Part shown: in pieces, positions 1-64,000 of the stretch | Position numbering within the stretch: the stretch's first letter is position 1 | How the letters are laid out: the number at the start of each line of letters is the position of its first letter | Assembly: GCA_030599585.1 (NCBI GenBank) | Contig: JAUVNS010000002.1 | Coordinates: forward strand, 192,001-256,000 | DNA from: Promethearchaeota archaeon | GTDB taxonomy: Archaea > Asgardarchaeota > Lokiarchaeia > Sigyniarchaeales > SOKP01 | Direction of reading: 5' to 3' | DNA length: 64,000 bases | The notes under the pieces: generated by a model | Seen by the model: the letters and a program-made list of their open reading frames with translations, nothing else | Told to the model about the DNA's origin: nothing | Database searches by the model: none | Program-made: the position numbers and the translations under genes

Positions 1-471
1 GACTTCTGGGGGAACCATGATTTTATTTTCAATGGAGGGTGTTTCTTGTACTACACCAAGGATATCACCGCTGGTAACCTTGGCACCTTTCGAAATTATT
101 GGTTTAAATTGCCATTTTTTTTTGCGATCGATTGCAGGAACCTCGATGCCCTTTTCAATCCATGGACCAATTTTTTTTGCAATCAAAGGGAGCGGTCGTT
201 GAATTCCATCGAGAATTTGTCCCATAAGCCCGGGACCAAGCTCCACAGACAGTAGATTCCCAGTGCCGATAACTTTTCCACCGAGTTTTATCCCTTCCGT
301 TTCTTCGTAGGCTTGGATAATTCCCGTGTTCCCTGAGACGCGGATTACTTCTCCAATGATGCCAGCCTCCCCTATTTTAACAAGTTCAAACATTTTTACA
401 TTAGGCATACCCTTCGCCGTGACAAATGAACCGGCAATACGGGATATCGTACCAATTGTTGTTTCTGCCAA
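1..471 (-). CDS. atpA: A/V-type ATP synthase subunit A, N-terminal part (runs off the window start)
   Basis: Manual translation from TTG at 471: MAETTIGTISRIAGSFVTAKGMPNVKMFELVKIGEAGIIGEVIRVSGNTGIIQAYEETEGIKLGGKVIGTGNLLSVELGPGLMGQILDGIQRPL. YEET, SVELGPG and DGIQRPL are subunit A signatures. Open to position 1. Confidence 0.95.
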   Translation of the reverse strand, partial: MAETTIGTISRIAGSFVTAKGMPNVKMFELVKIGEAGIIGEVIRVSGNTGIIQAYEETEGIKLGGKVIGTGNLLSVELGPGLMGQILDGIQRPLPLIAKKIGPWIEKGIEVPAIDRKKKWQFKPIISKGAKVTSGDILGVVQETPSIENKIMVPPEV

Positions 472-487
472 GATATAATTCCCTTTT

Positions 488-808
488 TTATTCTGATTTG
501 AGTTCAATACCTGTTTTTCTTCTAATAAGCTCCGTGATAGTATCTGTAATAGGTTGGGAGGAGTCTCCAAGAGCTGGAATTGAAATGATTATAGGGAACT
601 CATGTTCTTCTATGATTTCATTAATAAGTGCCCGATTTTTGTTGGCTATGTAATCCGTCGTGATTAGAATCGTATACTCTGGTTTTTCAATGAGTTCTTG
701 CAGATGTTGCTTCGCCTCCTCGGGATTATTAGCCACGAATACATGCTCCAATCCGCCTAACTTGAAGAAACTTACCGTATCAACATCGGCAATCAATGCT
801 ATTTTTAT
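488..808 (-). CDS. atpF: A/V-type ATP synthase subunit F
   Basis: KIALIADVDTVSFFKLGG...FPIIISIP...IRRKTGIEL matches subunit F. The frame extends 4 codons upstream of the track's TTG (796) to ATA at 808, so the start is uncertain (see findings). Confidence 0.9.
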   Translation of the reverse strand: MKIALIADVDTVSFFKLGGLEHVFVANNPEEAKQHLQELIEKPEYTILITTDYIANKNRALINEIIEEHEFPIIISIPALGDSSQPITDTITELIRRKTGIELKSE

Positions 809-835
809 AAGACATCACGGTTTTTTTTTAATTAT

Positions 836-1462
836 TCATGTAAATAATGTCTGTGCTATTTTAAATCGGATCTCGCTTTCAGAATTATTCAACATGCCTT
901 CAAATGTGTTATTCAAAACAATTTTACCATCAGTCGTTTGGATTATCACTCCGCCAATTGCATCTATTTTTTTTGCAGATTTCGTGATATTGGTCTTTTT
1001 CCCCGTTTTCTCGCCTATTATCTCTGCCAATTTATCCAAATCCAGCGGAAGAGTTGAATCCCTTCCATTCAAGATCACTTCCAGGTCTGTTGCACCCAGG
1101 ATAATGCCTCCTTCCACGATGAGGTTTTCGAGGACATGAAAGTATTTATCCGTATTTATATGCGTGCGTAGCTCGTCCTTTACTTGGTTTAGAACGTTTT
1201 CGATCAATTCGTGTTTTTTCTCGAGAATCAACCATTTTGCTTTACTTTCGGCTGAAATTGTGTCGCGTAACTTGATTAGCTCGAAGTCGTTTTGTGCTTT
1301 TTTATCTATTGAAATAATAATCTCCCTCGCCCTTTCCCTACCTTTTTTTCGTTGCTCTTCTATGGTGCTTTGAACCGTTATTTTCACATCTTGGATGATT
1401 TTTTCAGCTGTTTCATGTGCCTCGGACAATAAGGCTTCTATTAACGCATCAGCCGATGTCAT
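836..1462 (-). CDS. atpE: A/V-type ATP synthase subunit E
   Basis: 208 aa, long N-terminal helix, C-terminal IGGVIIQTTDGKIVLNNTFE motif; operon position. Confidence 0.9.
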   Translation of the reverse strand: MTSADALIEALLSEAHETAEKIIQDVKITVQSTIEEQRKKGRERAREIIISIDKKAQNDFELIKLRDTISAESKAKWLILEKKHELIENVLNQVKDELRTHINTDKYFHVLENLIVEGGIILGATDLEVILNGRDSTLPLDLDKLAEIIGEKTGKKTNITKSAKKIDAIGGVIIQTTDGKIVLNNTFEGMLNNSESEIRFKIAQTLFT

Positions 1463-1794
1463 TTTTTCTCGCTCCTGTTGAATATTATGTCTAGAACATT
1501 ATTTACTGCTTTCTCGTGATTGATCTTTGCCTTGATTTCAATTTCTTTTGCTTGTTGCTCTCCTTTGCTTAGGATCTGTTTTATACGTTGATCGATTCCC
1601 AAGCTGCTGCTGTTTAGCAACTCATCAGCTCTTTTCTCCGCCTGGGCAATTTCGGCAAGATAGGCCTCTTCATTTACGGCTACTGATTTCTCTAACAAAC
1701 CTTGCTTGATCTTTTGAGCCTCGATAGAAGCTTCACCTATTATTTTTTTAGCTTCCTGTTGTTTTTCTTTTATTTTTTTCAAAACTTCAAGCAT
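1459..1794 (-). CDS. atpH: A/V-type ATP synthase peripheral stalk subunit H (G)
   Basis: ~111-aa coiled coil (MLEVLKKIKEKQQEAKKIIGEA...); ATG 1794 lies 6 nt after AGGTG; its stop overlaps the atpE start (ATGA). Confidence 0.8.
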   Translation of the reverse strand: MLEVLKKIKEKQQEAKKIIGEASIEAQKIKQGLLEKSVAVNEEAYLAEIAQAEKRADELLNSSSLGIDQRIKQILSKGEQQAKEIEIKAKINHEKAVNNVLDIIFNRSEKK

Positions 1795-2027
1795 GAATAG
1801 CACCTATAATATTCTTATTTCAATCCTTTTCTCCATCACAACAAGTATTGCTTCAGTATGAAAGGGATTATTGACATTTAAATTATTCCACCAGCTGGAG
1901 TTCGTTATTTTTTTCCACAGTAACGATCATCTTTTGTAGAATAGCCAGAGCTATATAGAATTTATTCGAAGAAACAGACATTTTTACCTTCCCCATTAAT
2001 GAATGTTGAAAAGATAAAAGAATATTT

Positions 2028-3881
2028 TTAATGAACGGTTACCGTCTTACTAAGATTTAATGGTTTATCGGGATCTAGATCATGAGCTAAGGCAGCATAA
2101 TAGGCTAATAATTGTAAGGCAGGCATGAAAGTAATTGGGCTGAAAAGATTATGATATTTATCAGCGGGTTGAGGAATTCGAATTGTTATATCGCTTAATT
2201 TTGTTATTTTTTCATCGCTTTCCACAACGACGGAAATAATTCTTCCACCTCGAGATTTGAACTCCATTACGTTCCCAACTAACCTATTATATGTCTCGTC
2301 TGGAGGAGCTATAAATATTATAGGAAATCCTTCTCTTACCAAAGAGATTGGTCCATGTTTAGCAGAAGCTGCAGAATAACCTTCGATAAACCGACAAGCA
2401 ACTTCCTTCAATTTTAATCCTCCTTCTTTGGCAGTTGCGATTGAAATACCTCGTGCTAAAAAGAAATAATTCATATTTTTTTCTAAATGGTTTACGATAT
2501 ATTTAATTAAATCAACATTTTTTTCAAGGAATTGTTCAATGATATTAGGAATTCCAGTTAAAGCATCGTAGTATTTTATTATTTCTTCATCAGATATTTT
2601 TTTTCTAATTTTAGCGATTGAAACTGCTATCAAAGCAAGAGCAAGAACTTGCGTGCTATACGTTTTTGTTGCTGCAACACCAATCTCAGGTCCCGCATTT
2701 GTTACGATCACGTGATCGGAATACCTAGTAATGGATGAGCCTACTACATTAGTAATCGTTAGAATTTTAACACCTTTTGTTTTTTTTGCCCACCTAATCG
2801 CTTCAATCGTATCAATTGTTTCGCCTGATTGTGAGATTGCGATAATTACGGAATTTTCTTGTAAACTACCATTTAATTGGGTCTCAAATTCAGAGCATTC
2901 GATATCTTGAATGTTTTTATTAAGAAATCTAGAAATTATAAATTTGCCTGCTAGTGCTGCGTGATAAGATGTACCCGCTGCTGTGATATATATGTTATTT
3001 GCTGATATTAAAGCGTTTGCAAACTTACTTAAAATTTGCTCTGAAATTTTCATGGTAAGCCTTAGCGCATTTGGTTCTTCGAAAATTTCTTTTAGCATAA
3101 AATGCTCATAACCCCCCTTTTCTGCCGCATCAATATTCCATTCGATGGTTTGAATTTCTTTTTTAATCAATTCATTATTGTTTTTAAGATCAAAAAATTC
3201 TACTTCTCCCGCCTTCAAAACAGCAAGTTCGTTATCTTCCATTATATAACATTTTTTTGTATAAGGTAAAAAAGCAGGAATATCTGAAGAGCAATAAGTT
3301 GTTTTTCCTTCTTCTATTCCAATTATTAAAGGAGATTCTTTTCGAGCGGCTATAATTAAATCAGGATAATTAACCTGACAAACTGCAATTGCATATGCTC
3401 CCTTGCATTTTTTTAACGCATTTATAGTTGCGTCCTTAAGACTATTACCTTTTTTCATAAAATCTTCAATTAAATGGGGAATTACTTCAGAATCAGTCTC
3501 AGATTTAAATATATGTCCTAGAGAAGTAAGTTCATCTCGTAATTCTATAAAATTCTCTATTATTCCATTATGGACAACTGCAATCTCGCTTAAACAATCT
3601 AGATGTGGGTGGCTATTTTGTTTAGTAGGTGCTCCATGAGTAGCCCATCTTGTATGGGCTAATGCAAGTTTTGAATCCCTCGGAAATTCATCTAATTTGA
3701 CTCTTTTATGGATATCATCAATTTTTCCAGCTTCTTTTTTAATAAATAGTTTTGAATTATAAAGTGAAACAATACCACATGAATCATAACCACGGTATTC
3801 TAAACGTTTTATTCCTTCAAAAACCACTTTTCCTACTGAGATTTCTTGATTGTTTGTAACTATTCCAAAAATACCACACAT
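2028..3881 (-). CDS. glmS: Glutamine--fructose-6-phosphate transaminase (isomerizing)
   Basis: N-terminal MCGIFG, LEYRGYDS, HTRWATHG, SQSGET, C-terminal PLNLSKTVTV. Confidence 0.97.
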   Translation of the reverse strand: MCGIFGIVTNNQEISVGKVVFEGIKRLEYRGYDSCGIVSLYNSKLFIKKEAGKIDDIHKRVKLDEFPRDSKLALAHTRWATHGAPTKQNSHPHLDCLSEIAVVHNGIIENFIELRDELTSLGHIFKSETDSEVIPHLIEDFMKKGNSLKDATINALKKCKGAYAIAVCQVNYPDLIIAARKESPLIIGIEEGKTTYCSSDIPAFLPYTKKCYIMEDNELAVLKAGEVEFFDLKNNNELIKKEIQTIEWNIDAAEKGGYEHFMLKEIFEEPNALRLTMKISEQILSKFANALISANNIYITAAGTSYHAALAGKFIISRFLNKNIQDIECSEFETQLNGSLQENSVIIAISQSGETIDTIEAIRWAKKTKGVKILTITNVVGSSITRYSDHVIVTNAGPEIGVAATKTYSTQVLALALIAVSIAKIRKKISDEEIIKYYDALTGIPNIIEQFLEKNVDLIKYIVNHLEKNMNYFFLARGISIATAKEGGLKLKEVACRFIEGYSAASAKHGPISLVREGFPIIFIAPPDETYNRLVGNVMEFKSRGGRIISVVVESDEKITKLSDITIRIPQPADKYHNLFSPITFMPALQLLAYYAALAHDLDPDKPLNLSKTVTVH

Positions 3882-4018
3882 TAAAAAAAGAAAGGAATAA
3901 AAAATTTAAATAGGTTTTTTTTATGGATTATATAAATCAACTGTAAAATGTGATAATATCTATATTTAATTCTTGAAATTATAAATATATTAGATTAGGA
4001 TTTTAAATTTAATATTTT

Positions 4019-7000
4019 TTATTGATTGAAATTTAACCGGTTAAAAGTATTAGCAACCCAAAATCGATAAGGGGAAGCCCATATAGCAAATAACTTTTCA
4101 GATTTTTTTAGATGTTTTAAAGCCTTCTTTAATTTTCCTTCTGCAAGTGCTTGAATACCTCTTACATAAGTCTTTGCTGATCTTACATGCAGATTATTGA
4201 TATTCTGAGAATAGTTTATTGCATCGTTACATAATTTAATTGCTTCATAATATTCTTTTCTACGTATACAAATCTCAGCCAATTCTCCATAGGAAGTAAT
4301 GGCAGATGCTTTTTCTCCAGCTAGAATGAATTCTTCTAAAATTTCTTTAAATATTTGTTTCAATTCTCCGGAATTAATATCTGGATTAATCAATGAAAGC
4401 TTAGCATTAGCATTTTTTATATCGCGTTCAGCATGTGCATTTTCTGCCATTTTTAACCACATTTCCCAGGATTCTTTTGCAAGAGAGAAATTATTTGTTT
4501 GATAGCCAATGCTACCTCGAATCTTCAACATACCAATTATCTCAGATTTATTTGAAGGAATTAAATCACTGTTCTTTAAATTACGATTCTCATCTACTCC
4601 TTGTTCTGCAGATTTATATAGTTCAAATGAATCATCATAAAGTTTAAGCGCTTTTTTAAAATTTCCTAAACCATGTTCAGCTATACCTTTAGTGATCAAA
4701 CTTTTTATTAAGATATTAGTATCATTTATGGATCGAGCAATTTTTTCAGCTTTTTCGATGTATAGAAAGAGATCATCCAGGTTGCCCATATATCGTTCAG
4801 TTGTACCGAGATGCCATAAAATATTCGCTTCTAGCTTTTTATTTTTCTTAATAAGAACTAATTCTAAAGCTTTCTTACATAGTTTTTCTGATTTTTTATA
4901 TTGTCCTCGATGCAATAATGTTCGAGCAAAACTGTATAAATAAAGCGCTTTTTTATCAATTAAATTCAAGCTTTCTGCAGATTTTATACCTATAGCTAAA
5001 AATTTTTCTATATGAGTCCAATAACATTGGTTCTCTATTTCTTCAAGCGTGTCATCGACTAGACCAATAACATTTTCATGTTTATTGATGTTAAATAACC
5101 ATTTACCTATTGGTTCTATCTCTTCAATATGTTTTGCAAGATCTCCTTTATTGTCTTTACTTACATTTATTAAACATTCAGCAGCTTGCTGTACTATGAG
5201 AGACTCCTCTTCCTTTTCATTATCATTAAATCGGCTGGGTAATGAATGCATAAGATTATAAGGTAACTCAGAAATCTTACGAGGATTAATTTTTTGCTTT
5301 CCAAAATAACGAGCTAAAATTAAATGATTCCTTTTTCTAACTTTCTTTGTTAAATAATATTTAATTATTGCTTTCTGAAATTGACTGTGAAAAAAATTGA
5401 GCGTATATGTTCCATCTGCTCTACGATTAGTTAAGTATGGTTCAATATCATGATAAAATCGAGACCATAATACGATAGGTAGTTTTATTTTCCCGTTATA
5501 AGTGATTAATTTATGTCTAGATTGAATATCAAAATCTTTTAATACATCCGGATCATCCGAAAGTATGTCAATAATTTCATCTTCTGTAAGTCCATTTTTA
5601 GCAACAGCCAAATAACTTAAGCTGTTGGAGACAAATACTTGACCATGGTTTGTATCTAAAGATAGCCATTTAAACAAATCTATAATAATGCTTGGAATAC
5701 TAGTACTAATTTTTGTTTTTTCAGGTTCAGTATAAGATTTCCAATGTCGTGATTTTTCAAATGCTAGTTTAAGATATAAAGGTAACCCACAATTATAGAA
5801 TTTACTAATAATTTCTTTATTTTGATGAGTTTGAAGGGTTCTATTAGCACCTTTTAACCATAAATTTAGTAATTCTTGACCTTCAACCTGAGACATATAT
5901 TTTAATTCAATGAAATTTATATCTGGTAATCTCATTTTAAGTAAATCAAGGTGTTTACCATGTGTAGTTGATACGATTATTCGAACATAATTAGGCAAAG
6001 TAAAAGGAAGCCAAGTAAGATTTTGCCCTTCATCAAAGCTTGAAATCTGATCTAAAGCGTCTAAAATGATGATTAAAGGTTGATGCTCCCTAGCTATAGA
6101 TAGGATATTCTTGAATTCAAAATTAAGTTCTTTATAAATAAAGGGAACATTGGACTCCTCCTTACCATACACCCTATATATTTGATGAACAACATTTTCT
6201 AATAAATCCCGACAATTTGAGGAATTAGGTGTTATACCAAAAAATCTTATTATAATATTAGCGCTCGAGTTTATTTCACTGATTATTTTAGCAATTTGAG
6301 CCATCAACGCTGATTTTCCTGAACCGGAATCACCATAAACCACTAGGGGATGATCGTTCTCATTTAAAACATAGTCTTCAATTCTTGTTAATATCTCTTT
6401 TCTTCCAGTAAAGTTTTCCCGGCGTTCTTTTGCAAATCTTTTGTGCTCTTCAACTTCTCTAGCAAGAGAGTCTATTTCTTTGAATTTTGCAATTTCCTTT
6501 AATATTATTTCTGATAGTACATCATACACATTATCGCAGAATAAATTAATATCATAATTTCCAATTCCTTTTTTGTCCCAAACTACAGGATACTCCTTGA
6601 TATTATTTGGGATTTTCTTTCTTAATTTGTCTTTCAGTTTCGTTAATAATTCTTGTGTTTTTTGATTAATATTACCTTTTTCATCTAAATCAACAAACCC
6701 TCCCATTTTTGGGTCTAAGGGGGTCTCTATATTCCGGAAGAAACCAAAAACATGATCATAATTATCTTCAATTTTCAATGCACCATTAAAAATTTCTTGT
6801 TCCGTAGCTGAGGACTCATATTTAATGCGTTCCTCTTCTTTTAAATTTATTTTTTTAATAGCATTAAGAAGGATATTTCGAAGTTTACGCTCAACTAGCG
6901 CCCATTCTTCGTCAGTTTCATAAATTTCTTCCCTTGGTTGGAGAATATAAACAGAGGGCACAGAATTTTTATCTAGACGATACCATTTCTTAAGAATATC

Positions 7001-7372
7001 ATGTTCGTATTTTTGGTGGTTATTAATTTTATTTGTATTTTTTAAAATAGATATAAAAGATTCCTCAGGAATCTTATATGGCAAAGGTCTCCAACCATAT
7101 CGATTTCCTAATAAAATTAAGAAATTTGGTCGTGGGTTGACATTTTGACATCGTTTAATCTCTTCTATACAAATTTCTAACGCTTTATGATCAAGAGCAG
7201 CTTCTTTACGAACCCCCCATCGAAGATCAATGGCTTGAAAGCGAGCTCCGTGTAGTAGACAAAGTTCACGTAACTTAGGAAAAACTTGTTCGTGCAATTT
7301 ATTACGTTCATTTATCATATCTTCAAAAGTTGAACTTACAAAAATTCGGAATGTTCTATTAATATTCGTCAT
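4019..7372 (-). CDS. DUF4062 + STAND/NACHT-like NTPase + TPR protein (NWD1/TEP1-type N-terminus)
   Basis: RIFVSSTFEDM..ER...IDLRWGV (DUF4062), LLGNRYGWRPLP, Walker A GDSGSGKS, Walker B IIILDALDQ, GLPLYLKL; C-terminal ~350 aa of TPR-like helical repeats. Confidence 0.85.
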   Translation of the reverse strand: MTNINRTFRIFVSSTFEDMINERNKLHEQVFPKLRELCLLHGARFQAIDLRWGVRKEAALDHKALEICIEEIKRCQNVNPRPNFLILLGNRYGWRPLPYKIPEESFISILKNTNKINNHQKYEHDILKKWYRLDKNSVPSVYILQPREEIYETDEEWALVERKLRNILLNAIKKINLKEEERIKYESSATEQEIFNGALKIEDNYDHVFGFFRNIETPLDPKMGGFVDLDEKGNINQKTQELLTKLKDKLRKKIPNNIKEYPVVWDKKGIGNYDINLFCDNVYDVLSEIILKEIAKFKEIDSLAREVEEHKRFAKERRENFTGRKEILTRIEDYVLNENDHPLVVYGDSGSGKSALMAQIAKIISEINSSANIIIRFFGITPNSSNCRDLLENVVHQIYRVYGKEESNVPFIYKELNFEFKNILSIAREHQPLIIILDALDQISSFDEGQNLTWLPFTLPNYVRIIVSTTHGKHLDLLKMRLPDINFIELKYMSQVEGQELLNLWLKGANRTLQTHQNKEIISKFYNCGLPLYLKLAFEKSRHWKSYTEPEKTKISTSIPSIIIDLFKWLSLDTNHGQVFVSNSLSYLAVAKNGLTEDEIIDILSDDPDVLKDFDIQSRHKLITYNGKIKLPIVLWSRFYHDIEPYLTNRRADGTYTLNFFHSQFQKAIIKYYLTKKVRKRNHLILARYFGKQKINPRKISELPYNLMHSLPSRFNDNEKEEESLIVQQAAECLINVSKDNKGDLAKHIEEIEPIGKWLFNINKHENVIGLVDDTLEEIENQCYWTHIEKFLAIGIKSAESLNLIDKKALYLYSFARTLLHRGQYKKSEKLCKKALELVLIKKNKKLEANILWHLGTTERYMGNLDDLFLYIEKAEKIARSINDTNILIKSLITKGIAEHGLGNFKKALKLYDDSFELYKSAEQGVDENRNLKNSDLIPSNKSEIIGMLKIRGSIGYQTNNFSLAKESWEMWLKMAENAHAERDIKNANAKLSLINPDINSGELKQIFKEILEEFILAGEKASAITSYGELAEICIRRKEYYEAIKLCNDAINYSQNINNLHVRSAKTYVRGIQALAEGKLKKALKHLKKSEKLFAIWASPYRFWVANTFNRLNFNQ

Positions 7373-7539
7373 TTAAAGCACGAAATTTCTAAAATTTAAT
7401 TCAGCTATCTGATTAGTTGGTATTAAATGAGACATATTTATATAAATTTTAATAAAAATAAGGTTTGTAAAGTCCCTATAATTAAATTTTTATTAAAGAG
7501 AACTTTTTTTAGTATAAAATATATTTAAGAGAATTAATA

Positions 7540-8502
7540 ATGGCAATTAAAGTAATAGTAACAGATAATTTTGAAAAGTTAAGTGAGGTTGCGGCAGAAA
7601 TCGTAAAAGAACAAATCATTCAAGGATTACAAGATAAGAGTGAATATGTTTTAGGGCTTGCAACAGGAAATTCACCAACAGGTCTTTATAAAGAACTTGC
7701 TAAAATGGCAAACGCTAAAAAATTCGACAGCAGCAAGGTTCGCAGTTTTAATCTCGATGAATATATTGGTCTTCCGGGAGAAAATGCTCAACAACGCACG
7801 ATACATCCACAAAGTTATTGTTACTTTATGATTAAAGAATTCTTTGGGCTTCTTAGCGATAAATTCATTGAAACAACTTTGCCTTACGCTTGTTTGATTG
7901 ATCAAAAAAAACTTATTGAAGAATTATCATCCCATACTGAAGATTGGACCGAATTAGGAACTGATTCCGGAAAATCAATCAATATTAAGGATAACGCTTC
8001 TTCTGAATACTTAAATTGGATTCGTAAAACAGTTTTAGATGGATACGCCCAAAAAATTGAAAAATCGGGTGGTATTGATTTACAGATAATTGGAGTTGGT
8101 GGACGTGGTCATGTGGCATTCCACGAATCAGGAATTCCCTTTGAAGGAAGTAAAGTCATGTTAATAAAACTTGATAAAAATACAGTAACTAATGCAGTAA
8201 TCGATGGACAATTTAGCTCAGAAAATGAATGCCCTCGTTATGCTATCAGTATGGGTGCTGAGTTAGTATATAAGTCGAAAACTGTGTTGTTATTAGCTAA
8301 TGGAGAACGAAAAACTGAATCTGTTACTGAATCATTACTAAATGCACCTACTCCAGATGTTCCTATATCTTATGGTCAGAGATATTCCGAAAAAGCGGGC
8401 AATTTAATTTATGTTTTGGATAAGATTGCTGGCCGAGAACTTCTTGCTAACAGAAAAAAGCTTGAACAAAAAGGAATAGAAATTGAAATTAGAAACGGTT
8501 AA
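7540..8502 (+). CDS. nagB: Glucosamine-6-phosphate deaminase (NagB family)
   Basis: LGLATGNSP, FNLDEYIGL, HPQSYCYFM, GGIDLQIIGVGGRGHVAFHE, AISMG motifs. Confidence 0.85.
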   Translation: MAIKVIVTDNFEKLSEVAAEIVKEQIIQGLQDKSEYVLGLATGNSPTGLYKELAKMANAKKFDSSKVRSFNLDEYIGLPGENAQQRTIHPQSYCYFMIKEFFGLLSDKFIETTLPYACLIDQKKLIEELSSHTEDWTELGTDSGKSINIKDNASSEYLNWIRKTVLDGYAQKIEKSGGIDLQIIGVGGRGHVAFHESGIPFEGSKVMLIKLDKNTVTNAVIDGQFSSENECPRYAISMGAELVYKSKTVLLLANGERKTESVTESLLNAPTPDVPISYGQRYSEKAGNLIYVLDKIAGRELLANRKKLEQKGIEIEIRNG

Positions 8503-8536
8503 TTTTAAATATAGAAATTAAGGTTTAACAAAAACT

Positions 8537-9964
8537 CTATATTAAATTTAACTTCTTCATTTTTTCTTCCGCTATTTTATTCATTTCAATTGATTGATTT
8601 ATATCTATGCTAGATTCACCAGAGATTCTTAAATATGGGCTTGTTCCTGAACGTCTTATTAAAATCCACCCATTATCGTAATCGAATCTACAACCGTCCA
8701 TTTTGTTAATCGCTTTTATTTTTTTTCCCATAGAATCAAAGCTCTCTTTCATCTCAGTAATGATTTTTTCGTTCATTTCATCAGAAAAAGGGATATCTTT
8801 TATAAGCGGAAATTGCTGGCGGTAATAGGGATATTTTGGAATTTCTTTCAATAATTCTATTAATCTTTTTCCTGTTTTTACCATCATTTGTAATACTAAT
8901 CCGATTGTGACTATTGAATCGGGTCCTAAATGGAAGCTGGGCCAAATATAAGTACCTGAGGTTTCTCCACCTAAAAAACCCCCATTCTCACGTAAGGCTT
9001 GAGCTACTTGGATATCTCCGACTTCAGTTCTTATTATCTCGCAACCTAATGGTTGTAACACATCCTCAATTAAACTAGATGAATTTACAGGAGTAGAAAC
9101 TTTCATATCGTTACTAGAAAGGCTATCTTTATTATTTTTTAAATAGCATTTTGCTAGGAGTGCTAGTAACCTAACTGGATCAACAATTTCACCAGTTTCA
9201 TCTAAAAAAATAACTCTATCAGCATCCCCATCGAGCGCTATTCCAATATCTTCTTGTGTAGATATTTTTAGAAATTTGGATATCTGAATTAAATTTTTCT
9301 CGCTAGGTTCTGAATTTCTTCCAGGGAATTTACCATCCATTTGTGCATTGATTGTAATAATATTTACATTATATTCACTTAATAGTCTTGGGACAATTTC
9401 ACATCCCGCTCCATTTCCGGGGTCGACTATAACATTAAGTTTACTCCCATCAAATTTTATACGGTTCTTTATTTCTGAAATGTGTTTATCGTTAATATCA
9501 TTAACAGATGTAACTTTTCCAATTTGATCCCATTTGATATCAAGAAAATCTTTTTCGTCATATATTCGCGATATTTCTTCTTCTTGCTCGTGGGAATACC
9601 CTATACCTGAAGGATTCCAAAATTTTAATCCAATATATTCGGGAGTATTATGAGACGCAGTAATCATAACTCCAGCATTCGCATCCAAAAATCTTTGAGA
9701 CAATGCTAATGTGGGCGTGGTTACAATTCCTAATGTTTTCACATTACATCCAGTACTTAAAATCCCAGAAATTAATGCATATTCTACGGGTAAAGCAGAA
9801 GTTCTAATATCCTTCCCGATAACAACGATACCGTCACCCTTTAAATATGTTCCCAAGGCCAATCCCACATCTAAAGCCATTTGCGGCGTAAACATAAGAT
9901 CCGTTGTACTATAATTTTGGAACACCATTCTTATGCCTGAAGTACCAAATATATTTGATGTCAT
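8537..9964 (-). CDS. glmM: Phosphohexomutase (phosphoglucosamine mutase / PMM-PGM family)
   Basis: FGTSGIR, ITASHN phosphoserine loop, DGDADR metal loop, GGETSG, RRSGT. The glmS/nagB context favours GlmM. ATG 9964 preferred over TTG 9973. Confidence 0.8.
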   Translation of the reverse strand: MTSNIFGTSGIRMVFQNYSTTDLMFTPQMALDVGLALGTYLKGDGIVVIGKDIRTSALPVEYALISGILSTGCNVKTLGIVTTPTLALSQRFLDANAGVMITASHNTPEYIGLKFWNPSGIGYSHEQEEEISRIYDEKDFLDIKWDQIGKVTSVNDINDKHISEIKNRIKFDGSKLNVIVDPGNGAGCEIVPRLLSEYNVNIITINAQMDGKFPGRNSEPSEKNLIQISKFLKISTQEDIGIALDGDADRVIFLDETGEIVDPVRLLALLAKCYLKNNKDSLSSNDMKVSTPVNSSSLIEDVLQPLGCEIIRTEVGDIQVAQALRENGGFLGGETSGTYIWPSFHLGPDSIVTIGLVLQMMVKTGKRLIELLKEIPKYPYYRQQFPLIKDIPFSDEMNEKIITEMKESFDSMGKKIKAINKMDGCRFDYDNGWILIRRSGTSPYLRISGESSIDINQSIEMNKIAEEKMKKLNLI

Positions 9965-10325
9965 ATTTTTCAACTTTGTCTTAAAAATTATCTTATATTA
10001 TATAGAGATTTTTTTTAAATTTTAAATTTTATGAAGCAATTTTTTCAAATTTCAAATATCCATTAAGATTAAAATTCAAATAGATAAGTCTTTATTTCCT
10101 CTTGAGGTTGTGGAGAAATTATCATCAAGTTCTGAAATAAATAGGGTTCAAGCAAGGTTTAGGCATTTGAAGGTTAACCGGATTACCGGAGAAACTCATT
10201 ATTAAACAAAAGGATCACTGCTCATTAGAAATAAAAATTTCTGTTTTTAAAAAGTAGAAATTTTAAATTATCTTTTATCATTTAATTAGATTAGATAATA
10301 AAACTAGAATGGGTTTAAAGATTAT

Positions 10326-11807
10326 ATGAAGTTTGACGAATTTGAATTGATTTATAAGAAGGATCGTAAAGAAATTAAAAATAAAGCGAAGTTAGAATCA
10401 GAGTTAACAGAAATATTAGGTAACCAGAATGTTTCTTCTGAATCTATTGATATTTTCGCGTATAGTAAGGATTCTACGCTCATCGCTTTTAATTGGACGC
10501 TTCAAGGTAAAATGATGTCTTTACCAGATATTATTACCTGGCCAGAAACTGTAGAACAGATTTCTGAAATTTTAAAATATGCAAACAAAGAAAAAATACC
10601 TGTTATACCGTATGCTGAAGGATCCGGCGTTGTAGGAGGTGCTATTGCACTACGCGGTGGAATTATTCTAGACATGAAGAAATTTAATAAAATCTTAGAG
10701 ATAAACGACAAAGACTTAACTGTTACAGCTCAAACTGGAATAAATGGCATGAATTTAGAGAGATTTTTAAACGATAAAGGTTACACTTCCGGTCATATAC
10801 CGCAATCCCTTTACACGTCTTCATTGGGAGGTTGGATAGCTCATAGAGCAGCGGGACAATTCTCAACAAAATACGGTAAAATCGAAGATATCGTTATGGG
10901 TATGGAAATCGTTTTACCTCAAGGAGATGTTATAAATTTTAAGCCAATTGCCAGAGCATCAACAGGGCCTCAATTTGACAAACTTTTCATTGGGGGAGAA
11001 GGTACGATGGGAATAGTAACAAAAGCCACGCTAAAAATTTGGCCCTATCCAGAAAAGAGAACGTTCATATCTTATGCGTTTCCTACTTTTGAGGATTCGT
11101 TAGAAGCTACGAGACTAATATTAAGGCAACAAATATATCCTGCAGTTATGCGAATTTACGATGCTGATGAAACATTCAGACATTTTGGTCATCTAGAAAA
11201 AGCTAAAGACAAGGTTATGGTTGTATTTGTTTGTGAAGGTATTGGAAAGCTCGTTGATCTTGAAGAGCAAATTACAAAAGAGACATGTGAGAAGAATAAA
11301 GGCGTTGAATGCGGCGAAGAACCAGTTGAGCACTGGTTTGAAACTAGATTTAAAGTAACAGATACATCATCAACTCCAACCTTTCAAATGGTTTTCGATA
11401 CCATTGAAATTGGATTTTTATGGGATAAAGCGGCAGACATGTATCATTCGGTAATAGAAGCTACAAAAAAAGTGAAGGGTATTGTAATGATAACTGCCCA
11501 TGTATCACACTTTTATCCTAACGGAGTAGGGTTTTATTTTACTTTTGCTGGAGTTCCTCCAAAAGAATTAACAGATCTTGAATTTTACCAAGAAGTGTGG
11601 GATACGGTTATTAAAACGGTAGAGGATTGCGGTGGATCGTTTGGGCACCATCACGGTGTTGGAATCAATAGATCTAAGTGGATGCCAGTAGAATGGGGAA
11701 AATCTTTTGATACTTTAAAAAGTATTAAGAAACTGCTTGACCCCAATAATATTTTAAATCCAGGGAAAATTTATGAAAGTCCTTGGAAAGAAAGAGGTGA
11801 AAATTAA
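10326..11807 (+). CDS. FAD-linked oxidase of the alkyl-dihydroxyacetonephosphate synthase (AGPS)-like subfamily
   Basis: GHIPQSLYTSSLGGWIAHRAAGQFSTKYGKIED, GGEGTMGIVT, HVSHFY, HHHGVG, DPNNILNPGK. Confidence 0.8.
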   Translation: MKFDEFELIYKKDRKEIKNKAKLESELTEILGNQNVSSESIDIFAYSKDSTLIAFNWTLQGKMMSLPDIITWPETVEQISEILKYANKEKIPVIPYAEGSGVVGGAIALRGGIILDMKKFNKILEINDKDLTVTAQTGINGMNLERFLNDKGYTSGHIPQSLYTSSLGGWIAHRAAGQFSTKYGKIEDIVMGMEIVLPQGDVINFKPIARASTGPQFDKLFIGGEGTMGIVTKATLKIWPYPEKRTFISYAFPTFEDSLEATRLILRQQIYPAVMRIYDADETFRHFGHLEKAKDKVMVVFVCEGIGKLVDLEEQITKETCEKNKGVECGEEPVEHWFETRFKVTDTSSTPTFQMVFDTIEIGFLWDKAADMYHSVIEATKKVKGIVMITAHVSHFYPNGVGFYFTFAGVPPKELTDLEFYQEVWDTVIKTVEDCGGSFGHHHGVGINRSKWMPVEWGKSFDTLKSIKKLLDPNNILNPGKIYESPWKERGEN

Positions 11808-13067
11808 ATGGCTGAGATTTTAAAGAAATATAAATGGATGGGTCCAATCATTCAAAAAATGGATCGTGATACCAAAAAAGTATTTATGAAAAGTTTTCGA
11901 ATGCGAGATAAGAACTTTTTTCCAGAAGGGGATTATAAAGCTGATGTTAAGAACTTAGTAAATTGTATGCTCTGTCCAAACATGTGTAGGTTCGATTGTG
12001 GAACACTTCAAGCATCTCAGAAAGAAACAATGAGTCCCGCCTATAAGGCAAGAATTGGGTATTATCTAACAATTGGAAAAATAGATTATAATGATTCTGA
12101 GTTTGTAAATTTGATGTATAAATGCACGAATGAGGAAAATTGTAAAGTATGGTGCCCATTTGGATTTTCAGTCGTATCACTACTTGAGACTGTACGAGAC
12201 GATATTAATGAGAAGGGTTTCATGCCAGATTATTGCAAGGAACAAGTCAAGAAGTTGAAAGAATCTAATACAATCGAAGGATACAACATCTACGAAACTT
12301 ATAAAGAAAATGGTATAGAGAATATCGAAACTGATGGAAATGATGATGTGTTTTATTACCTTGGATGTGAATCAATGAAATTCCCAGAAGTCATAAAAGC
12401 TAATATGAATATATTGAAAAAAGCAGGAATTAAATTCTCTACTAATCTTGACACTAAGGTTTGTTGTGGAGGTCCATTATTTAATATTAGAGATTTAACC
12501 ACAGCAAAAGATTTTGCTGAAAAAAATAAGAACTTAATTGAATCAACAGGTGCTGAAATTATCGTCTCAGACTGCCCCGGATGTGTATTAACGCTTACTA
12601 AAAGATATGAAAGTCTTGGTATAAAAATTAATAAAGAAATAATTCACATTGTCGAATATATTAAAAAATTGCTAGATGAAGGAAAAATCAAGCCAACAAA
12701 AAATATAACAGATGATTTGAAAAAAGTAACGATTCACGATCCCTGTCTTATTGCGAGAAATTTGGAAGATATTTCATCTATTAGAGACATTCTCGGCAAG
12801 ATTCCCGGTCTGGAATTAGTAGAACCAAGATTTAATAAAGAAGACGTCCATTGTTGTGGTTGGAGCGGTACAGCCCATTGGGCTGATAGAGATTTAGCGA
12901 TTAAAGAAGCAACGATACGAGTTAGTGAATTAAAGGACACGGGAGCGGAAATCTTTGTTTCTGCATGTCCATTATGTGAATTAGGCTTGGCTTACGGACT
13001 TAAAGAAGATGAAAAAGAAAAGATTAAAATAGTAGACGTGTCTGAATTACTAAATAAAGTAATTTAA
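11808..13067 (+). CDS. Fe-S / double CCG-domain protein (GlpC/HdrD-like)
   Basis: CMLCPNMCRFDC, CTNEENCKVWCP, YYLGC, VCCGG, SDCPGC, HDPC, CCGWSG, SACPLC; starts immediately after the upstream stop. Confidence 0.85.
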   Translation: MAEILKKYKWMGPIIQKMDRDTKKVFMKSFRMRDKNFFPEGDYKADVKNLVNCMLCPNMCRFDCGTLQASQKETMSPAYKARIGYYLTIGKIDYNDSEFVNLMYKCTNEENCKVWCPFGFSVVSLLETVRDDINEKGFMPDYCKEQVKKLKESNTIEGYNIYETYKENGIENIETDGNDDVFYYLGCESMKFPEVIKANMNILKKAGIKFSTNLDTKVCCGGPLFNIRDLTTAKDFAEKNKNLIESTGAEIIVSDCPGCVLTLTKRYESLGIKINKEIIHIVEYIKKLLDEGKIKPTKNITDDLKKVTIHDPCLIARNLEDISSIRDILGKIPGLELVEPRFNKEDVHCCGWSGTAHWADRDLAIKEATIRVSELKDTGAEIFVSACPLCELGLAYGLKEDEKEKIKIVDVSELLNKVI

Positions 13068-13120
13068 CGTAAAAAGTTATTTTTAATTAATTTATATAAA
13101 AAATATTTTAAAGTGATTAG

Positions 13121-14584
13121 ATGAGCGATTTAATATGTGTTTTTGATGTTGGAACAACAGGTACAAGAACAATGATTTTCGATATAAACGGGAAAGAAAT
13201 AGCTCGGGCTTATGAAGAGTATCCCGTTGTAGAACAGCCAATTGGAATATCAGAGCAGGATCCAATAACATGGTGGAATGCTGTCAAGAGTACTTGCAAT
13301 AAAATTATAAAAAGTGGAGTAATAGACCCAAATGACATAATTGGAATTTCAGCAGCCTTTCAAAGAGCAACTACGACCATCATTGATATAAATGGTGAAA
13401 TATTGCATCCAGCACTTACATGGATGGACGAACGAGAAGTTACGGACTTTAAAGGTTTTCAAGAAGAGGGAGGTTTACGAAGAGCCATCCCAAAAATACT
13501 CTGGTTGAAGAATAATGAATCGGAATTATATAATAAAACGTCTAAAATAATTTCCACCGACTCATATATTTACATGAAATTATGTGGAGCGTGCGTTACA
13601 GATCCCACGAATGGAATATATGGTATCTTAAATATGGATACATTGCAATGGGACGCTGGTCTTGCTGATCTTTATGATTTGCCACTAAATTTATGGCCAG
13701 AACTTCATACTCCCGGTGAAAAAATCGGTGAGTTGACAAATGAAGCAGCAATAAGTCTAGGTTTAAATCCAAATATACCAATCATAATGGGAGGTGGAGA
13801 CCAACAATGTGCTGCTTTAAGTTTAGGAGTAATTAATAAAGGGCAAGCAAAGGTGACCTTTGGGACGGGGACATTTGTAGATTTAATTGTTGATGGTCCA
13901 ATAAAAGCTGCTGGAGATGTACCAATTTTCTCCTTACCACATGTTATTAAGGGAAAGTGGTTTATTGAAGGCACTATGCCGGGAACTGGTACATCCTTGA
14001 AATGGTTTAAAGACAACTTCTCACAACTACAGGTTAAAGAATCTGAAGAATTAAATAGAGATATTTACGATATTTTAACAAAGGAAGCAGAACAGATTAG
14101 ACCCGGAAGCGCAGGTTTATTATTTATTCCATTGTATATATTCAGAAAAGGAACAATTCATGGATTAAGCTTAAATCACACAAGAGGTCATATGATTAGA
14201 GCAATTATGGAAAGTGCTGCTTTAAGTGCTCAAATGTACCTAAATATGTTAGAAGCTATGGCAAAAGTTAATATCGATGAATTAAAAGTAGATGGAGGTG
14301 GTATGAATAGCGATTTTTGGGCACAAATGGTTGCAGATGTTATGAGCAAGAAGGTAATGATCCCAGAAATCAAAGACGGAGCTGCTTTAGGTGCTGCAAT
14401 TCTAGGTTTCTATGGACTTGCTAAATATAACAGTATTGAAGATGCAATTGAAAAAATGGTAAGATTTACTGACGTTAAAACCCCAAATAAAGAAAATTCA
14501 AAAATTTACAAAAAATTAGGTCGAATTTTCCTTTCCACTGTACTTGAAACTAATGATAAAAAACGAGTAACAAAAAATCTCTAA
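13121..14584 (+). CDS. FGGY-family carbohydrate kinase (xylulokinase/glycerol kinase-like)
   Basis: DVGTTGTR, EQDP, WMDER, GGGDQQCA, FGTGTF, VDGGG, ALGAAI. Confidence 0.9.
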   Translation: MSDLICVFDVGTTGTRTMIFDINGKEIARAYEEYPVVEQPIGISEQDPITWWNAVKSTCNKIIKSGVIDPNDIIGISAAFQRATTTIIDINGEILHPALTWMDEREVTDFKGFQEEGGLRRAIPKILWLKNNESELYNKTSKIISTDSYIYMKLCGACVTDPTNGIYGILNMDTLQWDAGLADLYDLPLNLWPELHTPGEKIGELTNEAAISLGLNPNIPIIMGGGDQQCAALSLGVINKGQAKVTFGTGTFVDLIVDGPIKAAGDVPIFSLPHVIKGKWFIEGTMPGTGTSLKWFKDNFSQLQVKESEELNRDIYDILTKEAEQIRPGSAGLLFIPLYIFRKGTIHGLSLNHTRGHMIRAIMESAALSAQMYLNMLEAMAKVNIDELKVDGGGMNSDFWAQMVADVMSKKVMIPEIKDGAALGAAILGFYGLAKYNSIEDAIEKMVRFTDVKTPNKENSKIYKKLGRIFLSTVLETNDKKRVTKNL

Positions 14585-14774
14585 TTTTTTTCTTCTCTAT
14601 TTTTAAGTAAAGTTAATATATGTGAAAATAGTTCACTAAATTTCGTTTTTCAGATTAGTAGTTCTTTAAATTTTTCAGAAGAACTGTCTAAATTTAAATG
14701 ATTTTCATTTTAGAAAAGTATTTGTTTGTACTTTAATTTTCAAAATTAAACCCAATAATTTAAAATGTGATACC

Positions 14775-15611
14775 ATGCCCTTCTTTAAAAACCAAGAAGG
14801 TTATAACCTGTATTACGAAGATATTAACGGCGATAATAGGGGCCATACAGATGGCACTATAATCCTACTTCATGGTTTCGCCTCTTCAGCTTCATTTTTT
14901 AAAGGGCAAATTAAATTGTTAAGAAATAAATATCGTATCATAGCATTTGATGCGTTGGGGCATGGAAAAAGCGATCATACTGTAAAACTTAATCTTTCAA
15001 AAAATCTTAGATTTGATATAATTAGAGATCTTGAGGACCTCCTGGTTTTCCTCAATGTAAATGAAAAGTACGGAATTATTGGCCACTCCCTGGTAGGAGG
15101 CATGACTGGTCAATTAATAAGTATGAAACATCCAGATAAAATTAATTTCTTAATCTTGCTTAATTCTGGTTATATAATGATCGATAATGTAATTAGAAAT
15201 ATCTTTTATAATTTGCTTCCGTATTTTATCCGTATGAATTTTTTGGATGTTGTTGCAAACTCAGTTGAGGATATCTTGGATAAAGTTATTCCGTATATTT
15301 TAGCATCGTTGGCTGATTCTATGAATGGAATGAAGTTAACTAAAGATGAATTATATATGCTCATTGAAGACCAGATCTTTTCTATGATTAATGAAATTAA
15401 TGTGTATGATCCTTCTGGGATTGAGTGCCCTACATTGATTATCGCTGGAAGATTAGATAACTTTGCTCCAGAACAAATGTCAGAAGAACTCCACAAGAAG
15501 ATTCCTAATTCTAAGTTGGAAATATTAGATATGGCCGGCCACTTCGCACCTGCTCAACGTACAGACGTAATTAATGAGTTAATATGTAATTTTATTAAAA
15601 CACTTGGTTAG
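14775..15611 (+). CDS. Alpha/beta-fold hydrolase
   Basis: LLHGF, DALGHGKS, nucleophile elbow GHSLVGG, acid residue in GRLDNF, His in AGHF. Confidence 0.85.
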   Translation: MPFFKNQEGYNLYYEDINGDNRGHTDGTIILLHGFASSASFFKGQIKLLRNKYRIIAFDALGHGKSDHTVKLNLSKNLRFDIIRDLEDLLVFLNVNEKYGIIGHSLVGGMTGQLISMKHPDKINFLILLNSGYIMIDNVIRNIFYNLLPYFIRMNFLDVVANSVEDILDKVIPYILASLADSMNGMKLTKDELYMLIEDQIFSMINEINVYDPSGIECPTLIIAGRLDNFAPEQMSEELHKKIPNSKLEILDMAGHFAPAQRTDVINELICNFIKTLG

Positions 15612-15653
15612 TATATCTTAAAGGACTACCGATTAAGTGTATAGTGCGTATTT

Positions 15654-16022
15654 ATGAATATCAAACCCGAAGACAATAATACTACAATCTCTTATTTCAA
15701 AGAAGAAATCGAACGCTTTGTTAAAGAGCGTAGATGGACGAAATTTCATAATCCTAAGGATTTAATTCAAGCTATTGGTATTGAAGTGTCTGAATTATCC
15801 GAAATATTTTTGTTTAAAGACCTTACACTTGGTACAATACACAAAGACAAAGATATTTTAGAGAATATTTCTGATGAGATCGCTGATATTTTTATATATC
15901 TAGTTAGCCTTTTAAATAGCTTAAATGTAGATTTGACGAGTGCTTTCATAAGAAAAATGAAAAAAAATGAAGATAAATATACAAAAGAAGAATTTAATGA
16001 CGGTTCATACCGCAAACTGTAA
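15654..16022 (+). CDS. MazG-like nucleotide pyrophosphohydrolase (dCTP pyrophosphatase type)
   Basis: FVKERRWTKFHNPKDL...IEVSELSEIF...DEIADIFIYL...KMKKNEDKY. Confidence 0.85.
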   Translation: MNIKPEDNNTTISYFKEEIERFVKERRWTKFHNPKDLIQAIGIEVSELSEIFLFKDLTLGTIHKDKDILENISDEIADIFIYLVSLLNSLNVDLTSAFIRKMKKNEDKYTKEEFNDGSYRKL

Positions 16023-16051
16023 AACCGCTATATTTTGATATGGTGCCCAAT

Positions 16052-16363
16052 CTATACTTTCTTAGGAAATGTCCTCAATTTTAGAATAGTCTCATCCCCC
16101 TTAGCCCAGTTCTTCAGATTAGCCAATCTTTCACCATGATCACCATGTTCAGGATGATCGAATGCTTGTTGAAGCTCCGTACAAGGTAGATCTGGGCAAA
16201 AACCACAATGAAGATATCCTTTCTCATAACAGCATTTTGCTACACCGCATTCTCCATAGAACATCTCTCCTTTACAAATTTGGCATCCCAAGCAGTTAGT
16301 TTTCTCTTTCCATTCGCATATCCCACAATATGCTCCACACATACCTATTTGTTCTTTATCCAT
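16052..16363 (-). CDS. Cys-rich DUF3795-type protein
   Basis: CGAYCGIC..CLGC..CGVAKCC..HCGFCPDLPC..RLANL pattern. Confidence 0.8.
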   Translation of the reverse strand: MDKEQIGMCGAYCGICEWKEKTNCLGCQICKGEMFYGECGVAKCCYEKGYLHCGFCPDLPCTELQQAFDHPEHGDHGERLANLKNWAKGDETILKLRTFPKKV

Positions 16364-16406
16364 TAGTCAATAACACTTCTTTCAGTTATTATTGGGTAAT
16401 ATTTAC

Positions 16407-16820
16407 TTAGATAATTATATTATAGAATTTTTCCTTTATTTTTTTTTTATAATAATTTATAGTTTCTTTATCCAATCGTATAAACTCTCGCTTATTTCTA
16501 TTATATTCAACTTTTCTAATCATTTGAATATAATTCATTTTCTCAAACCATTTATCAAATTCATATTCAAATGTGTCCCCTTCTTCTCTGTCAAAATCTA
16601 TGTCTGGTATAAATGATACTTATTCTAAAAGTTCTAACATTTTATTTTTTACACACCATTGCAACTTTAGTAAAAACAACTCCTGATCAGATTTAAATGA
16701 TGTAAATTTAACCTATGCATCAAGCATGCTACAATTAATAATGAACTTATTCAGTCCTATCAGATGAAAGAATTTATCCCTTGATAATGTCAGATCAGAA
16801 AAAAGAAAAAAAATTATGAT
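16407..16820 (-). pseudogene. Probable decayed gene of unknown family
   Basis: One minus-strand frame of ~138 codons with only two internal stops (TAG 16713-15, TAA 16620-22) and protein-like composition. Confidence 0.35.
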
Positions 16821-16832
16821 TTAATAATAAAA

Positions 16833-17006
16833 TTATATCGTAGAATCTCCAGTAGTTCCCTTTTCTTCTCTCTTTTTTTCTAAATATTCTTTATATTCAC
16901 TCTGAGAATGTTTCTTTTTAATTAAGCCATATATACAAATAGCAATCATAAGTACTATACATACTAAAATAACTATTGTATAAAGATTTGATAATGCTTG
17001 AGACAT
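16833..17006 (-). CDS. Small single-pass membrane protein (57 aa, below the ORF-track cutoff)
   Basis: MSQALSNLYTIVILVCIVLMIAICIYGLIKKKHSQSEYKEYLEKKREEKGTTGDSTI: ~20-aa hydrophobic helix followed by KKK; purine-rich AAGGGA upstream; T-rich tract downstream. Confidence 0.7.
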   Translation of the reverse strand: MSQALSNLYTIVILVCIVLMIAICIYGLIKKKHSQSEYKEYLEKKREEKGTTGDSTI

Positions 17007-17164
17007 TTTTTATCCCTTTTATTAATTTCTGAAATTTTTTGTCAAAAAATGGAATGTAATTTTATATTTAAATTTTTTAAAATATATATAGGAAAAAATC
17101 TTAGTATTATTATCAAAAATCTATTAATTTAAAAATATCCAGGAAAATAAGAGGTTAATCGAGA

Positions 17165-17599
17165 ATGTCAAATATACATGTTCCAATTGATAGTTCTAAC
17201 CTTTCTGAAATAATCCCAGAAGGAGAAGATATTTTATATAGTACGATGTGCAAAGTTAAAGCACTCGGTTATAATGCTGATAGTAAATGGGAGTCCCATG
17301 TTTTGGTATCAAAATCAGGTTTCGCATCATTTACTAGATTTAAACCATATGAAACGAAATCTGGAGCCTCCAGATATAAAGTAGGGAAAAAAAAAGAAGG
17401 TTTAAACATGCTATTTACTAGATGGGAGGAACTTTCAACAAATATTGAAAAACCACCTTTTAGAGAAGATGAAATTAGTCACGTATTAAATCCTGAGGTA
17501 TCATTGTTAAGGAGGACATTTGCTCTTTATAAAGGAATAACTGCTAAAGGATTTGGTCATTTCTGTAGAGATTTATGGCTAGAAAAAGTAATGAAATAA
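17165..17599 (+). CDS. Hypothetical protein
   Basis: 144-aa ORF with GAGGT ribosome-binding site upstream; no family recognised. Confidence 0.7.
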   Translation: MSNIHVPIDSSNLSEIIPEGEDILYSTMCKVKALGYNADSKWESHVLVSKSGFASFTRFKPYETKSGASRYKVGKKKEGLNMLFTRWEELSTNIEKPPFREDEISHVLNPEVSLLRRTFALYKGITAKGFGHFCRDLWLEKVMK

Positions 17600-17647
17600 A
17601 ATTAATTAATAATTTTTATTTATTTTTAATATTTTGATGGAAAGTTT

Positions 17648-18241
17648 ATGGATCCTGAAATTACTCATCCTGAATTGTTAAATAAATGTGTTAGATGCCG
17701 TTTACATAGTAATGAATTACTCACTCAAACGATCAGAAAACCGATTGGAGATTACGAAGTAAGATTCTATAATATAAAGTATTCTGTGTGTCAATTTTGT
17801 AAACCAAAGGTAGACAAAGCAATTAAAAATGAGAAGCATTATTATTCAAAATCATTTTTAGCTGGTATGTTATTAATTATATATATTGTTGGACTAATCT
17901 TAATTTTCAATACAAAATTGTATTTTCTTATTATTGCTTTAGTATTAGCTACTTTTGGCATATTTTTTTTATATCCATTGTTTAATCGAATTTACTATAG
18001 AACTCGTCCAGATAGATTAAGTTCATATTTCGAAATTAGAAAGGAGGGTATAGCTATATTAAAAGATTTCAAGACCCAAAGTGAAATAGAAAAAATTACT
18101 CTTATATCGCAGGAAAAAAGGATTGATGATACGATCTTAAAGATAACCTATCAATTTTGTCCTAACTGTGGAACTCAATTAAAAACAAATACAGGATTTT
18201 GCAAAAAATGTGGAAAGAATCTTAAGATAGAGGGGAAATAA
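17648..18241 (+). CDS. Two-TM membrane protein with Zn-binding CxxC pairs and a C-terminal zinc ribbon
   Basis: CVRC..CQFC, two hydrophobic helices, FCPNCG...FCKKCG. Confidence 0.8.
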   Translation: MDPEITHPELLNKCVRCRLHSNELLTQTIRKPIGDYEVRFYNIKYSVCQFCKPKVDKAIKNEKHYYSKSFLAGMLLIIYIVGLILIFNTKLYFLIIALVLATFGIFFLYPLFNRIYYRTRPDRLSSYFEIRKEGIAILKDFKTQSEIEKITLISQEKRIDDTILKITYQFCPNCGTQLKTNTGFCKKCGKNLKIEGK

Positions 18242-18357
18242 AGGAATCCTTTTAAAGATTCCAGCGAGAGAAGCTTGTAGGATTTATTCTTAGGTTAACA
18301 AATAGCCAATACAAATGATAAAAAGGATTTTTATGCAATTTCATCTTTTTTATAATC

Positions 18358-19335
18358 ATGACATCAGAAAAATTAGATGATATTATTAGAAATCAATTCG
18401 ATAAAACTTTAGATGGTACGAATTTTGAATCATTAGGGAGTCTCTATAAGGGGAAAGTCCGAGATAATTATATAAAAAACGATGTAAGAATAATTATCGC
18501 TACAGATCGCTTATCTGCTTTTGATCGCGTGATTACAACAATTCCGTTTAAAGGACAAATGCTAAATCAAGTATCATCTTTCTGGTTTGAAAAAACTAAA
18601 AACCTAGTAAAAAACCATATAATAGATATTCCAGATCCTAACGTTGCTGTGGTTCACCAGTGTGAGATGATTCCAGTAGAAATGATTGTAAGAGCGTACA
18701 TAACTGGATCAGCGTGGCGTAGTTATACTAAAGGAAAGGCTACCTCGGGAATAATTTTACCTGAAGGATTACAAAAAAATCAGAAATTAGACGATTTTAT
18801 TTTGACACCATCCACAAAAGCGGTGAGTGGGCACGATATATATATTTCCAGAGAAAAAATTTTAGAAGATAAATTGGTTGATGAAGACATATATACACAA
18901 ATGGAGAGCGCATCGAAAAAGCTATTTAAATTTGCTCAAAATTACTGCCTTAAAAATGGTTTAATATTAGTCGATACAAAATACGAATTTGGAATAAAGG
19001 ATGGAGAATTATTGGTAACTGATGAGATTCATACTCAGGATTCTTCTAGATTTTGGGTTGCAGATAGCTATAACGAAAAGTTTGAAAAAAGTGAAGAACC
19101 CGAAATTCTGGATAAAGAGATTTTCAGAAGTTGGTTAATGGACACGTATCCAGATATTTTCCCCAATATCACCCTAAATCAAGATATACCTCCTATAGCT
19201 CCTGAGATTAAAGTAGAACTTGCCAAGAGATATATGAAAAGTTATCAAAAAATCACGGGAAATGAATTTGAAGCAGAAGTATCAGATGTAAAAAAGAGAA
19301 TCGAGGAGAATCTTAAAAAAGCTAACTATTTGTAA
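18358..19335 (+). CDS. purC: Phosphoribosylaminoimidazole-succinocarboxamide synthase
   Basis: YKGKVRD, TDRLSAFD, IPFKG, EMIVRAYITGS, LVDTKYEFG, DEIHTQDSSRFW. Confidence 0.96.
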   Translation: MTSEKLDDIIRNQFDKTLDGTNFESLGSLYKGKVRDNYIKNDVRIIIATDRLSAFDRVITTIPFKGQMLNQVSSFWFEKTKNLVKNHIIDIPDPNVAVVHQCEMIPVEMIVRAYITGSAWRSYTKGKATSGIILPEGLQKNQKLDDFILTPSTKAVSGHDIYISREKILEDKLVDEDIYTQMESASKKLFKFAQNYCLKNGLILVDTKYEFGIKDGELLVTDEIHTQDSSRFWVADSYNEKFEKSEEPEILDKEIFRSWLMDTYPDIFPNITLNQDIPPIAPEIKVELAKRYMKSYQKITGNEFEAEVSDVKKRIEENLKKANYL

Positions 19336-19365
19336 CTCATAGGAAAAGATTTAAATAAGATTTAA

Positions 19366-19581
19366 TTGTATTTTTTTATAATGTTTGCGTTTATTTTACT
19401 CATTAGCGTTTTTGGATTATTTATGGCTAGTTTTGTTGTGCTGATTATAGATTTAACTTCCACTAAAAGAAACAATAATAGACCGACCGACGAAAAATTA
19501 CCGAAGCTTGGTAAATATAGCTTTCTGTTTAATCTTTTTGCGCTTTTACTCTTAGTATTTGTAAGCTTTTTAAACATTTAA
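19366..19581 (+). CDS. Possible small two-TM membrane protein
   Basis: Two hydrophobic segments around a charged loop; could arise by chance in T-rich DNA; start may be ATG 19381. Confidence 0.45.
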   Translation: MYFFIMFAFILLISVFGLFMASFVVLIIDLTSTKRNNNRPTDEKLPKLGKYSFLFNLFALLLLVFVSFLNI

Positions 19582-19714
19582 TAAATTTATTTCCATTTGA
19601 TTGTTTTAAATTTTAACAGACGAAAACTATGCCATTTTTGTCGCATTTCATAGAAGAAAATTATTTATTAATTAATAAGAACTATTAAAATCATAATTCA
19701 ACTTTTTTTCTTAA

Positions 19715-19984
19715 ATGGCTCAAATGGAATTTATAATAGAAATTTCTCTTGAAAATAAGCCTGCTGCTCGTGATCCCGTAGCTGAAACTATAAAAAGAGA
19801 TTTGCTCGCAAAAAAGGGATATGAAAATGTGTCAAAAGTTCGTTCTGGTCAATATTTAAGACTTATTCTAAAAGCGAACGATGAAGAAGATGCCAAGGAA
19901 ATTGTTACAAACATGTGTAATGATTTAAGAATATTTAATCCAGTCACACAGAACCTAAACATCATAAATGTGAAGAAATTATGA
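19715..19984 (+). CDS. purS: FGAM synthase subunit PurS
   Basis: KPAARDP..TI, VRSG, MC..IFNPV; first gene of purSQL. Confidence 0.92.
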   Translation: MAQMEFIIEISLENKPAARDPVAETIKRDLLAKKGYENVSKVRSGQYLRLILKANDEEDAKEIVTNMCNDLRIFNPVTQNLNIINVKKL

Positions 19985-20691
19985 CTATTAAGATTGCTGT
20001 CATTCAATTTCCGGGAGCAAATTGCGATTTAGATGCAGTTCATGTCTTAAGGAATGTTGTAGGCGTCGATACCACATTAGTTTGGCATAATGATTTTAAA
20101 GAAGATAACTTTGACGGTGTAATTTTACCAGGAGGATTTAGTTTTGGTGATTATTTAAGAGCGGGAATTATCGCAGCTCATAGCCCCGCGTTAGATGAAG
20201 CGAGAATAATGTTAAAGGATGGTAGACCCATTCTTGGCATATGTAATGGTTTTCAAATTTTAATCGAAGCTGAATTTCTTCCTGGAGCTTTACTACAAAA
20301 CGAATCGTTAAAGTTTGTTTGTAAATGGGTAAACATTAAGGTGATAAATAATCAAACTGCCTTTACTCACAAAATGAAGAAAAATGATGTTCTTGCGATT
20401 CCCATTGCTCATGGAGAAGGAAGATATTACACCGACAATTTAAAGGAGTTAGAAGAAAACGATCAAATAGTATTCAAGTATTCAACTGAGGACGGAAGAT
20501 TCAAATCTGAAGCAAATCCGACCGGAACTTTAGAAAATATTGCGGGAATCTGTAATATTGAACAAAACTGTGTGGGATTAATGCCACACCCTGAACGCGC
20601 ATCTGAATCGATCCTTAGTCCCAACCAAACTACTCATGGTAAAATCTTTTTTGAATCTATGATTGAATTTATAAAAGGGAGGCTAACTTGA
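19981..20691 (+). CDS. purQ: FGAM synthase glutaminase subunit PurQ
   Basis: FPGANCD, PGGFSFGDYLR, GICNGFQ, AHGEG, GLMPHPER. Confidence 0.97.
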   Translation: MTIKIAVIQFPGANCDLDAVHVLRNVVGVDTTLVWHNDFKEDNFDGVILPGGFSFGDYLRAGIIAAHSPALDEARIMLKDGRPILGICNGFQILIEAEFLPGALLQNESLKFVCKWVNIKVINNQTAFTHKMKKNDVLAIPIAHGEGRYYTDNLKELEENDQIVFKYSTEDGRFKSEANPTGTLENIAGICNIEQNCVGLMPHPERASESILSPNQTTHGKIFFESMIEFIKGRLT

Positions 20692-22937
20692 TGACGAAAG
20701 TAAAATTAAACGGAGAAGAAGTAAATGTTGAGATGCCAAAGAATGAATTCGAAAAAGTTAAAGAACTTCTAAATAGAGAGCCTAGCATAACAGAATTAGG
20801 TGGATTCGATGTGATGTGGAGCGAACATTGTTCGTATAAGTCGTCGCGTCCGAAACTTAAACTGTTTGAGGATGCTGAGGCAAATTACGACTATGTATTA
20901 GCAGGTCCCGGAGAAGACGCAGGAGTAATTGATATAGGGGATGGATACGCACTAGCATTTCGTATTGAATCTCACAATCATCCATCGGCAATAGAACCCT
21001 ATCATGGTGCTGCTACAGGTATTGGTGGGATTATCCGTGATGTTCTATGTATGGGCGTTCGACCGATTGCCTTGCTCGATCCCTTGAGATTTGGCCGTTT
21101 AGCGGGTAACTCACACTCTCAATGGCTATTTAAGTATGTTGTGAAAGGAATTGCTGATTATGGAAACTGTACCGGCATTCCTACGATTGGTGGTGAAGTT
21201 GAATTTGACGATAGTTTTGAAAATAATTGCTTAGTCAATGTCGCATGCATAGGTCTAGGCACAATAGAAGATTTTAAACACGCTCCAAGTAGAGCATATA
21301 ACCCTGGCGATTATATAATCCTAATGGGGGGGTCTACTGGGAGAGATGGAATTCATGGAGTAACGTTTGCTTCTCGAACTCTGACTGAAATGTCTGAAGC
21401 TGATAGACCCGCAGTACAAATTGGTGATCCTTTTACAAAAAAGATGATAATCGAAGCTACTTTAGAGGCTGTGAAAACGGGATATGTTAGAGGTTTAAAA
21501 GATTTAGGAGGAGGAGGTCTTACCTGCGCAACTAGCGAATTAACTGGAGATGGTAATACTGGAGCTAACATAGAACTGAGAAAAGTTTTTACAGCAGAAC
21601 CAGGTATGACATCATACGAAATAATGTTATCTGAATCTCAAGAACGAATGGCTTTTATCGTTAAACCAGAAGGGTTAGAAACCGTTCTTAACGTGTTTAG
21701 AAAGTATGAAGTGGCACACGCAGTAATAGGGAAAACTGACGATTCAAAAGTATTGAAAGTTTTTGACGGGGAAGAACTTGTCGTAAATATTCCGGCAAAA
21801 GCTCTTTCTGTATCTCCGACATTTAAAAGACAAGAAAAACGACCGGAATATTTAGATCAACTGCTCGCTCAACTTACTCCTGATCCAAGCAAGCAAATCG
21901 AAGAAATTATAGAAATACTGATTGCTTCTGAAAATATTTGTAGTAAGGAATGGATCTACCGTCAATACGATCACGAAGTCGGCGTAAGATCTGTAGTAAA
22001 ATGTGGAGACGGAGATTCGGGAGTGTTAAGAATAATAGGAACAAATAAATTCATAGCTGCGAGTGTTGGCGTAAATTCTAAACATTGTTATCTGGATCCT
22101 TACGAAGGAGCTAAAGGAGGGCTAGTAGAAATATGCGGAAATGTCATTACTACTGGCGCAAAGCCCATGGCGATGGTTAATTGTTGTAACTTTGGCAATC
22201 CAGAAATACCGGAATCGTTCTGGTATTTTTCTAAAGCTGTGGAGGGAATGAACGATTTTTGTAGATCTTTAAAAATACCGATAGTGGGAGGGAACGTTTC
22301 TTTTTATAACGAGGATGAAGTTACTAAGACAGCAATCAAAGCGACACCTCAGATTATGATTGTTGGATTAATTGAGGGTTTTGACAACATAATCACATTA
22401 CCCTTTAAAAAAGCAGGAAACGACATTCTTATTCTTGGTGAAACAAAGGCTGAACTTGGCGGTTCAGAATATCACTCGGTAGTACATGGACTTGAAGGTG
22501 GGATTCCCCCTAAAGTTGATGAAGCTCAGATAAAAGCTAAATGGGATTTCTTATCAGAAATGTACGATAAAAAGTTAATTAAAGCAAACCACGATATAAG
22601 TAAAGGGGGTTTTATTATAACTATTGCTGAAATGTGCTTTAAGAACAAGTTAGGAGCGGATTTAGATTTAAGTAGCTATAATAATAATGATTTAAGAGAT
22701 GATGAGCTACTTTTTAGTGAAACTGTTGGCAGATTCATTATAGAAACTGAGCCGACAAGTTTAAATGATATTATGCTTCTCGCGACTGAATTTAAAGTTA
22801 AAGTAACAAAATTAGGAGAGATACTCAATCAGCCAAAAATCTCGATAAAAGGTTTGAAAAATCAAGATATATCCCTGGATACTAATAAATTAAAAGAGAG
22901 ATTTCAAGACACAATACCGAATCTTATGGATAAATGA
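20691..22937 (+). CDS. purL: FGAM synthase subunit PurL
   Basis: WSEHCSYKSS, ESHNHPSAIEP, GRDGIHG, DLGGGG, SESQERM, GGNVSFYN; start at ATG 20691 or TTG 20688. Confidence 0.97.
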   Translation: MTKVKLNGEEVNVEMPKNEFEKVKELLNREPSITELGGFDVMWSEHCSYKSSRPKLKLFEDAEANYDYVLAGPGEDAGVIDIGDGYALAFRIESHNHPSAIEPYHGAATGIGGIIRDVLCMGVRPIALLDPLRFGRLAGNSHSQWLFKYVVKGIADYGNCTGIPTIGGEVEFDDSFENNCLVNVACIGLGTIEDFKHAPSRAYNPGDYIILMGGSTGRDGIHGVTFASRTLTEMSEADRPAVQIGDPFTKKMIIEATLEAVKTGYVRGLKDLGGGGLTCATSELTGDGNTGANIELRKVFTAEPGMTSYEIMLSESQERMAFIVKPEGLETVLNVFRKYEVAHAVIGKTDDSKVLKVFDGEELVVNIPAKALSVSPTFKRQEKRPEYLDQLLAQLTPDPSKQIEEIIEILIASENICSKEWIYRQYDHEVGVRSVVKCGDGDSGVLRIIGTNKFIAASVGVNSKHCYLDPYEGAKGGLVEICGNVITTGAKPMAMVNCCNFGNPEIPESFWYFSKAVEGMNDFCRSLKIPIVGGNVSFYNEDEVTKTAIKATPQIMIVGLIEGFDNIITLPFKKAGNDILILGETKAELGGSEYHSVVHGLEGGIPPKVDEAQIKAKWDFLSEMYDKKLIKANHDISKGGFIITIAEMCFKNKLGADLDLSSYNNNDLRDDELLFSETVGRFIIETEPTSLNDIMLLATEFKVKVTKLGEILNQPKISIKGLKNQDISLDTNKLKERFQDTIPNLMDK

Positions 22938-23007
22938 AATTAGAAATGTCTATCCATTAACGCTCTAGTTGAGCCTAAACCCAATTTTTCCTATATTTTT
23001 TTTTTGC

Positions 23008-23028
23008 TTGTTCGTATATCACGAACAA
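23008..23028. promoter_or_regulatory. Perfect inverted repeat TTGTTCGT-N5-ACGAACAA (candidate operator or hairpin)
   Basis: 8-bp perfect arms in the purL to 23110 intergenic region. Confidence 0.45.
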
Positions 23029-23109
23029 TTATAAAAAATAATCGAAGTTTAGATGTGTTCTAAGTTTTTCCTAATTATCAAATATAATGCTATATTTTAA
23101 GGAAGAATT

Positions 23110-23316
23110 ATGAGAGCCCGAGCATGTATTAAGTGTAAGGAATATATGATAATCCATGCAGATAACCCTTTAAATCGTAATAAAATTGATTTTTTTGAGA
23201 GAAAGCATCATTTACATACGCTGATTACCGTAGATCTTGAAGAAATAAAGGATCAATATCAAATAATAAAAAATAACGGTTCAAAAGAACCCTCCAACGA
23301 AACTACTAATTCTTAA
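23110..23316 (+). CDS. Small putative Zn-binding protein (CxxC...HxxH)
   Basis: MRARACIKCKEY...FERKHHLHTL; 68 aa. Confidence 0.75.
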   Translation: MRARACIKCKEYMIIHADNPLNRNKIDFFERKHHLHTLITVDLEEIKDQYQIIKNNGSKEPSNETTNS

Positions 23317-23869
23317 GATTCTATTTATAAATTATAATAGAATTTTAAAGCCATTCATCTGCTTTTAAATTTTTACTCACTTTTAGGAACATAAATTAGA
23401 TTACATTAACTCATTTAAAGAACTAAATGAATCTATAACTTTATATGATATAATAAGAAAAGGAGAAAAAAAAGAGAGATTATATTGGTTTAATTTCAAA
23501 ATTTTTAAGTAATAGTAGAGGAGTGAATATTTCTATACCGATTTTGTTTAGAAGTTTTTTAAATCATCACCTATTTTACTTAGTATTTTGTGGGAATTTA
23601 ATCCCATTTAATAAGTAGAACTGTGGCTATATAAATTTATCGATGGAATTATTTCAGAAGAAAGCTAATAATTATATTTTTTTGCCAACAACAAGTTTAA
23701 TTTTTGAACGTTTTATAAATATATGGTAAAACCTTGAACGTTTTAAAATTAAATTTGCTTTGCTAATTCCTAATTTAAAAAGTATTCATTTTTCAATTAT
23801 ACATATAGAAAACCTAATTTATAAGGAGTAAATAAATGTATTTATAGTATTATAGTTAAATAAATTATA

Positions 23870-24436
23870 ATGAAAATTGCGATTGATATTGACGGTGTTC
23901 TATTAGATATCATTATTACATATTGTGAAATTTATAATAGAAGATACGGCACTAATTACAAAAAGAACGATGTCGTCAAGTGGGATTTTTTTGCCGATTG
24001 GAATATGGATGAAGAAACAGGGTTCAAAATATTTTATGAAATTTATGAAGATTCTGGAAACATCCCTTTCATAGGTGAGGGTGCTCCGAAAATCATGAAA
24101 GAGTTAAATGAAAGGTACGACCTTGATATTGTTTCTGCACGTGTACCTGAATATCGTTCTTCAATTATAGATAAGTTAGATTCTCATGATATTATGGCGG
24201 GTATTCAATACACAGAGTTGATTTTATTACATCATCGACCGTACGATATCAAATTAAAACAAAATTACGATTTATATGTCGATGATAATCCAAACCTAGT
24301 AGAGCCAATAAAAATGATGAAAAATAGGACTCTATTACTTTTTGACCAACCTTGGAACCAAAACTCTGTGTGCGAAGATAATGTTCATAGGGTTCATAAT
24401 TGGTACGAAGTGGATAAAAAAATTAAAGAGATATAA
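23870..24436 (+). CDS. HAD-superfamily 5'(3')-deoxyribonucleotidase-like protein
   Basis: IAIDIDGVL, IVSAR, YVDDNP, LFDQPWN, VHNWYEV. Confidence 0.88.
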   Translation: MKIAIDIDGVLLDIIITYCEIYNRRYGTNYKKNDVVKWDFFADWNMDEETGFKIFYEIYEDSGNIPFIGEGAPKIMKELNERYDLDIVSARVPEYRSSIIDKLDSHDIMAGIQYTELILLHHRPYDIKLKQNYDLYVDDNPNLVEPIKMMKNRTLLLFDQPWNQNSVCEDNVHRVHNWYEVDKKIKEI

Positions 24437-24509
24437 GTTAATCTTTGTAGCGTCTTTCAGTTTGTTAAAAAATGTATCAATTAAAAGTTGGAGTAAGCTA
24501 AGCGCTTTT

Positions 24510-25517
24510 TTAGCGAGTAGCAAGTTGATATCTAGGATCAAATGCGTCTCTTAACCCATCCCCTACGATCATTAATCCAATTACACATATTGAAATCATT
24601 ACGCTGGGCCAAAAAGAGGCCCAAGGTGCATCGTAAAGATAACGTCTCCCTAAAAAAACATCACGTCCCCAGTCTACATATCGGGGATCAGTAAATCCAA
24701 GAAATGCGAGAGTGGCTAAACTTAAGATCAATCTACCGATATCAAAACTCGTAGAAATTATGATAGGTTGGATTGAATTTGGTAATACATGTTTGAACAT
24801 GATTCTCCAGCTACTCGCACCCGAAACTTTTGCTGCTGCGATATAATCTAATTCTTTTGCTTTTAAAACTGATGATCTAATTAAGCGAGAATAATAGGGA
24901 ATTCCTATTAATCCAAATATTAACACAACATGCTCAATAGTTGAACCAATTATAGCAAGAAAAGCTAAAGCAAAAATTAATCCGGGAAAAGCTAAGATTA
25001 TATCCATTGTTCTCATTATAATGGAATCAATCCATTTTCCATAGTATGCAGCTATCATTCCTAAAAAGATACCAAAAATTAGACTAATACTAACAGATGA
25101 TAAGGAGATTACCAAAGCAGTTTTCGTACCATAAATTATTCTCGATAGAACATCTCGACCAGCGTAAGCAGTCCCTAACGGAAATTCAGGGGATGGAGGT
25201 GCCCAGTCATTAATATTCCAACCCGTTGCTTGTTCATACGAATAGGGAGCAATCCAATGCCCAAATATAGCAAAAGAGATTATAATGAAGATTATAATGA
25301 CTCCAAAGAGAGTGAAAGATGATTTTAGCATCCTTTTAAGTTTACTTCTTTTTTTGGGATGGCGACTTTCGACACTCTTTCCTTGAAATTGATCAAGTCT
25401 ATATCTAGCGAGGAGGAGAAATTTAAAACTATTAATAATTTTTGTTCTTAGATTTAAATTCTTAATATTATAGCTTTTCTCCGTTTTTTCTTGAATTTCT
25501 TGATCTATATTGCTCAT
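24510..25517 (-). CDS. dppC: Peptide/nickel ABC transporter permease, DppC/OppC type (copy 1)
   Basis: LGT..GRDVLSRIIYG, DIILAFPG, EAA loop DYIAAAKVSGAS..IMFKHVLPN, GDGLRDAFDPR. Confidence 0.9.
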   Translation of the reverse strand: MSNIDQEIQEKTEKSYNIKNLNLRTKIINSFKFLLLARYRLDQFQGKSVESRHPKKRSKLKRMLKSSFTLFGVIIIFIIISFAIFGHWIAPYSYEQATGWNINDWAPPSPEFPLGTAYAGRDVLSRIIYGTKTALVISLSSVSISLIFGIFLGMIAAYYGKWIDSIIMRTMDIILAFPGLIFALAFLAIIGSTIEHVVLIFGLIGIPYYSRLIRSSVLKAKELDYIAAAKVSGASSWRIMFKHVLPNSIQPIIISTSFDIGRLILSLATLAFLGFTDPRYVDWGRDVFLGRRYLYDAPWASFWPSVMISICVIGLMIVGDGLRDAFDPRYQLATR

Positions 25518-25535
25518 ATTTTGAAAATTTTGGTT

Positions 25536-26558
25536 TTAATTTAATCTAATCCGCGGATCTATGATCGCTATCATCATATCAACAATAAAATTGAAAATTA
25601 TAACAACTATTGAAAACACCCAAACCGTAGCAATAATAATAGGATAATCCGATCTTCTTATAGCATTGTAAAAAAGCTTACCCATACCAGGTAATTGATA
25701 TATAACTTCAACAGCAATCATTCCACCCAATACAACGGAAAATCCCATTCCAGATAGGATAATTACAGGTGTAACAGAGTTTTTAAACGCGTGCTTATTA
25801 ATTATTTGTCTTCTTTTAACTCCTTTCGCATATGCAGTTCTTATGTAATCTTCCTCTAATGTTGAAATCATGCTTGCTCTCATTTGGCGTGAAATTGTTA
25901 CTAATTGAACAATTGTCAAAGCAGAAACCGGTATAATAAGATGCCATAAGTAATCAGTTAATAAATAAATCTTACCTGAAAGAAGGCAATTAAGAAGACG
26001 AGAATAGGTAATTGGTGGGGGTTCAGGATATCCCATTGTTTTGTATCCGAACATGGGGAGGATTTTAAATGGTGTACTTATGAAGATTTGCATCAAATAA
26101 CTAATAACTATAAATGCTGGCATAGAAACAAAAAAATATGTAAAAATTCTTGTAATATTATCCCTTTTAGTGTTTTTATGAGCGCCAGTAAACTTACCAA
26201 GTTTTAAACCGAGGTAAATTGCAATAATCATACTAATAGCCATAATTTCTAACGATCTAGGAAGCCTCTGATTAATAAGAATCCAAACAGGCCAATTTTT
26301 TGCTACTGTGTAAGAAAATCCCCAATTTCCGGTTAACATATCTCCCACAAATATTAAAAACTGAACAAATATCGGTTTATCTAATCCTAATCTCGCGCGC
26401 TCCACCAGATATTCGTCCCATGTGAATTTAGCGGGCATCCTCATCATTGCAGGATCCCCAGGTAGTAATCTTGTCATAAAGAATGTAATTACAAGGATTA
26501 CCAATAATGTCGGAATTATAGTAAGTAATTTCCTTAAAATGAATTTTATAAAACTCAT
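25536..26558 (-). CDS. dppB: Peptide/nickel ABC transporter permease, DppB/OppB type (copy 1)
   Basis: LPGDP, LGLDKPI, EDYIRTAYAKG, HAFKNS, DYPII, DPRI. Confidence 0.9.
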   Translation of the reverse strand: MSFIKFILRKLLTIIPTLLVILVITFFMTRLLPGDPAMMRMPAKFTWDEYLVERARLGLDKPIFVQFLIFVGDMLTGNWGFSYTVAKNWPVWILINQRLPRSLEIMAISMIIAIYLGLKLGKFTGAHKNTKRDNITRIFTYFFVSMPAFIVISYLMQIFISTPFKILPMFGYKTMGYPEPPPITYSRLLNCLLSGKIYLLTDYLWHLIIPVSALTIVQLVTISRQMRASMISTLEEDYIRTAYAKGVKRRQIINKHAFKNSVTPVIILSGMGFSVVLGGMIAVEVIYQLPGMGKLFYNAIRRSDYPIIIATVWVFSIVVIIFNFIVDMMIAIIDPRIRLN

Positions 26559-26659
26559 TGTAAATAATTATTTTTAATTAAAAGATTTTAGAAAATAACC
26601 TTAATCAACTTTTCTAGTAAATAATAGGAGTTTTAATAAATTAAAGAATCAAATCTTTT

Positions 26660-27682
26660 TTAGCGAGTAACAAGTTGAAATCTGGGATCAAGAGCATCTC
26701 TTAACCCATCCCCTACGATCATAAACCCAATTGAGGAAATTAAAATCATCACGCTCGGCCAAAAGACAGCCCAAGGCGCTCGCCAAATTTGTCTTCTCCC
26801 TGAGAAAATGTCGCTTCCCCAATCTATAAACTCTGGATCGATAAATCCAAGAAAACCGAGAATTGTAAGATTTATCATTACTCTACCGATATCAAAACTC
26901 ATTGAAATTATAACGGGTTGGATTGAATTTGGTAAAATATGTTTAAACATGATTCTCCAATTATTTGCACCTGAGACTTTTGCAGCGGCGATATAATCTA
27001 ACTCTTTTTCTTTAAAAACAGATGATCTAATTAAACGAGAATAATAGGGAATTCCGATCACCCCAAGTATCCACACAATATAGCTAAATTTAGCGCCCAA
27101 TATAGCAAGAAAAGCTAAAGCAAAAATTAGTCCAGGAAATGCTAAAATTATATCCATTACTCTCATAATAATAGAATCAACCCATTTCCCATAGTAGCCA
27201 GCTAACATTCCTAAAATTATACCAAAAATTAAACTAATACTTACAGACAATAAGGCGGTTACTAAAGCGGTTCTTGTACCATAAATTATTCGTGATAGAA
27301 CATCTCGTCCAGCAAAACCTGTTCCTAAGGGATTTTCAAGTGATGGGGGGTTCCAGAAGTTCAAACTTGACCCCATTGCTTCCTCATACGAATAAGGCGC
27401 AATCCAAGGCCCAAATAAAGCAATAGATATAATACCTAGAATTAATAAAACCCCAATGAAAGTAAAAGTTGATTTTAGCCAACCCTTAATCTTATTTTTT
27501 TTTTTACGATCTTGATATTGTATACCCGATGCTTGGAATCTTTCAATTCTAGGTTTAGGAATAAAGAGAAATTTAAAACCATTGGTAATCTTTGAAATTA
27601 GCTTCGAATTAAAATTACCTTCTAAATTTTCTTCAATATTGTTAAATTCCTGCTCCTTTTCTTGAATTTTAGTATTGCTCAT
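26660..27682 (-). CDS. dppC: Peptide/nickel ABC transporter permease, DppC/OppC type (copy 2)
   Basis: Same motifs as copy 1; close paralogue, including the C-terminal QLxTR. Confidence 0.9.
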   Translation of the reverse strand: MSNTKIQEKEQEFNNIEENLEGNFNSKLISKITNGFKFLFIPKPRIERFQASGIQYQDRKKKNKIKGWLKSTFTFIGVLLILGIISIALFGPWIAPYSYEEAMGSSLNFWNPPSLENPLGTGFAGRDVLSRIIYGTRTALVTALLSVSISLIFGIILGMLAGYYGKWVDSIIMRVMDIILAFPGLIFALAFLAILGAKFSYIVWILGVIGIPYYSRLIRSSVFKEKELDYIAAAKVSGANNWRIMFKHILPNSIQPVIISMSFDIGRVMINLTILGFLGFIDPEFIDWGSDIFSGRRQIWRAPWAVFWPSVMILISSIGFMIVGDGLRDALDPRFQLVTR

Positions 27683-27705
27683 ATTTGAAAGTTTTAAGCT
27701 TTATA

Positions 27706-28728
27706 TTATTTTAATTTAATACGTGGATCTAATGCCGCTATTATTACATCAGAAAAAAAATTGAAAATAATCACAATTATTGAAAAGACCCAAACCGAAG
27801 CTATAATGACATTATAATCAGAACCTAAAATAGCATCGTAAAAAAGTTTACCCATACCGGGTAATTGATATACAACCTCAACAGCAATCATCCCTCCTAA
27901 CACAGCAGAGAATCCCATTCCAGAAACAACAATCACAGGTGCTACCGAATTTTTAAGTGCATGTTTTTTAATAACATTTCTTCTTTTGACTCCTTTCGCA
28001 TATGCAGTTCTTATGTAATCTTCCTCTAATGTTGAAATCATACTTGCTCTCATTTGTCGTGATATTCTGACTAATTGAACGATTGTCAATGCAGAAACAG
28101 GGATAATGAGATGCCACAAGTAATCAAATAATAAATAGATATTACCAGAAAGAATGTAATTTATAATGTGAGAAAATGTAATTTGTGGAGGTTCAGGATA
28201 TCCCGCGGTTTTGTAACCGAAAATGGGAAGGATTTTAAGAGGTGTAGCAACATAAAGCTGCATGAAATAAGTGATAATTACAAAAGCTGGAATAGAAACA
28301 AAAATGTAGGTAAAAATTTTCGCAAGATTATCCCTTTTAGTGTTTTTATTAGCAGCAGAAACTTTACCTAATTTAAAACCAAGAATGATCGCAATGACCA
28401 TACTAATAACCATAATTTCTAACGACATGGAAAGCTTTTGATTAATTAAGAGCCAAATAGGATAATCTCTACCTACAATATAAGAATTTCCCCAATTTCC
28501 TGAGAATATATCTCCAAGAAAAACTAAAAATTGAACATAAATCGGTTGATCTAATCCCAATCTAGTAACTTCCCTCAGATAATCTTCATATGTCGCCCTT
28601 GGGGCCATTCTCAACATTGCAGGGTCTCCAGGCAACATTCTTGTCATAATGAAAGTAATTACAAGAATTACAAATAATGTTGGAATGATGGTAAGTAGTC
28701 TTCTTAAAATAAAACGAATTAAACTCAT
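27706..28728 (-). CDS. dppB: Peptide/nickel ABC transporter permease, DppB/OppB type (copy 2)
   Basis: Same length (340 aa) and motifs as copy 1. Confidence 0.9.
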   Translation of the reverse strand: MSLIRFILRRLLTIIPTLFVILVITFIMTRMLPGDPAMLRMAPRATYEDYLREVTRLGLDQPIYVQFLVFLGDIFSGNWGNSYIVGRDYPIWLLINQKLSMSLEIMVISMVIAIILGFKLGKVSAANKNTKRDNLAKIFTYIFVSIPAFVIITYFMQLYVATPLKILPIFGYKTAGYPEPPQITFSHIINYILSGNIYLLFDYLWHLIIPVSALTIVQLVRISRQMRASMISTLEEDYIRTAYAKGVKRRNVIKKHALKNSVAPVIVVSGMGFSAVLGGMIAVEVVYQLPGMGKLFYDAILGSDYNVIIASVWVFSIIVIIFNFFSDVIIAALDPRIKLK

Positions 28729-28892
28729 TTTTTAGGAACTTTACTCAATATTTTACCTTAAATATTGCCTATCTATCAAAAGATAACGATATTAGATTAA
28801 TACTAGATTAGTAGAATAAATTATAAGAGCTATAAAAACTAATTGATTTAAAGGAAACTTTCATAAAAACCAAATACTAAAAAAATTAAAGC

Positions 28893-29738
28893 TCAACCCT
28901 TAGCATAAGTACCAAGAGCGTAAAAATAATCTAATTTTTGAAGAATATTTTTTCCATAACTCATTTTTAGATTTACTTCATTTTCTCTTTTAGTTAGTTT
29001 AATCAAGTCAAATAACCTATAAGAGAATTTCGAATGTTTTGGGAATATTATATTATTAGCTCCAAGTAAAATGCCCATTTTAATGAGTTCCACAGCAACG
29101 CTTAAATTTTTTGCAATTAAGGGTCCTAATCTTAATCCAGAGATTAAAGCATAACCTTTTTTTTCAACAATAATTAATTTCGAACCATGAGTCAACTTTA
29201 TGCTCAAAAATTCACGCCTGTCAAATCCAATTGCAGCTCTGTCAATATTAGCAGCCCATTCAGGAAGCTTTTTAAGAACATTCACATTTTCATTTACTTT
29301 TTGTGTTTCATGTAATTGGCTTGGTAAATCGTACAAGGCTGTAGTATAATTGCTTCGAAAGCCAAATTTTTGATAAATAGGAGCTCCTAATTCTGATGCG
29401 TATAGCATGAAAGTCTTACACCCTTTCCTTTTACCTATTTTTACCAAACTATTAAATATAGAAGTGCCTAGTCCTTTGGACCTTACTTCTGGAAGAACTG
29501 CCATATACCCAATAGAACAAGTATCTCCGAAGAAAAATATACCCCCTAATCCAATAATGATACCGTCTTCCTCAGCAACTAAGAATTCTGCAATATCATA
29601 CTTTATTAGGCTTGTTAGCAACTTTTCTTGGTTTTCAAGATCGGGGGGAATTGTACGATTAAAAGATCTATAGAGAATTATTAAAGATTTATGGAGCTCA
29701 TTTATTTTTAATTCTCTAATTAGAAAAGGTTGCATCAT
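28893..29738 (-). CDS. GNAT acetyltransferase with YitH-like C-terminal domain
   Basis: MAVLPEVRSKGLG, LYASELGAPIYQKFGF, IDRAAIGFDR, RLGPLIA. Confidence 0.85.
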   Translation of the reverse strand: MMQPFLIRELKINELHKSLIILYRSFNRTIPPDLENQEKLLTSLIKYDIAEFLVAEEDGIIIGLGGIFFFGDTCSIGYMAVLPEVRSKGLGTSIFNSLVKIGKRKGCKTFMLYASELGAPIYQKFGFRSNYTTALYDLPSQLHETQKVNENVNVLKKLPEWAANIDRAAIGFDRREFLSIKLTHGSKLIIVEKKGYALISGLRLGPLIAKNLSVAVELIKMGILLGANNIIFPKHSKFSYRLFDLIKLTKRENEVNLKMSYGKNILQKLDYFYALGTYAKG

Positions 29739-29774
29739 ATTCTAATAAAAATAGCTAATTATGAAATAAAAAAA

Positions 29775-30377
29775 TTATTGCATTGAATCATATCCCATTA
29801 AGAGAGCTTTTAAATTGGCGTCAATTGCTTTTTTTGGTACAACTTTAGGTACTACTACCTCTAATTGACTTAAACTTAATGGAAATCCTTCAGTTTTAAC
29901 CAGTGCCCCTAATAAAACTAAATTTGAGGTAAGAGGGTTGCCAGCTTCATTTGCGATACTAGTAGCATCTACTAAATGAATATTTTTTGTGATTTTTTCC
30001 AGTTGCCTAAGAATAGTTTCTATTGATATATAGGTTTCTTCGTTGTTGTTTACTCTGTCAAATGTGCTCTGAACGGGATTCCAAGTGTAATTGTTAATGA
30101 TTGTAATCCCATTAGGTTTTAGAAATTCAACGTACCTTAGAGCTTCGATCGCTTCCATCCCTAACAGAGCGTCAGCTTCTCCGTATGGTATTAACGGTGA
30201 AAAAGTATTTTCTCCTATTCGAATATGTGTATATATTGACCCCGATCTCTGGGCTAGACCATGAGTTTCTGCTGTTCTGATGCCAATTCCAAATTCTGCA
30301 CAAGCTATTCCGATGACATTAGAAACGAGCATCAAGCCTTGACCTCCTACGCCACAGGTCATAAGATTATAAGTCAT
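29775..30377 (-). CDS. iorB: Indolepyruvate:ferredoxin oxidoreductase beta subunit
   Basis: GVGGQG, AETHGLAQRSGS, GEADALLGME..EALR, NLVLLG, NLKAL..G. Confidence 0.93.
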   Translation of the reverse strand: MTYNLMTCGVGGQGLMLVSNVIGIACAEFGIGIRTAETHGLAQRSGSIYTHIRIGENTFSPLIPYGEADALLGMEAIEALRYVEFLKPNGITIINNYTWNPVQSTFDRVNNNEETYISIETILRQLEKITKNIHLVDATSIANEAGNPLTSNLVLLGALVKTEGFPLSLSQLEVVVPKVVPKKAIDANLKALLMGYDSMQ

Positions 30378-32352
30378 GTCGTACCTCCCGTTTTTTTTCG
30401 TAAGTCTTAATTACGTCCATCTCAGATATGTTTTCATGATTTGTGTAAGGACAAATAATTGAACATACTCCACACCCATCACATAGTTCAGGGGATATGT
30501 ATGAAGAATAGCCTTTCCATTCTTTTTCATTATTGTCAGTGAATTGTTTTATTTGAGTATCCATGCTAATTGCTGGACAATAGAAGTCTCTCATACATGT
30601 ATGGCATTTACGACAAATATCTTGATCAACAAAGAACGGTTGTATTTTTTCTCCTCTTTTCCTTTTGTTTCGATCCTCCCATAATGCACAAGAACCTCTA
30701 GATATAATAACTGTTGGACCTCTTTCATCCAATGCTTTTTTAAAAGAGGGGATGCAATTTTTAGCGTCAAAACAATCATTAATTATAATGTTCTTAAATC
30801 CTATTCCTCTTAAGATGTCTTCAATATTGATTTTAGTTTTATTGTCAGCGAGTCCATATCCAGTTCCTGGATTTATCTGTTGTCCTGTCATTGCTGTAAT
30901 TGAATTGTCAAGAATTATTACAATTACATCTTCATTGTTATGGCAAATATTAACCATTCCCGGTAAACCTGCATGGAAAAAAGTGCTGTCTCCGATTACA
31001 GAAATTATTTTCTCTTTAGCAGCTAAAGAGATACCACTTCCAGCACCAAGCGTAGCACCCATTGATAACAACAAGTCATCACCGTTCAATTTTGGATAAA
31101 TTTTATTGTTTAAAAGAAGCATAGAATAGCAGCCAATATCGTTTATAAGTGCAATTTCATTAGACTTACCACTTACTGCTCTTTGGAGCGCCCAAAACGT
31201 AGCTCGATGAGGACATCCTGGGCAAAATACAGGGATTCTAACAGGTAATATAGATTTTAATTCCTCAGCTTTTTTTACAATAGCATCATAGTCGGTAGTT
31301 GTTTTTACATCAAAGATATTCTTAAAGACCTTGAAAACTATGGGGATGTTATATTCAAATGCTTCGCTAAAATGACCCGAATCTTTACCAATTACTTTTA
31401 GATCAAGGTTAATATCTTTTGCTAGAATTTTAACATGATTTTCAAGATATGGAGAAAGTTCCTCGACGATAATCACCTTTTCTAAGTTATTTATAAATGA
31501 CGAAATTACTTTGTTAGGAAGAGGGTAAGTCGTTCCTAATTTTAAGATAGGTGGATTGATATTAAGTTTGTTACATACTTCTAGCACATAGTTATACGAA
31601 ACACCAGATACAATTACACCAGTTTTGGAAGACCCTTCAGTGACTGTATTGAATTCAGAAGTTTCAAACTCAGCTTTTATTTGATCTCTTCGTTCTAACA
31701 TTTTTAATTTGAGCTCACGAGCTTTTGATCCGACAGTAGCATATTTTTTATTAAACGATCGAAAGCTTCCTTTACGGAATTCGGTCCGATTTAACGGTTC
31801 TAAAGGTACAATTGTAGATTGATGGTTAATTCGAGTCGTGGTCCTTACTAACACAAGGGTTTGGTGTTTTTCGGAAATCTCAAATGCAGCTTTTACCATA
31901 CTCTTTGCTTCCACGGGATCAGTTGGCTCTAGCATGGGAATATAAGAATTAGAAGCAAAAAATCTCCCATCTTCTTCACTTTGTGAAGAATGACAATAAG
32001 GATCGTCAGCAAAAACTAAAACACATCCTTTATTCAATCCAGTGTATCCTAAACTAAAGAATGTGTCAGAAGCAACATTTAACCCTACACTCTTCATTGC
32101 GATTAATGACCGCTGTCCTCCCATAGAAGCGCCTGCTACAATTTCAAGAGCAACTTTTTCATTTGTAGCGATCTCCATTTTTATTCCAAATTTATCCGAA
32201 ATTTGGTAAAAAGTATCTAAGATTTCAGATACAGGAGAACCAGGATAAAAAGCTACGATTTTAACATCAGACTCTAAGGCCCCTCGTACTATAGCCTCGT
32301 TACAAAAAAGAAAGGCATGTTTTTTATCAGTCGAAATTACATCGGATAACAT
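30367..32352 (-). CDS. iorA: Indolepyruvate:ferredoxin oxidoreductase alpha subunit
   Basis: NEAIVRG, YPGSP, NEKVALE, MKSVGLNVASD, FCPGCPHR, DIGCY, GDSTFFH, LDNSITAMTGQQ; two C-terminal 4Fe-4S motifs. Confidence 0.95.
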   Translation of the reverse strand: MLSDVISTDKKHAFLFCNEAIVRGALESDVKIVAFYPGSPVSEILDTFYQISDKFGIKMEIATNEKVALEIVAGASMGGQRSLIAMKSVGLNVASDTFFSLGYTGLNKGCVLVFADDPYCHSSQSEEDGRFFASNSYIPMLEPTDPVEAKSMVKAAFEISEKHQTLVLVRTTTRINHQSTIVPLEPLNRTEFRKGSFRSFNKKYATVGSKARELKLKMLERRDQIKAEFETSEFNTVTEGSSKTGVIVSGVSYNYVLEVCNKLNINPPILKLGTTYPLPNKVISSFINNLEKVIIVEELSPYLENHVKILAKDINLDLKVIGKDSGHFSEAFEYNIPIVFKVFKNIFDVKTTTDYDAIVKKAEELKSILPVRIPVFCPGCPHRATFWALQRAVSGKSNEIALINDIGCYSMLLLNNKIYPKLNGDDLLLSMGATLGAGSGISLAAKEKIISVIGDSTFFHAGLPGMVNICHNNEDVIVIILDNSITAMTGQQINPGTGYGLADNKTKINIEDILRGIGFKNIIINDCFDAKNCIPSFKKALDERGPTVIISRGSCALWEDRNKRKRGEKIQPFFVDQDICRKCHTCMRDFYCPAISMDTQIKQFTDNNEKEWKGYSSYISPELCDGCGVCSIICPYTNHENISEMDVIKTYEKKREVRHDL

Positions 32353-32489
32353 GATTTTGATTCTAATCTCTCATTTAGTAGTATTTAAGAAGTGACAGAA
32401 ATTCACTTCTTTGAATGTTATTCTGAAAATTCTCTTAAAATTATTTTCATTATGTTTTATAATATAGTTTGATTCATTCTTGTTTGCAA

Positions 32490-32573
32490 TATATCTGAAA
32501 TCGAATACATTTATAAGGGTGTTCTTCTTCCATTATATTAATGTTCGATTTCAAATATATTAGAGATCGAACA
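32490..32573. promoter_or_regulatory. Candidate PadR operator: 32-bp imperfect palindrome plus an upstream related box
   Basis: TGTTCGATTTCAAATATATTAGAGATCGAACA (32542-32573) and TATATCTGAAATCGAATAC (32490-32508) flank a TTTATAA box upstream of the PadR gene. Confidence 0.55.
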
Positions 32574-32588
32574 CAAATTTGGTGAAAA

Positions 32589-33251
32589 TTGAAAATGTTT
32601 TTTGGTAAAAGATTTAGTGGACATGAAGGCGAAATCTTCTCAGGGTTGGATATCTTAGTACTTTCTCTTATAGAAAACTACGACGGTATCTCTGGATACG
32701 ATCTCGCTCGGAAAATAAACAAGAAATTCAATAAACTTTGGCACGCATCTCCTGGCACAATTTATCCTTTACTAAACAGATTAGCTAAGAAAGGCTTTAT
32801 TGCAATGGAAGTAGTAACCAGAAACAATCGAAATATTAAATTGTATAGAATTACGAAATCAGGACAAATAAGATTAAAAGAAGTTCTCAAAAGCAATTTA
32901 GAACCAAGTATAGACACGCTTGGAGAATATCTTAGAACTATAGTTCAAACTTGGATTCCTGATGAAGATCGCATACATAGTATGATGTCTTGCTTTCCAT
33001 TTCACCGAGAGCAATCACATAGAAACATAGATAAGGAAGATTACTCTATAGCGAACATTGAACGTGTAAAAAGAAGATTAGATGAACTGAATTTTTCTAA
33101 AACCAAGATATCTAAAAGATTGGATCATATTGGTAAAAAAATCTCTCATTACGAAATATTACTAAGTGATCTGAATGTTAAGCGAAAAGAGAATACAAAA
33201 ACTATAGAAATTGTTGACGATGACGAATATGAGGCTTCCAAAAAACCTTAG
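32589..33251 (+). CDS. PadR-family transcriptional regulator with C-terminal extension
   Basis: SGYDL, W..SPGTIYPLLNRL..KGFI, KLYRITKSG. Confidence 0.9.
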   Translation: MKMFFGKRFSGHEGEIFSGLDILVLSLIENYDGISGYDLARKINKKFNKLWHASPGTIYPLLNRLAKKGFIAMEVVTRNNRNIKLYRITKSGQIRLKEVLKSNLEPSIDTLGEYLRTIVQTWIPDEDRIHSMMSCFPFHREQSHRNIDKEDYSIANIERVKRRLDELNFSKTKISKRLDHIGKKISHYEILLSDLNVKRKENTKTIEIVDDDEYEASKKP

Positions 33252-33295
33252 TTTTCACCACCCAAATTAAAAATTAAAGAAAAGAGGTAAAATAT

Positions 33296-33796
33296 ATGCA
33301 TAATGACAAAAATTGTGGACCAAGGCACCATGACAGAAATTATGGGCAAATGCATGGCATGCATGGTTGTATGCCTTTTAATCCGAGGGACATAGCAAAA
33401 ATGAAACACATGGCTCACCAGTTTATGGGAGGTTTCATGGGTGATTACATTCATCACAATATGGAAGATTTAGGAAGTGAATACTTGATTACAGTACCAT
33501 TACCCGGTCGTACTAAAGATGATGTTACAGTATCGCTTATTAATAAACACTTGAACATTAAAGCAAATAAACCAAAAGTACCTGAACATGAAAAAGTCTC
33601 TGAAGAACCTAAAAAACAAGGATTTCCATTTATGTTTAAAGGTTTTAGGTTTATCGACGTAAACATGGATGTTCCACTTCCTGCGGATGCTGACGAAACC
33701 AAGATAACTTCTAGAATGACAAACGGCCTTTTAAGAGTTATAATCAGAAAGAAACCTGCAAAACCTATAGATATTAGTGAAGAACCAAATAATTAG
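33296..33796 (+). CDS. Small heat-shock protein (Hsp20/alpha-crystallin) with His/Met-rich N-terminus
   Basis: YLITVPLPGRTKDDVTV, VPLPADAD..ITSRMTNGLLRVII, C-terminal IxI (IDI); GAGGT RBS. Confidence 0.88.
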   Translation: MHNDKNCGPRHHDRNYGQMHGMHGCMPFNPRDIAKMKHMAHQFMGGFMGDYIHHNMEDLGSEYLITVPLPGRTKDDVTVSLINKHLNIKANKPKVPEHEKVSEEPKKQGFPFMFKGFRFIDVNMDVPLPADADETKITSRMTNGLLRVIIRKKPAKPIDISEEPNN

Positions 33797-33820
33797 GACC
33801 TAATATCACATTGAAAAGGC

Positions 33821-33893
33821 GGAGCACTTTAGAATTTATTACTTATCGACTCGGAGAGAGTATAAAAGTAGTAGTAAAACTCTAAAGCACTCC
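33821..33893. other. Long intergenic hairpin followed by a T tract (structured 3' end or small RNA)
   Basis: GGAGCACTTTAGA...TCTAAAGCACTCC arms, with inner TACTT/AAGTA and ACTC/GAGT pairs. Confidence 0.55.
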
Positions 33894-34075
33894 ATTTATT
33901 TATTTTTTTTTATATTTATACTTATAGAATGTTTACTGACTTATTTTAACACTGCTTTTTAGAAGTTATTTAATCTGAATCAGAGGCAATATTTTTGATT
34001 AATTTTTACTTAAGATTTATAATTTTGAAAGGTTAAATAATAATAATAATTAAATCAAATTTAACCTTAGAAATT

Positions 34076-36652
34076 ATGAATGAACAAAAAAGTAAAAAAA
34101 TGCGAACACATCCAGTTAATTATGTCCTCTTAGCTGCATCCTTCATCGTTTTCGGTAGCCTTGGATTAGTGTTTATAACCCAAATGGAAATTCAACCCGG
34201 ATGGGTTTGGGAAGAGTATAGTGAAGAAAATTCTATGGAATTGTCTATCATAGCTGCTGACGACTTTAATAAGGATGGTATCAACGATATTATTACTTAC
34301 GCCGATGTTAGATGGCAGGAATCTGAGAATGAAGGAAATCCGGATGATTTAACTAATTATGGTAAAATACTCGGATTAAATGGCTTGAGTGGAGCAAAGC
34401 TATGGGAAAAAAACACCAATAATCCGGTGAAGAGAGTGTTTGAGCTGGGGGATATAAACGGTGATGATATAAAGGATTATTTCGCTGTGATTGCTTCCGT
34501 AACTCCAGATTGGGTCAAACCTAACAATCAATCTAATTTTCAACCAGAAATAATTCCAGATGCTTATACTAATATCATGATCTCAGGTAATAACGGCACT
34601 GACATTCCGATTCTAACAGGGGATCTCCGAAATTTTACTAATCTTTTCATGCACGATGCTGTTTATCTGAACAATAGCTTAGTTGATCTTGTATTTATTG
34701 AGTGTATATCAAAAGTAAACGCGTCGAACGAGTATTATTGCAACATTTCCAGTTATTTCGTAAATGGAACTCAATATGACACATTCTACATGGATTTTAC
34801 GTGGATTAGTGAAAATGATATAATTCCAGCCATAGATTTATTTCCCTACGGTTCTAAAGATGAGCTGCTTTTTATAAATCAAAATTCAATTATATTATTC
34901 AATACCAGTGCGTCTAACTTCATGAATCCAATTTTCAACGAAACGCTTACCGAACATAGTACTCGTTATACTTTTATTGAAGACCTAAATGGCGACGATA
35001 TTAACGAGATAGCGCTACTATCAACCGAGGGGAATGTAACAATTGTTAATGGTATTGATGGGAGTACAATTCGGATTTTTAGTATTCCAGGAGAATACAA
35101 TAATTTTGATATTAATCTACTCGGTTCTGACGAAAGCGATATGGAAGCCTACATTTTAATTAATTGTGATATATATGAAGAGAGTTCTGGAACAAGAGAT
35201 AGTCTTATGATAATTTATAAAGTTGAAGAGACTTCTGAAGAAATTTATTGGCAATTATCTACCTATTCAACTGAAGAAGCAACGAATGCCTATGCCTTAG
35301 GAGAAGATATGAATGGAGATAACATTGATGAAATAGTTCTTTCCGAAAGAATTAGACTTGTTTATTCCCCTCAAGAAGTTCGCCGTTTAACGATAATAAA
35401 CCCGTCAGATAATTCAGTTCTTGGTATTATAAATAACGAATATGGTACTCAGGAATTGCTTCCATTTCAAGATTTTAGCGGTGATGGTAAAGGTGATTAT
35501 GTTTTTTCAGCTCACGATAGGGTTATTGCGTTTGCTTCTTCAAAACCACTCGCAATATGGTTGTCTCCACATTTCTCTTTTGGAACTCCACTTTTTGCCA
35601 CTCTTGTAGCTTTATTAATCGTAGGAATAGTATTAGTTATATTAAAGAGTAGGAAGCTGAGCTTTAGTAGAGGAGGTGTCAAGGAACATAAACTTACGGT
35701 CGCTGTGAATGCGCTTGCCATAACTTTAATGTCCGTCACTTTCTTGTTGTTTCTAATACAGCTAAATATCTTTAACAAGACGCTAATACCTAACCAAAAT
35801 ATGACTTCGATTATTGTGAGCTTCCTTACAGTAATAATTACTTGGTATGGAGCATTACCCTTAACCGCTGCGTTATACAATAGATTTGCCTCGAGATTTG
35901 CTTATTTCTTCATAAAACTTCGATCACTCTTTTTTAAGATATCTAAAAGCTATGAAACAGATATACTTGTGCTTGATATGGAGGATAGGAAAGAAATTGG
36001 GACGGTGATCCAGATGAAACGGATTCTTCTCCCGTTACTCCTTTCGATTGCAATTGGATTCTATACGTACGGAGCTATTACACCTATTCTTGGTTACCCT
36101 CAAGATTTTGATGTTTTTGGGTCAACTGAGTTCTTTCAATTTATGAACGGTTATATGCTTTGTTGTATATTTCCAATGATTTTGACCTTTCTCGTATTTT
36201 CGTTTTTTATTGCCGGAAATTTCCTTTTAGATGACGCTGGTGTCGTCTACTTTCGTCAATCCAAAAAATATCGAGGTCCAGGAGATATAGAACCGATAAG
36301 CGTATGGGCTCAATCACTCGTAAAGGGGATGGCAGGTCTTTCTGCGATAGTGACTTTAATAGGTTTCTTAACAACGGTAGATCTTTCAGGATTCTTCGCC
36401 GATAGCAATGATATTGCGAGCATGGTATTTGGAGTCTTAGTAATCGTGGTTTTCTTTGCGGGGATTCCATTTTTAACCGCTTTTTCATATATATTATTAG
36501 CGGGAGAAATAATGGAATTCTCAATGGATTTCAACACCCAAAAATTATATTCTTTAATGGAAAAGAAAGGATATGACCCGACCCCGCGCGATGTAACCAA
36601 TATTTACCCCGATGGAAAACCTTCTTCACGCAATTCTATAATAGAGGAATAA
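34076..36652 (+). CDS. Membrane protein: N-terminal anchor, FG-GAP/VCBS repeat ectodomain, ~7 C-terminal TM helices
   Basis: DFNKDGIND, DINGDDIKD, DLNGDDINE, DMNGDNIDE, DFSGDGKGD repeats; many NxS/T sequons; seven hydrophobic segments after residue ~500. Confidence 0.8.
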   Translation: MNEQKSKKMRTHPVNYVLLAASFIVFGSLGLVFITQMEIQPGWVWEEYSEENSMELSIIAADDFNKDGINDIITYADVRWQESENEGNPDDLTNYGKILGLNGLSGAKLWEKNTNNPVKRVFELGDINGDDIKDYFAVIASVTPDWVKPNNQSNFQPEIIPDAYTNIMISGNNGTDIPILTGDLRNFTNLFMHDAVYLNNSLVDLVFIECISKVNASNEYYCNISSYFVNGTQYDTFYMDFTWISENDIIPAIDLFPYGSKDELLFINQNSIILFNTSASNFMNPIFNETLTEHSTRYTFIEDLNGDDINEIALLSTEGNVTIVNGIDGSTIRIFSIPGEYNNFDINLLGSDESDMEAYILINCDIYEESSGTRDSLMIIYKVEETSEEIYWQLSTYSTEEATNAYALGEDMNGDNIDEIVLSERIRLVYSPQEVRRLTIINPSDNSVLGIINNEYGTQELLPFQDFSGDGKGDYVFSAHDRVIAFASSKPLAIWLSPHFSFGTPLFATLVALLIVGIVLVILKSRKLSFSRGGVKEHKLTVAVNALAITLMSVTFLLFLIQLNIFNKTLIPNQNMTSIIVSFLTVIITWYGALPLTAALYNRFASRFAYFFIKLRSLFFKISKSYETDILVLDMEDRKEIGTVIQMKRILLPLLLSIAIGFYTYGAITPILGYPQDFDVFGSTEFFQFMNGYMLCCIFPMILTFLVFSFFIAGNFLLDDAGVVYFRQSKKYRGPGDIEPISVWAQSLVKGMAGLSAIVTLIGFLTTVDLSGFFADSNDIASMVFGVLVIVVFFAGIPFLTAFSYILLAGEIMEFSMDFNTQKLYSLMEKKGYDPTPRDVTNIYPDGKPSSRNSIIEE

Positions 36653-36778
36653 TTTAAATAGAATTTTCTCTTTTTATTTTTTTTTATTATCCTAATATGA
36701 ATAAAATAGTTGATTTTGGGAAGAATTAATAAGAAAAATAGTAAAAAAAAATAAATATATAAAAAAATCGTTTTAGAA

Positions 36779-37747
36779 TTATCTTTTGCGTATTCTACCT
36801 CTAACAACTACAAAAACAACTAAAGCAACGCTGACAGCTGAGACTATTATCAGAATTAGATAAAACAGCCATTCTGAATTGGAACTTGTTATCCGGTAAA
36901 TAATCGTATCACTTAAGTCTTTTACTGTGAAGGAAGACATCATCCCTCTCTCTCCGTAGGAAACTTCGACAGTATAATTTGTTATACCATAGCGCTCAAA
37001 TATAAGCGTTGACCCACTTACTGAAGTATTCTTGCATCCAAGTTCGCTAACTAGAGATTCTAAGTAACTTCCGTGTGGTCCTGCAGTTGCAAAACCACTG
37101 AAAATGAGGTTCCAGAGAAACTCATCTGCGCTTACATTTGGAAAGCTCAAGCCAGATGATTGAATAAAGAAGTTTCCGTTTAGATCTTCAGCAAGAGCAC
37201 TATAATCGTCTAACATTACTTTGAATTTTAAAGGGTCCGGAAAGATTATGATTCCTTCGGTACTGCTCGGGTTCTCCTCATATTCATTAGTTGTATAGTT
37301 CCAAACCGCGCGTAATCCGTACGATAAGGTATAATTAGTTGTATAGTTTGCATTGATCGTAGTTTTGTTGTATCCTTGAAAATCCATAATAGCTAAGAGT
37401 GCAAAAGTTTCTGTAGAGTTGAAGAATTCGCGCATAAAGATTGAGGTAAAAACATCCCAAGTGTCCCATGTGGAGGGTACCCATCCTCTTAGTGTTGCTT
37501 TGCTTTTTGCATTTGTAATATTTGCCTCTCCTTCAAACCAATCGCTCGGTGTTAAGGAAGGATCAACAGTGTTTTTCCATTCATCACCATCATAAAGTTC
37601 TACTACGAATTCATCAGTTCCTTTCGTTAAAGTATTTTGGTACGTTGTACTAGCTACTATCGATGTCGAAAGAATTCCTATAAGAAATAAGCTAAGTATA
37701 GTTAAACTCAATATACTTGTTCTGGTTTTACTTTTAATTAACCTCAT
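36779..37747 (-). CDS. Secreted, C-terminally anchored surface (glyco)protein
   Basis: Basic/hydrophobic signal peptide, multiple NxS/T sequons, C-terminal TM plus basic tail; last gene of the PadR-ABC operon. Confidence 0.75.
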   Translation of the reverse strand: MRLIKSKTRTSILSLTILSLFLIGILSTSIVASTTYQNTLTKGTDEFVVELYDGDEWKNTVDPSLTPSDWFEGEANITNAKSKATLRGWVPSTWDTWDVFTSIFMREFFNSTETFALLAIMDFQGYNKTTINANYTTNYTLSYGLRAVWNYTTNEYEENPSSTEGIIIFPDPLKFKVMLDDYSALAEDLNGNFFIQSSGLSFPNVSADEFLWNLIFSGFATAGPHGSYLESLVSELGCKNTSVSGSTLIFERYGITNYTVEVSYGERGMMSSFTVKDLSDTIIYRITSSNSEWLFYLILIIVSAVSVALVVFVVVRGRIRKR

Positions 37748-37748
37748 C

Positions 37749-38606
37749 TTACAATTGCCTCCTTTTGAATAAAATTGCTGCTAGCAAGAAACAAGCAACG
37801 ATATATACGAGCAATAGCGTCGTTCCCATAAAAATACTAGGGGTTGCCCAAGAACCGAATGAAAAATCACCACCTCCCATTCCAGGAGGACCCATCCCTC
37901 CGAACGAAAACTCGGCATATCTAGGATCTGGAAATGGATTTAGCAATATTGAGGTAACTAAATTACCCAAATATGCTAATGAGTATAAGGGTTCAAATGC
38001 GTCTGCAAATATTAAATTAATAATCTGGTCAGCTATGTTAAATCCCATAAGAAGAATAACCAAGGTGATTATGATTGTAATATTTACATTTTTCATAAAA
38101 GAACTGAATAGGGTCACAAAGCTGCTTAACGCTATAACATATAATACAGCAAATCCGAACGAATAAAATATCCGAATGTTAATAGGTCCACCATAATATA
38201 AAAACCCAAAGAGTCCGAGTATAAAATAAAACACTGCAACAATGAATACCACAAGTATTAGATTTCCAAGATACTTTCCTATAATCAATTTGTATTTGTT
38301 TATTTTTGGAAAGACAATAAAACCAGTTCTTTTGTTGAACTCAGAACAGATGATACCCGAAAAGAATAAACACGCCGCAAATAATGTTATGAACGAGATA
38401 AAGTTCAAACCGCTACTAAAGAACTCTGCTTGTGTATCTGCTAAAAGAAAGTCCGGAAACAATTGCAAAATATAACCCGTTAACACTGCAATTAAGATTG
38501 AAATTAGTGTAAAAAAGTAGAGTTTTTTTCTCTGTTTTTTCATTTCAAAGATTATCGTGTGATATATTGGCGATAATCCAATAAAAGTCTTATCTTCATT
38601 ACGCAT
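37749..38606 (-). CDS. ABC-2 type exporter permease
   Basis: Six TM segments, IICSEFNKRTG, GKYLG, C-terminal FKRRQL; ATG 38606 follows the ATPase stop. Confidence 0.85.
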   Translation of the reverse strand: MRNEDKTFIGLSPIYHTIIFEMKKQRKKLYFFTLISILIAVLTGYILQLFPDFLLADTQAEFFSSGLNFISFITLFAACLFFSGIICSEFNKRTGFIVFPKINKYKLIIGKYLGNLILVVFIVAVFYFILGLFGFLYYGGPINIRIFYSFGFAVLYVIALSSFVTLFSSFMKNVNITIIITLVILLMGFNIADQIINLIFADAFEPLYSLAYLGNLVTSILLNPFPDPRYAEFSFGGMGPPGMGGGDFSFGSWATPSIFMGTTLLLVYIVACFLLAAILFKRRQL

Positions 38607-38607
38607 T

Positions 38608-39654
38608 TTAAGAATCATCTCCTGTTAATTTAATTGTTCCTTCTGGTGTATTATCCGTTACCATTTGGGAATATACTCTCTCAAGTTGAGTAGTCCTTGG
38701 TTGAATGAATGAGAGAATTGTGAAATCTGACTCAAATTCTTTAACTAAAATTTTCAAGATTTCTCCTTTCGATTCTTTTTTTCCATCAAAATAAAATTTT
38801 AGTCCTTGATGTTCTATATTATATACTATAGGAATTTCTGCTGTGTTTGGATCTAAATTCTGATCTAAATAAGGATTAAGCCTATCAACCATTCGAATAA
38901 GTAAAGGAGCCCGTTTCTCAGAAGGAAGCGGATTCAGTAAAACACAATTTATCTCGCTGGTTTTTAGTGTAAGTGCTAAGTTGTCGACGGTGTCAAAGCC
39001 TATAATCTTCCCATAGTTAATGAGAGCAATTTTATCACATATTTCAGCAATCTCGTAGAGCATGTGTGATGCTACAAAAATAGTTTTTCCTAATTTTGAA
39101 AGTTTTCTGATATATTTCCGTATCTCTATTCTCGCAAGTGGGTCTAATCCCGTTTGTGGTTCGTCCAAAATTATAATATCGGGATCGTGGAGAATTGCTT
39201 GAATGATTCCTAATTTTTGCGTCATTCCTTTTGAGTAGTTCCTAACTCTTTCATGTTTCCAGTCTGAAAGCTTGAAGAGCTCTAAAAGCTCGTCGATTCT
39301 ATTCTCTAATTTATCTTTTGGATATCTCTGAATTTTTGCAAAGTATTTGAGTAATTGATATCCCGTCATGTTGTAAAAATTAGGGATGTCTATTAAGAAG
39401 CCAATCTGGCTAACTGTTGAAGATACACGCGCCAAGTCTTTCAATTCGCTATCGTTCGTTCTAATTAGGATTTTCCCTGCATTTGGTCTTAAAATCTTTG
39501 CAATCATCTTTATCGTGGTTGTTTTTCCTGCGCCGTTTGGACCTACTAATCCTATAGTTTCTCCTCGTTTTACTTCTAAATTAATACTGTTGACCGCAGT
39601 AAAGTTTCCAAATTTTTTCGTTAAGTTTTCTAGTTTAATTACTGTTTCTGACAT
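38608..39654 (-). CDS. ABC exporter ATP-binding protein
   Basis: GPNGAGKTT, YSKGMTQK, ILDEPQTGLDP, ASHML. Confidence 0.93.
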   Translation of the reverse strand: MSETVIKLENLTKKFGNFTAVNSINLEVKRGETIGLVGPNGAGKTTTIKMIAKILRPNAGKILIRTNDSELKDLARVSSTVSQIGFLIDIPNFYNMTGYQLLKYFAKIQRYPKDKLENRIDELLELFKLSDWKHERVRNYSKGMTQKLGIIQAILHDPDIIILDEPQTGLDPLARIEIRKYIRKLSKLGKTIFVASHMLYEIAEICDKIALINYGKIIGFDTVDNLALTLKTSEINCVLLNPLPSEKRAPLLIRMVDRLNPYLDQNLDPNTAEIPIVYNIEHQGLKFYFDGKKESKGEILKILVKEFESDFTILSFIQPRTTQLERVYSQMVTDNTPEGTIKLTGDDS

Positions 39655-39678
39655 TATTTCTTCATTTTTGATTTAAAT

Positions 39679-40248
39679 TTATGATACATCTTCATTTCGA
39701 TTTTTATCGTCCAATTTTATAATTTTATCTTCAACCTTGTGAAGATTTTGGTTTAAAATTTCAATTCTTTTTTTGAGAAAAGTTCTCTGGAATTCTAAAA
39801 CTTGTCGTGTTTCAATTCCAGGTTTGTGAGTCATTGCTGCAAAAGGAGACCTCTGATCAAAAATGTCATTCAATTCAATACTAGTTAATTCGTCCTTAAT
39901 TCCAAATGTAGATGTGATAATAGATCTCATAGATTCTCTTATTTTTTGCTCCTTTTTAACCATTATTTCAAGCGTATTCTTACCGTCTTCTGTGATATCG
40001 TAAGTTATTGTTTTTTCATCTGTATCGGATGTTTTAATCGAGCTTATTAGATTTTTTTCTCGTAAGTCTTTTAGAATTGTATAAATTGTTGAGTCTGTGG
40101 GCTCCCAGCATCCAAATGTGCGTTCTTCTATAGCTTTTTTGATCTGACGACCGTGCATAGGTTCTTTCTCTAAAACCAATAAAGTTAGGGTACTAATAAA
40201 TCCCTTTTTCATTGCTTTTTCAAATTTCCCGACAATATCTTCAACCAA
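39679..40248 (-). CDS. PadR-family transcriptional regulator
   Basis: KKG..LLVLEKEPMHG..I, WEPTDSTIYTILKDL, YDITEDG. Confidence 0.88.
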   Translation of the reverse strand: MVEDIVGKFEKAMKKGFISTLTLLVLEKEPMHGRQIKKAIEERTFGCWEPTDSTIYTILKDLREKNLISSIKTSDTDEKTITYDITEDGKNTLEIMVKKEQKIRESMRSIITSTFGIKDELTSIELNDIFDQRSPFAAMTHKPGIETRQVLEFQRTFLKKRIEILNQNLHKVEDKIIKLDDKNRNEDVS

Positions 40249-40267
40249 AAGGCGTCACTCTAAAAAT

Positions 40268-40339
40268 TGTATCGATTATTTTTATTAAAATCGAAATGTA
40301 TCAGTTATCGATATAATGGATATATCGGTTTCCGTTATA
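40268..40339. promoter_or_regulatory. Candidate PadR operator boxes (TATATCG-N5-CGATATA-like)
   Basis: TGTATCAgttatCGATATA (40297-40315), TATATCGgtttcCGTTATA (40321-40339), half-site TGTATCG at 40268. Confidence 0.55.
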
Positions 40340-40729
40340 AACTTTGATCTTCTAATTAATTAGAATTTCAATACCTCAACCGATTAATCCTAGCTTTATT
40401 AGCTTAATTAAGTTAAATGATTTAGCGTTACATAAATTCAATAGTAACGAGAAAAAATTTAGGATTTTGCCTCAAATTTAAAATTGTGGAAATTAATTTG
40501 TAGAAAAGAGAAAAGGGTTTTATTATGAATAGATAGAAATTTCTGAAAAGAATTTACGTAAAATCATTTGACTTCTTAAAACTAGTATAATACGCTTAGA
40601 TATATTGTTCGTGAAATCTATGAGTGTTTCGAGTATATTATTCTAGTATTATATTAATATATTATTCTGTTTTCTCGACTAAATATTAAAAATAACAGTT
40701 TTAACAATTCATAAGGTGGTTTGAAAAAG

Positions 40730-40923
40730 TTGAAGTTAATAACCTGTCATGTGCCCGAATTCATTTGAAATTTCTTCAAATTTGAAGGGAAGCTTATCTG
40801 GCAGGAATTGAAGATTTAGTAAATCTGAATATATACCCAAACCGATCTGAAGTTATCAGAGTTGCGATTCGAGATCTCTTAAAAACGGAGTTAAGCACAG
40901 TATTTCATAGGAAACAAGAATAA
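40730..40923 (+). CDS. Ribbon-helix-helix (CopG/Arc/MetJ; CdrS/aCcr1-like) transcription factor split by a 32-nt insert; join(40730..40759,40792..40923)
   Basis: Joined product MKLITCHVPE|AYLAGIEDLVNLNIYPNRSEVIRVAIRDLLKTELSTVFHRKQE (53 aa) has the beta-strand-PE, helix A and YPNRSE.IR.AIRDLL signature; AGGTGG RBS upstream; T tract after the stop. Confidence 0.85.
40760..40791 (+). other. Candidate bulge-helix-bulge (BHB) mRNA intron, 32 nt
   Basis: Central helix CCCG(40754-57)/AGGG(40786-89), bulges AA^U and AA^G, intron stem UCA/UGA plus UUUGAA/UUCAAA. Cutting after the 2nd bulge nucleotide on both strands restores the frame exactly. Confidence 0.7.
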
Positions 40924-41030
40924 TTTTTTTTTTCCTTTCTTTATTATTTTTATTCTTCTTCGAATATAGCCAATTGAAAATCTTATTTTACTGAACAGTT
41001 TTTTATGCTACACTGTGTTATATAATTTCA

Positions 41031-42008
41031 ATGTTAGGAATAACTTTGTGGATACTAGTTTTTATCGGAAGTTATTTTATTATATTTTTTGCTGCTGACA
41101 TTTTTTTAGATAATTTGAAAGATATATGTGTTATCTACAATTTATCACCTTTTATTATTGGAATGTTGGTTCTTGGAATTGATCCTGAAGAATCAATTGC
41201 GTCCATAATCGCTGCTATTAACGGGCTACCTTACGTTTCTATTGGAAATGTGGTTGGTAATTCTATAATTGCTATGACATTACCATTTTCCTTAGCTTTA
41301 CTATTCTACACTTTGAAATTTAAATCGCTTTCAAAATTTTACTTCATATTATTATATATTTTGATAATTAATCTTCTTTTTAGCTTCCTATTTAACAATT
41401 TTATGTTTATATCCGGTTTAATCGCTTTGTGTGTTTATATTATCTATTTTTTTAGGAACCTGAGACATTACTCCCAAGAAAAGGATAGAAATACAGGAGA
41501 TATCGAAGAAGACCTAAAATTTAACGAAAAAAAACCGATGGAATTACAAGGATCCTCTAAAGCGAAGAAGATCTTTTTAACATCTATTGGGTTGGTTTTT
41601 ATTTTTATAGGAGGTGAATTACTAATTTTATCTGCGGATCAAATTATTGATATCCTGCATATACCCGAAGCGTTTTTTGGATTTATCATAATAGGGTTCG
41701 TCACTAATGTAGAGGAATTAACCTTGATTTTAAAATCGATAAAGAAAAAGGCTGTAGAAATTGGTTTCGGAGGTATGGTTGGCAAATTAATTTGGAATTT
41801 AACAATAACTTTCGGAATTAGCGGGGTTATCATGACACATATACCTTTTAAATTAATATTAATATGGAATTGGATAATATTATTACTAGTTATAGTATAT
41901 TTCAACCTTTCTTCTAGAAGAGAAAAACTTACCAAAAAAGATGGGTTAATTTTGTTGGTCTTCTTTATAGTTTTTATCATAATTAATGTTTTTTTAGCGG
42001 AAATTTAA
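41031..42008 (+). CDS. Ca2+:cation antiporter (CaCA, YrbG-like)
   Basis: Two repeats with alpha motifs (GIDPEESIAS..IGNVVGNS; GFVTNVEE..GGMVG..WN); ~10 TM. Confidence 0.85.
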   Translation: MLGITLWILVFIGSYFIIFFAADIFLDNLKDICVIYNLSPFIIGMLVLGIDPEESIASIIAAINGLPYVSIGNVVGNSIIAMTLPFSLALLFYTLKFKSLSKFYFILLYILIINLLFSFLFNNFMFISGLIALCVYIIYFFRNLRHYSQEKDRNTGDIEEDLKFNEKKPMELQGSSKAKKIFLTSIGLVFIFIGGELLILSADQIIDILHIPEAFFGFIIIGFVTNVEELTLILKSIKKKAVEIGFGGMVGKLIWNLTITFGISGVIMTHIPFKLILIWNWIILLLVIVYFNLSSRREKLTKKDGLILLVFFIVFIIINVFLAEI

Positions 42009-42057
42009 TTTTACGTTCTATTCAATATTTTTATGCGTTCAATAATTCATTGATTTA

Positions 42058-42924
42058 ATGAGTTATACACTTGAAGATTTCACTTATATTGATACCCACT
42101 GTCATTTCTTTCCTCCTCAAATATTTAAATCAATCTGGAATTTTTTTGAAAGTCCCGATGAAGAGGGTAATCAACGAGGTTGGGATATAAAATATAAATT
42201 AACTACAGATGCGCAAATAAATTTTCTCGTAAATCACAGAGTTAAATATTTTACAACATATAATTACGCACATAAGTCAGGGATGGCTGAAAATTTAAAT
42301 GATTGGACTTATGAACTGATAAGAAAAAACAAACATGCACTACCTTTCGGGTGTGTATGGCCTGAAGATGCTAATCGAGTCGAATATATCCAGAAACTTC
42401 TCGATGAGTATAAGTTTTTAGGAATCAAATTGCAGTTGCTAGTTCAAAATTTTTATCCCAACGATGAGCGTATGCATGATATATACAAAATCGTTGTAGA
42501 TAGGGGAAAATGGATAACATTTCACGTTGGAACTGCCCCATACCATAACCAATTTGTTGGATATAAGAATTTTATTAAATTTATTGAAAAATACCCCAAC
42601 ATAAATGTCATCGTTGCTCACTTAGGTATCTATGAGAATCGTAAGTTTTTTGACTTGCTTGATAAGTATAACAATCTTTATTTAGACACAGCGATGGTCT
42701 ATTTACCTAAAGTCTTCACAAAAAAATGGAAAGAAAAAATTGATTATCCCTCTGAAGAAGAATTATTATCTTACGAGGATAGAATATTATTTGGAAGTGA
42801 TTTCCCTCTTATCTCATACGACTACTCTTGTTCTACTGAAGGATTGTTAAATCTAAACTTACCTAAATCTTTTTACAAAAAAGTATTCTTTGAAAACGCA
42901 AAAAAAATCTTTGGAATAAATTAA
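42058..42924 (+). CDS. Amidohydrolase_2 family metal-dependent hydrolase
   Basis: IDTHCH, GIKL, FHVG, VAHLG, YLDTA, ILFGSDFP, ENAKKI. Confidence 0.9.
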   Translation: MSYTLEDFTYIDTHCHFFPPQIFKSIWNFFESPDEEGNQRGWDIKYKLTTDAQINFLVNHRVKYFTTYNYAHKSGMAENLNDWTYELIRKNKHALPFGCVWPEDANRVEYIQKLLDEYKFLGIKLQLLVQNFYPNDERMHDIYKIVVDRGKWITFHVGTAPYHNQFVGYKNFIKFIEKYPNINVIVAHLGIYENRKFFDLLDKYNNLYLDTAMVYLPKVFTKKWKEKIDYPSEEELLSYEDRILFGSDFPLISYDYSCSTEGLLNLNLPKSFYKKVFFENAKKIFGIN

Positions 42925-42946
42925 AGGATGTGCCTGTATATTGCTC

Positions 42947-44233
42947 CTATAATAATTTAAACAATTGTCTTAATGCTGAACTCATAATATAGGATTGAAT
43001 TTGTCTCGTTCCTCCTCCAATCTCTTGTAATCGAGTGATCCCTAATAAATCTTGCATTAAGGTATTATCGCAAACTCCAGCACCCCCCATTAAATTAGCA
43101 GACTCATAAACTACGCGTTCACACAATTTGGCACTTAGAAATTTTAGTTGAGAAGCAGTCGTCCCAAGAGCTAAATTGAAGTCTTTAGGTAAGGTTCCAA
43201 ATTTCTCCATTTTTTCGTCTATCATCTGACACACATTTAGAGTTGATAACGTCATATTCATTGTTTGCGCCCATAGATCTGCTAAAGTAAATCCAACTCC
43301 TTGATATTTTAAGATTTCCTTATTAAATTGCTTTCTCATGTTAGCGTAAATAACAGCGTGACTAATAGCGTTCCATGCCTCTGCGGTGTTCATGCATACG
43401 ATCGTTAATCGCTCTAAATTAAGCCCTTCAAATAGGTGTGACTTTCCATCACCTGGTTTACCTAGCACGCAATCAAAAGGAACAGTTAAATTAGTAAGAG
43501 ATTCCTTGGCAACGTGCATCCTTGGTGTCCACGGTATGTTAAGTCGCTCAGCCGTCCATCCTTCGCTCGATGTATCGACTAAAAATTGAGCCATAGTATT
43601 TCCATTGTTCTTTTCTGTTACAGCGTAAACAACCGCCCAGTTTGCTTTACTTCCGTTAGTTTGATATGTTTTTTCTCCGTTGAGAACAAAACTTCCGTCG
43701 TCTTGTTCCTTACAAGTTGTTAGCATGTGGACTGCGTCAGAACCTCTTTCAGGCTCGGTTATACAAATACAACCTATTTTTTCCCCTGTTACTAATTCTT
43801 TTAGCGCTTTTAAACGCTTTTCAACATTTTCGTGGTGGAGTAAAATTGGATTTACAGAAATTGCGGTAGCTCCAGTAGCCATTGTTAATTGAGGATCGAA
43901 AAAATCCATGGCTAAGATTCTCATAAATTCAGTAGTCATTCCGTGTGGTTCATAATTTAAACCGATATCCTCAAATTTGTGTAACCGGGAAATATATCCG
44001 TTTTTGCCTATTTCTGGTATCCATTCGTAGAAATCTTCGTTATGCGTTATATGATTAGTTTTTTCAAAAGTCTCGAAAAACTTCTGAGCTTGTTTAAGGA
44101 AATTAAGATGTTTTGGTTTTAGATAACTCATTAAATTGAAATTTAAAAACTTATTCCGGGTCTTTAACGAGAGTTTTTCGAGAATCTCATCGTCAATACA
44201 TTGAACTTTACCTTTTTTGATACTCATTTTCAT
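42947..44233 (-). CDS. Acyl-CoA dehydrogenase
   Basis: CITEPERGSD, LNGEKTYQTNG, RKQF..I..YQG, MGGAG, EIGGGT. Confidence 0.92.
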   Translation of the reverse strand: MKMSIKKGKVQCIDDEILEKLSLKTRNKFLNFNLMSYLKPKHLNFLKQAQKFFETFEKTNHITHNEDFYEWIPEIGKNGYISRLHKFEDIGLNYEPHGMTTEFMRILAMDFFDPQLTMATGATAISVNPILLHHENVEKRLKALKELVTGEKIGCICITEPERGSDAVHMLTTCKEQDDGSFVLNGEKTYQTNGSKANWAVVYAVTEKNNGNTMAQFLVDTSSEGWTAERLNIPWTPRMHVAKESLTNLTVPFDCVLGKPGDGKSHLFEGLNLERLTIVCMNTAEAWNAISHAVIYANMRKQFNKEILKYQGVGFTLADLWAQTMNMTLSTLNVCQMIDEKMEKFGTLPKDFNLALGTTASQLKFLSAKLCERVVYESANLMGGAGVCDNTLMQDLLGITRLQEIGGGTRQIQSYIMSSALRQLFKLL

Positions 44234-44259
44234 TCACTTTTTGATTTATTTTTTTAGTC

Positions 44260-45069
44260 TTAAATTCCTCGGTCTTTCCATTCTGGTTTTCTCTTCTGAA
44301 GAAATGCCTTAGCGCCTTCGGTGTGTTTGTCTCTTCTAGCAAACATAGACATGATACCTTCGGTTTCAATAAAAGTTCTTTCTTCAACGGTTCGACCAAC
44401 GCACCGTACTACAGTTTCTTTATCCGTGCGAATAGCCCCTTGGGGCAACTTACAAATAGATAAAGCCAATTCTCTAGCTCTTTCCATCAGTTGATCGTGA
44501 GGGACTACTTCGTTAACTAAACCGATACGATAGGCTTCTTGAGCGTCTATTACTCGCCCGGTGATAATGAGTTCCATGGCACGGGAGTAGCCAATTACAA
44601 GGGGTAACCTAACACATAATCCATCACCTGCGACTATGTTCCATCGTCTTTCTGTAGCTCCAAATTTAGCATTCTCTGATGCGATTCGAATGTCTGCTAA
44701 AAGACAATTTTCTAAACCAGCAGCGTAAGTGTAGCCATTAATAGCTGCTATTATTGGTTTAAAAATATCAAATTTTTTAGTATATCCACAGAAGCCATCA
44801 ATTCCATGGACTGCAATACGAAACTGATCGTAATCATCCATATTTTCAAGAGCTGCAGCATCGTTAAGATCCCATCCTGCTGAAAACGCTTTATCACCTG
44901 CCCCCGTAAAAATAGCAACTAAGGCATCTTCATCATCTCGAAAACATTTCCAAGCGTCCTGCAATTCTAAATTAGTTTCGTTGTTTATGCAATTACGAAC
45001 CTCTGGACGATTAATTGTTATCGTTACAACTTGATCTTCCTTTTCATACAAAATATTTTTAAAATCCAT
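44260..45069 (-). CDS. Enoyl-CoA hydratase/isomerase (crotonase family)
   Basis: INRPEVRN, AFSAGWDL, KPIIAAING, DIRIAS, TGRVIDAQEA..GLVN, EGAKAFLQKRKPEW. Confidence 0.92.
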   Translation of the reverse strand: MDFKNILYEKEDQVVTITINRPEVRNCINNETNLELQDAWKCFRDDEDALVAIFTGAGDKAFSAGWDLNDAAALENMDDYDQFRIAVHGIDGFCGYTKKFDIFKPIIAAINGYTYAAGLENCLLADIRIASENAKFGATERRWNIVAGDGLCVRLPLVIGYSRAMELIITGRVIDAQEAYRIGLVNEVVPHDQLMERARELALSICKLPQGAIRTDKETVVRCVGRTVEERTFIETEGIMSMFARRDKHTEGAKAFLQKRKPEWKDRGI

Positions 45070-45192
45070 CTTACTCTTCCCTTGGTAGAATTGTTTTTTT
45101 TTAATTAGTTTTTTTTATTGTTCATTGTTTAAAACTTTTTAATTTTGAAGCTTTTCTAATATTATTAAATCTTAAAAATACAATTGATTATA

Positions 45193-46332
45193 ATGTCTGA
45201 CGAAAAATATAAAAAAGCAGCTCACATAATTATTAAGGCTGGAGTTCTCCCAACTCCCGTTAACAAAACTTTAATAGAAATATTAAAATTGCTATTAACT
45301 GAGGAAGAATTGGATTTTATCGATGCGTTCAAGAGGAAAACTTCACAAACAATGGAACAGCTAAAGAAGAGTAGTAAATTACCAGAGGCTCAAATTTTAT
45401 CATTTGTTAAAGAATTAGCAAAGAAAGGATTTATATTTAATCAACCAAGTTCAAAAGGTTTGATGGTTTATAGGTTACTGCCTCTGCTAATGGTCGGTGC
45501 ATTTGAGTATCTTTACATGAAAAAAATTGAACACAATGAAATTAATAAGAAACTCGCAAAAATGTTTTTAGATTACTTCGAAGAAACTAAGGATTTCATC
45601 CAAGGTAATTACGAGCAAGTCTTGCCTATTTTTGAAAAAATGCTTCCAATAGATAGGACTATGCCAATTTTAGCTAAAACACTTCAAGGAGAAGAGATAA
45701 ATCTATCTATTAACGAGGAAATAGAAGTTCCCGAAGAAGTTATAATCCCAACTCAGAAAGTTGAAGAGTTAATAGAAAAATTCGAAGACATCTCTGTAGG
45801 ACATTGTTTTTGTCGCCATCACAGAGATATATTGGGCAAGCCATGTAAACACACTGATCTGAGAGAAAATTGTTTTACTTTTGGCAAATCTGCTAGATAT
45901 ATAGCAGAACAAGGTTTCGGACGTTCAGTATCAAAGGAAGAGGCCTTAGATATAATGAAGAAGTCTGAAGATGATGGATTAGTCCACAAAGCTTTTCATC
46001 CTCATTCTAATATTTCAAAAGTAGAAACGAGTATTTGTAATTGTTGTAAAGATTGTTGTGGCACTTTAGAATGGTGGAGAATGGGAATGGTCGCTTTAAT
46101 TAATTCAACGAATTTTCTATCGGAAATAAATCCGGATTTATGTAGCGGATGCGGTGTTTGCGTCGAAAAATGTCCCGTAGATGCAATAGAATTGAACGAT
46201 AGCGATATTGCCGAAGTCAATGCGGAATACTGTTTTGGTTGTGGGGTTTGTGCCCATTTCTGTCCTGAAAATGCAATAACTTTGCTTGAAGGTATGCGAA
46301 AAGTATATGTTCCGCCCCCTAAATTAAGATAA
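45193..46332 (+). CDS. Fe-S protein: N-terminal wHTH-like region, Cys-rich core, C-terminal 2x[4Fe-4S] ferredoxin domain
   Basis: CFCRH..PC..NC, ICNCCKDCC, CSGCGVCVEKCP, CFGCGVCAHFCP. Confidence 0.85.
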   Translation: MSDEKYKKAAHIIIKAGVLPTPVNKTLIEILKLLLTEEELDFIDAFKRKTSQTMEQLKKSSKLPEAQILSFVKELAKKGFIFNQPSSKGLMVYRLLPLLMVGAFEYLYMKKIEHNEINKKLAKMFLDYFEETKDFIQGNYEQVLPIFEKMLPIDRTMPILAKTLQGEEINLSINEEIEVPEEVIIPTQKVEELIEKFEDISVGHCFCRHHRDILGKPCKHTDLRENCFTFGKSARYIAEQGFGRSVSKEEALDIMKKSEDDGLVHKAFHPHSNISKVETSICNCCKDCCGTLEWWRMGMVALINSTNFLSEINPDLCSGCGVCVEKCPVDAIELNDSDIAEVNAEYCFGCGVCAHFCPENAITLLEGMRKVYVPPPKLR

Positions 46333-46386
46333 TTAGCTTCTGTTAAATTGCTAATTTTCAACTTATTTTCTTTTTAATCCATTAAA

Positions 46387-47226
46387 TTAAAAAAGCGCTA
46401 AGCTGAAAGCCATTATTATCATTCCAGACATAATGCCTAAAATTGAATGATGTTCTTTACCAAGTGATCGAGAAGCAGGTAAAAGTTCGTCTAATGAAAT
46501 ATAAACCATGACGCCCCCTACAACACCTAACAAAGCACTTAAAAGAGCAGGGGTGATAAAAGGAAAAAGGATCACCCAAGTTATCAAAGCTCCGACTGGT
46601 TCGCTCATTCCTGAGATAAATGACCACTTAAACGCTTTCTTCCTACTACCAGTATAAGCGTAAATTGGCAAGGATACCGCTATTCCTTCTGGAATATTAT
46701 GCAGCGTAATAGCTAGAGTTAATAGAAGCCCAAGTTCTATTTCAGCTATTGTACCAATAAAGGTTGCCATGCCTTCGGGAAAATTATGAATGAATACGCC
46801 CAAAATAATGAATAATGTTGTTTTTTCGATTTTTAAATTCTTCTTTTCTCCGTTAAAATGTTTCCGATGTATATGGCCGTAATGAAGATGGGGTTTATAA
46901 CTACCATTATCATTAACAAGAATCTCGACTGAATCCTCAAATTCATATTTGTGCGAAACTAACACATCAATTAAAAACATACTTCCCATTCCCAAAAAGA
47001 AGAAAAAGACTCCCAGTCCATAGCCAATTGATGCTATACTACTTAGAAGCAATTCTACAAATGATATAAAAATCATAACACCTGCAGAAAATCCCATAAC
47101 AAAGGAAATAAATTTAGGATTAGGTTTTTTGACAATGAAGGCGATAACACTTCCAATTGTGGTTGATAACCCAGCAAATAAGCTTAATAAGAATGCAAAT
47201 AGAAAATCTTCCAATGCAGTATTCAC
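46387..47226 (-). CDS. zupT: ZIP-family zinc transporter ZupT
   Basis: AGLSTTIG, GFSAGVM, IHNFPEG, LHNIPEG, SGMSEPVG, YISLDELLP; His-rich loop. Confidence 0.92.
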   Translation of the reverse strand: MNTALEDFLFAFLLSLFAGLSTTIGSVIAFIVKKPNPKFISFVMGFSAGVMIFISFVELLLSSIASIGYGLGVFFFFLGMGSMFLIDVLVSHKYEFEDSVEILVNDNGSYKPHLHYGHIHRKHFNGEKKNLKIEKTTLFIILGVFIHNFPEGMATFIGTIAEIELGLLLTLAITLHNIPEGIAVSLPIYAYTGSRKKAFKWSFISGMSEPVGALITWVILFPFITPALLSALLGVVGGVMVYISLDELLPASRSLGKEHHSILGIMSGMIIMAFSLALF

Positions 47227-47476
47227 TAATTTAGGTAACTCTAAATTAATGAATTAATAGTCAATATTTATAAGTTTTGATATCTAAATCTTATAAAATT
47301 TCTATAATTGATTAAAATTCATAGATAGAGCGTTATGATATTTGTTAGGGCATCAAGATTATACGAAAGAAAAAGTTTTGAAAGATTTTACGATTATTTA
47401 TAATTTTCTTGAAATTATTATTAAGATTGATACATTTCACTATTTAAAGATTTAACATTTAATTTAGGATTTATAG

Positions 47477-48505
47477 ATGAGAGAAGTAAACCAAGACGAT
47501 AAGCTTTTCTTTTTTGAAAGAAGTTTTATTACGTTAGATGGGCTTTGGATGATTGAGACCGAAGAAATGACTAATTGGGAAGTTGCTTTAAAGATTGATC
47601 TAATTGTATGGAAAAAATTACTAAAGGTAATTATCCGAAGATTGAAAAAATATTTAAACTTAGAAAAGAACGATCTTACCAATTTAATCAAGATTCTTAC
47701 TTTCAGATGGTCTATAGAAGGCTGGAAGTATAACTTAATATCACAGAATGCCGCTAAAGTCAAAATTTTAGTAAAGCAATGTCCTTATAAATCTGCCATG
47801 GATCGTAATCCAGAACGAACTGAAAAACAATCTTTAATATGTAAAAACATGTGTATTCCTTTCTACAAAGCAATTACTAATGATTTTAATGAGAATTTAG
47901 ATTTAGAAAGGAACAATATCATGGGCTTAGGCGATGATTACTGCGATTTTACATTTTCCTTTGACAATAAATCTTTTGAAGAAGCAGAAAATGATGAGTC
48001 CTTTACAAAAATTATTGAACCTAATAATGCTGATAAGTTATTTTATTTTGAAAAGAATTTTAGAACACTCGACGGATTATGGGTAATAGAAACAGAGAAT
48101 GAATTAGGTTGGGACGCAACTCTAAAGCTTGATATAATAGTGTGGCAAAGGTTATATAAAATCGTATTTCGCAGGGTGAAAAAGTATTTGAACATCAAAG
48201 GAAACTCTCTAAGTGATTTAATTGAAATACTTTCTTTTGTATGGAATTGTGAAGGTAATGTCCACGACATTTTTCAAGCAGGGAAGGACTATTTTACAAT
48301 AAGTATCGTTGAATGCCCTTACATAGCAGCAATGGAAAGAAATCCAGATAGGCATAATAGAATCGAGTCTATATGTAAAGACATGTGTATTCCATATTTA
48401 CAACCTGTTATTAATGAATTTAATCCTAAAATTGAAATAACAAGAGATAAATTTATAGGTTTAGGCGATTCAGTTTGCAATATTATTCTAAATTTAAAAG
48501 ATTAA
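47477..48505 (+). CDS. Tandem DUF6125 / V4R-like domain protein
   Basis: Two homologous halves, each with TLDGLW.IETE...CPY..AM.RNP.R...ICK.MC.P...GLGD..C. Confidence 0.75.
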   Translation: MREVNQDDKLFFFERSFITLDGLWMIETEEMTNWEVALKIDLIVWKKLLKVIIRRLKKYLNLEKNDLTNLIKILTFRWSIEGWKYNLISQNAAKVKILVKQCPYKSAMDRNPERTEKQSLICKNMCIPFYKAITNDFNENLDLERNNIMGLGDDYCDFTFSFDNKSFEEAENDESFTKIIEPNNADKLFYFEKNFRTLDGLWVIETENELGWDATLKLDIIVWQRLYKIVFRRVKKYLNIKGNSLSDLIEILSFVWNCEGNVHDIFQAGKDYFTISIVECPYIAAMERNPDRHNRIESICKDMCIPYLQPVINEFNPKIEITRDKFIGLGDSVCNIILNLKD

Positions 48506-48530
48506 ATTGATAATAAGATTCAATCAATAG

Positions 48531-50396
48531 TTAATCGTAAACTTTCTTATAAAAGTCTATTCGGTTTTTAATGTCTAAAACTACCATATCTCGTTCGTTA
48601 TTTTCTAAATCATAGAGATCAAAAATAATATCTTCAACTTCTCGAATATTGGATAAGTTATCTTCATTATAAATTCCATTACTTCTTTGAAGAGAGTTTG
48701 TTATATTTCGGACAAGTTCGCTTAATTTCTTTTTTCGGTCAGAGGGGGCATTCTTAACTGGCAAATGTCGGATCATATATTGGTTTAGATTTATTGTCGT
48801 ATTTTGCTGAGAGTTTATTCCGTACAGGCAATAATATTGCATAAGAGAAGAATTTAGGATTGCGCTAATGTACTTTAACTCTATATGATCATCGCTGATT
48901 ATTGAATAGATTGAAGATGTAAAACATACCTTATCTTTACAAAAAACGGATTGAGGAAAAATACTATTATGCTTAATTAATAGCTTTGGTTTGATATAAA
49001 ATTCGAAATTAGAGCCCTTTAAAATTCTTGGATCTGTTTTTTCGATGTCAAACGACTTATCTTTATTAAAATAGTAATAATTAAAATCCTCTTTTGCTTT
49101 TATGAAATAGCAACTATTGTTTGTATTTTCTTCGATGAGAGCTCTGATCTGTTGTAACCCTTTAGCTTCTTCTCCTCTAATCATGTTTGGGATTCGTTCG
49201 ATGTTGAGATAATTTACATCTCCGGATTTTTCAATTTTATTGATAAGATTCAATATTTTTCTACTTGGTTTAATCCTAATGCGATTTAAAGCTATAGTTT
49301 TAAAATTACAATATGGACAGTTCAAATCTGGTGTATAAATGTAAATTTTTTTAGAATGAGCACTTAAAGGGCAAGTTTTATTAAAGCAAACCCTTAAAGT
49401 ATCGACTTTTTGGGCGGTGTATTTAGCAATTTCGGTATTTGGATACTGAAAGACCTCTATATCTTTAATCGTATCACTTTTTTTTTCATAGAATAGAATT
49501 TGTACTTCATTTGTAGCTTTAGCAAATAAATTTGGACCAATATCGTATATTTTAAGTAAATTAGCTTTAGAAAACAGAATCTGCCTGAATTTAACATATC
49601 CTTGCCTAAGTAAAAAACTCTTAGGTACAAGGTACCCTATAATACCTTTTGTCCAATTCAGAGATTTTAATAAAAAAGCACAGTAAACATCGTTATAAAA
49701 AATATTTTCAGATTTTAATTGCATTTTCTGATTCTTATCAAGAATGTTTCCATAAGGGGGGTTTCCAATAATTAGATCAAATTTAAAATCTTTTTTTCTC
49801 ACTAAACTATCTTCAAGTGTGATATTAGAATTTAGAATTAATAAGAGCTTTGAATCATATGAATTGTTTTTATCATAATATTGGTTAAATAATTTTAAAA
49901 TACAGAGTTTCCTCGAATTTTGGTTAATTTCAGAACCATAAAGATTCTTATATATGTGAAATTTGATTTCTTCAGGGTTAGAGTCTAGTTCAAGAGTTTG
50001 TAATAACCCTAAGATAATTTTAAAGGCAGTAAGAAGAAAAACGCCTGTCCCACAAGCAGGGTCAAGTATACTAAAGTTTAACAACCTTTCCTTAATTTTT
50101 TCTCTTCCCTCTTTATTCAACTTGTGAATATCGTCGATTGATTTAATCTTGTAGTTTTCCAAATAGTTGTCGAAGAACAAAATTAAACCCTGAGTAATTA
50201 TAAAATCTGCTATTGAATGTCGAGTATAAAATGCCCCCTCTTTTTTCTTATTATGATATACTCTTAGAAAATTAGATTCAATATTAGGAATTGAGCTCAA
50301 ACACGCTGTTGTTTTCTCGTGATTTCCAGTTTCAATAGAATTTAGAAGATTCTCGTATAATGAGTCAACGCTTAGATCTTTTTCCTTGTCTTTCAT
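48531..50396 (-). CDS. N6-adenine DNA methyltransferase, gamma class (TaqI/Eco57I-like), apparently orphan
   Basis: GAFYT, motif I LDPACGTGVFL, motif IV IGNPPY, TaqI-like C-terminal TRD (AILNSSL..YY). Confidence 0.88.
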   Translation of the reverse strand: MKDKEKDLSVDSLYENLLNSIETGNHEKTTACLSSIPNIESNFLRVYHNKKKEGAFYTRHSIADFIITQGLILFFDNYLENYKIKSIDDIHKLNKEGREKIKERLLNFSILDPACGTGVFLLTAFKIILGLLQTLELDSNPEEIKFHIYKNLYGSEINQNSRKLCILKLFNQYYDKNNSYDSKLLLILNSNITLEDSLVRKKDFKFDLIIGNPPYGNILDKNQKMQLKSENIFYNDVYCAFLLKSLNWTKGIIGYLVPKSFLLRQGYVKFRQILFSKANLLKIYDIGPNLFAKATNEVQILFYEKKSDTIKDIEVFQYPNTEIAKYTAQKVDTLRVCFNKTCPLSAHSKKIYIYTPDLNCPYCNFKTIALNRIRIKPSRKILNLINKIEKSGDVNYLNIERIPNMIRGEEAKGLQQIRALIEENTNNSCYFIKAKEDFNYYYFNKDKSFDIEKTDPRILKGSNFEFYIKPKLLIKHNSIFPQSVFCKDKVCFTSSIYSIISDDHIELKYISAILNSSLMQYYCLYGINSQQNTTINLNQYMIRHLPVKNAPSDRKKKLSELVRNITNSLQRSNGIYNEDNLSNIREVEDIIFDLYDLENNERDMVVLDIKNRIDFYKKVYD

Positions 50397-50534
50397 TATA
50401 GCAACTTTTATCCTTCTTCAGTTCAAATTAATTTAGGTATTATGACTGAATATGATGTTTTAATTATATTTCAACTCTTATATGGTATATTCTTTATGTT
50501 TTTATAGTTGTATTTATTTATTAAGATCAGAAGC

Positions 50535-51026
50535 ATGACAAATAACGAAGAAGAAAAAGACGGAGTTGCTCCAATCAAACCTATTATAAAAAAATTGAAA
50601 AAGGAATACGATAAAGACCCAAATGATTGGAGAGTGATTGGATCTAAAGACGAACATGGAAATACAGACACATTTATTACAAAAAAACCCAACGCTTATT
50701 GGCTTAAGTCAAAAATGTTAAGTCCTTATTCTTCTTTGAGTATGGGCTCGATTGTTCGTAACATTGACCGTGATATAGATGAATCTCTGGGAATTGGGAA
50801 AAACTTAAGTCCTGATGAAATGCTTCGCTTGTTTGGTATGGTTGTTCCTATTAAAAATAATCGGAATATAGTTGCTGCAGGGATCGAAAAATATTCTCAA
50901 ACAGATGGAGATTATTTAAAGAAGATAATAAGCGAAAGAGATGCGAACTTAGGCCCACAAATGGTAAAGAGGATCGACGAAGAATTCACTAAAAAACATC
51001 CTCAAAGAAAGAATTTATACATCTAA
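50535..51026 (+). CDS. Hypothetical protein
   Basis: 163-aa ORF from ATG 50535 with normal composition; no family recognised. Confidence 0.7.
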   Translation: MTNNEEEKDGVAPIKPIIKKLKKEYDKDPNDWRVIGSKDEHGNTDTFITKKPNAYWLKSKMLSPYSSLSMGSIVRNIDRDIDESLGIGKNLSPDEMLRLFGMVVPIKNNRNIVAAGIEKYSQTDGDYLKKIISERDANLGPQMVKRIDEEFTKKHPQRKNLYI

Positions 51027-51093
51027 AAACTAATTTCTTTCATGATCTAAAGAATTAAAGGTAAAGTTAGAATCTAAAATCTTGTAGAATAAT

Positions 51094-51507
51094 TTAAACT
51101 TTACTAAGTAATGTTCCAAGTTCGTCCTTATTTTTGATAATTGGTAAATTAGCTGAATATTTAGTGGAATTATTCACCAATTCAGTGATAATTGCATTCA
51201 TTTTTTCAGGACCATTTTTTCCTTCAAGAGTTATAGCAAATTCTTTAAACATAGGGATTTTAAGGTCCTCAACATAGAAAGACACTCCTTTCTCGACCTC
51301 TTCCATTAAAAATTGAAAGGATAAATCCGCTGATCTCTCGGTAACAAAAAAAGGATTATCAGGTTCTTCGAAAGTATAAGAAACCTCTTTCCAACGAGCT
51401 CCACCTGCATCCATAGGGACCATTCCAAAAATATAATCACTTGTAAAAATCCAAAATGGCGTTCCATTATCGTACGATGATTCCACAATTGCTTTGAAGT
51501 CAGTCAT
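51094..51507 (-). CDS. Hypothetical protein
   Basis: 137-aa ORF; no family recognised. Confidence 0.7.
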   Translation of the reverse strand: MTDFKAIVESSYDNGTPFWIFTSDYIFGMVPMDAGGARWKEVSYTFEEPDNPFFVTERSADLSFQFLMEEVEKGVSFYVEDLKIPMFKEFAITLEGKNGPEKMNAIITELVNNSTKYSANLPIIKNKDELGTLLSKV

Positions 51508-51660
51508 TCTAGTTCAATTTGTTCTAATTTTCTTATAATATAGATATATGATAATAAAGAGTGTTTTTTTTAATTAATAATCTTAGAAATCTTATTTGAA
51601 TCTTTCTTTTTGGTTTACTTATAAATGAGTTTTTAATAAAAAAAAGATTAATAGAAATTA

Positions 51661-52422
51661 ATGCGAGAACTCAATTATGAAAAACTAGTTCTTGATATTC
51701 AGAATTGGATATATAATTATGTAAAGTCTGCAAATGCCGAGAATGTTATTGTAGGCCTTAGTGGCGGGATAGATAGCGCAGTTACTGCTGCTTTATGTAC
51801 AAAAGCGCTGGGGAATAAAAAGGTTTTTGGATTGGGTTTACCTTGTGGTTCTATATCTCAGGATCTAGAAGACGCTAAATTAGTAGCAAAATCCTTAGAA
51901 ATTGACTTTACAGTATTAGATTTAAATCAAATCTACGATAATTTCTTAAATATAATTGAGTTTAACCATAAAAAAAAAAACTTAGCTAACGCTAACCTCA
52001 AACCTAGAATACGTATGACAGCATTATATTTTTATGGTCAAACAAAGGGAAAAAGCTTGATTGCCGGAACAAGTAATCGAGCTGAATTAGCTATTGGATA
52101 TTTCACTAAATATGGGGATGGGGCCGCAGATTTTGAACTGTTGGCCTCTCTCTATAAACAAGAAGTTAGAAAGTTAGCAAAAATTTTGAGCGTTCCTAAA
52201 AGAATAATAACCAAGCCCCCTAGTGCAGGTCTCTGGGCAGGACAAACCGATGAAGGCGAGATAGGATTAACTTACGATATAATAGATGAAATTCTTTATA
52301 GAATTGATTATGATATTGATTTTAATGGTTTAATTGATAAAAATATTCAAAAAGTACGAGATTTAATGAGTTCAGCGAGACATAAGTTAAAGATGCCTCC
52401 AATGTTTAATGTAAGAGATTAG
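51661..52422 (+). CDS. nadE: NH3-dependent NAD+ synthetase
   Basis: GLSGGIDSA, NLKPRIRM, GTSNRAE..IGYFTKYGDG, KPPSAGLW.GQTDE. Confidence 0.97.
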   Translation: MRELNYEKLVLDIQNWIYNYVKSANAENVIVGLSGGIDSAVTAALCTKALGNKKVFGLGLPCGSISQDLEDAKLVAKSLEIDFTVLDLNQIYDNFLNIIEFNHKKKNLANANLKPRIRMTALYFYGQTKGKSLIAGTSNRAELAIGYFTKYGDGAADFELLASLYKQEVRKLAKILSVPKRIITKPPSAGLWAGQTDEGEIGLTYDIIDEILYRIDYDIDFNGLIDKNIQKVRDLMSSARHKLKMPPMFNVRD

Positions 52423-52428
52423 TTTGTT

Positions 52429-53868
52429 CTATAAACTGGAAATTAACCTTCTAATTTTATTAATGCGGGAAGTGATTTCATTCATTCTAGTTTTTAAATC
52501 GTTATTTTGCTTTTTAAATTCTGATTCTGGTATTGAACCTTTATTAAATCCCTTCTCTAAATCTTTAAAACTTCGTTCTAACGAATATCGTTTTCCTTCG
52601 AGAGCGATCAATTCTTGGTACAGAGTGTCTTTGTCGTCTGAAATATTGTCTAAATTTGGAGAATCAAAATTCGATTCCATACTAACATCTACTTTATTAA
52701 AATCGATAAAAGGCATAACTTCTGGCTCTTGAGCATTTCTACTAATTTTTTTCTTCTTTTCTTCCTTCTTCTTTTCTTCCTTCTTCTTGACTTCTACTTT
52801 AGCGGGTATCTCCGTAAGGCCAGTTATTTCTTTTGGTTTTACTGAATTCTTATTTCCCATAGAAGAAAATACGTTAAATAAGTCAGATCCGCTAGAAACA
52901 ATTGATTCACTTTCAATCTCCTCAATCCTCATGGCAGAAATTTTTGGTTTCTCGTTTAAGAATGGCATTACATCAGAGGTTTGTGAAGTAGGTATTTTTT
53001 CGGGCTCTTCAGTTATTAGCGAAGTAATTTTCCTTTTTTCTGCCGCAAAAGGAATGACTTCGGATTCTTCTATCACCATAGGGGTAATTTTTGGTTTTTT
53101 TTTAGGAATGGGAGTTAAATTTGGTTTATCCGAGTCTATTGGTTTATCAATTGGTGCGAAAGGAATTGGAGTTAATTGTTCTTTCGAGGGCTCTAAATTT
53201 ACATTTTGAGGTTCTAAATCAACAGAATTTTCTTCGGGTTTGTCAGGCATAATTGGAGTTTTGGGAATTGACTGTTTTGAAGTGGGGGTTGGTTTTACTA
53301 GTTTCTTCATAACAGGAATCCTTATTTTAGGAGGAGCAAGTCTAACTTTTTTGTTGGGAGTTATTTTACGAACTTCCCGCTTGGTAGTCACACGACTAAC
53401 TCTATCATCTTTTTTCTCCAACTCTTTTTTGAGGTCATCTATTTTACCCTTTAAGTTTTCTATTTCGCCTTTGAACTGGTCTGAAACCATGCTAAATATG
53501 TCAGTCAAATCGATTTCTGAATCTCCGTTTTCAGGTGCAATTGTAGGTTCAGCAACAGTTTCTTGAGTTTGTTCTGTTTTTAATTTTACTTCGTCTGGAA
53601 TGTTTATTATGCTTTTTATAGCAACGGGTAAGGCTGTTTCTGAAAACCAAAGATCAAGAGTATCCCAATCATCCAATTTTTTAAGAATTTCCTCGATAGG
53701 GCCTTTTTGTTCTGAGGCTGTACTGGTATTTTTTAATTTGGTAAAATAATTAATAAGCTTATCTTTTGCTTCAATTTCATCATCAGGCGTTGGTTGTCCT
53801 TCTGTAAGAAACGAAAAAAGCTCACTAATTTCGCGTAAAGTATCATTAGAATGTTCTTGATCAGTCAT
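52429..53868 (-). CDS. Hypothetical protein: helical N-domain, coiled coil, long Pro/Lys/Glu-rich linker, C-terminal helical hairpin
   Basis: ~480-aa ORF with a low-complexity middle carrying KPKI(T/S) and TPIP repeats; start ATG 53868 or GTG 53877. Confidence 0.8.
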   Translation of the reverse strand: MTDQEHSNDTLREISELFSFLTEGQPTPDDEIEAKDKLINYFTKLKNTSTASEQKGPIEEILKKLDDWDTLDLWFSETALPVAIKSIINIPDEVKLKTEQTQETVAEPTIAPENGDSEIDLTDIFSMVSDQFKGEIENLKGKIDDLKKELEKKDDRVSRVTTKREVRKITPNKKVRLAPPKIRIPVMKKLVKPTPTSKQSIPKTPIMPDKPEENSVDLEPQNVNLEPSKEQLTPIPFAPIDKPIDSDKPNLTPIPKKKPKITPMVIEESEVIPFAAEKRKITSLITEEPEKIPTSQTSDVMPFLNEKPKISAMRIEEIESESIVSSGSDLFNVFSSMGNKNSVKPKEITGLTEIPAKVEVKKKEEKKKEEKKKKISRNAQEPEVMPFIDFNKVDVSMESNFDSPNLDNISDDKDTLYQELIALEGKRYSLERSFKDLEKGFNKGSIPESEFKKQNNDLKTRMNEITSRINKIRRLISSL

Positions 53869-54129
53869 AAAAGGCACGAGGTTAATTTAATTTTAATTCT
53901 TCGCATTATCTTGGTATTTAAATATAAAAAAATTATACACTAATTTATTTTTATGTATTATATTTGCTATAAAGAATATAAACATAATATTTTCATAGAA
54001 ATACTCTCAATAGCACGGCTTCTATTGGATCTTCAATTTAAACCGCTTTTAATGATTATTGGTGGATACTTTTTACACCAAGAAAAACAATTAAGACCTT
54101 AATTTTTTGTTTCTCCAATTCTTATTTAA

Positions 54130-55365
54130 TTATTTTAACTCATCAAAATACTTGCGTAAATACCATATAAGAAATATAATACCTATAAAACTCAAAATAA
54201 ATGGGAAGATATAATTAATTTCTTCAGTCAAATAGCCCCCAATTATCCCTGTAGGTATAAATCCAAGCCCGATAAGAAAATCTGAAATCCCATAAGATTC
54301 CGCTCTTCTGGTTTCATCCAGATCTGTTAAGATCATTTGTGCAGAAGGAATGAACATTGATGCAGTAAGACCATTCAATATATTAGCAACACTAAGCAAA
54401 GGAATTAAGTAAAATTGAAATCCAAGAGACCAAACAATGAATGCTAATATATAGCAAAAATAACTTGCTAAACCAAATGACTCACTCAGAATTAAAGAGC
54501 GCTTTTTTCCAATTTTATCGGCTAAATGGCCTCCAGGGATTTGAAAAATCATGGTTGTAATGCTTAACCATATCGCTATGAGTGCCAACTCCTCATAGGT
54601 TAATCCATATTGAGTTCTCAAACCAGCATTAATAATTGACGAAGAAATTGAATAGATGAATGCGTCAAGCAGAAAAAAAATTAATACGGCTCTTTTCTTA
54701 GGTGATTTATAGATTTCACGCCACATGCTTTGTCTTTTAGCAGAATTTTCCGCCTTAATTGCAGAATTTTTATTATGCTCAGATTTAGGATTAGCAATAA
54801 CGAAAGTTATGATGAGATAATTACTTGCATCAAAAATCATATAAATAAGGAAATAAACTCGAATATCTTTGATGATGCCAAGAAGCACAAATATTTCTCC
54901 TCCAATATTACCAATGAATATACTAAAAAACATCAAACCAAACAAAATCCCTTTCTTAGCTTTATCACCACTCAGCGAAATAAACATGTTATAACTTATC
55001 CCTCCAAACACTGCACTTAAATGAAAGAAGATCGTTCCTATAACCAGGAACATTATGTTTTCTGCAAAAAATATGAAAATCATTCCAATAAAAAATAAGG
55101 GTGCTTCGAGAAGCCATACTTTTTTACGACTGAATTTATCTGATAATCTTCCTACCCAGGGTTTTGGTAAAAACATTACAATTCCTCCCAAAGTTACAAG
55201 AATACCCGTTATAAAGATTGAACCCGTAATTTCTAACAAAAACGGTTGATATACTAGAAAGAAGGGTCTCGAGGCGAAACCATAGATTAAACCTATAATA
55301 AATAAAGCCCACAGATTTCTTTTTTGAACTTTATTAATTTCCTCCGAATTACCTAATATATTCAT
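54130..55365 (-). CDS. MFS transporter
   Basis: ~12 TM; motif A twice (GRLSDKFSRKK, GHLADKIGKK); AGGTGA RBS before ATG 55365. Confidence 0.9.
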   Translation of the reverse strand: MNILGNSEEINKVQKRNLWALFIIGLIYGFASRPFFLVYQPFLLEITGSIFITGILVTLGGIVMFLPKPWVGRLSDKFSRKKVWLLEAPLFFIGMIFIFFAENIMFLVIGTIFFHLSAVFGGISYNMFISLSGDKAKKGILFGLMFFSIFIGNIGGEIFVLLGIIKDIRVYFLIYMIFDASNYLIITFVIANPKSEHNKNSAIKAENSAKRQSMWREIYKSPKKRAVLIFFLLDAFIYSISSSIINAGLRTQYGLTYEELALIAIWLSITTMIFQIPGGHLADKIGKKRSLILSESFGLASYFCYILAFIVWSLGFQFYLIPLLSVANILNGLTASMFIPSAQMILTDLDETRRAESYGISDFLIGLGFIPTGIIGGYLTEEINYIFPFILSFIGIIFLIWYLRKYFDELK

Positions 55366-55769
55366 TATTCTCTTCACCTTTTACCTTTTGCTAATTGTGG
55401 AACACTCTGTTAACATCGATTAATACCCCAACATAATCTCTATGAAGATATGAATAATAAATATGAGTCCATAGCGATAGTGTGATAGGGTAAGATGCAT
55501 AGTTAAAAGTAATTTAAATTAAATTACTCGCACATGTTATTTATCGCTATAAACTTTTTCCATTTTAAGTCACTATATAATAAAGGGCTTGGCTACTATT
55601 TAAGCTTTTCGACATATTTGTACTCAGAAAATCATTGGCAAAACGATTATATTAATATGTATTATGAAATGAAAGAAAAATTCGAAAAGAAGTTTTTAAA
55701 TAAAGGAAAGAAGATTAACAAAGATTAGCTCTGCCAGATTGGTGAGCTGAGTGAGCTCCTTGATGGAAA

Positions 55770-56168
55770 TTACACACGTCTTCCGCGATGTCCGCCTTTA
55801 CGCCTACAGTGGTCGTGAGATTTCGGGGTAACTTCTTCTATTCGTCCCACTCTGAGTCCCGAGCGAGCTAATGCCCGTATACAAGCTTGAGCCCCTGGAC
55901 CGGGAGTTTGACTTTTGTTCCCACCAGGCGCTCGGACTTTGATGTGAATACCTCTTACACCTTTATCTTTTAATCCGTTAGCTACACGAAAACCACATTG
56001 CATAGCAGCGTAAGGGTTAGATTCGTCTCGGTCAGCCTTGACGACCATACCACCTGTGCATTTAGCGAACGTTTCAGCACCGCTTAAATCTGTAGCGGTA
56101 ACAATTGTGTTGTTGTAACTGCTAAAGATGTGAACGATTGCCCATTTATCTTCTTGTTGTTTGCTCAT
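55770..56168 (-). CDS. rps11: 30S ribosomal protein uS11
   Basis: [48 protein letters not shown] (archaeal/eukaryotic type). Confidence 0.98.
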
Positions 56169-56180
56169 GATTAATACCTA

Positions 56181-56684
56181 TTAGGTAGATTCCTTAACTG
56201 CGGAGAGTGGACTGCTAGGAGTGTATCCTATCATGTCTTCTTCCTCTTTTTTGACGATGTAAGAAGGAGCGTTAATTTTTTTGCCACGTACTTGAATATG
56301 GCCGTGCACAACGAATTGTCGTGCTTGATAGATAGATTTAGCGTAGCCTTTCTCAAAAACAAGTGTTTGCAGTCTTCTTCTTAGTATGTCTTCGACGGTG
56401 AGTAATAGTATATCTTCGAATCTAGCGTCAGGACCTAAAATTCCGAGTTTAACTAACTTATTGATTAAAGTTTGCTGAACCTCAGCAGCTCTTTCTTGAG
56501 ACATTGTTCTGGACTGTCTCGCAAGGCTCCGCCAATTTCCGAGCGTGGTACGCATTTTCCAAAATTCGCGTTTGTTTCTAAGACCGAATTTTCCAAGAAA
56601 CTCGAGTTCTTCGGCTTGTCTTTCTTTTTCAAAGGGGCGTTTCGGTTTTTTAAATTTTTTCTTTAACCTTCTTGGATCTCCGAT
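56181..56684 (-). CDS. rps4: 30S ribosomal protein uS4 (apparent ATC start)
   Basis: Frame extends 43 codons upstream of the track start: (M)GDPRRLKKKFKKPKRPFEKERQAEELEFLGKFGLRNKREFWK...RRLQTLV..QARQFVVHGHI; GGTGA 6 nt upstream of ATC. Confidence 0.93.
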   Translation of the reverse strand: MGDPRRLKKKFKKPKRPFEKERQAEELEFLGKFGLRNKREFWKMRTTLGNWRSLARQSRTMSQERAAEVQQTLINKLVKLGILGPDARFEDILLLTVEDILRRRLQTLVFEKGYAKSIYQARQFVVHGHIQVRGKKINAPSYIVKKEEEDMIGYTPSSPLSAVKEST

Positions 56685-56695
56685 TTCTAATCACC

Positions 56696-57178
56696 TTACT
56701 TTTGACTTTTCAATTTTCTTCTTATAACACCTACGACTAATCCGTGTCGTCCAGTGCTTTTAGTTCTTTGACCTCGAACTTTTAGACCTCGGTGGTGTCG
56801 AACGCCTTTATAACTTCTTATGCGTTTCATTCTATCGATATCCCGTCTAACCGATAATTCGAGTCGATTTCCGATTATGTGTAAGTTCTCCCCGGTAACT
56901 AGGTCTTTTTTACGATTTAGCATCCAAACTGGGATGCCGTTCGTAATTGGATCTAATATTATTTCTTCAATTCTATTTAGGTCCTTTTCGGGAATGGCAC
57001 CAATCCTCAGATTGTCGTCTATTTTTGCGACTCTTACGATCGCTTGAGCGAATCTCCTTCCAATTCCTCTTATTTGAGTTAATCCATGCTCTACTTTTGC
57101 GTTTCCATCAACTTGAGAGCGAAGTTTACGAAAAAACACTTTTTCCCGAAAGTTGCTTGGTCTACTAGTTAAACTCAT
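56696..57178 (-). CDS. rps13: 30S ribosomal protein uS13
   Basis: LTQIRGIGRRFA, IPVWMLNRKKD..TG, YKGVRH..GLKVRGQRTKSTGR. Confidence 0.98.
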   Translation of the reverse strand: MSLTSRPSNFREKVFFRKLRSQVDGNAKVEHGLTQIRGIGRRFAQAIVRVAKIDDNLRIGAIPEKDLNRIEEIILDPITNGIPVWMLNRKKDLVTGENLHIIGNRLELSVRRDIDRMKRIRSYKGVRHHRGLKVRGQRTKSTGRHGLVVGVIRRKLKSQK

Positions 57179-57292
57179 TTTACCGATATTACGTTTCTTA
57201 TTCTTATAATTCTTAATATGAAATTTAATATTAATTTTTTGGTTTAGAACGAAAGAAGGTTTGTTTGAGAAAAGAGAGCGGAATTTTACTAC

Positions 57293-58786
57293 TTAATATC
57301 GAGGGAATCTTAGATTTTCTTCTTTTTTTTTATCGATATGCTTCTTACATTTATTTTTTTTTATTTTAGCGATTTTTTCAAGGAGGGGCAATCCTGGTTT
57401 AACTTCAGAAAGTTCTTTTGATTCAATTAAATCGTTTTCAATAAGTTTGTTATAGAGTTCCTTTCCAACTTCAGTTCTAATGAGAACGGTATTCCACCCC
57501 GAAGGTGACCCTATAGAACCAATTGAAATATCAGCGGCTTCAGAAGTTAGGTCAAAGCAAACTTCGCAATCTTCTCGAGCTAGATGCCCAATCTCTTTAA
57601 TCGGTATGGTTAATTCGTCATTGGACTTAGTATACACAAAGAACTTCCCTTTGTTTATATCCGTTTTCCTTACATCACTGACATCAACTTTTAGAAGTTC
57701 GAAAATCTTAAGCAGAGATTCGTAAGAGAATGATTCCATACAAAAAATGCCTATGCGATATTTTATTTGATTTAATACGGGAATGTTAATGTTGTAAATA
57801 TCTGATTTGAGTAAAGCTTGCATCATGCAAGGAACCCCAACCACCGCTAAGTTAGCTTTTCTTTTATTAAGTTCACTTAAACTTTTTAAATTGGGGTTGT
57901 TTACATATTTAGTTCCCGTGGTTTGAAGAATGTCTTCTTTATTCTGTAGGATAATTGGTTCAGGTCTCCACGGAGTTTTGCTCATTTTAGCGCCTAATGC
58001 TATATCAATAATTTTAGCATCAAATAAGTAATGCAGACAGGTGCTTGTTATTCCTCCATCTTGGCAAGATTTGGCAATTTCGTCAATTTTGGTTCTTGCT
58101 GAGTAAGCTTCTAAATATTGTCCTACTTTAGGATACGTTTTAATCTGTGAGGTCCCTTCTTGAACCATGCTTAAAACACTTACAGGTAAGTAAGTACGTG
58201 GACAAACATAATAACAGAGGCCACATCTTATGCATTTTTCTTCGTCAATTTTACCGAAACCATTGAAAACATCTAAACAGTTTACCGGGCAAATACCAAC
58301 GCATAAACCGCATCCAGAACAGTTATGTGTTTCAAAAATAGTTTCGACGGGTTCATAAATTGATTTTATTTTTGAAGGATTAACATCGAAGCTTTTTATA
58401 TCAAAATCCTTAAAAGTAGTCGAAGAGGGAGTGTTTTCATCTCCTTCAACTTCGTCATAGATTTCGTTCACTACAATTAGATTCTCATTTTTCAATAACT
58501 CCAACAGACTCAATGTTTTAGTGATTTCTATAGAATTATCGCTCGAAAATTTATTTAATGCCTCAAAATCGTTAGATTTTTGACGAGTTAGAAAATTGTA
58601 AAGCTTAAATTTAATAAGTTCCTCATCAAACATTTTGAATAAAATTGCATGGTATTGTTCCTCGTTATAGACGCCAGAATCTAGTATTTCTTGTTTAGCG
58701 TCAATTAACACGCGGATTCTATACGAATCTACGGTCACGGCTATATCTTTCAAGCCTTCCTTTGTCATTTTAAGCTTAGAACTCAT
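57293..58786 (-). CDS. FrhB/FdhB-family F420-binding subunit with ferredoxin domain and ~150-aa N-terminal extension
   Basis: CSGCGLCVGICP, CIRCGLCYYVCP, QDGGITS, GTKY, VGVPC, IGIFCMESF, CEVCFDLTSEAADISIGSIGSPSGW. Confidence 0.9.
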   Translation of the reverse strand: MSSKLKMTKEGLKDIAVTVDSYRIRVLIDAKQEILDSGVYNEEQYHAILFKMFDEELIKFKLYNFLTRQKSNDFEALNKFSSDNSIEITKTLSLLELLKNENLIVVNEIYDEVEGDENTPSSTTFKDFDIKSFDVNPSKIKSIYEPVETIFETHNCSGCGLCVGICPVNCLDVFNGFGKIDEEKCIRCGLCYYVCPRTYLPVSVLSMVQEGTSQIKTYPKVGQYLEAYSARTKIDEIAKSCQDGGITSTCLHYLFDAKIIDIALGAKMSKTPWRPEPIILQNKEDILQTTGTKYVNNPNLKSLSELNKRKANLAVVGVPCMMQALLKSDIYNINIPVLNQIKYRIGIFCMESFSYESLLKIFELLKVDVSDVRKTDINKGKFFVYTKSNDELTIPIKEIGHLAREDCEVCFDLTSEAADISIGSIGSPSGWNTVLIRTEVGKELYNKLIENDLIESKELSEVKPGLPLLEKIAKIKKNKCKKHIDKKKEENLRFPRY

Positions 58787-58824
58787 TTTAGTTAAACTTT
58801 AGTTGTTTTAATTAATACTTAATT

Positions 58825-58894
58825 TCCGAATACTCTCGCTGGGAGTCAGTTACCTTCTAACTAGATTTTTTTAGAAGGATCATTCTCATTCGGA
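58825..58894 (-). promoter_or_regulatory. Candidate SECIS element (eukaryote-like K-turn core) in the 3' UTR of mvhD
   Basis: mRNA: UCCGAAU GAG AAU GAU CCUUCUAA AAAAAUCUAG UUAGAAGG UAAC UGA CUC CCAGCGAGAGU AUUCGGA. AUGAU/UGAC core, 8-bp upper stem, A-rich apical loop, 7-bp closing stem. Confidence 0.75.
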
Positions 58895-58902
58895 TTAATT
58901 TT

Positions 58903-59313
58903 TTATTTTGGTAGAGGAGGAAGTTTTTCAACTTTACTCGTGATATCTTCTACAGATTTAATGAATTTATCAACTTCCGCTGCCGAGCAAAAATATTGTT
59001 GAATCCTTTCTTCAGCTAGACCTAGATGGCTAAATAATCTTTTTAAAAATTTAACATGGTCATAAGTATTCATGTTTCCATTTCCAAATTCGCATTCACC
59101 CTCTTTTCAATAAATGATAGCGACTCCATCAGCTCCATTTAAGAAACTCTCCATAATTAGATGAATTCCTATTCTTCCCGTACACCTAACTCGTATTAAA
59201 TGGAAATTAGTGGAATAAGATTTTCTCGTAGTACCAGTTAAATCTGCTGCTGAATAACCTCATTTTTCGCATCCAAAACCTATTATTTTTCTTTCATTTG
59301 TAATTTCTGTCAT
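58903..59313 (-). CDS. mvhD: MvhD/VhuD [2Fe-2S] subunit, selenoprotein with 2 in-frame UGA (absent from the ORF track)
   Basis: MTEITNERKIIGFGCEK-U-GYSAADLTGTTR..IRVRCTGRI..NGADGVAIIY-U-KEGECEFGNGN..ERI..CSAAE..LPPLPK, 136 aa. TGA at 59260-62 and 59107-09 fall at conserved Cys positions; ends in TAA. Confidence 0.92.
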
Positions 59314-59334
59314 CAATTATTACACCCTTCTTTT

Positions 59335-61335
59335 TTAGTTTTCAATTATTGTTGATTCTTTTTGATTACTATCTATTTCACTCTTTCCGATTCCTTTGAT
59401 TTCAGCTTCAAATTGACGATCTCGATAATATTTAAGATCAATCGCTCTTGCTGGGCAAGATGATATGCATACTCCGCATCCTTTACATTTTAATTCATCA
59501 ACTTGAGCAATTTCATTATCATCTATGCTGATTGCCTTATATTCGCATACTTTTTCACATCTATGACATCCTAAACATAAAGTCTCATCTACTTCAGCAA
59601 TGATTAATTCTTGTATAATAGTTTTATGAGAAAGTAAAGCAGCAGCTTTGCTAGCAGCAGCTAGGGCTGTAGAAACGGAATATGGAATGTTTTTTGGTCC
59701 GGCTGCGCATCCACAAATATAAATCCCAATGTTTTTTGTTTCTTGTGGTTTCAAACAGCCATGAATTTCAGATAGAAACCCGTTTGGGCCTTTTCCTAAA
59801 CCCAATACTTCAATTGCTTCAATAGTCCCTTTTGAAGGGTTCATCCCAGTAGATAATACAACCATATCAGCTTTAATTTTCGTAAGTTCCCCAGTTAAAG
59901 AGGAATAAGCGCGTACCATTAAATTATGGTCATCATCCTCGGTCAACTCCCCAACTTTTCCCCGTATCATTCTAACATCAGCTTCTCTAATTGTTCTATA
60001 ATATTCCTCGTTGCCCTTATCAGTTGTCCTAATGTCAATATAGTATATTATAACATCCATTTCGGGATACTCTTGTTTTAGCAATTGAGCATTTTTAAGA
60101 GCAACACTGCAGCAAACAAATGAACAATAAGGATTCGCTTTTAGCGATCTAGAACCTACGCATTGTATCATCACAACTGTTTTAGGTGTTTTTCCGTCAG
60201 ATATTCTATAAATGTGTCCCCCTGTTGGACCAATTGGGCTAAGCATACTCTCTAATTCGATCTGAGTAATAATATTTGGATATATGCCATAATTGTATTC
60301 ATTTGTCTCTATAATTGGGTATTCATCGTATCCTGTAGCAACGATAACAGCCCCTACTTTAACTTCAATAATTTCGGGTTCTTGTTCAAATTCTATTGCT
60401 TCTGCAGGACAAATTCGTTCTCAATTTTTACAATCTATGCACACACTTTTATCCATAACAGCATATTTCGGGACTGCTTGAGGAAAAGGGATAAAAATTG
60501 CACCTCTTTCGCCAATTCCGCTATAAAATTCATTAGGGACATTTATAGGGCATTTTGTAGTACACAAGCCGCATCCAGTACACAATTTTTCATTCACATA
60601 CCTTGGATTTTTACGTATCGTAACGTTGTAATCTCCTGTTATACCGCTAAACTTGATAATATCGCTATAGGTGAAAAGTTCGATATTGGGATGTTTTGAA
60701 GCGTTAACCATAATGGGGGCAAGAACTCATATACCACAATCATCTGTAGGGTAGATCCTATCTAATTGGGCCATCTTACCTCCAACAGTTGGTTGTTTTT
60801 CAACTAAGTAGACTTGTATCCCATGGTCTGCTAAATCTAAAGCTGCGTTCATTCCAGCAATTCCCGCACCTATTACTAATGCCGCTCTTTCTACAGATAT
60901 CTCCTTATAAGGGATGCTTTCTAATTCCCGAGCTCTATTTATACCAGCATGAACTAATCGTTTTGCTTTTTCGGTTGCGTTTTTAATATCACCTTGATGA
61001 ACAAACGAGCAGTGCTCCCTAAGATTTACCATTTCAAAGAAGTAAGGGCTTAAACCTGCTTCCCGTAAAACTGCACGGTAAGTAGGCTCGTGAATCTTAG
61101 GAGTGCAGGCTGCTACGACTATTCGATTCAAATCAAGCTCTAGAATGTCATTTTTGATGGTTTGTTGTCCAGGATCGCTACAAGTGAAATTGTTCGTCCT
61201 AGCGATAACCACATTAGGTAACGGTTCAACAAAATCTCTAACTGCATCACAATCAAGGTGAGCTCCAATATTTACACCTCATCTACACACATAAACTCCT
61301 ATTCTTATCTTGTCAATGGTCTGTTTTTCAGACAA
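59335..61335 (-). CDS. hdrA: Heterodisulfide reductase subunit A, selenoprotein with 3 in-frame UGA (fragmented in the ORF track)
   Basis: One frame from TTG 61335 (GGTGA RBS) to TAA 59335, 666 aa: RIGVYVCR-U-GVNIG (61279-81), PTDDCGI-U-VLAP (60727-29), CIDCKN-U-ERICP (60421-23). Also VVAACTP, NLREHCSFVH, GAGIAG, IQCVGSR, YCSFVCC. Confidence 0.94.
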
Positions 61336-61577
61336 TTAAATCACCTTTGGTTAAAACATCACCCAAATAATAAATTGCTTCTAGTTCTATTTTTAATTTT
61401 AATAAAACCTTTTTGTGTTTGGAAATTATTGCATTAATTTATTTTTTCTGGTTAAGCTGATAAATTCTAACCAATTTTATCAATATCTTATACAAATATC
61501 TAATTATAAATCTACGAGATTTAATTCAAGATTTTAATCACATTAAGTTTTTTATGGATTTTTCATTGGATCTAATT

Positions 61578-61763
61578 ATGGTGGAGCAAGAAGAAAACAA
61601 AAAAGAAGAATTTGCTCGAGAATTTATGACCGAGGAAGGTCTGAAAGGTAAAGCAAGGAGAATAAAAATCATGACCATTATCGATAAAGTAGGATACGAT
61701 AAAGCAAAAATAAAAGTTGCTTATCTCCGGTCAACTATAACTGAAAGAATTCACCATGAATAA
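61578..61763 (+). CDS. Small basic hypothetical protein
   Basis: MVEQEENKKEEFAREFMTEEGLKGKARRIKIM...; 61 aa from ATG 61578 (69 aa from 61554). Confidence 0.65.
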   Translation: MVEQEENKKEEFAREFMTEEGLKGKARRIKIMTIIDKVGYDKAKIKVAYLRSTITERIHHE

Positions 61764-61856
61764 TTCTTTTATTTTTTAACACGCAAAAATTATTTGCATA
61801 AATTAATTTAATGATTGTTTATAATAGAACTTAGAAATTTTATATTATAATGAGAT

Positions 61857-63146
61857 TTGACTTTGAGAGACATAGAAGATTTTAGAGCTAATATAGATGC
61901 TATCATCGAAACTGAAAAAAAAAGATTTAAAGACCCACAAAATGCCAAGAAAGTTCTAGAATTCGATATATTGTGGAGAAATGTACTCCAAGAAATTCAA
62001 GATTTAAGAAAGCAAAGAAATGACTTCTCTAACGAGATAAGTCGGTTCAAAAAATCCGGTGAGCAGGAAAAAGCTAATACTGCAATCGAAAAATCAAAAC
62101 AAGTTAAAGAAACAATCGATGAACTTGAGAAAAAAAGGATTGTGTACCTTGAGGAACGAGAAAAATTTAGATATATAATCGGAAACGACTTACACAAATC
62201 CGTTCCAATTGGAGAAACAGAGGAAAACAATGTCATTATCAGGGAATATGGTGAGATACCCATATTTGACTTTAAACCATCCTCACATGTCAACATTATT
62301 CGTGATATAGGTGGTGCTGACACAAAGAAAGCTTCTGAAGTAGTAGGATCTCGATTTTACTACTTGAGAGGTGACATAGTTTTACTTAATTTGGCACTCA
62401 TTAGATTTGCTTTAGATAAATTAATTAGTAAAGGGTATGAACCTTTATGGACACCTTTTTTCATAAAACACGAAGTAATGAAGGCTGCAGCAGAATTAGG
62501 AGATTTTGAGGAATCCCTCTATAAAATACAAGACGAGGATCTCTATATGATTGCAACTTCAGAGCAAACTCTAGCTGCTTTTCATTACGATGAAATTTTA
62601 GATCCCGATTTACTCCCTTTAAAGTATGCCGGAATATCTTCTTGCTTCAGAAGAGAAGCAGGTTCCCATGGGAAAGACACATTAGGTATATTTCGAGTAC
62701 ACCAGTTTGAAAAGGTTGAGCAATATATTTTCTGTAAACCTGAAGACTCTTGGGACATTTTTACGGAGTTAATATCGAATGCAGAAGAAATCTATAAAGA
62801 GTTAGAAATACCATTTCGAATTGTTAACATCGCATCTGGTGAATTAAATGACAACGCTGCCCAAAAATACGATTTAGAAGCGTGGTTCCCATCATCCGGC
62901 AAATATCGAGAATTAGGTTCATGTAGTAATTGTTTAGATTATCAAGCAAGGAAGTTAAAAGTACGTATAGGTAAAGTAGGTGCTACTCAAAAGAAAGAAA
63001 TAGCACATACTCTTAATTGCACTGCGATTGCTACAGAGCGTACAATTTGTTGCATTTTAGAAAATTACCAAAACCAAGATGGGACAGTTTCAATACCTAC
63101 AGTCCTTCAAAAATATATGAATGGGAAAAAAATATTAAACTCATAA
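61857..63146 (+). CDS. serS: Seryl-tRNA synthetase (canonical type)
   Basis: N-terminal coiled coil, GSRFYYL, IATSEQ, CFRREAGSHGKDTLGIFRVHQFEKVEQ, KYDLEAWFP, HTLNCTAIATER. Confidence 0.97.
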   Translation: MTLRDIEDFRANIDAIIETEKKRFKDPQNAKKVLEFDILWRNVLQEIQDLRKQRNDFSNEISRFKKSGEQEKANTAIEKSKQVKETIDELEKKRIVYLEEREKFRYIIGNDLHKSVPIGETEENNVIIREYGEIPIFDFKPSSHVNIIRDIGGADTKKASEVVGSRFYYLRGDIVLLNLALIRFALDKLISKGYEPLWTPFFIKHEVMKAAAELGDFEESLYKIQDEDLYMIATSEQTLAAFHYDEILDPDLLPLKYAGISSCFRREAGSHGKDTLGIFRVHQFEKVEQYIFCKPEDSWDIFTELISNAEEIYKELEIPFRIVNIASGELNDNAAQKYDLEAWFPSSGKYRELGSCSNCLDYQARKLKVRIGKVGATQKKEIAHTLNCTAIATERTICCILENYQNQDGTVSIPTVLQKYMNGKKILNS

Positions 63147-63163
63147 ATTAAAATTGATCAACC

Positions 63164-64000
63164 ATGATTGAAGTTTTATTAGAAGAATTTGAAGATTATT
63201 ATAAAGAACAGCTCGAATCACAATTTTTTAAGGTAAAAAAAGCGGTTAAAAAGCTATTATCTGATATCAACGCAAGTTTACTTGAAATTAAGGTGTGTAC
63301 CGATCATTTCATAGAAGCTGGAGAAGGTAATATAGATGATAAAGCTCTTAAATCATTACACCTATTTTCTGATAAAATAAGAAAGGAAATCGATGAAGTT
63401 GGAGTACCAGAAGAAGAGATCACATACGACGCGATGTATAATCTTTTAAACTCGATTAAAAAACTGTTTACTAACATTAACGATATAGCAAAAAAATCGA
63501 TCCCTAAATTTCAAAAAGAGTTACAGTCTGAAATTAAGGAATTAAGTTATATCACTCGCAAATTAGGTAACAAGCAAAAGGTTTTAGACGAATTTCTAAG
63601 AAAAAAATATACGGATGTAAAAGATGCAGAATATCTACTGAAAAAGTTACCGAAATTGTTTGCTCTGAAAGAAAATATTGAAAACGCTAAATCTGACTTA
63701 GATGGGTTCGAAAAAGAGTTAGAAGAGCGACAATCGGAGCAAGAAAATTTAACAGAAGCTCTCAAAAAAATCGAAAAAAATGAGCTTTTTAAAGAACAAG
63801 ATCAGCTGGAAGCTAAGTTAGCTCGTTTAAGAATGGATATTAACAATCAGTTTGGATTTAAAAAAGCTCTTAAAAAGTTGAAATTTGAATTAGAAAAAGA
63901 TACAATGCACATTCCAAATATCAACATTTATTTCTTGAGAGACTTTTTAAAGAACCCAATTAATACGTTAGTTAATGATAGCAGAGATTTACCTAAATTT
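63164..64000 (+). CDS. Coiled-coil hypothetical protein, truncated by the window end
   Basis: Open frame of 279 codons from ATG 63164 (MIEVLLEEFEDYYKEQLESQFFKVKKAVKKLL...); K/E/L-rich heptads. Confidence 0.8.
   Translation, partial: MIEVLLEEFEDYYKEQLESQFFKVKKAVKKLLSDINASLLEIKVCTDHFIEAGEGNIDDKALKSLHLFSDKIRKEIDEVGVPEEEITYDAMYNLLNSIKKLFTNINDIAKKSIPKFQKELQSEIKELSYITRKLGNKQKVLDEFLRKKYTDVKDAEYLLKKLPKLFALKENIENAKSDLDGFEKELEERQSEQENLTEALKKIEKNELFKEQDQLEAKLARLRMDINNQFGFKKALKKLKFELEKDTMHIPNINIYFLRDFLKNPINTLVNDSRDLPKF

What the first reader, a model, noticed from the sequence alone, without database searches (positions are those of the whole stretch)
40754..40797. Possible splicing-gated regulator (HAC1/XBP1-like logic); alternatives are ribosome bypass or a dead insertion
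Seen: the insert is frame-breaking, separates the DNA-reading beta-strand from the two helices, and leaves only a 12-aa peptide (MKLITCHVPEFI) if retained. It is also bounded by matching GAA codons (40757-59 and 40789-91) around a hairpin. Established: eukaryotic HAC1/XBP1 bZIP mRNAs are switched on by non-spliceosomal cleavage plus a tRNA ligase. Small RHH proteins with an NRSE.IR.A motif (haloarchaeal CdrS, Sulfolobales aCcr1) control cell-division genes. T4 gene 60 and mitochondrial byps use matched take-off and landing codons around a hairpin. Inference: output of a possible cell-cycle regulator could be coupled to tRNA-splicing capacity, an analogue of unconventional splicing control. Competing readings are a GAA-to-GAA translational hop, or a 29-nt insertion with a 3-bp target duplication that pseudogenised the gene.
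Basis: inference. Interest (0 to 1): 0.8.

Follow-up and report, generated by a model that had tools for sequence, protein, structure and literature searches.

The report
tRNA-type mini-intron in Asgard regulator gene
A 32-base insert that breaks a small transcription-factor gene of an Asgard (Lokiarchaeia-type) archaeon has the shape the tRNA-splicing enzymes cut, and related genomes indicate it is removed from the messenger RNA; in the papers I could search this is documented inside an archaeal coding sequence only for cbf5, but nothing shows that it acts as a regulatory switch.

Summary
The insert is real: 32 nt (40760-40791) in a 53-aa ribbon-helix-helix (RHH) gene. It folds as a relaxed bulge-helix-bulge (BHB) whose cuts restore the protein exactly. 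Nine of 110 orthologues carry an insert at this codon (30-40 nt, divergent, 6 changes on the tree). All nine keep BHB geometry at the cut that restores the protein, all have a strong exon-exon helix that intronless orthologues mostly lack, and exon 2 is under purifying selection. The downstream triplet is not Glu in three of them, which argues strongly against a GAA-to-GAA hop and a target-site duplication. The genome encodes a broad-specificity two-subunit EndA, RtcB, and similar inserts in uL11, uS3 and Elf1. Verdict: an EndA/RtcB-spliced mRNA intron (about 0.88; no RNA seen). The HAC1/XBP1-like switch is unlikely (about 0.12): the intron is patchy, near-identical sister proteins lack it, the retained peptide is not conserved, and housekeeping genes carry the same kind of insert. 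The protein is CdrS-like but is one of four paralogues, none beside ftsZ. A ~43-nt upstream tract seems to have arrived with the intron, hinting at spread by gene conversion. This scan found such introns before in many other Asgard genes and genomes.

The parts
40714..40719 (+). Shine-Dalgarno-like AGGTGG, 10 nt before the TTG start
   Evidence: sequence; a GGTG/GGGG-type motif precedes orthologues
40730..40759 (+). Exon 1: TTG start plus codons 2-10, the RHH beta-strand up to Glu10
40760..40791 (+). 32-nt intron (frame-shifting; in-frame TGA at 40766-68)
   Evidence: BHB cut positions and orthologue comparison
40792..40923 (+). Exon 2: helices A and B of the RHH protein, stop TAA 40921-23
   Evidence: Pfam RHH_1; pN/pS 0-0.19 among intron-bearing genes
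40754..40757 (+). 5' strand of the central BHB helix (CCCG), pairing with 40786-89 (AGGG): three C-G pairs plus G.A
   Evidence: C-G pair probabilities about 0.75; G-U, G-C and U-A variants in orthologues
40758..40760 (+). 5' bulge AA^U; predicted cut between 40759 and 40760
   Evidence: BHB geometry
40786..40789 (+). 3' strand of the central BHB helix (intron-encoded)
40790..40792 (+). 3' bulge AA^G; predicted cut between 40791 and 40792
   Evidence: the intron-side bases vary across orthologues and in public contigs
40761..40785 (+). Intron hairpin: 40761-63/40783-85 and 40764-69/40775-80
40743..40749 (+). 5' arm of the 7-bp exon-exon helix, pairing with 40799-40805
   Evidence: pair probability 0.90-0.95; strong in all 9 intron-bearing genes, weak in most intronless ones
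40799..40805 (+). 3' arm of the exon-exon helix
40720..40794 (+). Putative converted tract (about 43 nt of spacer, exon 1 and the first 3 nt of exon 2, plus the intron) resembling a distant intron-bearing lineage rather than the sister clade
   Evidence: site patterns; boundaries chosen after inspection
40924..40933 (+). T-run after the stop codon, probable archaeal terminator
   Evidence: sequence; inference

Best explanation
The insert is a tRNA-type (BHB) intron in a protein-coding mRNA. The nascent RNA folds into an exon-exon helix, a 4-bp central helix with two 3-nt bulges, and an intron hairpin. The two-subunit splicing endonuclease EndA cuts after the second base of each bulge (40759/60 and 40791/92), and RtcB joins the exons, giving the normal 53-aa RHH transcription factor. 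The intron is a labile, probably near-neutral passenger. It has been gained and lost repeatedly at this site, at least once apparently by gene conversion that brought about 43 nt of upstream flank with it, and it is tolerated because splicing is largely constitutive. Shown here: the insert, its geometry, the covariation, selection on the exons, and the enzyme genes. Inferred: cleavage and ligation in the cell, constitutive splicing, and the conversion route.
For: (1) All 9 insert-bearing orthologues have at least 3 of 4 central pairs at a cut restoring P-E-A-Y, although lengths run 30-40 nt and cover all three phases. Shuffling the intron letters reaches the observed geometry in 0.1-2.8% of trials per gene. 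(2) The central helix covaries: C-G versus U-A at the third pair, and G.A, G-U or G-C at the fourth. In L037 the whole motif is shifted by one base, with a perfect 4-bp helix, and the cut still yields Glu-Ala. (3) Exon-exon duplex energy is -8.5 to -12.4 kcal/mol in all 9, against a median of -2.4 (minimum -8.4) in 91 intronless genes. Each intron lineage beats its intronless sister. With other windows 2-7 of 91 overlap, and control windows elsewhere in the gene show no difference. (4) Exon 2 has pN/pS 0-0.19 within intron-bearing clades. (5) The genome has two EndA paralogues; the catalytic one is closest to Aeropyrum pernix EndA and keeps the K44/R46 loop that confers broad specificity (PMC3241643). 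RtcB is present and so are many intron-containing tRNA genes. (6) The same genome has a canonical 28-nt BHB insert in the only uL11 gene found, and 30-nt stop-containing inserts in uS3 and Elf1 with 3-of-4 BHBs. (7) cbf5 introns are often relaxed BHBs cut by hetero-oligomeric EndA (PMC2738675).
Against: No spliced RNA was seen for this gene. The window's own central helix has only 3 of 4 pairs, a class that arises by chance at many boundaries (bioRxiv 10.64898/2026.10.13.758758). The minimum-energy fold leaves the pairs flanking the 5' bulge partly open, and the explicit BHB model is about 5 kcal/mol above it. In several orthologues a register slid by one base scores as well and would give a frameshift. 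The nine genes are only 5-6 independent lineages. The duplex window was first chosen after inspection.
Confidence: 0.88

Rival explanations
1. Splicing-gated regulator (HAC1/XBP1-like): the intron is spliced, but splicing is conditional and sets the level of a cell-cycle transcription factor. This is an addition to the best explanation, not an alternative to it.
For: The host is a transcription factor, and retention leaves only the beta-strand. Five of the nine central helices are imperfect. Orthologues often start at weak codons (ATA 24, ATT 11, TTG 10, ATC 3 of 100), suggesting tight dosage. The exon-exon helix begins 13 nt after the start codon. A negative-regulator role was proposed for the cbf5 intron (PMC2738675).
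Against: The intron is in 9 of 110 orthologues, with 6 changes on the tree; sisters with near-identical proteins lack it (L004/L006, L062/L036, L092/L038). The retained peptide is not conserved (12-30 aa). Housekeeping genes in the same genome carry the same kind of insert. The nuclease appears to be the tRNA EndA, not a signal-activated one. No ftsZ linkage; CdrS and aCcr1 cut-offs are not met.
Confidence: 0.12
2. Programmed ribosomal bypass from GAA 40757-59 to GAA 40789-91 (T4 gene 60 or byp-like).
For: Matched GAA codons around a hairpin in this genome and in four other insert-bearing genes (L002, L003, L034, L038).
Against: The landing triplet is AAA, GTA or AGA in three orthologues and GAG in a fourth. 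The codon after take-off is TTC, an ordinary codon (14 per 1000), not a stop or unused codon. The nascent peptide is only 10 aa. A hop does not explain the covarying central helix or the selected exon-exon helix.
Confidence: 0.02
3. Dead insertion (29 nt plus a 3-bp target duplication) that pseudogenised the gene.
For: GAA direct repeat in this genome; three intact RHH paralogues exist; some genomes of the genus gave no orthologue match.
Against: The duplication is absent in four orthologues. Exon 2 is intact and under purifying selection in every insert-bearing genome while the inserts themselves diverged in length and sequence. No dispersed copies of the insert.
Confidence: 0.04
4. The insert is removed or bypassed by another route (a different nuclease, DNA-level excision in part of the population, or re-initiation giving a helix-only protein).
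For: The motif is relaxed and there is no direct RNA evidence.
Against: The geometry fits the EndA rule (cut after the second bulge base) in all nine genes. Exon 1 stays conserved. Exon 2 has no ATG, GTG or TTG at its start.
Confidence: 0.05

Closest known systems
BHB intron of the cbf5 pre-mRNA in Crenarchaeota (Watanabe 2002; Yokobori 2009, PMC2738675)
   Same: Short intron inside a coding sequence, often a relaxed BHB, cut after the second bulge base by a hetero-oligomeric EndA; patchy through gain and loss.
   Different: Asgard host; a transcription-factor gene; several such inserts in one genome; repeated same-site turnover with an apparent co-converted flank; splicing shown for cbf5, only inferred here.
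Non-canonical tRNA introns of Asgard archaea (bioRxiv 10.64898/2026.10.13.758758)
   Same: About 30 nt, BHB boundaries, two-subunit EndA, many recent gains, repeated use of the same sites.
   Different: That work covers tRNA genes only and finds no general arrival route; here the host is an mRNA and one gain shows a mosaic flank.
Haloferax HVO_1309 5' UTR BHB intron (Schwarz 2020, PMC7714728)
   Same: EndA-processed mRNA intron.
   Different: Lies in the UTR and does not break a reading frame.
HAC1/XBP1 unconventional splicing (own knowledge)
   Same: Non-spliceosomal removal of a short frame-breaking intron from a transcription-factor mRNA; RtcB is the ligase in animals.
   Different: There a stress-activated nuclease (Ire1) cuts two 7-nt stem-loops and the intron site is deeply conserved; here a BHB for the housekeeping tRNA endonuclease, present in about 8% of orthologues.
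CdrS (haloarchaea; PMC7439475) and aCcr1 (Sulfolobales) RHH regulators
   Same: Small RHH with the NRSE-x-IR-x-A motif; the best NCBIfam hit is CdrS (37.7 bits).
   Different: Far below the family cut-offs (100 and 60 bits); four equally scoring paralogues; no RHH gene of this family next to either ftsZ.

Membership tests
Archaeal BHB (EndA/RtcB) intron | Two 3-nt bulges 3' of a 4-bp central helix, with cuts after the second bulge base | tested here: met
   Relaxed form in the window (3 of 4 pairs); 4 of 4 in L003, L034, L036 and L037; same geometry in all nine
Archaeal BHB (EndA/RtcB) intron | Flanking helices (exon-exon and/or intron) | tested here: met
Archaeal BHB (EndA/RtcB) intron | Excision restores the conserved product, which is under selection | tested here: met
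Archaeal BHB (EndA/RtcB) intron | Broad-specificity EndA and RtcB encoded | tested here: met
Archaeal BHB (EndA/RtcB) intron | Spliced RNA or excised intron observed | not testable with these tools
   No RNA run was listed for this stretch
HAC1/XBP1-type regulated splicing | Host is a transcription factor that is inactive when unspliced | tested here: met
   RHH by Pfam; retention leaves 12 aa
HAC1/XBP1-type regulated splicing | Intron conserved across the lineage that uses the switch | tested here: not met
   9 of 110 orthologues, 6 changes on the tree
HAC1/XBP1-type regulated splicing | Dedicated signal-activated nuclease (Ire1/KEN domain) | tested here: inconclusive
   PF06479 not found, but no control genome rang either
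HAC1/XBP1-type regulated splicing | Condition-dependent splicing | not testable with these tools
   Needs RNA across conditions
Translational bypass (T4 gene 60, mitochondrial byps) | Matched take-off and landing codons | tested here: not met
   Matched in the window but not in L035, L036 or L037
Translational bypass (T4 gene 60, mitochondrial byps) | Stop or unused codon directly after take-off | tested here: not met
   TTC, 14 per 1000 codons
CdrS | NCBIfam NF058555 cut-off (100 bits) | tested here: not met
   37.7 bits for the intronless orthologue L004; paralogues 33-37 bits. The model is haloarchaea-specific, so this is a weak test.
CdrS | Synteny with ftsZ2 | tested here: not met
   Both ftsZ genes lie on other contigs than the four RHH paralogues; the neighbours here are PadR/ABC and a Na/Ca exchanger
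aCcr1 | NCBIfam NF053762 cut-off (60 bits) | tested here: not met
   22.3 bits
CdrS / aCcr1 | Controls cell-division genes | not testable with these tools
   No binding or expression data

The most novel reading that the evidence does not exclude
In the insert-bearing Lokiarchaeia lineages the BHB intron has been co-opted as a conditional switch, so the amount of a CdrS-like cell-cycle transcription factor depends on tRNA-splicing capacity: a prokaryotic analogue of HAC1/XBP1 control in the closest relatives of eukaryotes.
Probability: 0.1. Interest if true: 0.88.

Novelty: new variant of a known kind. Interest (0 to 1): 0.66.

Why it matters
In the papers I could search, splicing inside an archaeal coding sequence is documented for one gene (cbf5). 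This case adds well-controlled comparative evidence that Asgard archaea, the closest prokaryotic relatives of eukaryotes, splice protein-coding mRNAs with the tRNA machinery, including a transcription factor and probably ribosomal proteins in the same genome. That supplies the raw material from which RtcB-dependent HAC1/XBP1-type control could evolve, even if this intron is not itself a switch. It also means that some Asgard genes that look like pseudogenes are intact. The selected exon-exon helix is a simple new test for such introns, and the mosaic flank is a testable clue to how BHB introns arrive, which a 2026 preprint on Asgard tRNA introns calls the central open problem.

Tried and rejected
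No RNA holder was listed for the stretch, so expression and splicing were not tested. The four runs laid were contigs of unknown kind from relatives; they showed a variant insert and intronless relatives, not a splice junction. A metagenome pattern scan was too unspecific: none of the 80 loci encoded the gene. A de novo genome-wide BHB scan gave as many hits for the true geometry as for a mirrored control (1240 versus 1246 loci), so no genome-wide count is claimed; three housekeeping cases were checked by hand instead. A simple BHB score over all nearby cuts does not always rank the restoring cut first, so single-genome geometry alone is not proof. The search for an Ire1-type nuclease was uninformative. 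The sigma-70 promoter scan was at chance level and does not apply to archaea. Class and phylum searches listed no split orthologue outside this family, but most phylum matches were not displayed. One weak LAGLIDADG match exists elsewhere in the genome; it was not linked to this intron. Other excisions (29 or 35 nt, or cuts in a 3-bp-helix register) add or remove a residue or shift the frame relative to 101 intronless orthologues and were rejected.

Full report
Observation. A TTG at 40730 behind AGGTGG opens a frame that stops at TGA 40766-68 after 12 codons. The rest of a ribbon-helix-helix protein lies in another frame to TAA 40921-23. Removing 32 nt gives a 53-aa protein. The insert has no other copy in the genome.

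Geometry. In the archaeal BHB each 3-nt bulge lies 3' of a 4-bp helix and the cut falls after the second bulge base. Applied here: central helix 40754-57 with 40786-89 (three C-G pairs and one G.A), bulges 40758-60 and 40790-92, intron helix from 40761, and a 7-bp exon-exon helix 40743-49/40799-805. The cuts remove 40760-40791 and restore Pro-Glu-Ala-Tyr. Pair probabilities are 0.9-0.95 for the exon helix and about 0.75 for the C-G pairs; the explicit model is about 5 kcal/mol above the minimum-energy fold. A 3-of-4 motif is permissive, so one genome would not be enough.

Orthologues. I fetched 110 orthologous loci (100 from the family, 10 from the order). 101 are uninterrupted. Nine have an insert after the same Glu codon: five in the window's genus and four in another genus, 30, 30, 30, 31, 32, 32, 39, 40 and 40 nt long. 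All nine block the protein if retained; those that are multiples of three carry stops. All nine have at least three central pairs at a cut that restores P-E-A-Y, four have all four pairs, and shuffling intron letters reaches the observed geometry in 0.1-2.8% of trials per gene. The helix covaries: where the Pro codon is CCT the intron partner is A; the fourth pair is G.A, G-U or G-C; in L037 the motif is shifted one base and the cut still yields Glu-Ala. The triplet that reads GAA at 40789-91 in the window is GAG, AAA, GTA or AGA in four of them, and contigs from other public runs show yet another base at 40791. So the GAA repeat is not a landing codon or a target duplication; those bases belong to the intron.

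Selection. Exon 2 has pN/pS of 0-0.19 among insert-bearing genes and 0-0.08 against close intronless sisters, so the gene is alive. The duplex between the exon flanks is -8.5 to -12.4 kcal/mol in all nine, against a median of -2.4 in 91 intronless genes, reached by different sequences in different lineages. Wider windows leave 2-7 of 91 overlapping, and control windows elsewhere in the gene show no difference. Pairing of the two exons, specific to intron carriers, is what cleavage-and-ligation needs and what a hop or a dead insertion does not. The intronless sister L004 keeps much of this helix (-7.9), which suggests it lost the intron.

Machinery. The catalytic EndA subunit is closest to that of Aeropyrum pernix, keeps the catalytic Tyr, His and Lys, and has Lys and Arg aligned to K44 and R46 of the loop that confers broad specificity (PMC3241643). 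RtcB is intact. Following leads from earlier scan notes, I checked three other genes of this genome. uL11 is split by a 28-nt canonical BHB insert. uS3 and Elf1 hold 30-nt stop-containing inserts with 3-of-4 BHBs that restore the frame. A cell whose ribosomal-protein genes need this step must splice mRNA routinely.

History. On a tree of upstream DNA plus spliced coding sequence the intron needs six changes, with carriers nested among intronless genes (short alignment, bootstrap not fully settled). In the window's clade, about 43 nt from the SD to just past the splice site match a distant intron-bearing lineage (11-14 sites) rather than the sister clade (3 sites), while the flanks show the reverse. 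The tract includes a longer spacer and a change of start codon from ATA to TTG. The boundaries were chosen after inspection, and selection for the exon helix could explain part of it but not the spacer. I read it as probable gene conversion carrying the intron in; this is inference.

Is it a switch? The intron is in about 8% of orthologues, sister genes with 96% identical protein differ in having it, the retained peptide varies from 12 to 30 aa, and housekeeping genes carry the same kind of insert. The protein's best NCBIfam hit is CdrS, but at 37.7 bits against a cut-off of 100, no better than its three paralogues. None of the four lies near ftsZ, whereas synteny with ftsZ2 defines the CdrS locus (PMC7439475). 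The family is Asgard-wide (377 of 400 genomes), so an important role is plausible but untested. Weak start codons, imperfect helices and a helix 13 nt behind the start codon leave room for a passive damping of expression. I put a true regulated switch at about 0.1.

Comparison with what is known. Published cases are cbf5 (PMC2738675) and one Haloferax 5' UTR intron (PMC7714728). A 2026 preprint describes repeated gains of BHB introns in Asgard tRNA genes, does not treat mRNAs, and leaves the arrival route open. Five literature searches found no report of Asgard coding-sequence introns; subscription journals are mostly not covered. This scan has noted such introns in many other Asgard genes, two with claimed RNA support that I could not check; I treat those as leads only.

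Verdict. Observation confirmed. Best explanation: an EndA/RtcB-spliced mRNA intron, labile and probably spliced constitutively (0.88). Hop 0.02, dead insertion 0.04, other route 0.05; regulated switch on top of splicing about 0.1. New variant of a known kind; interest 0.66.

Noticed in passing
L005-L020, L039-L054, L086, L092 and other orthologues: Many orthologues of this RHH gene can only start at non-standard codons: of 100 genes, ATA 24, ATT 11, ATC 3, TTG 10, GTG 2, ATG 50, behind a strong SD. The paralogue in L242 also aligns from an Ile at position 1.
   Followed up: partly
G000:C28 about 32730-32757 (L234/L235): uL11 is split by a 28-nt insert forming a canonical BHB (4 of 4 central pairs, both flanking helices); the cut restores the protein.
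   Followed up: yes
G000:C11 about 38119-38148 (L236) and G000:C32 about 69753-69782 (L237): uS3 and Elf1 each hold a 30-nt in-frame insert with stop codons and a 3-of-4 BHB; the uS3 intron hairpin has 10-11 bp.
   Followed up: yes
L074 (G073:C18), L068 (G070:C1), L112 (G062:C32): Tandem or partial duplicates of the RHH gene next to the main copy; the copies in L068 and L074 look degenerate at the 5' end.
   Followed up: no
G004, G010, G014, G019, G128, G131, G134, G001: Eight genomes of the genus, some over 90% complete, gave no orthologue match with this query; either unassembled, lost, or interrupted elsewhere.
   Followed up: no
window 40250-40710: A long AT-rich stretch between the divergent PadR/ABC-transporter operon and the RHH gene, conserved in order in many genus members, with a conserved element upstream of the SD that could be the promoter or an autoregulatory site.
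   Followed up: no
G000:C8:35148-35291: Weak LAGLIDADG_3 match in a 335-aa open frame; it may be an intein or a free homing endonuclease.
   Followed up: no
G000 tRNA genes: Several tRNA genes are longer than normal and mis-assigned by ARAGORN, consistent with introns at non-canonical positions or double introns.
   Followed up: no
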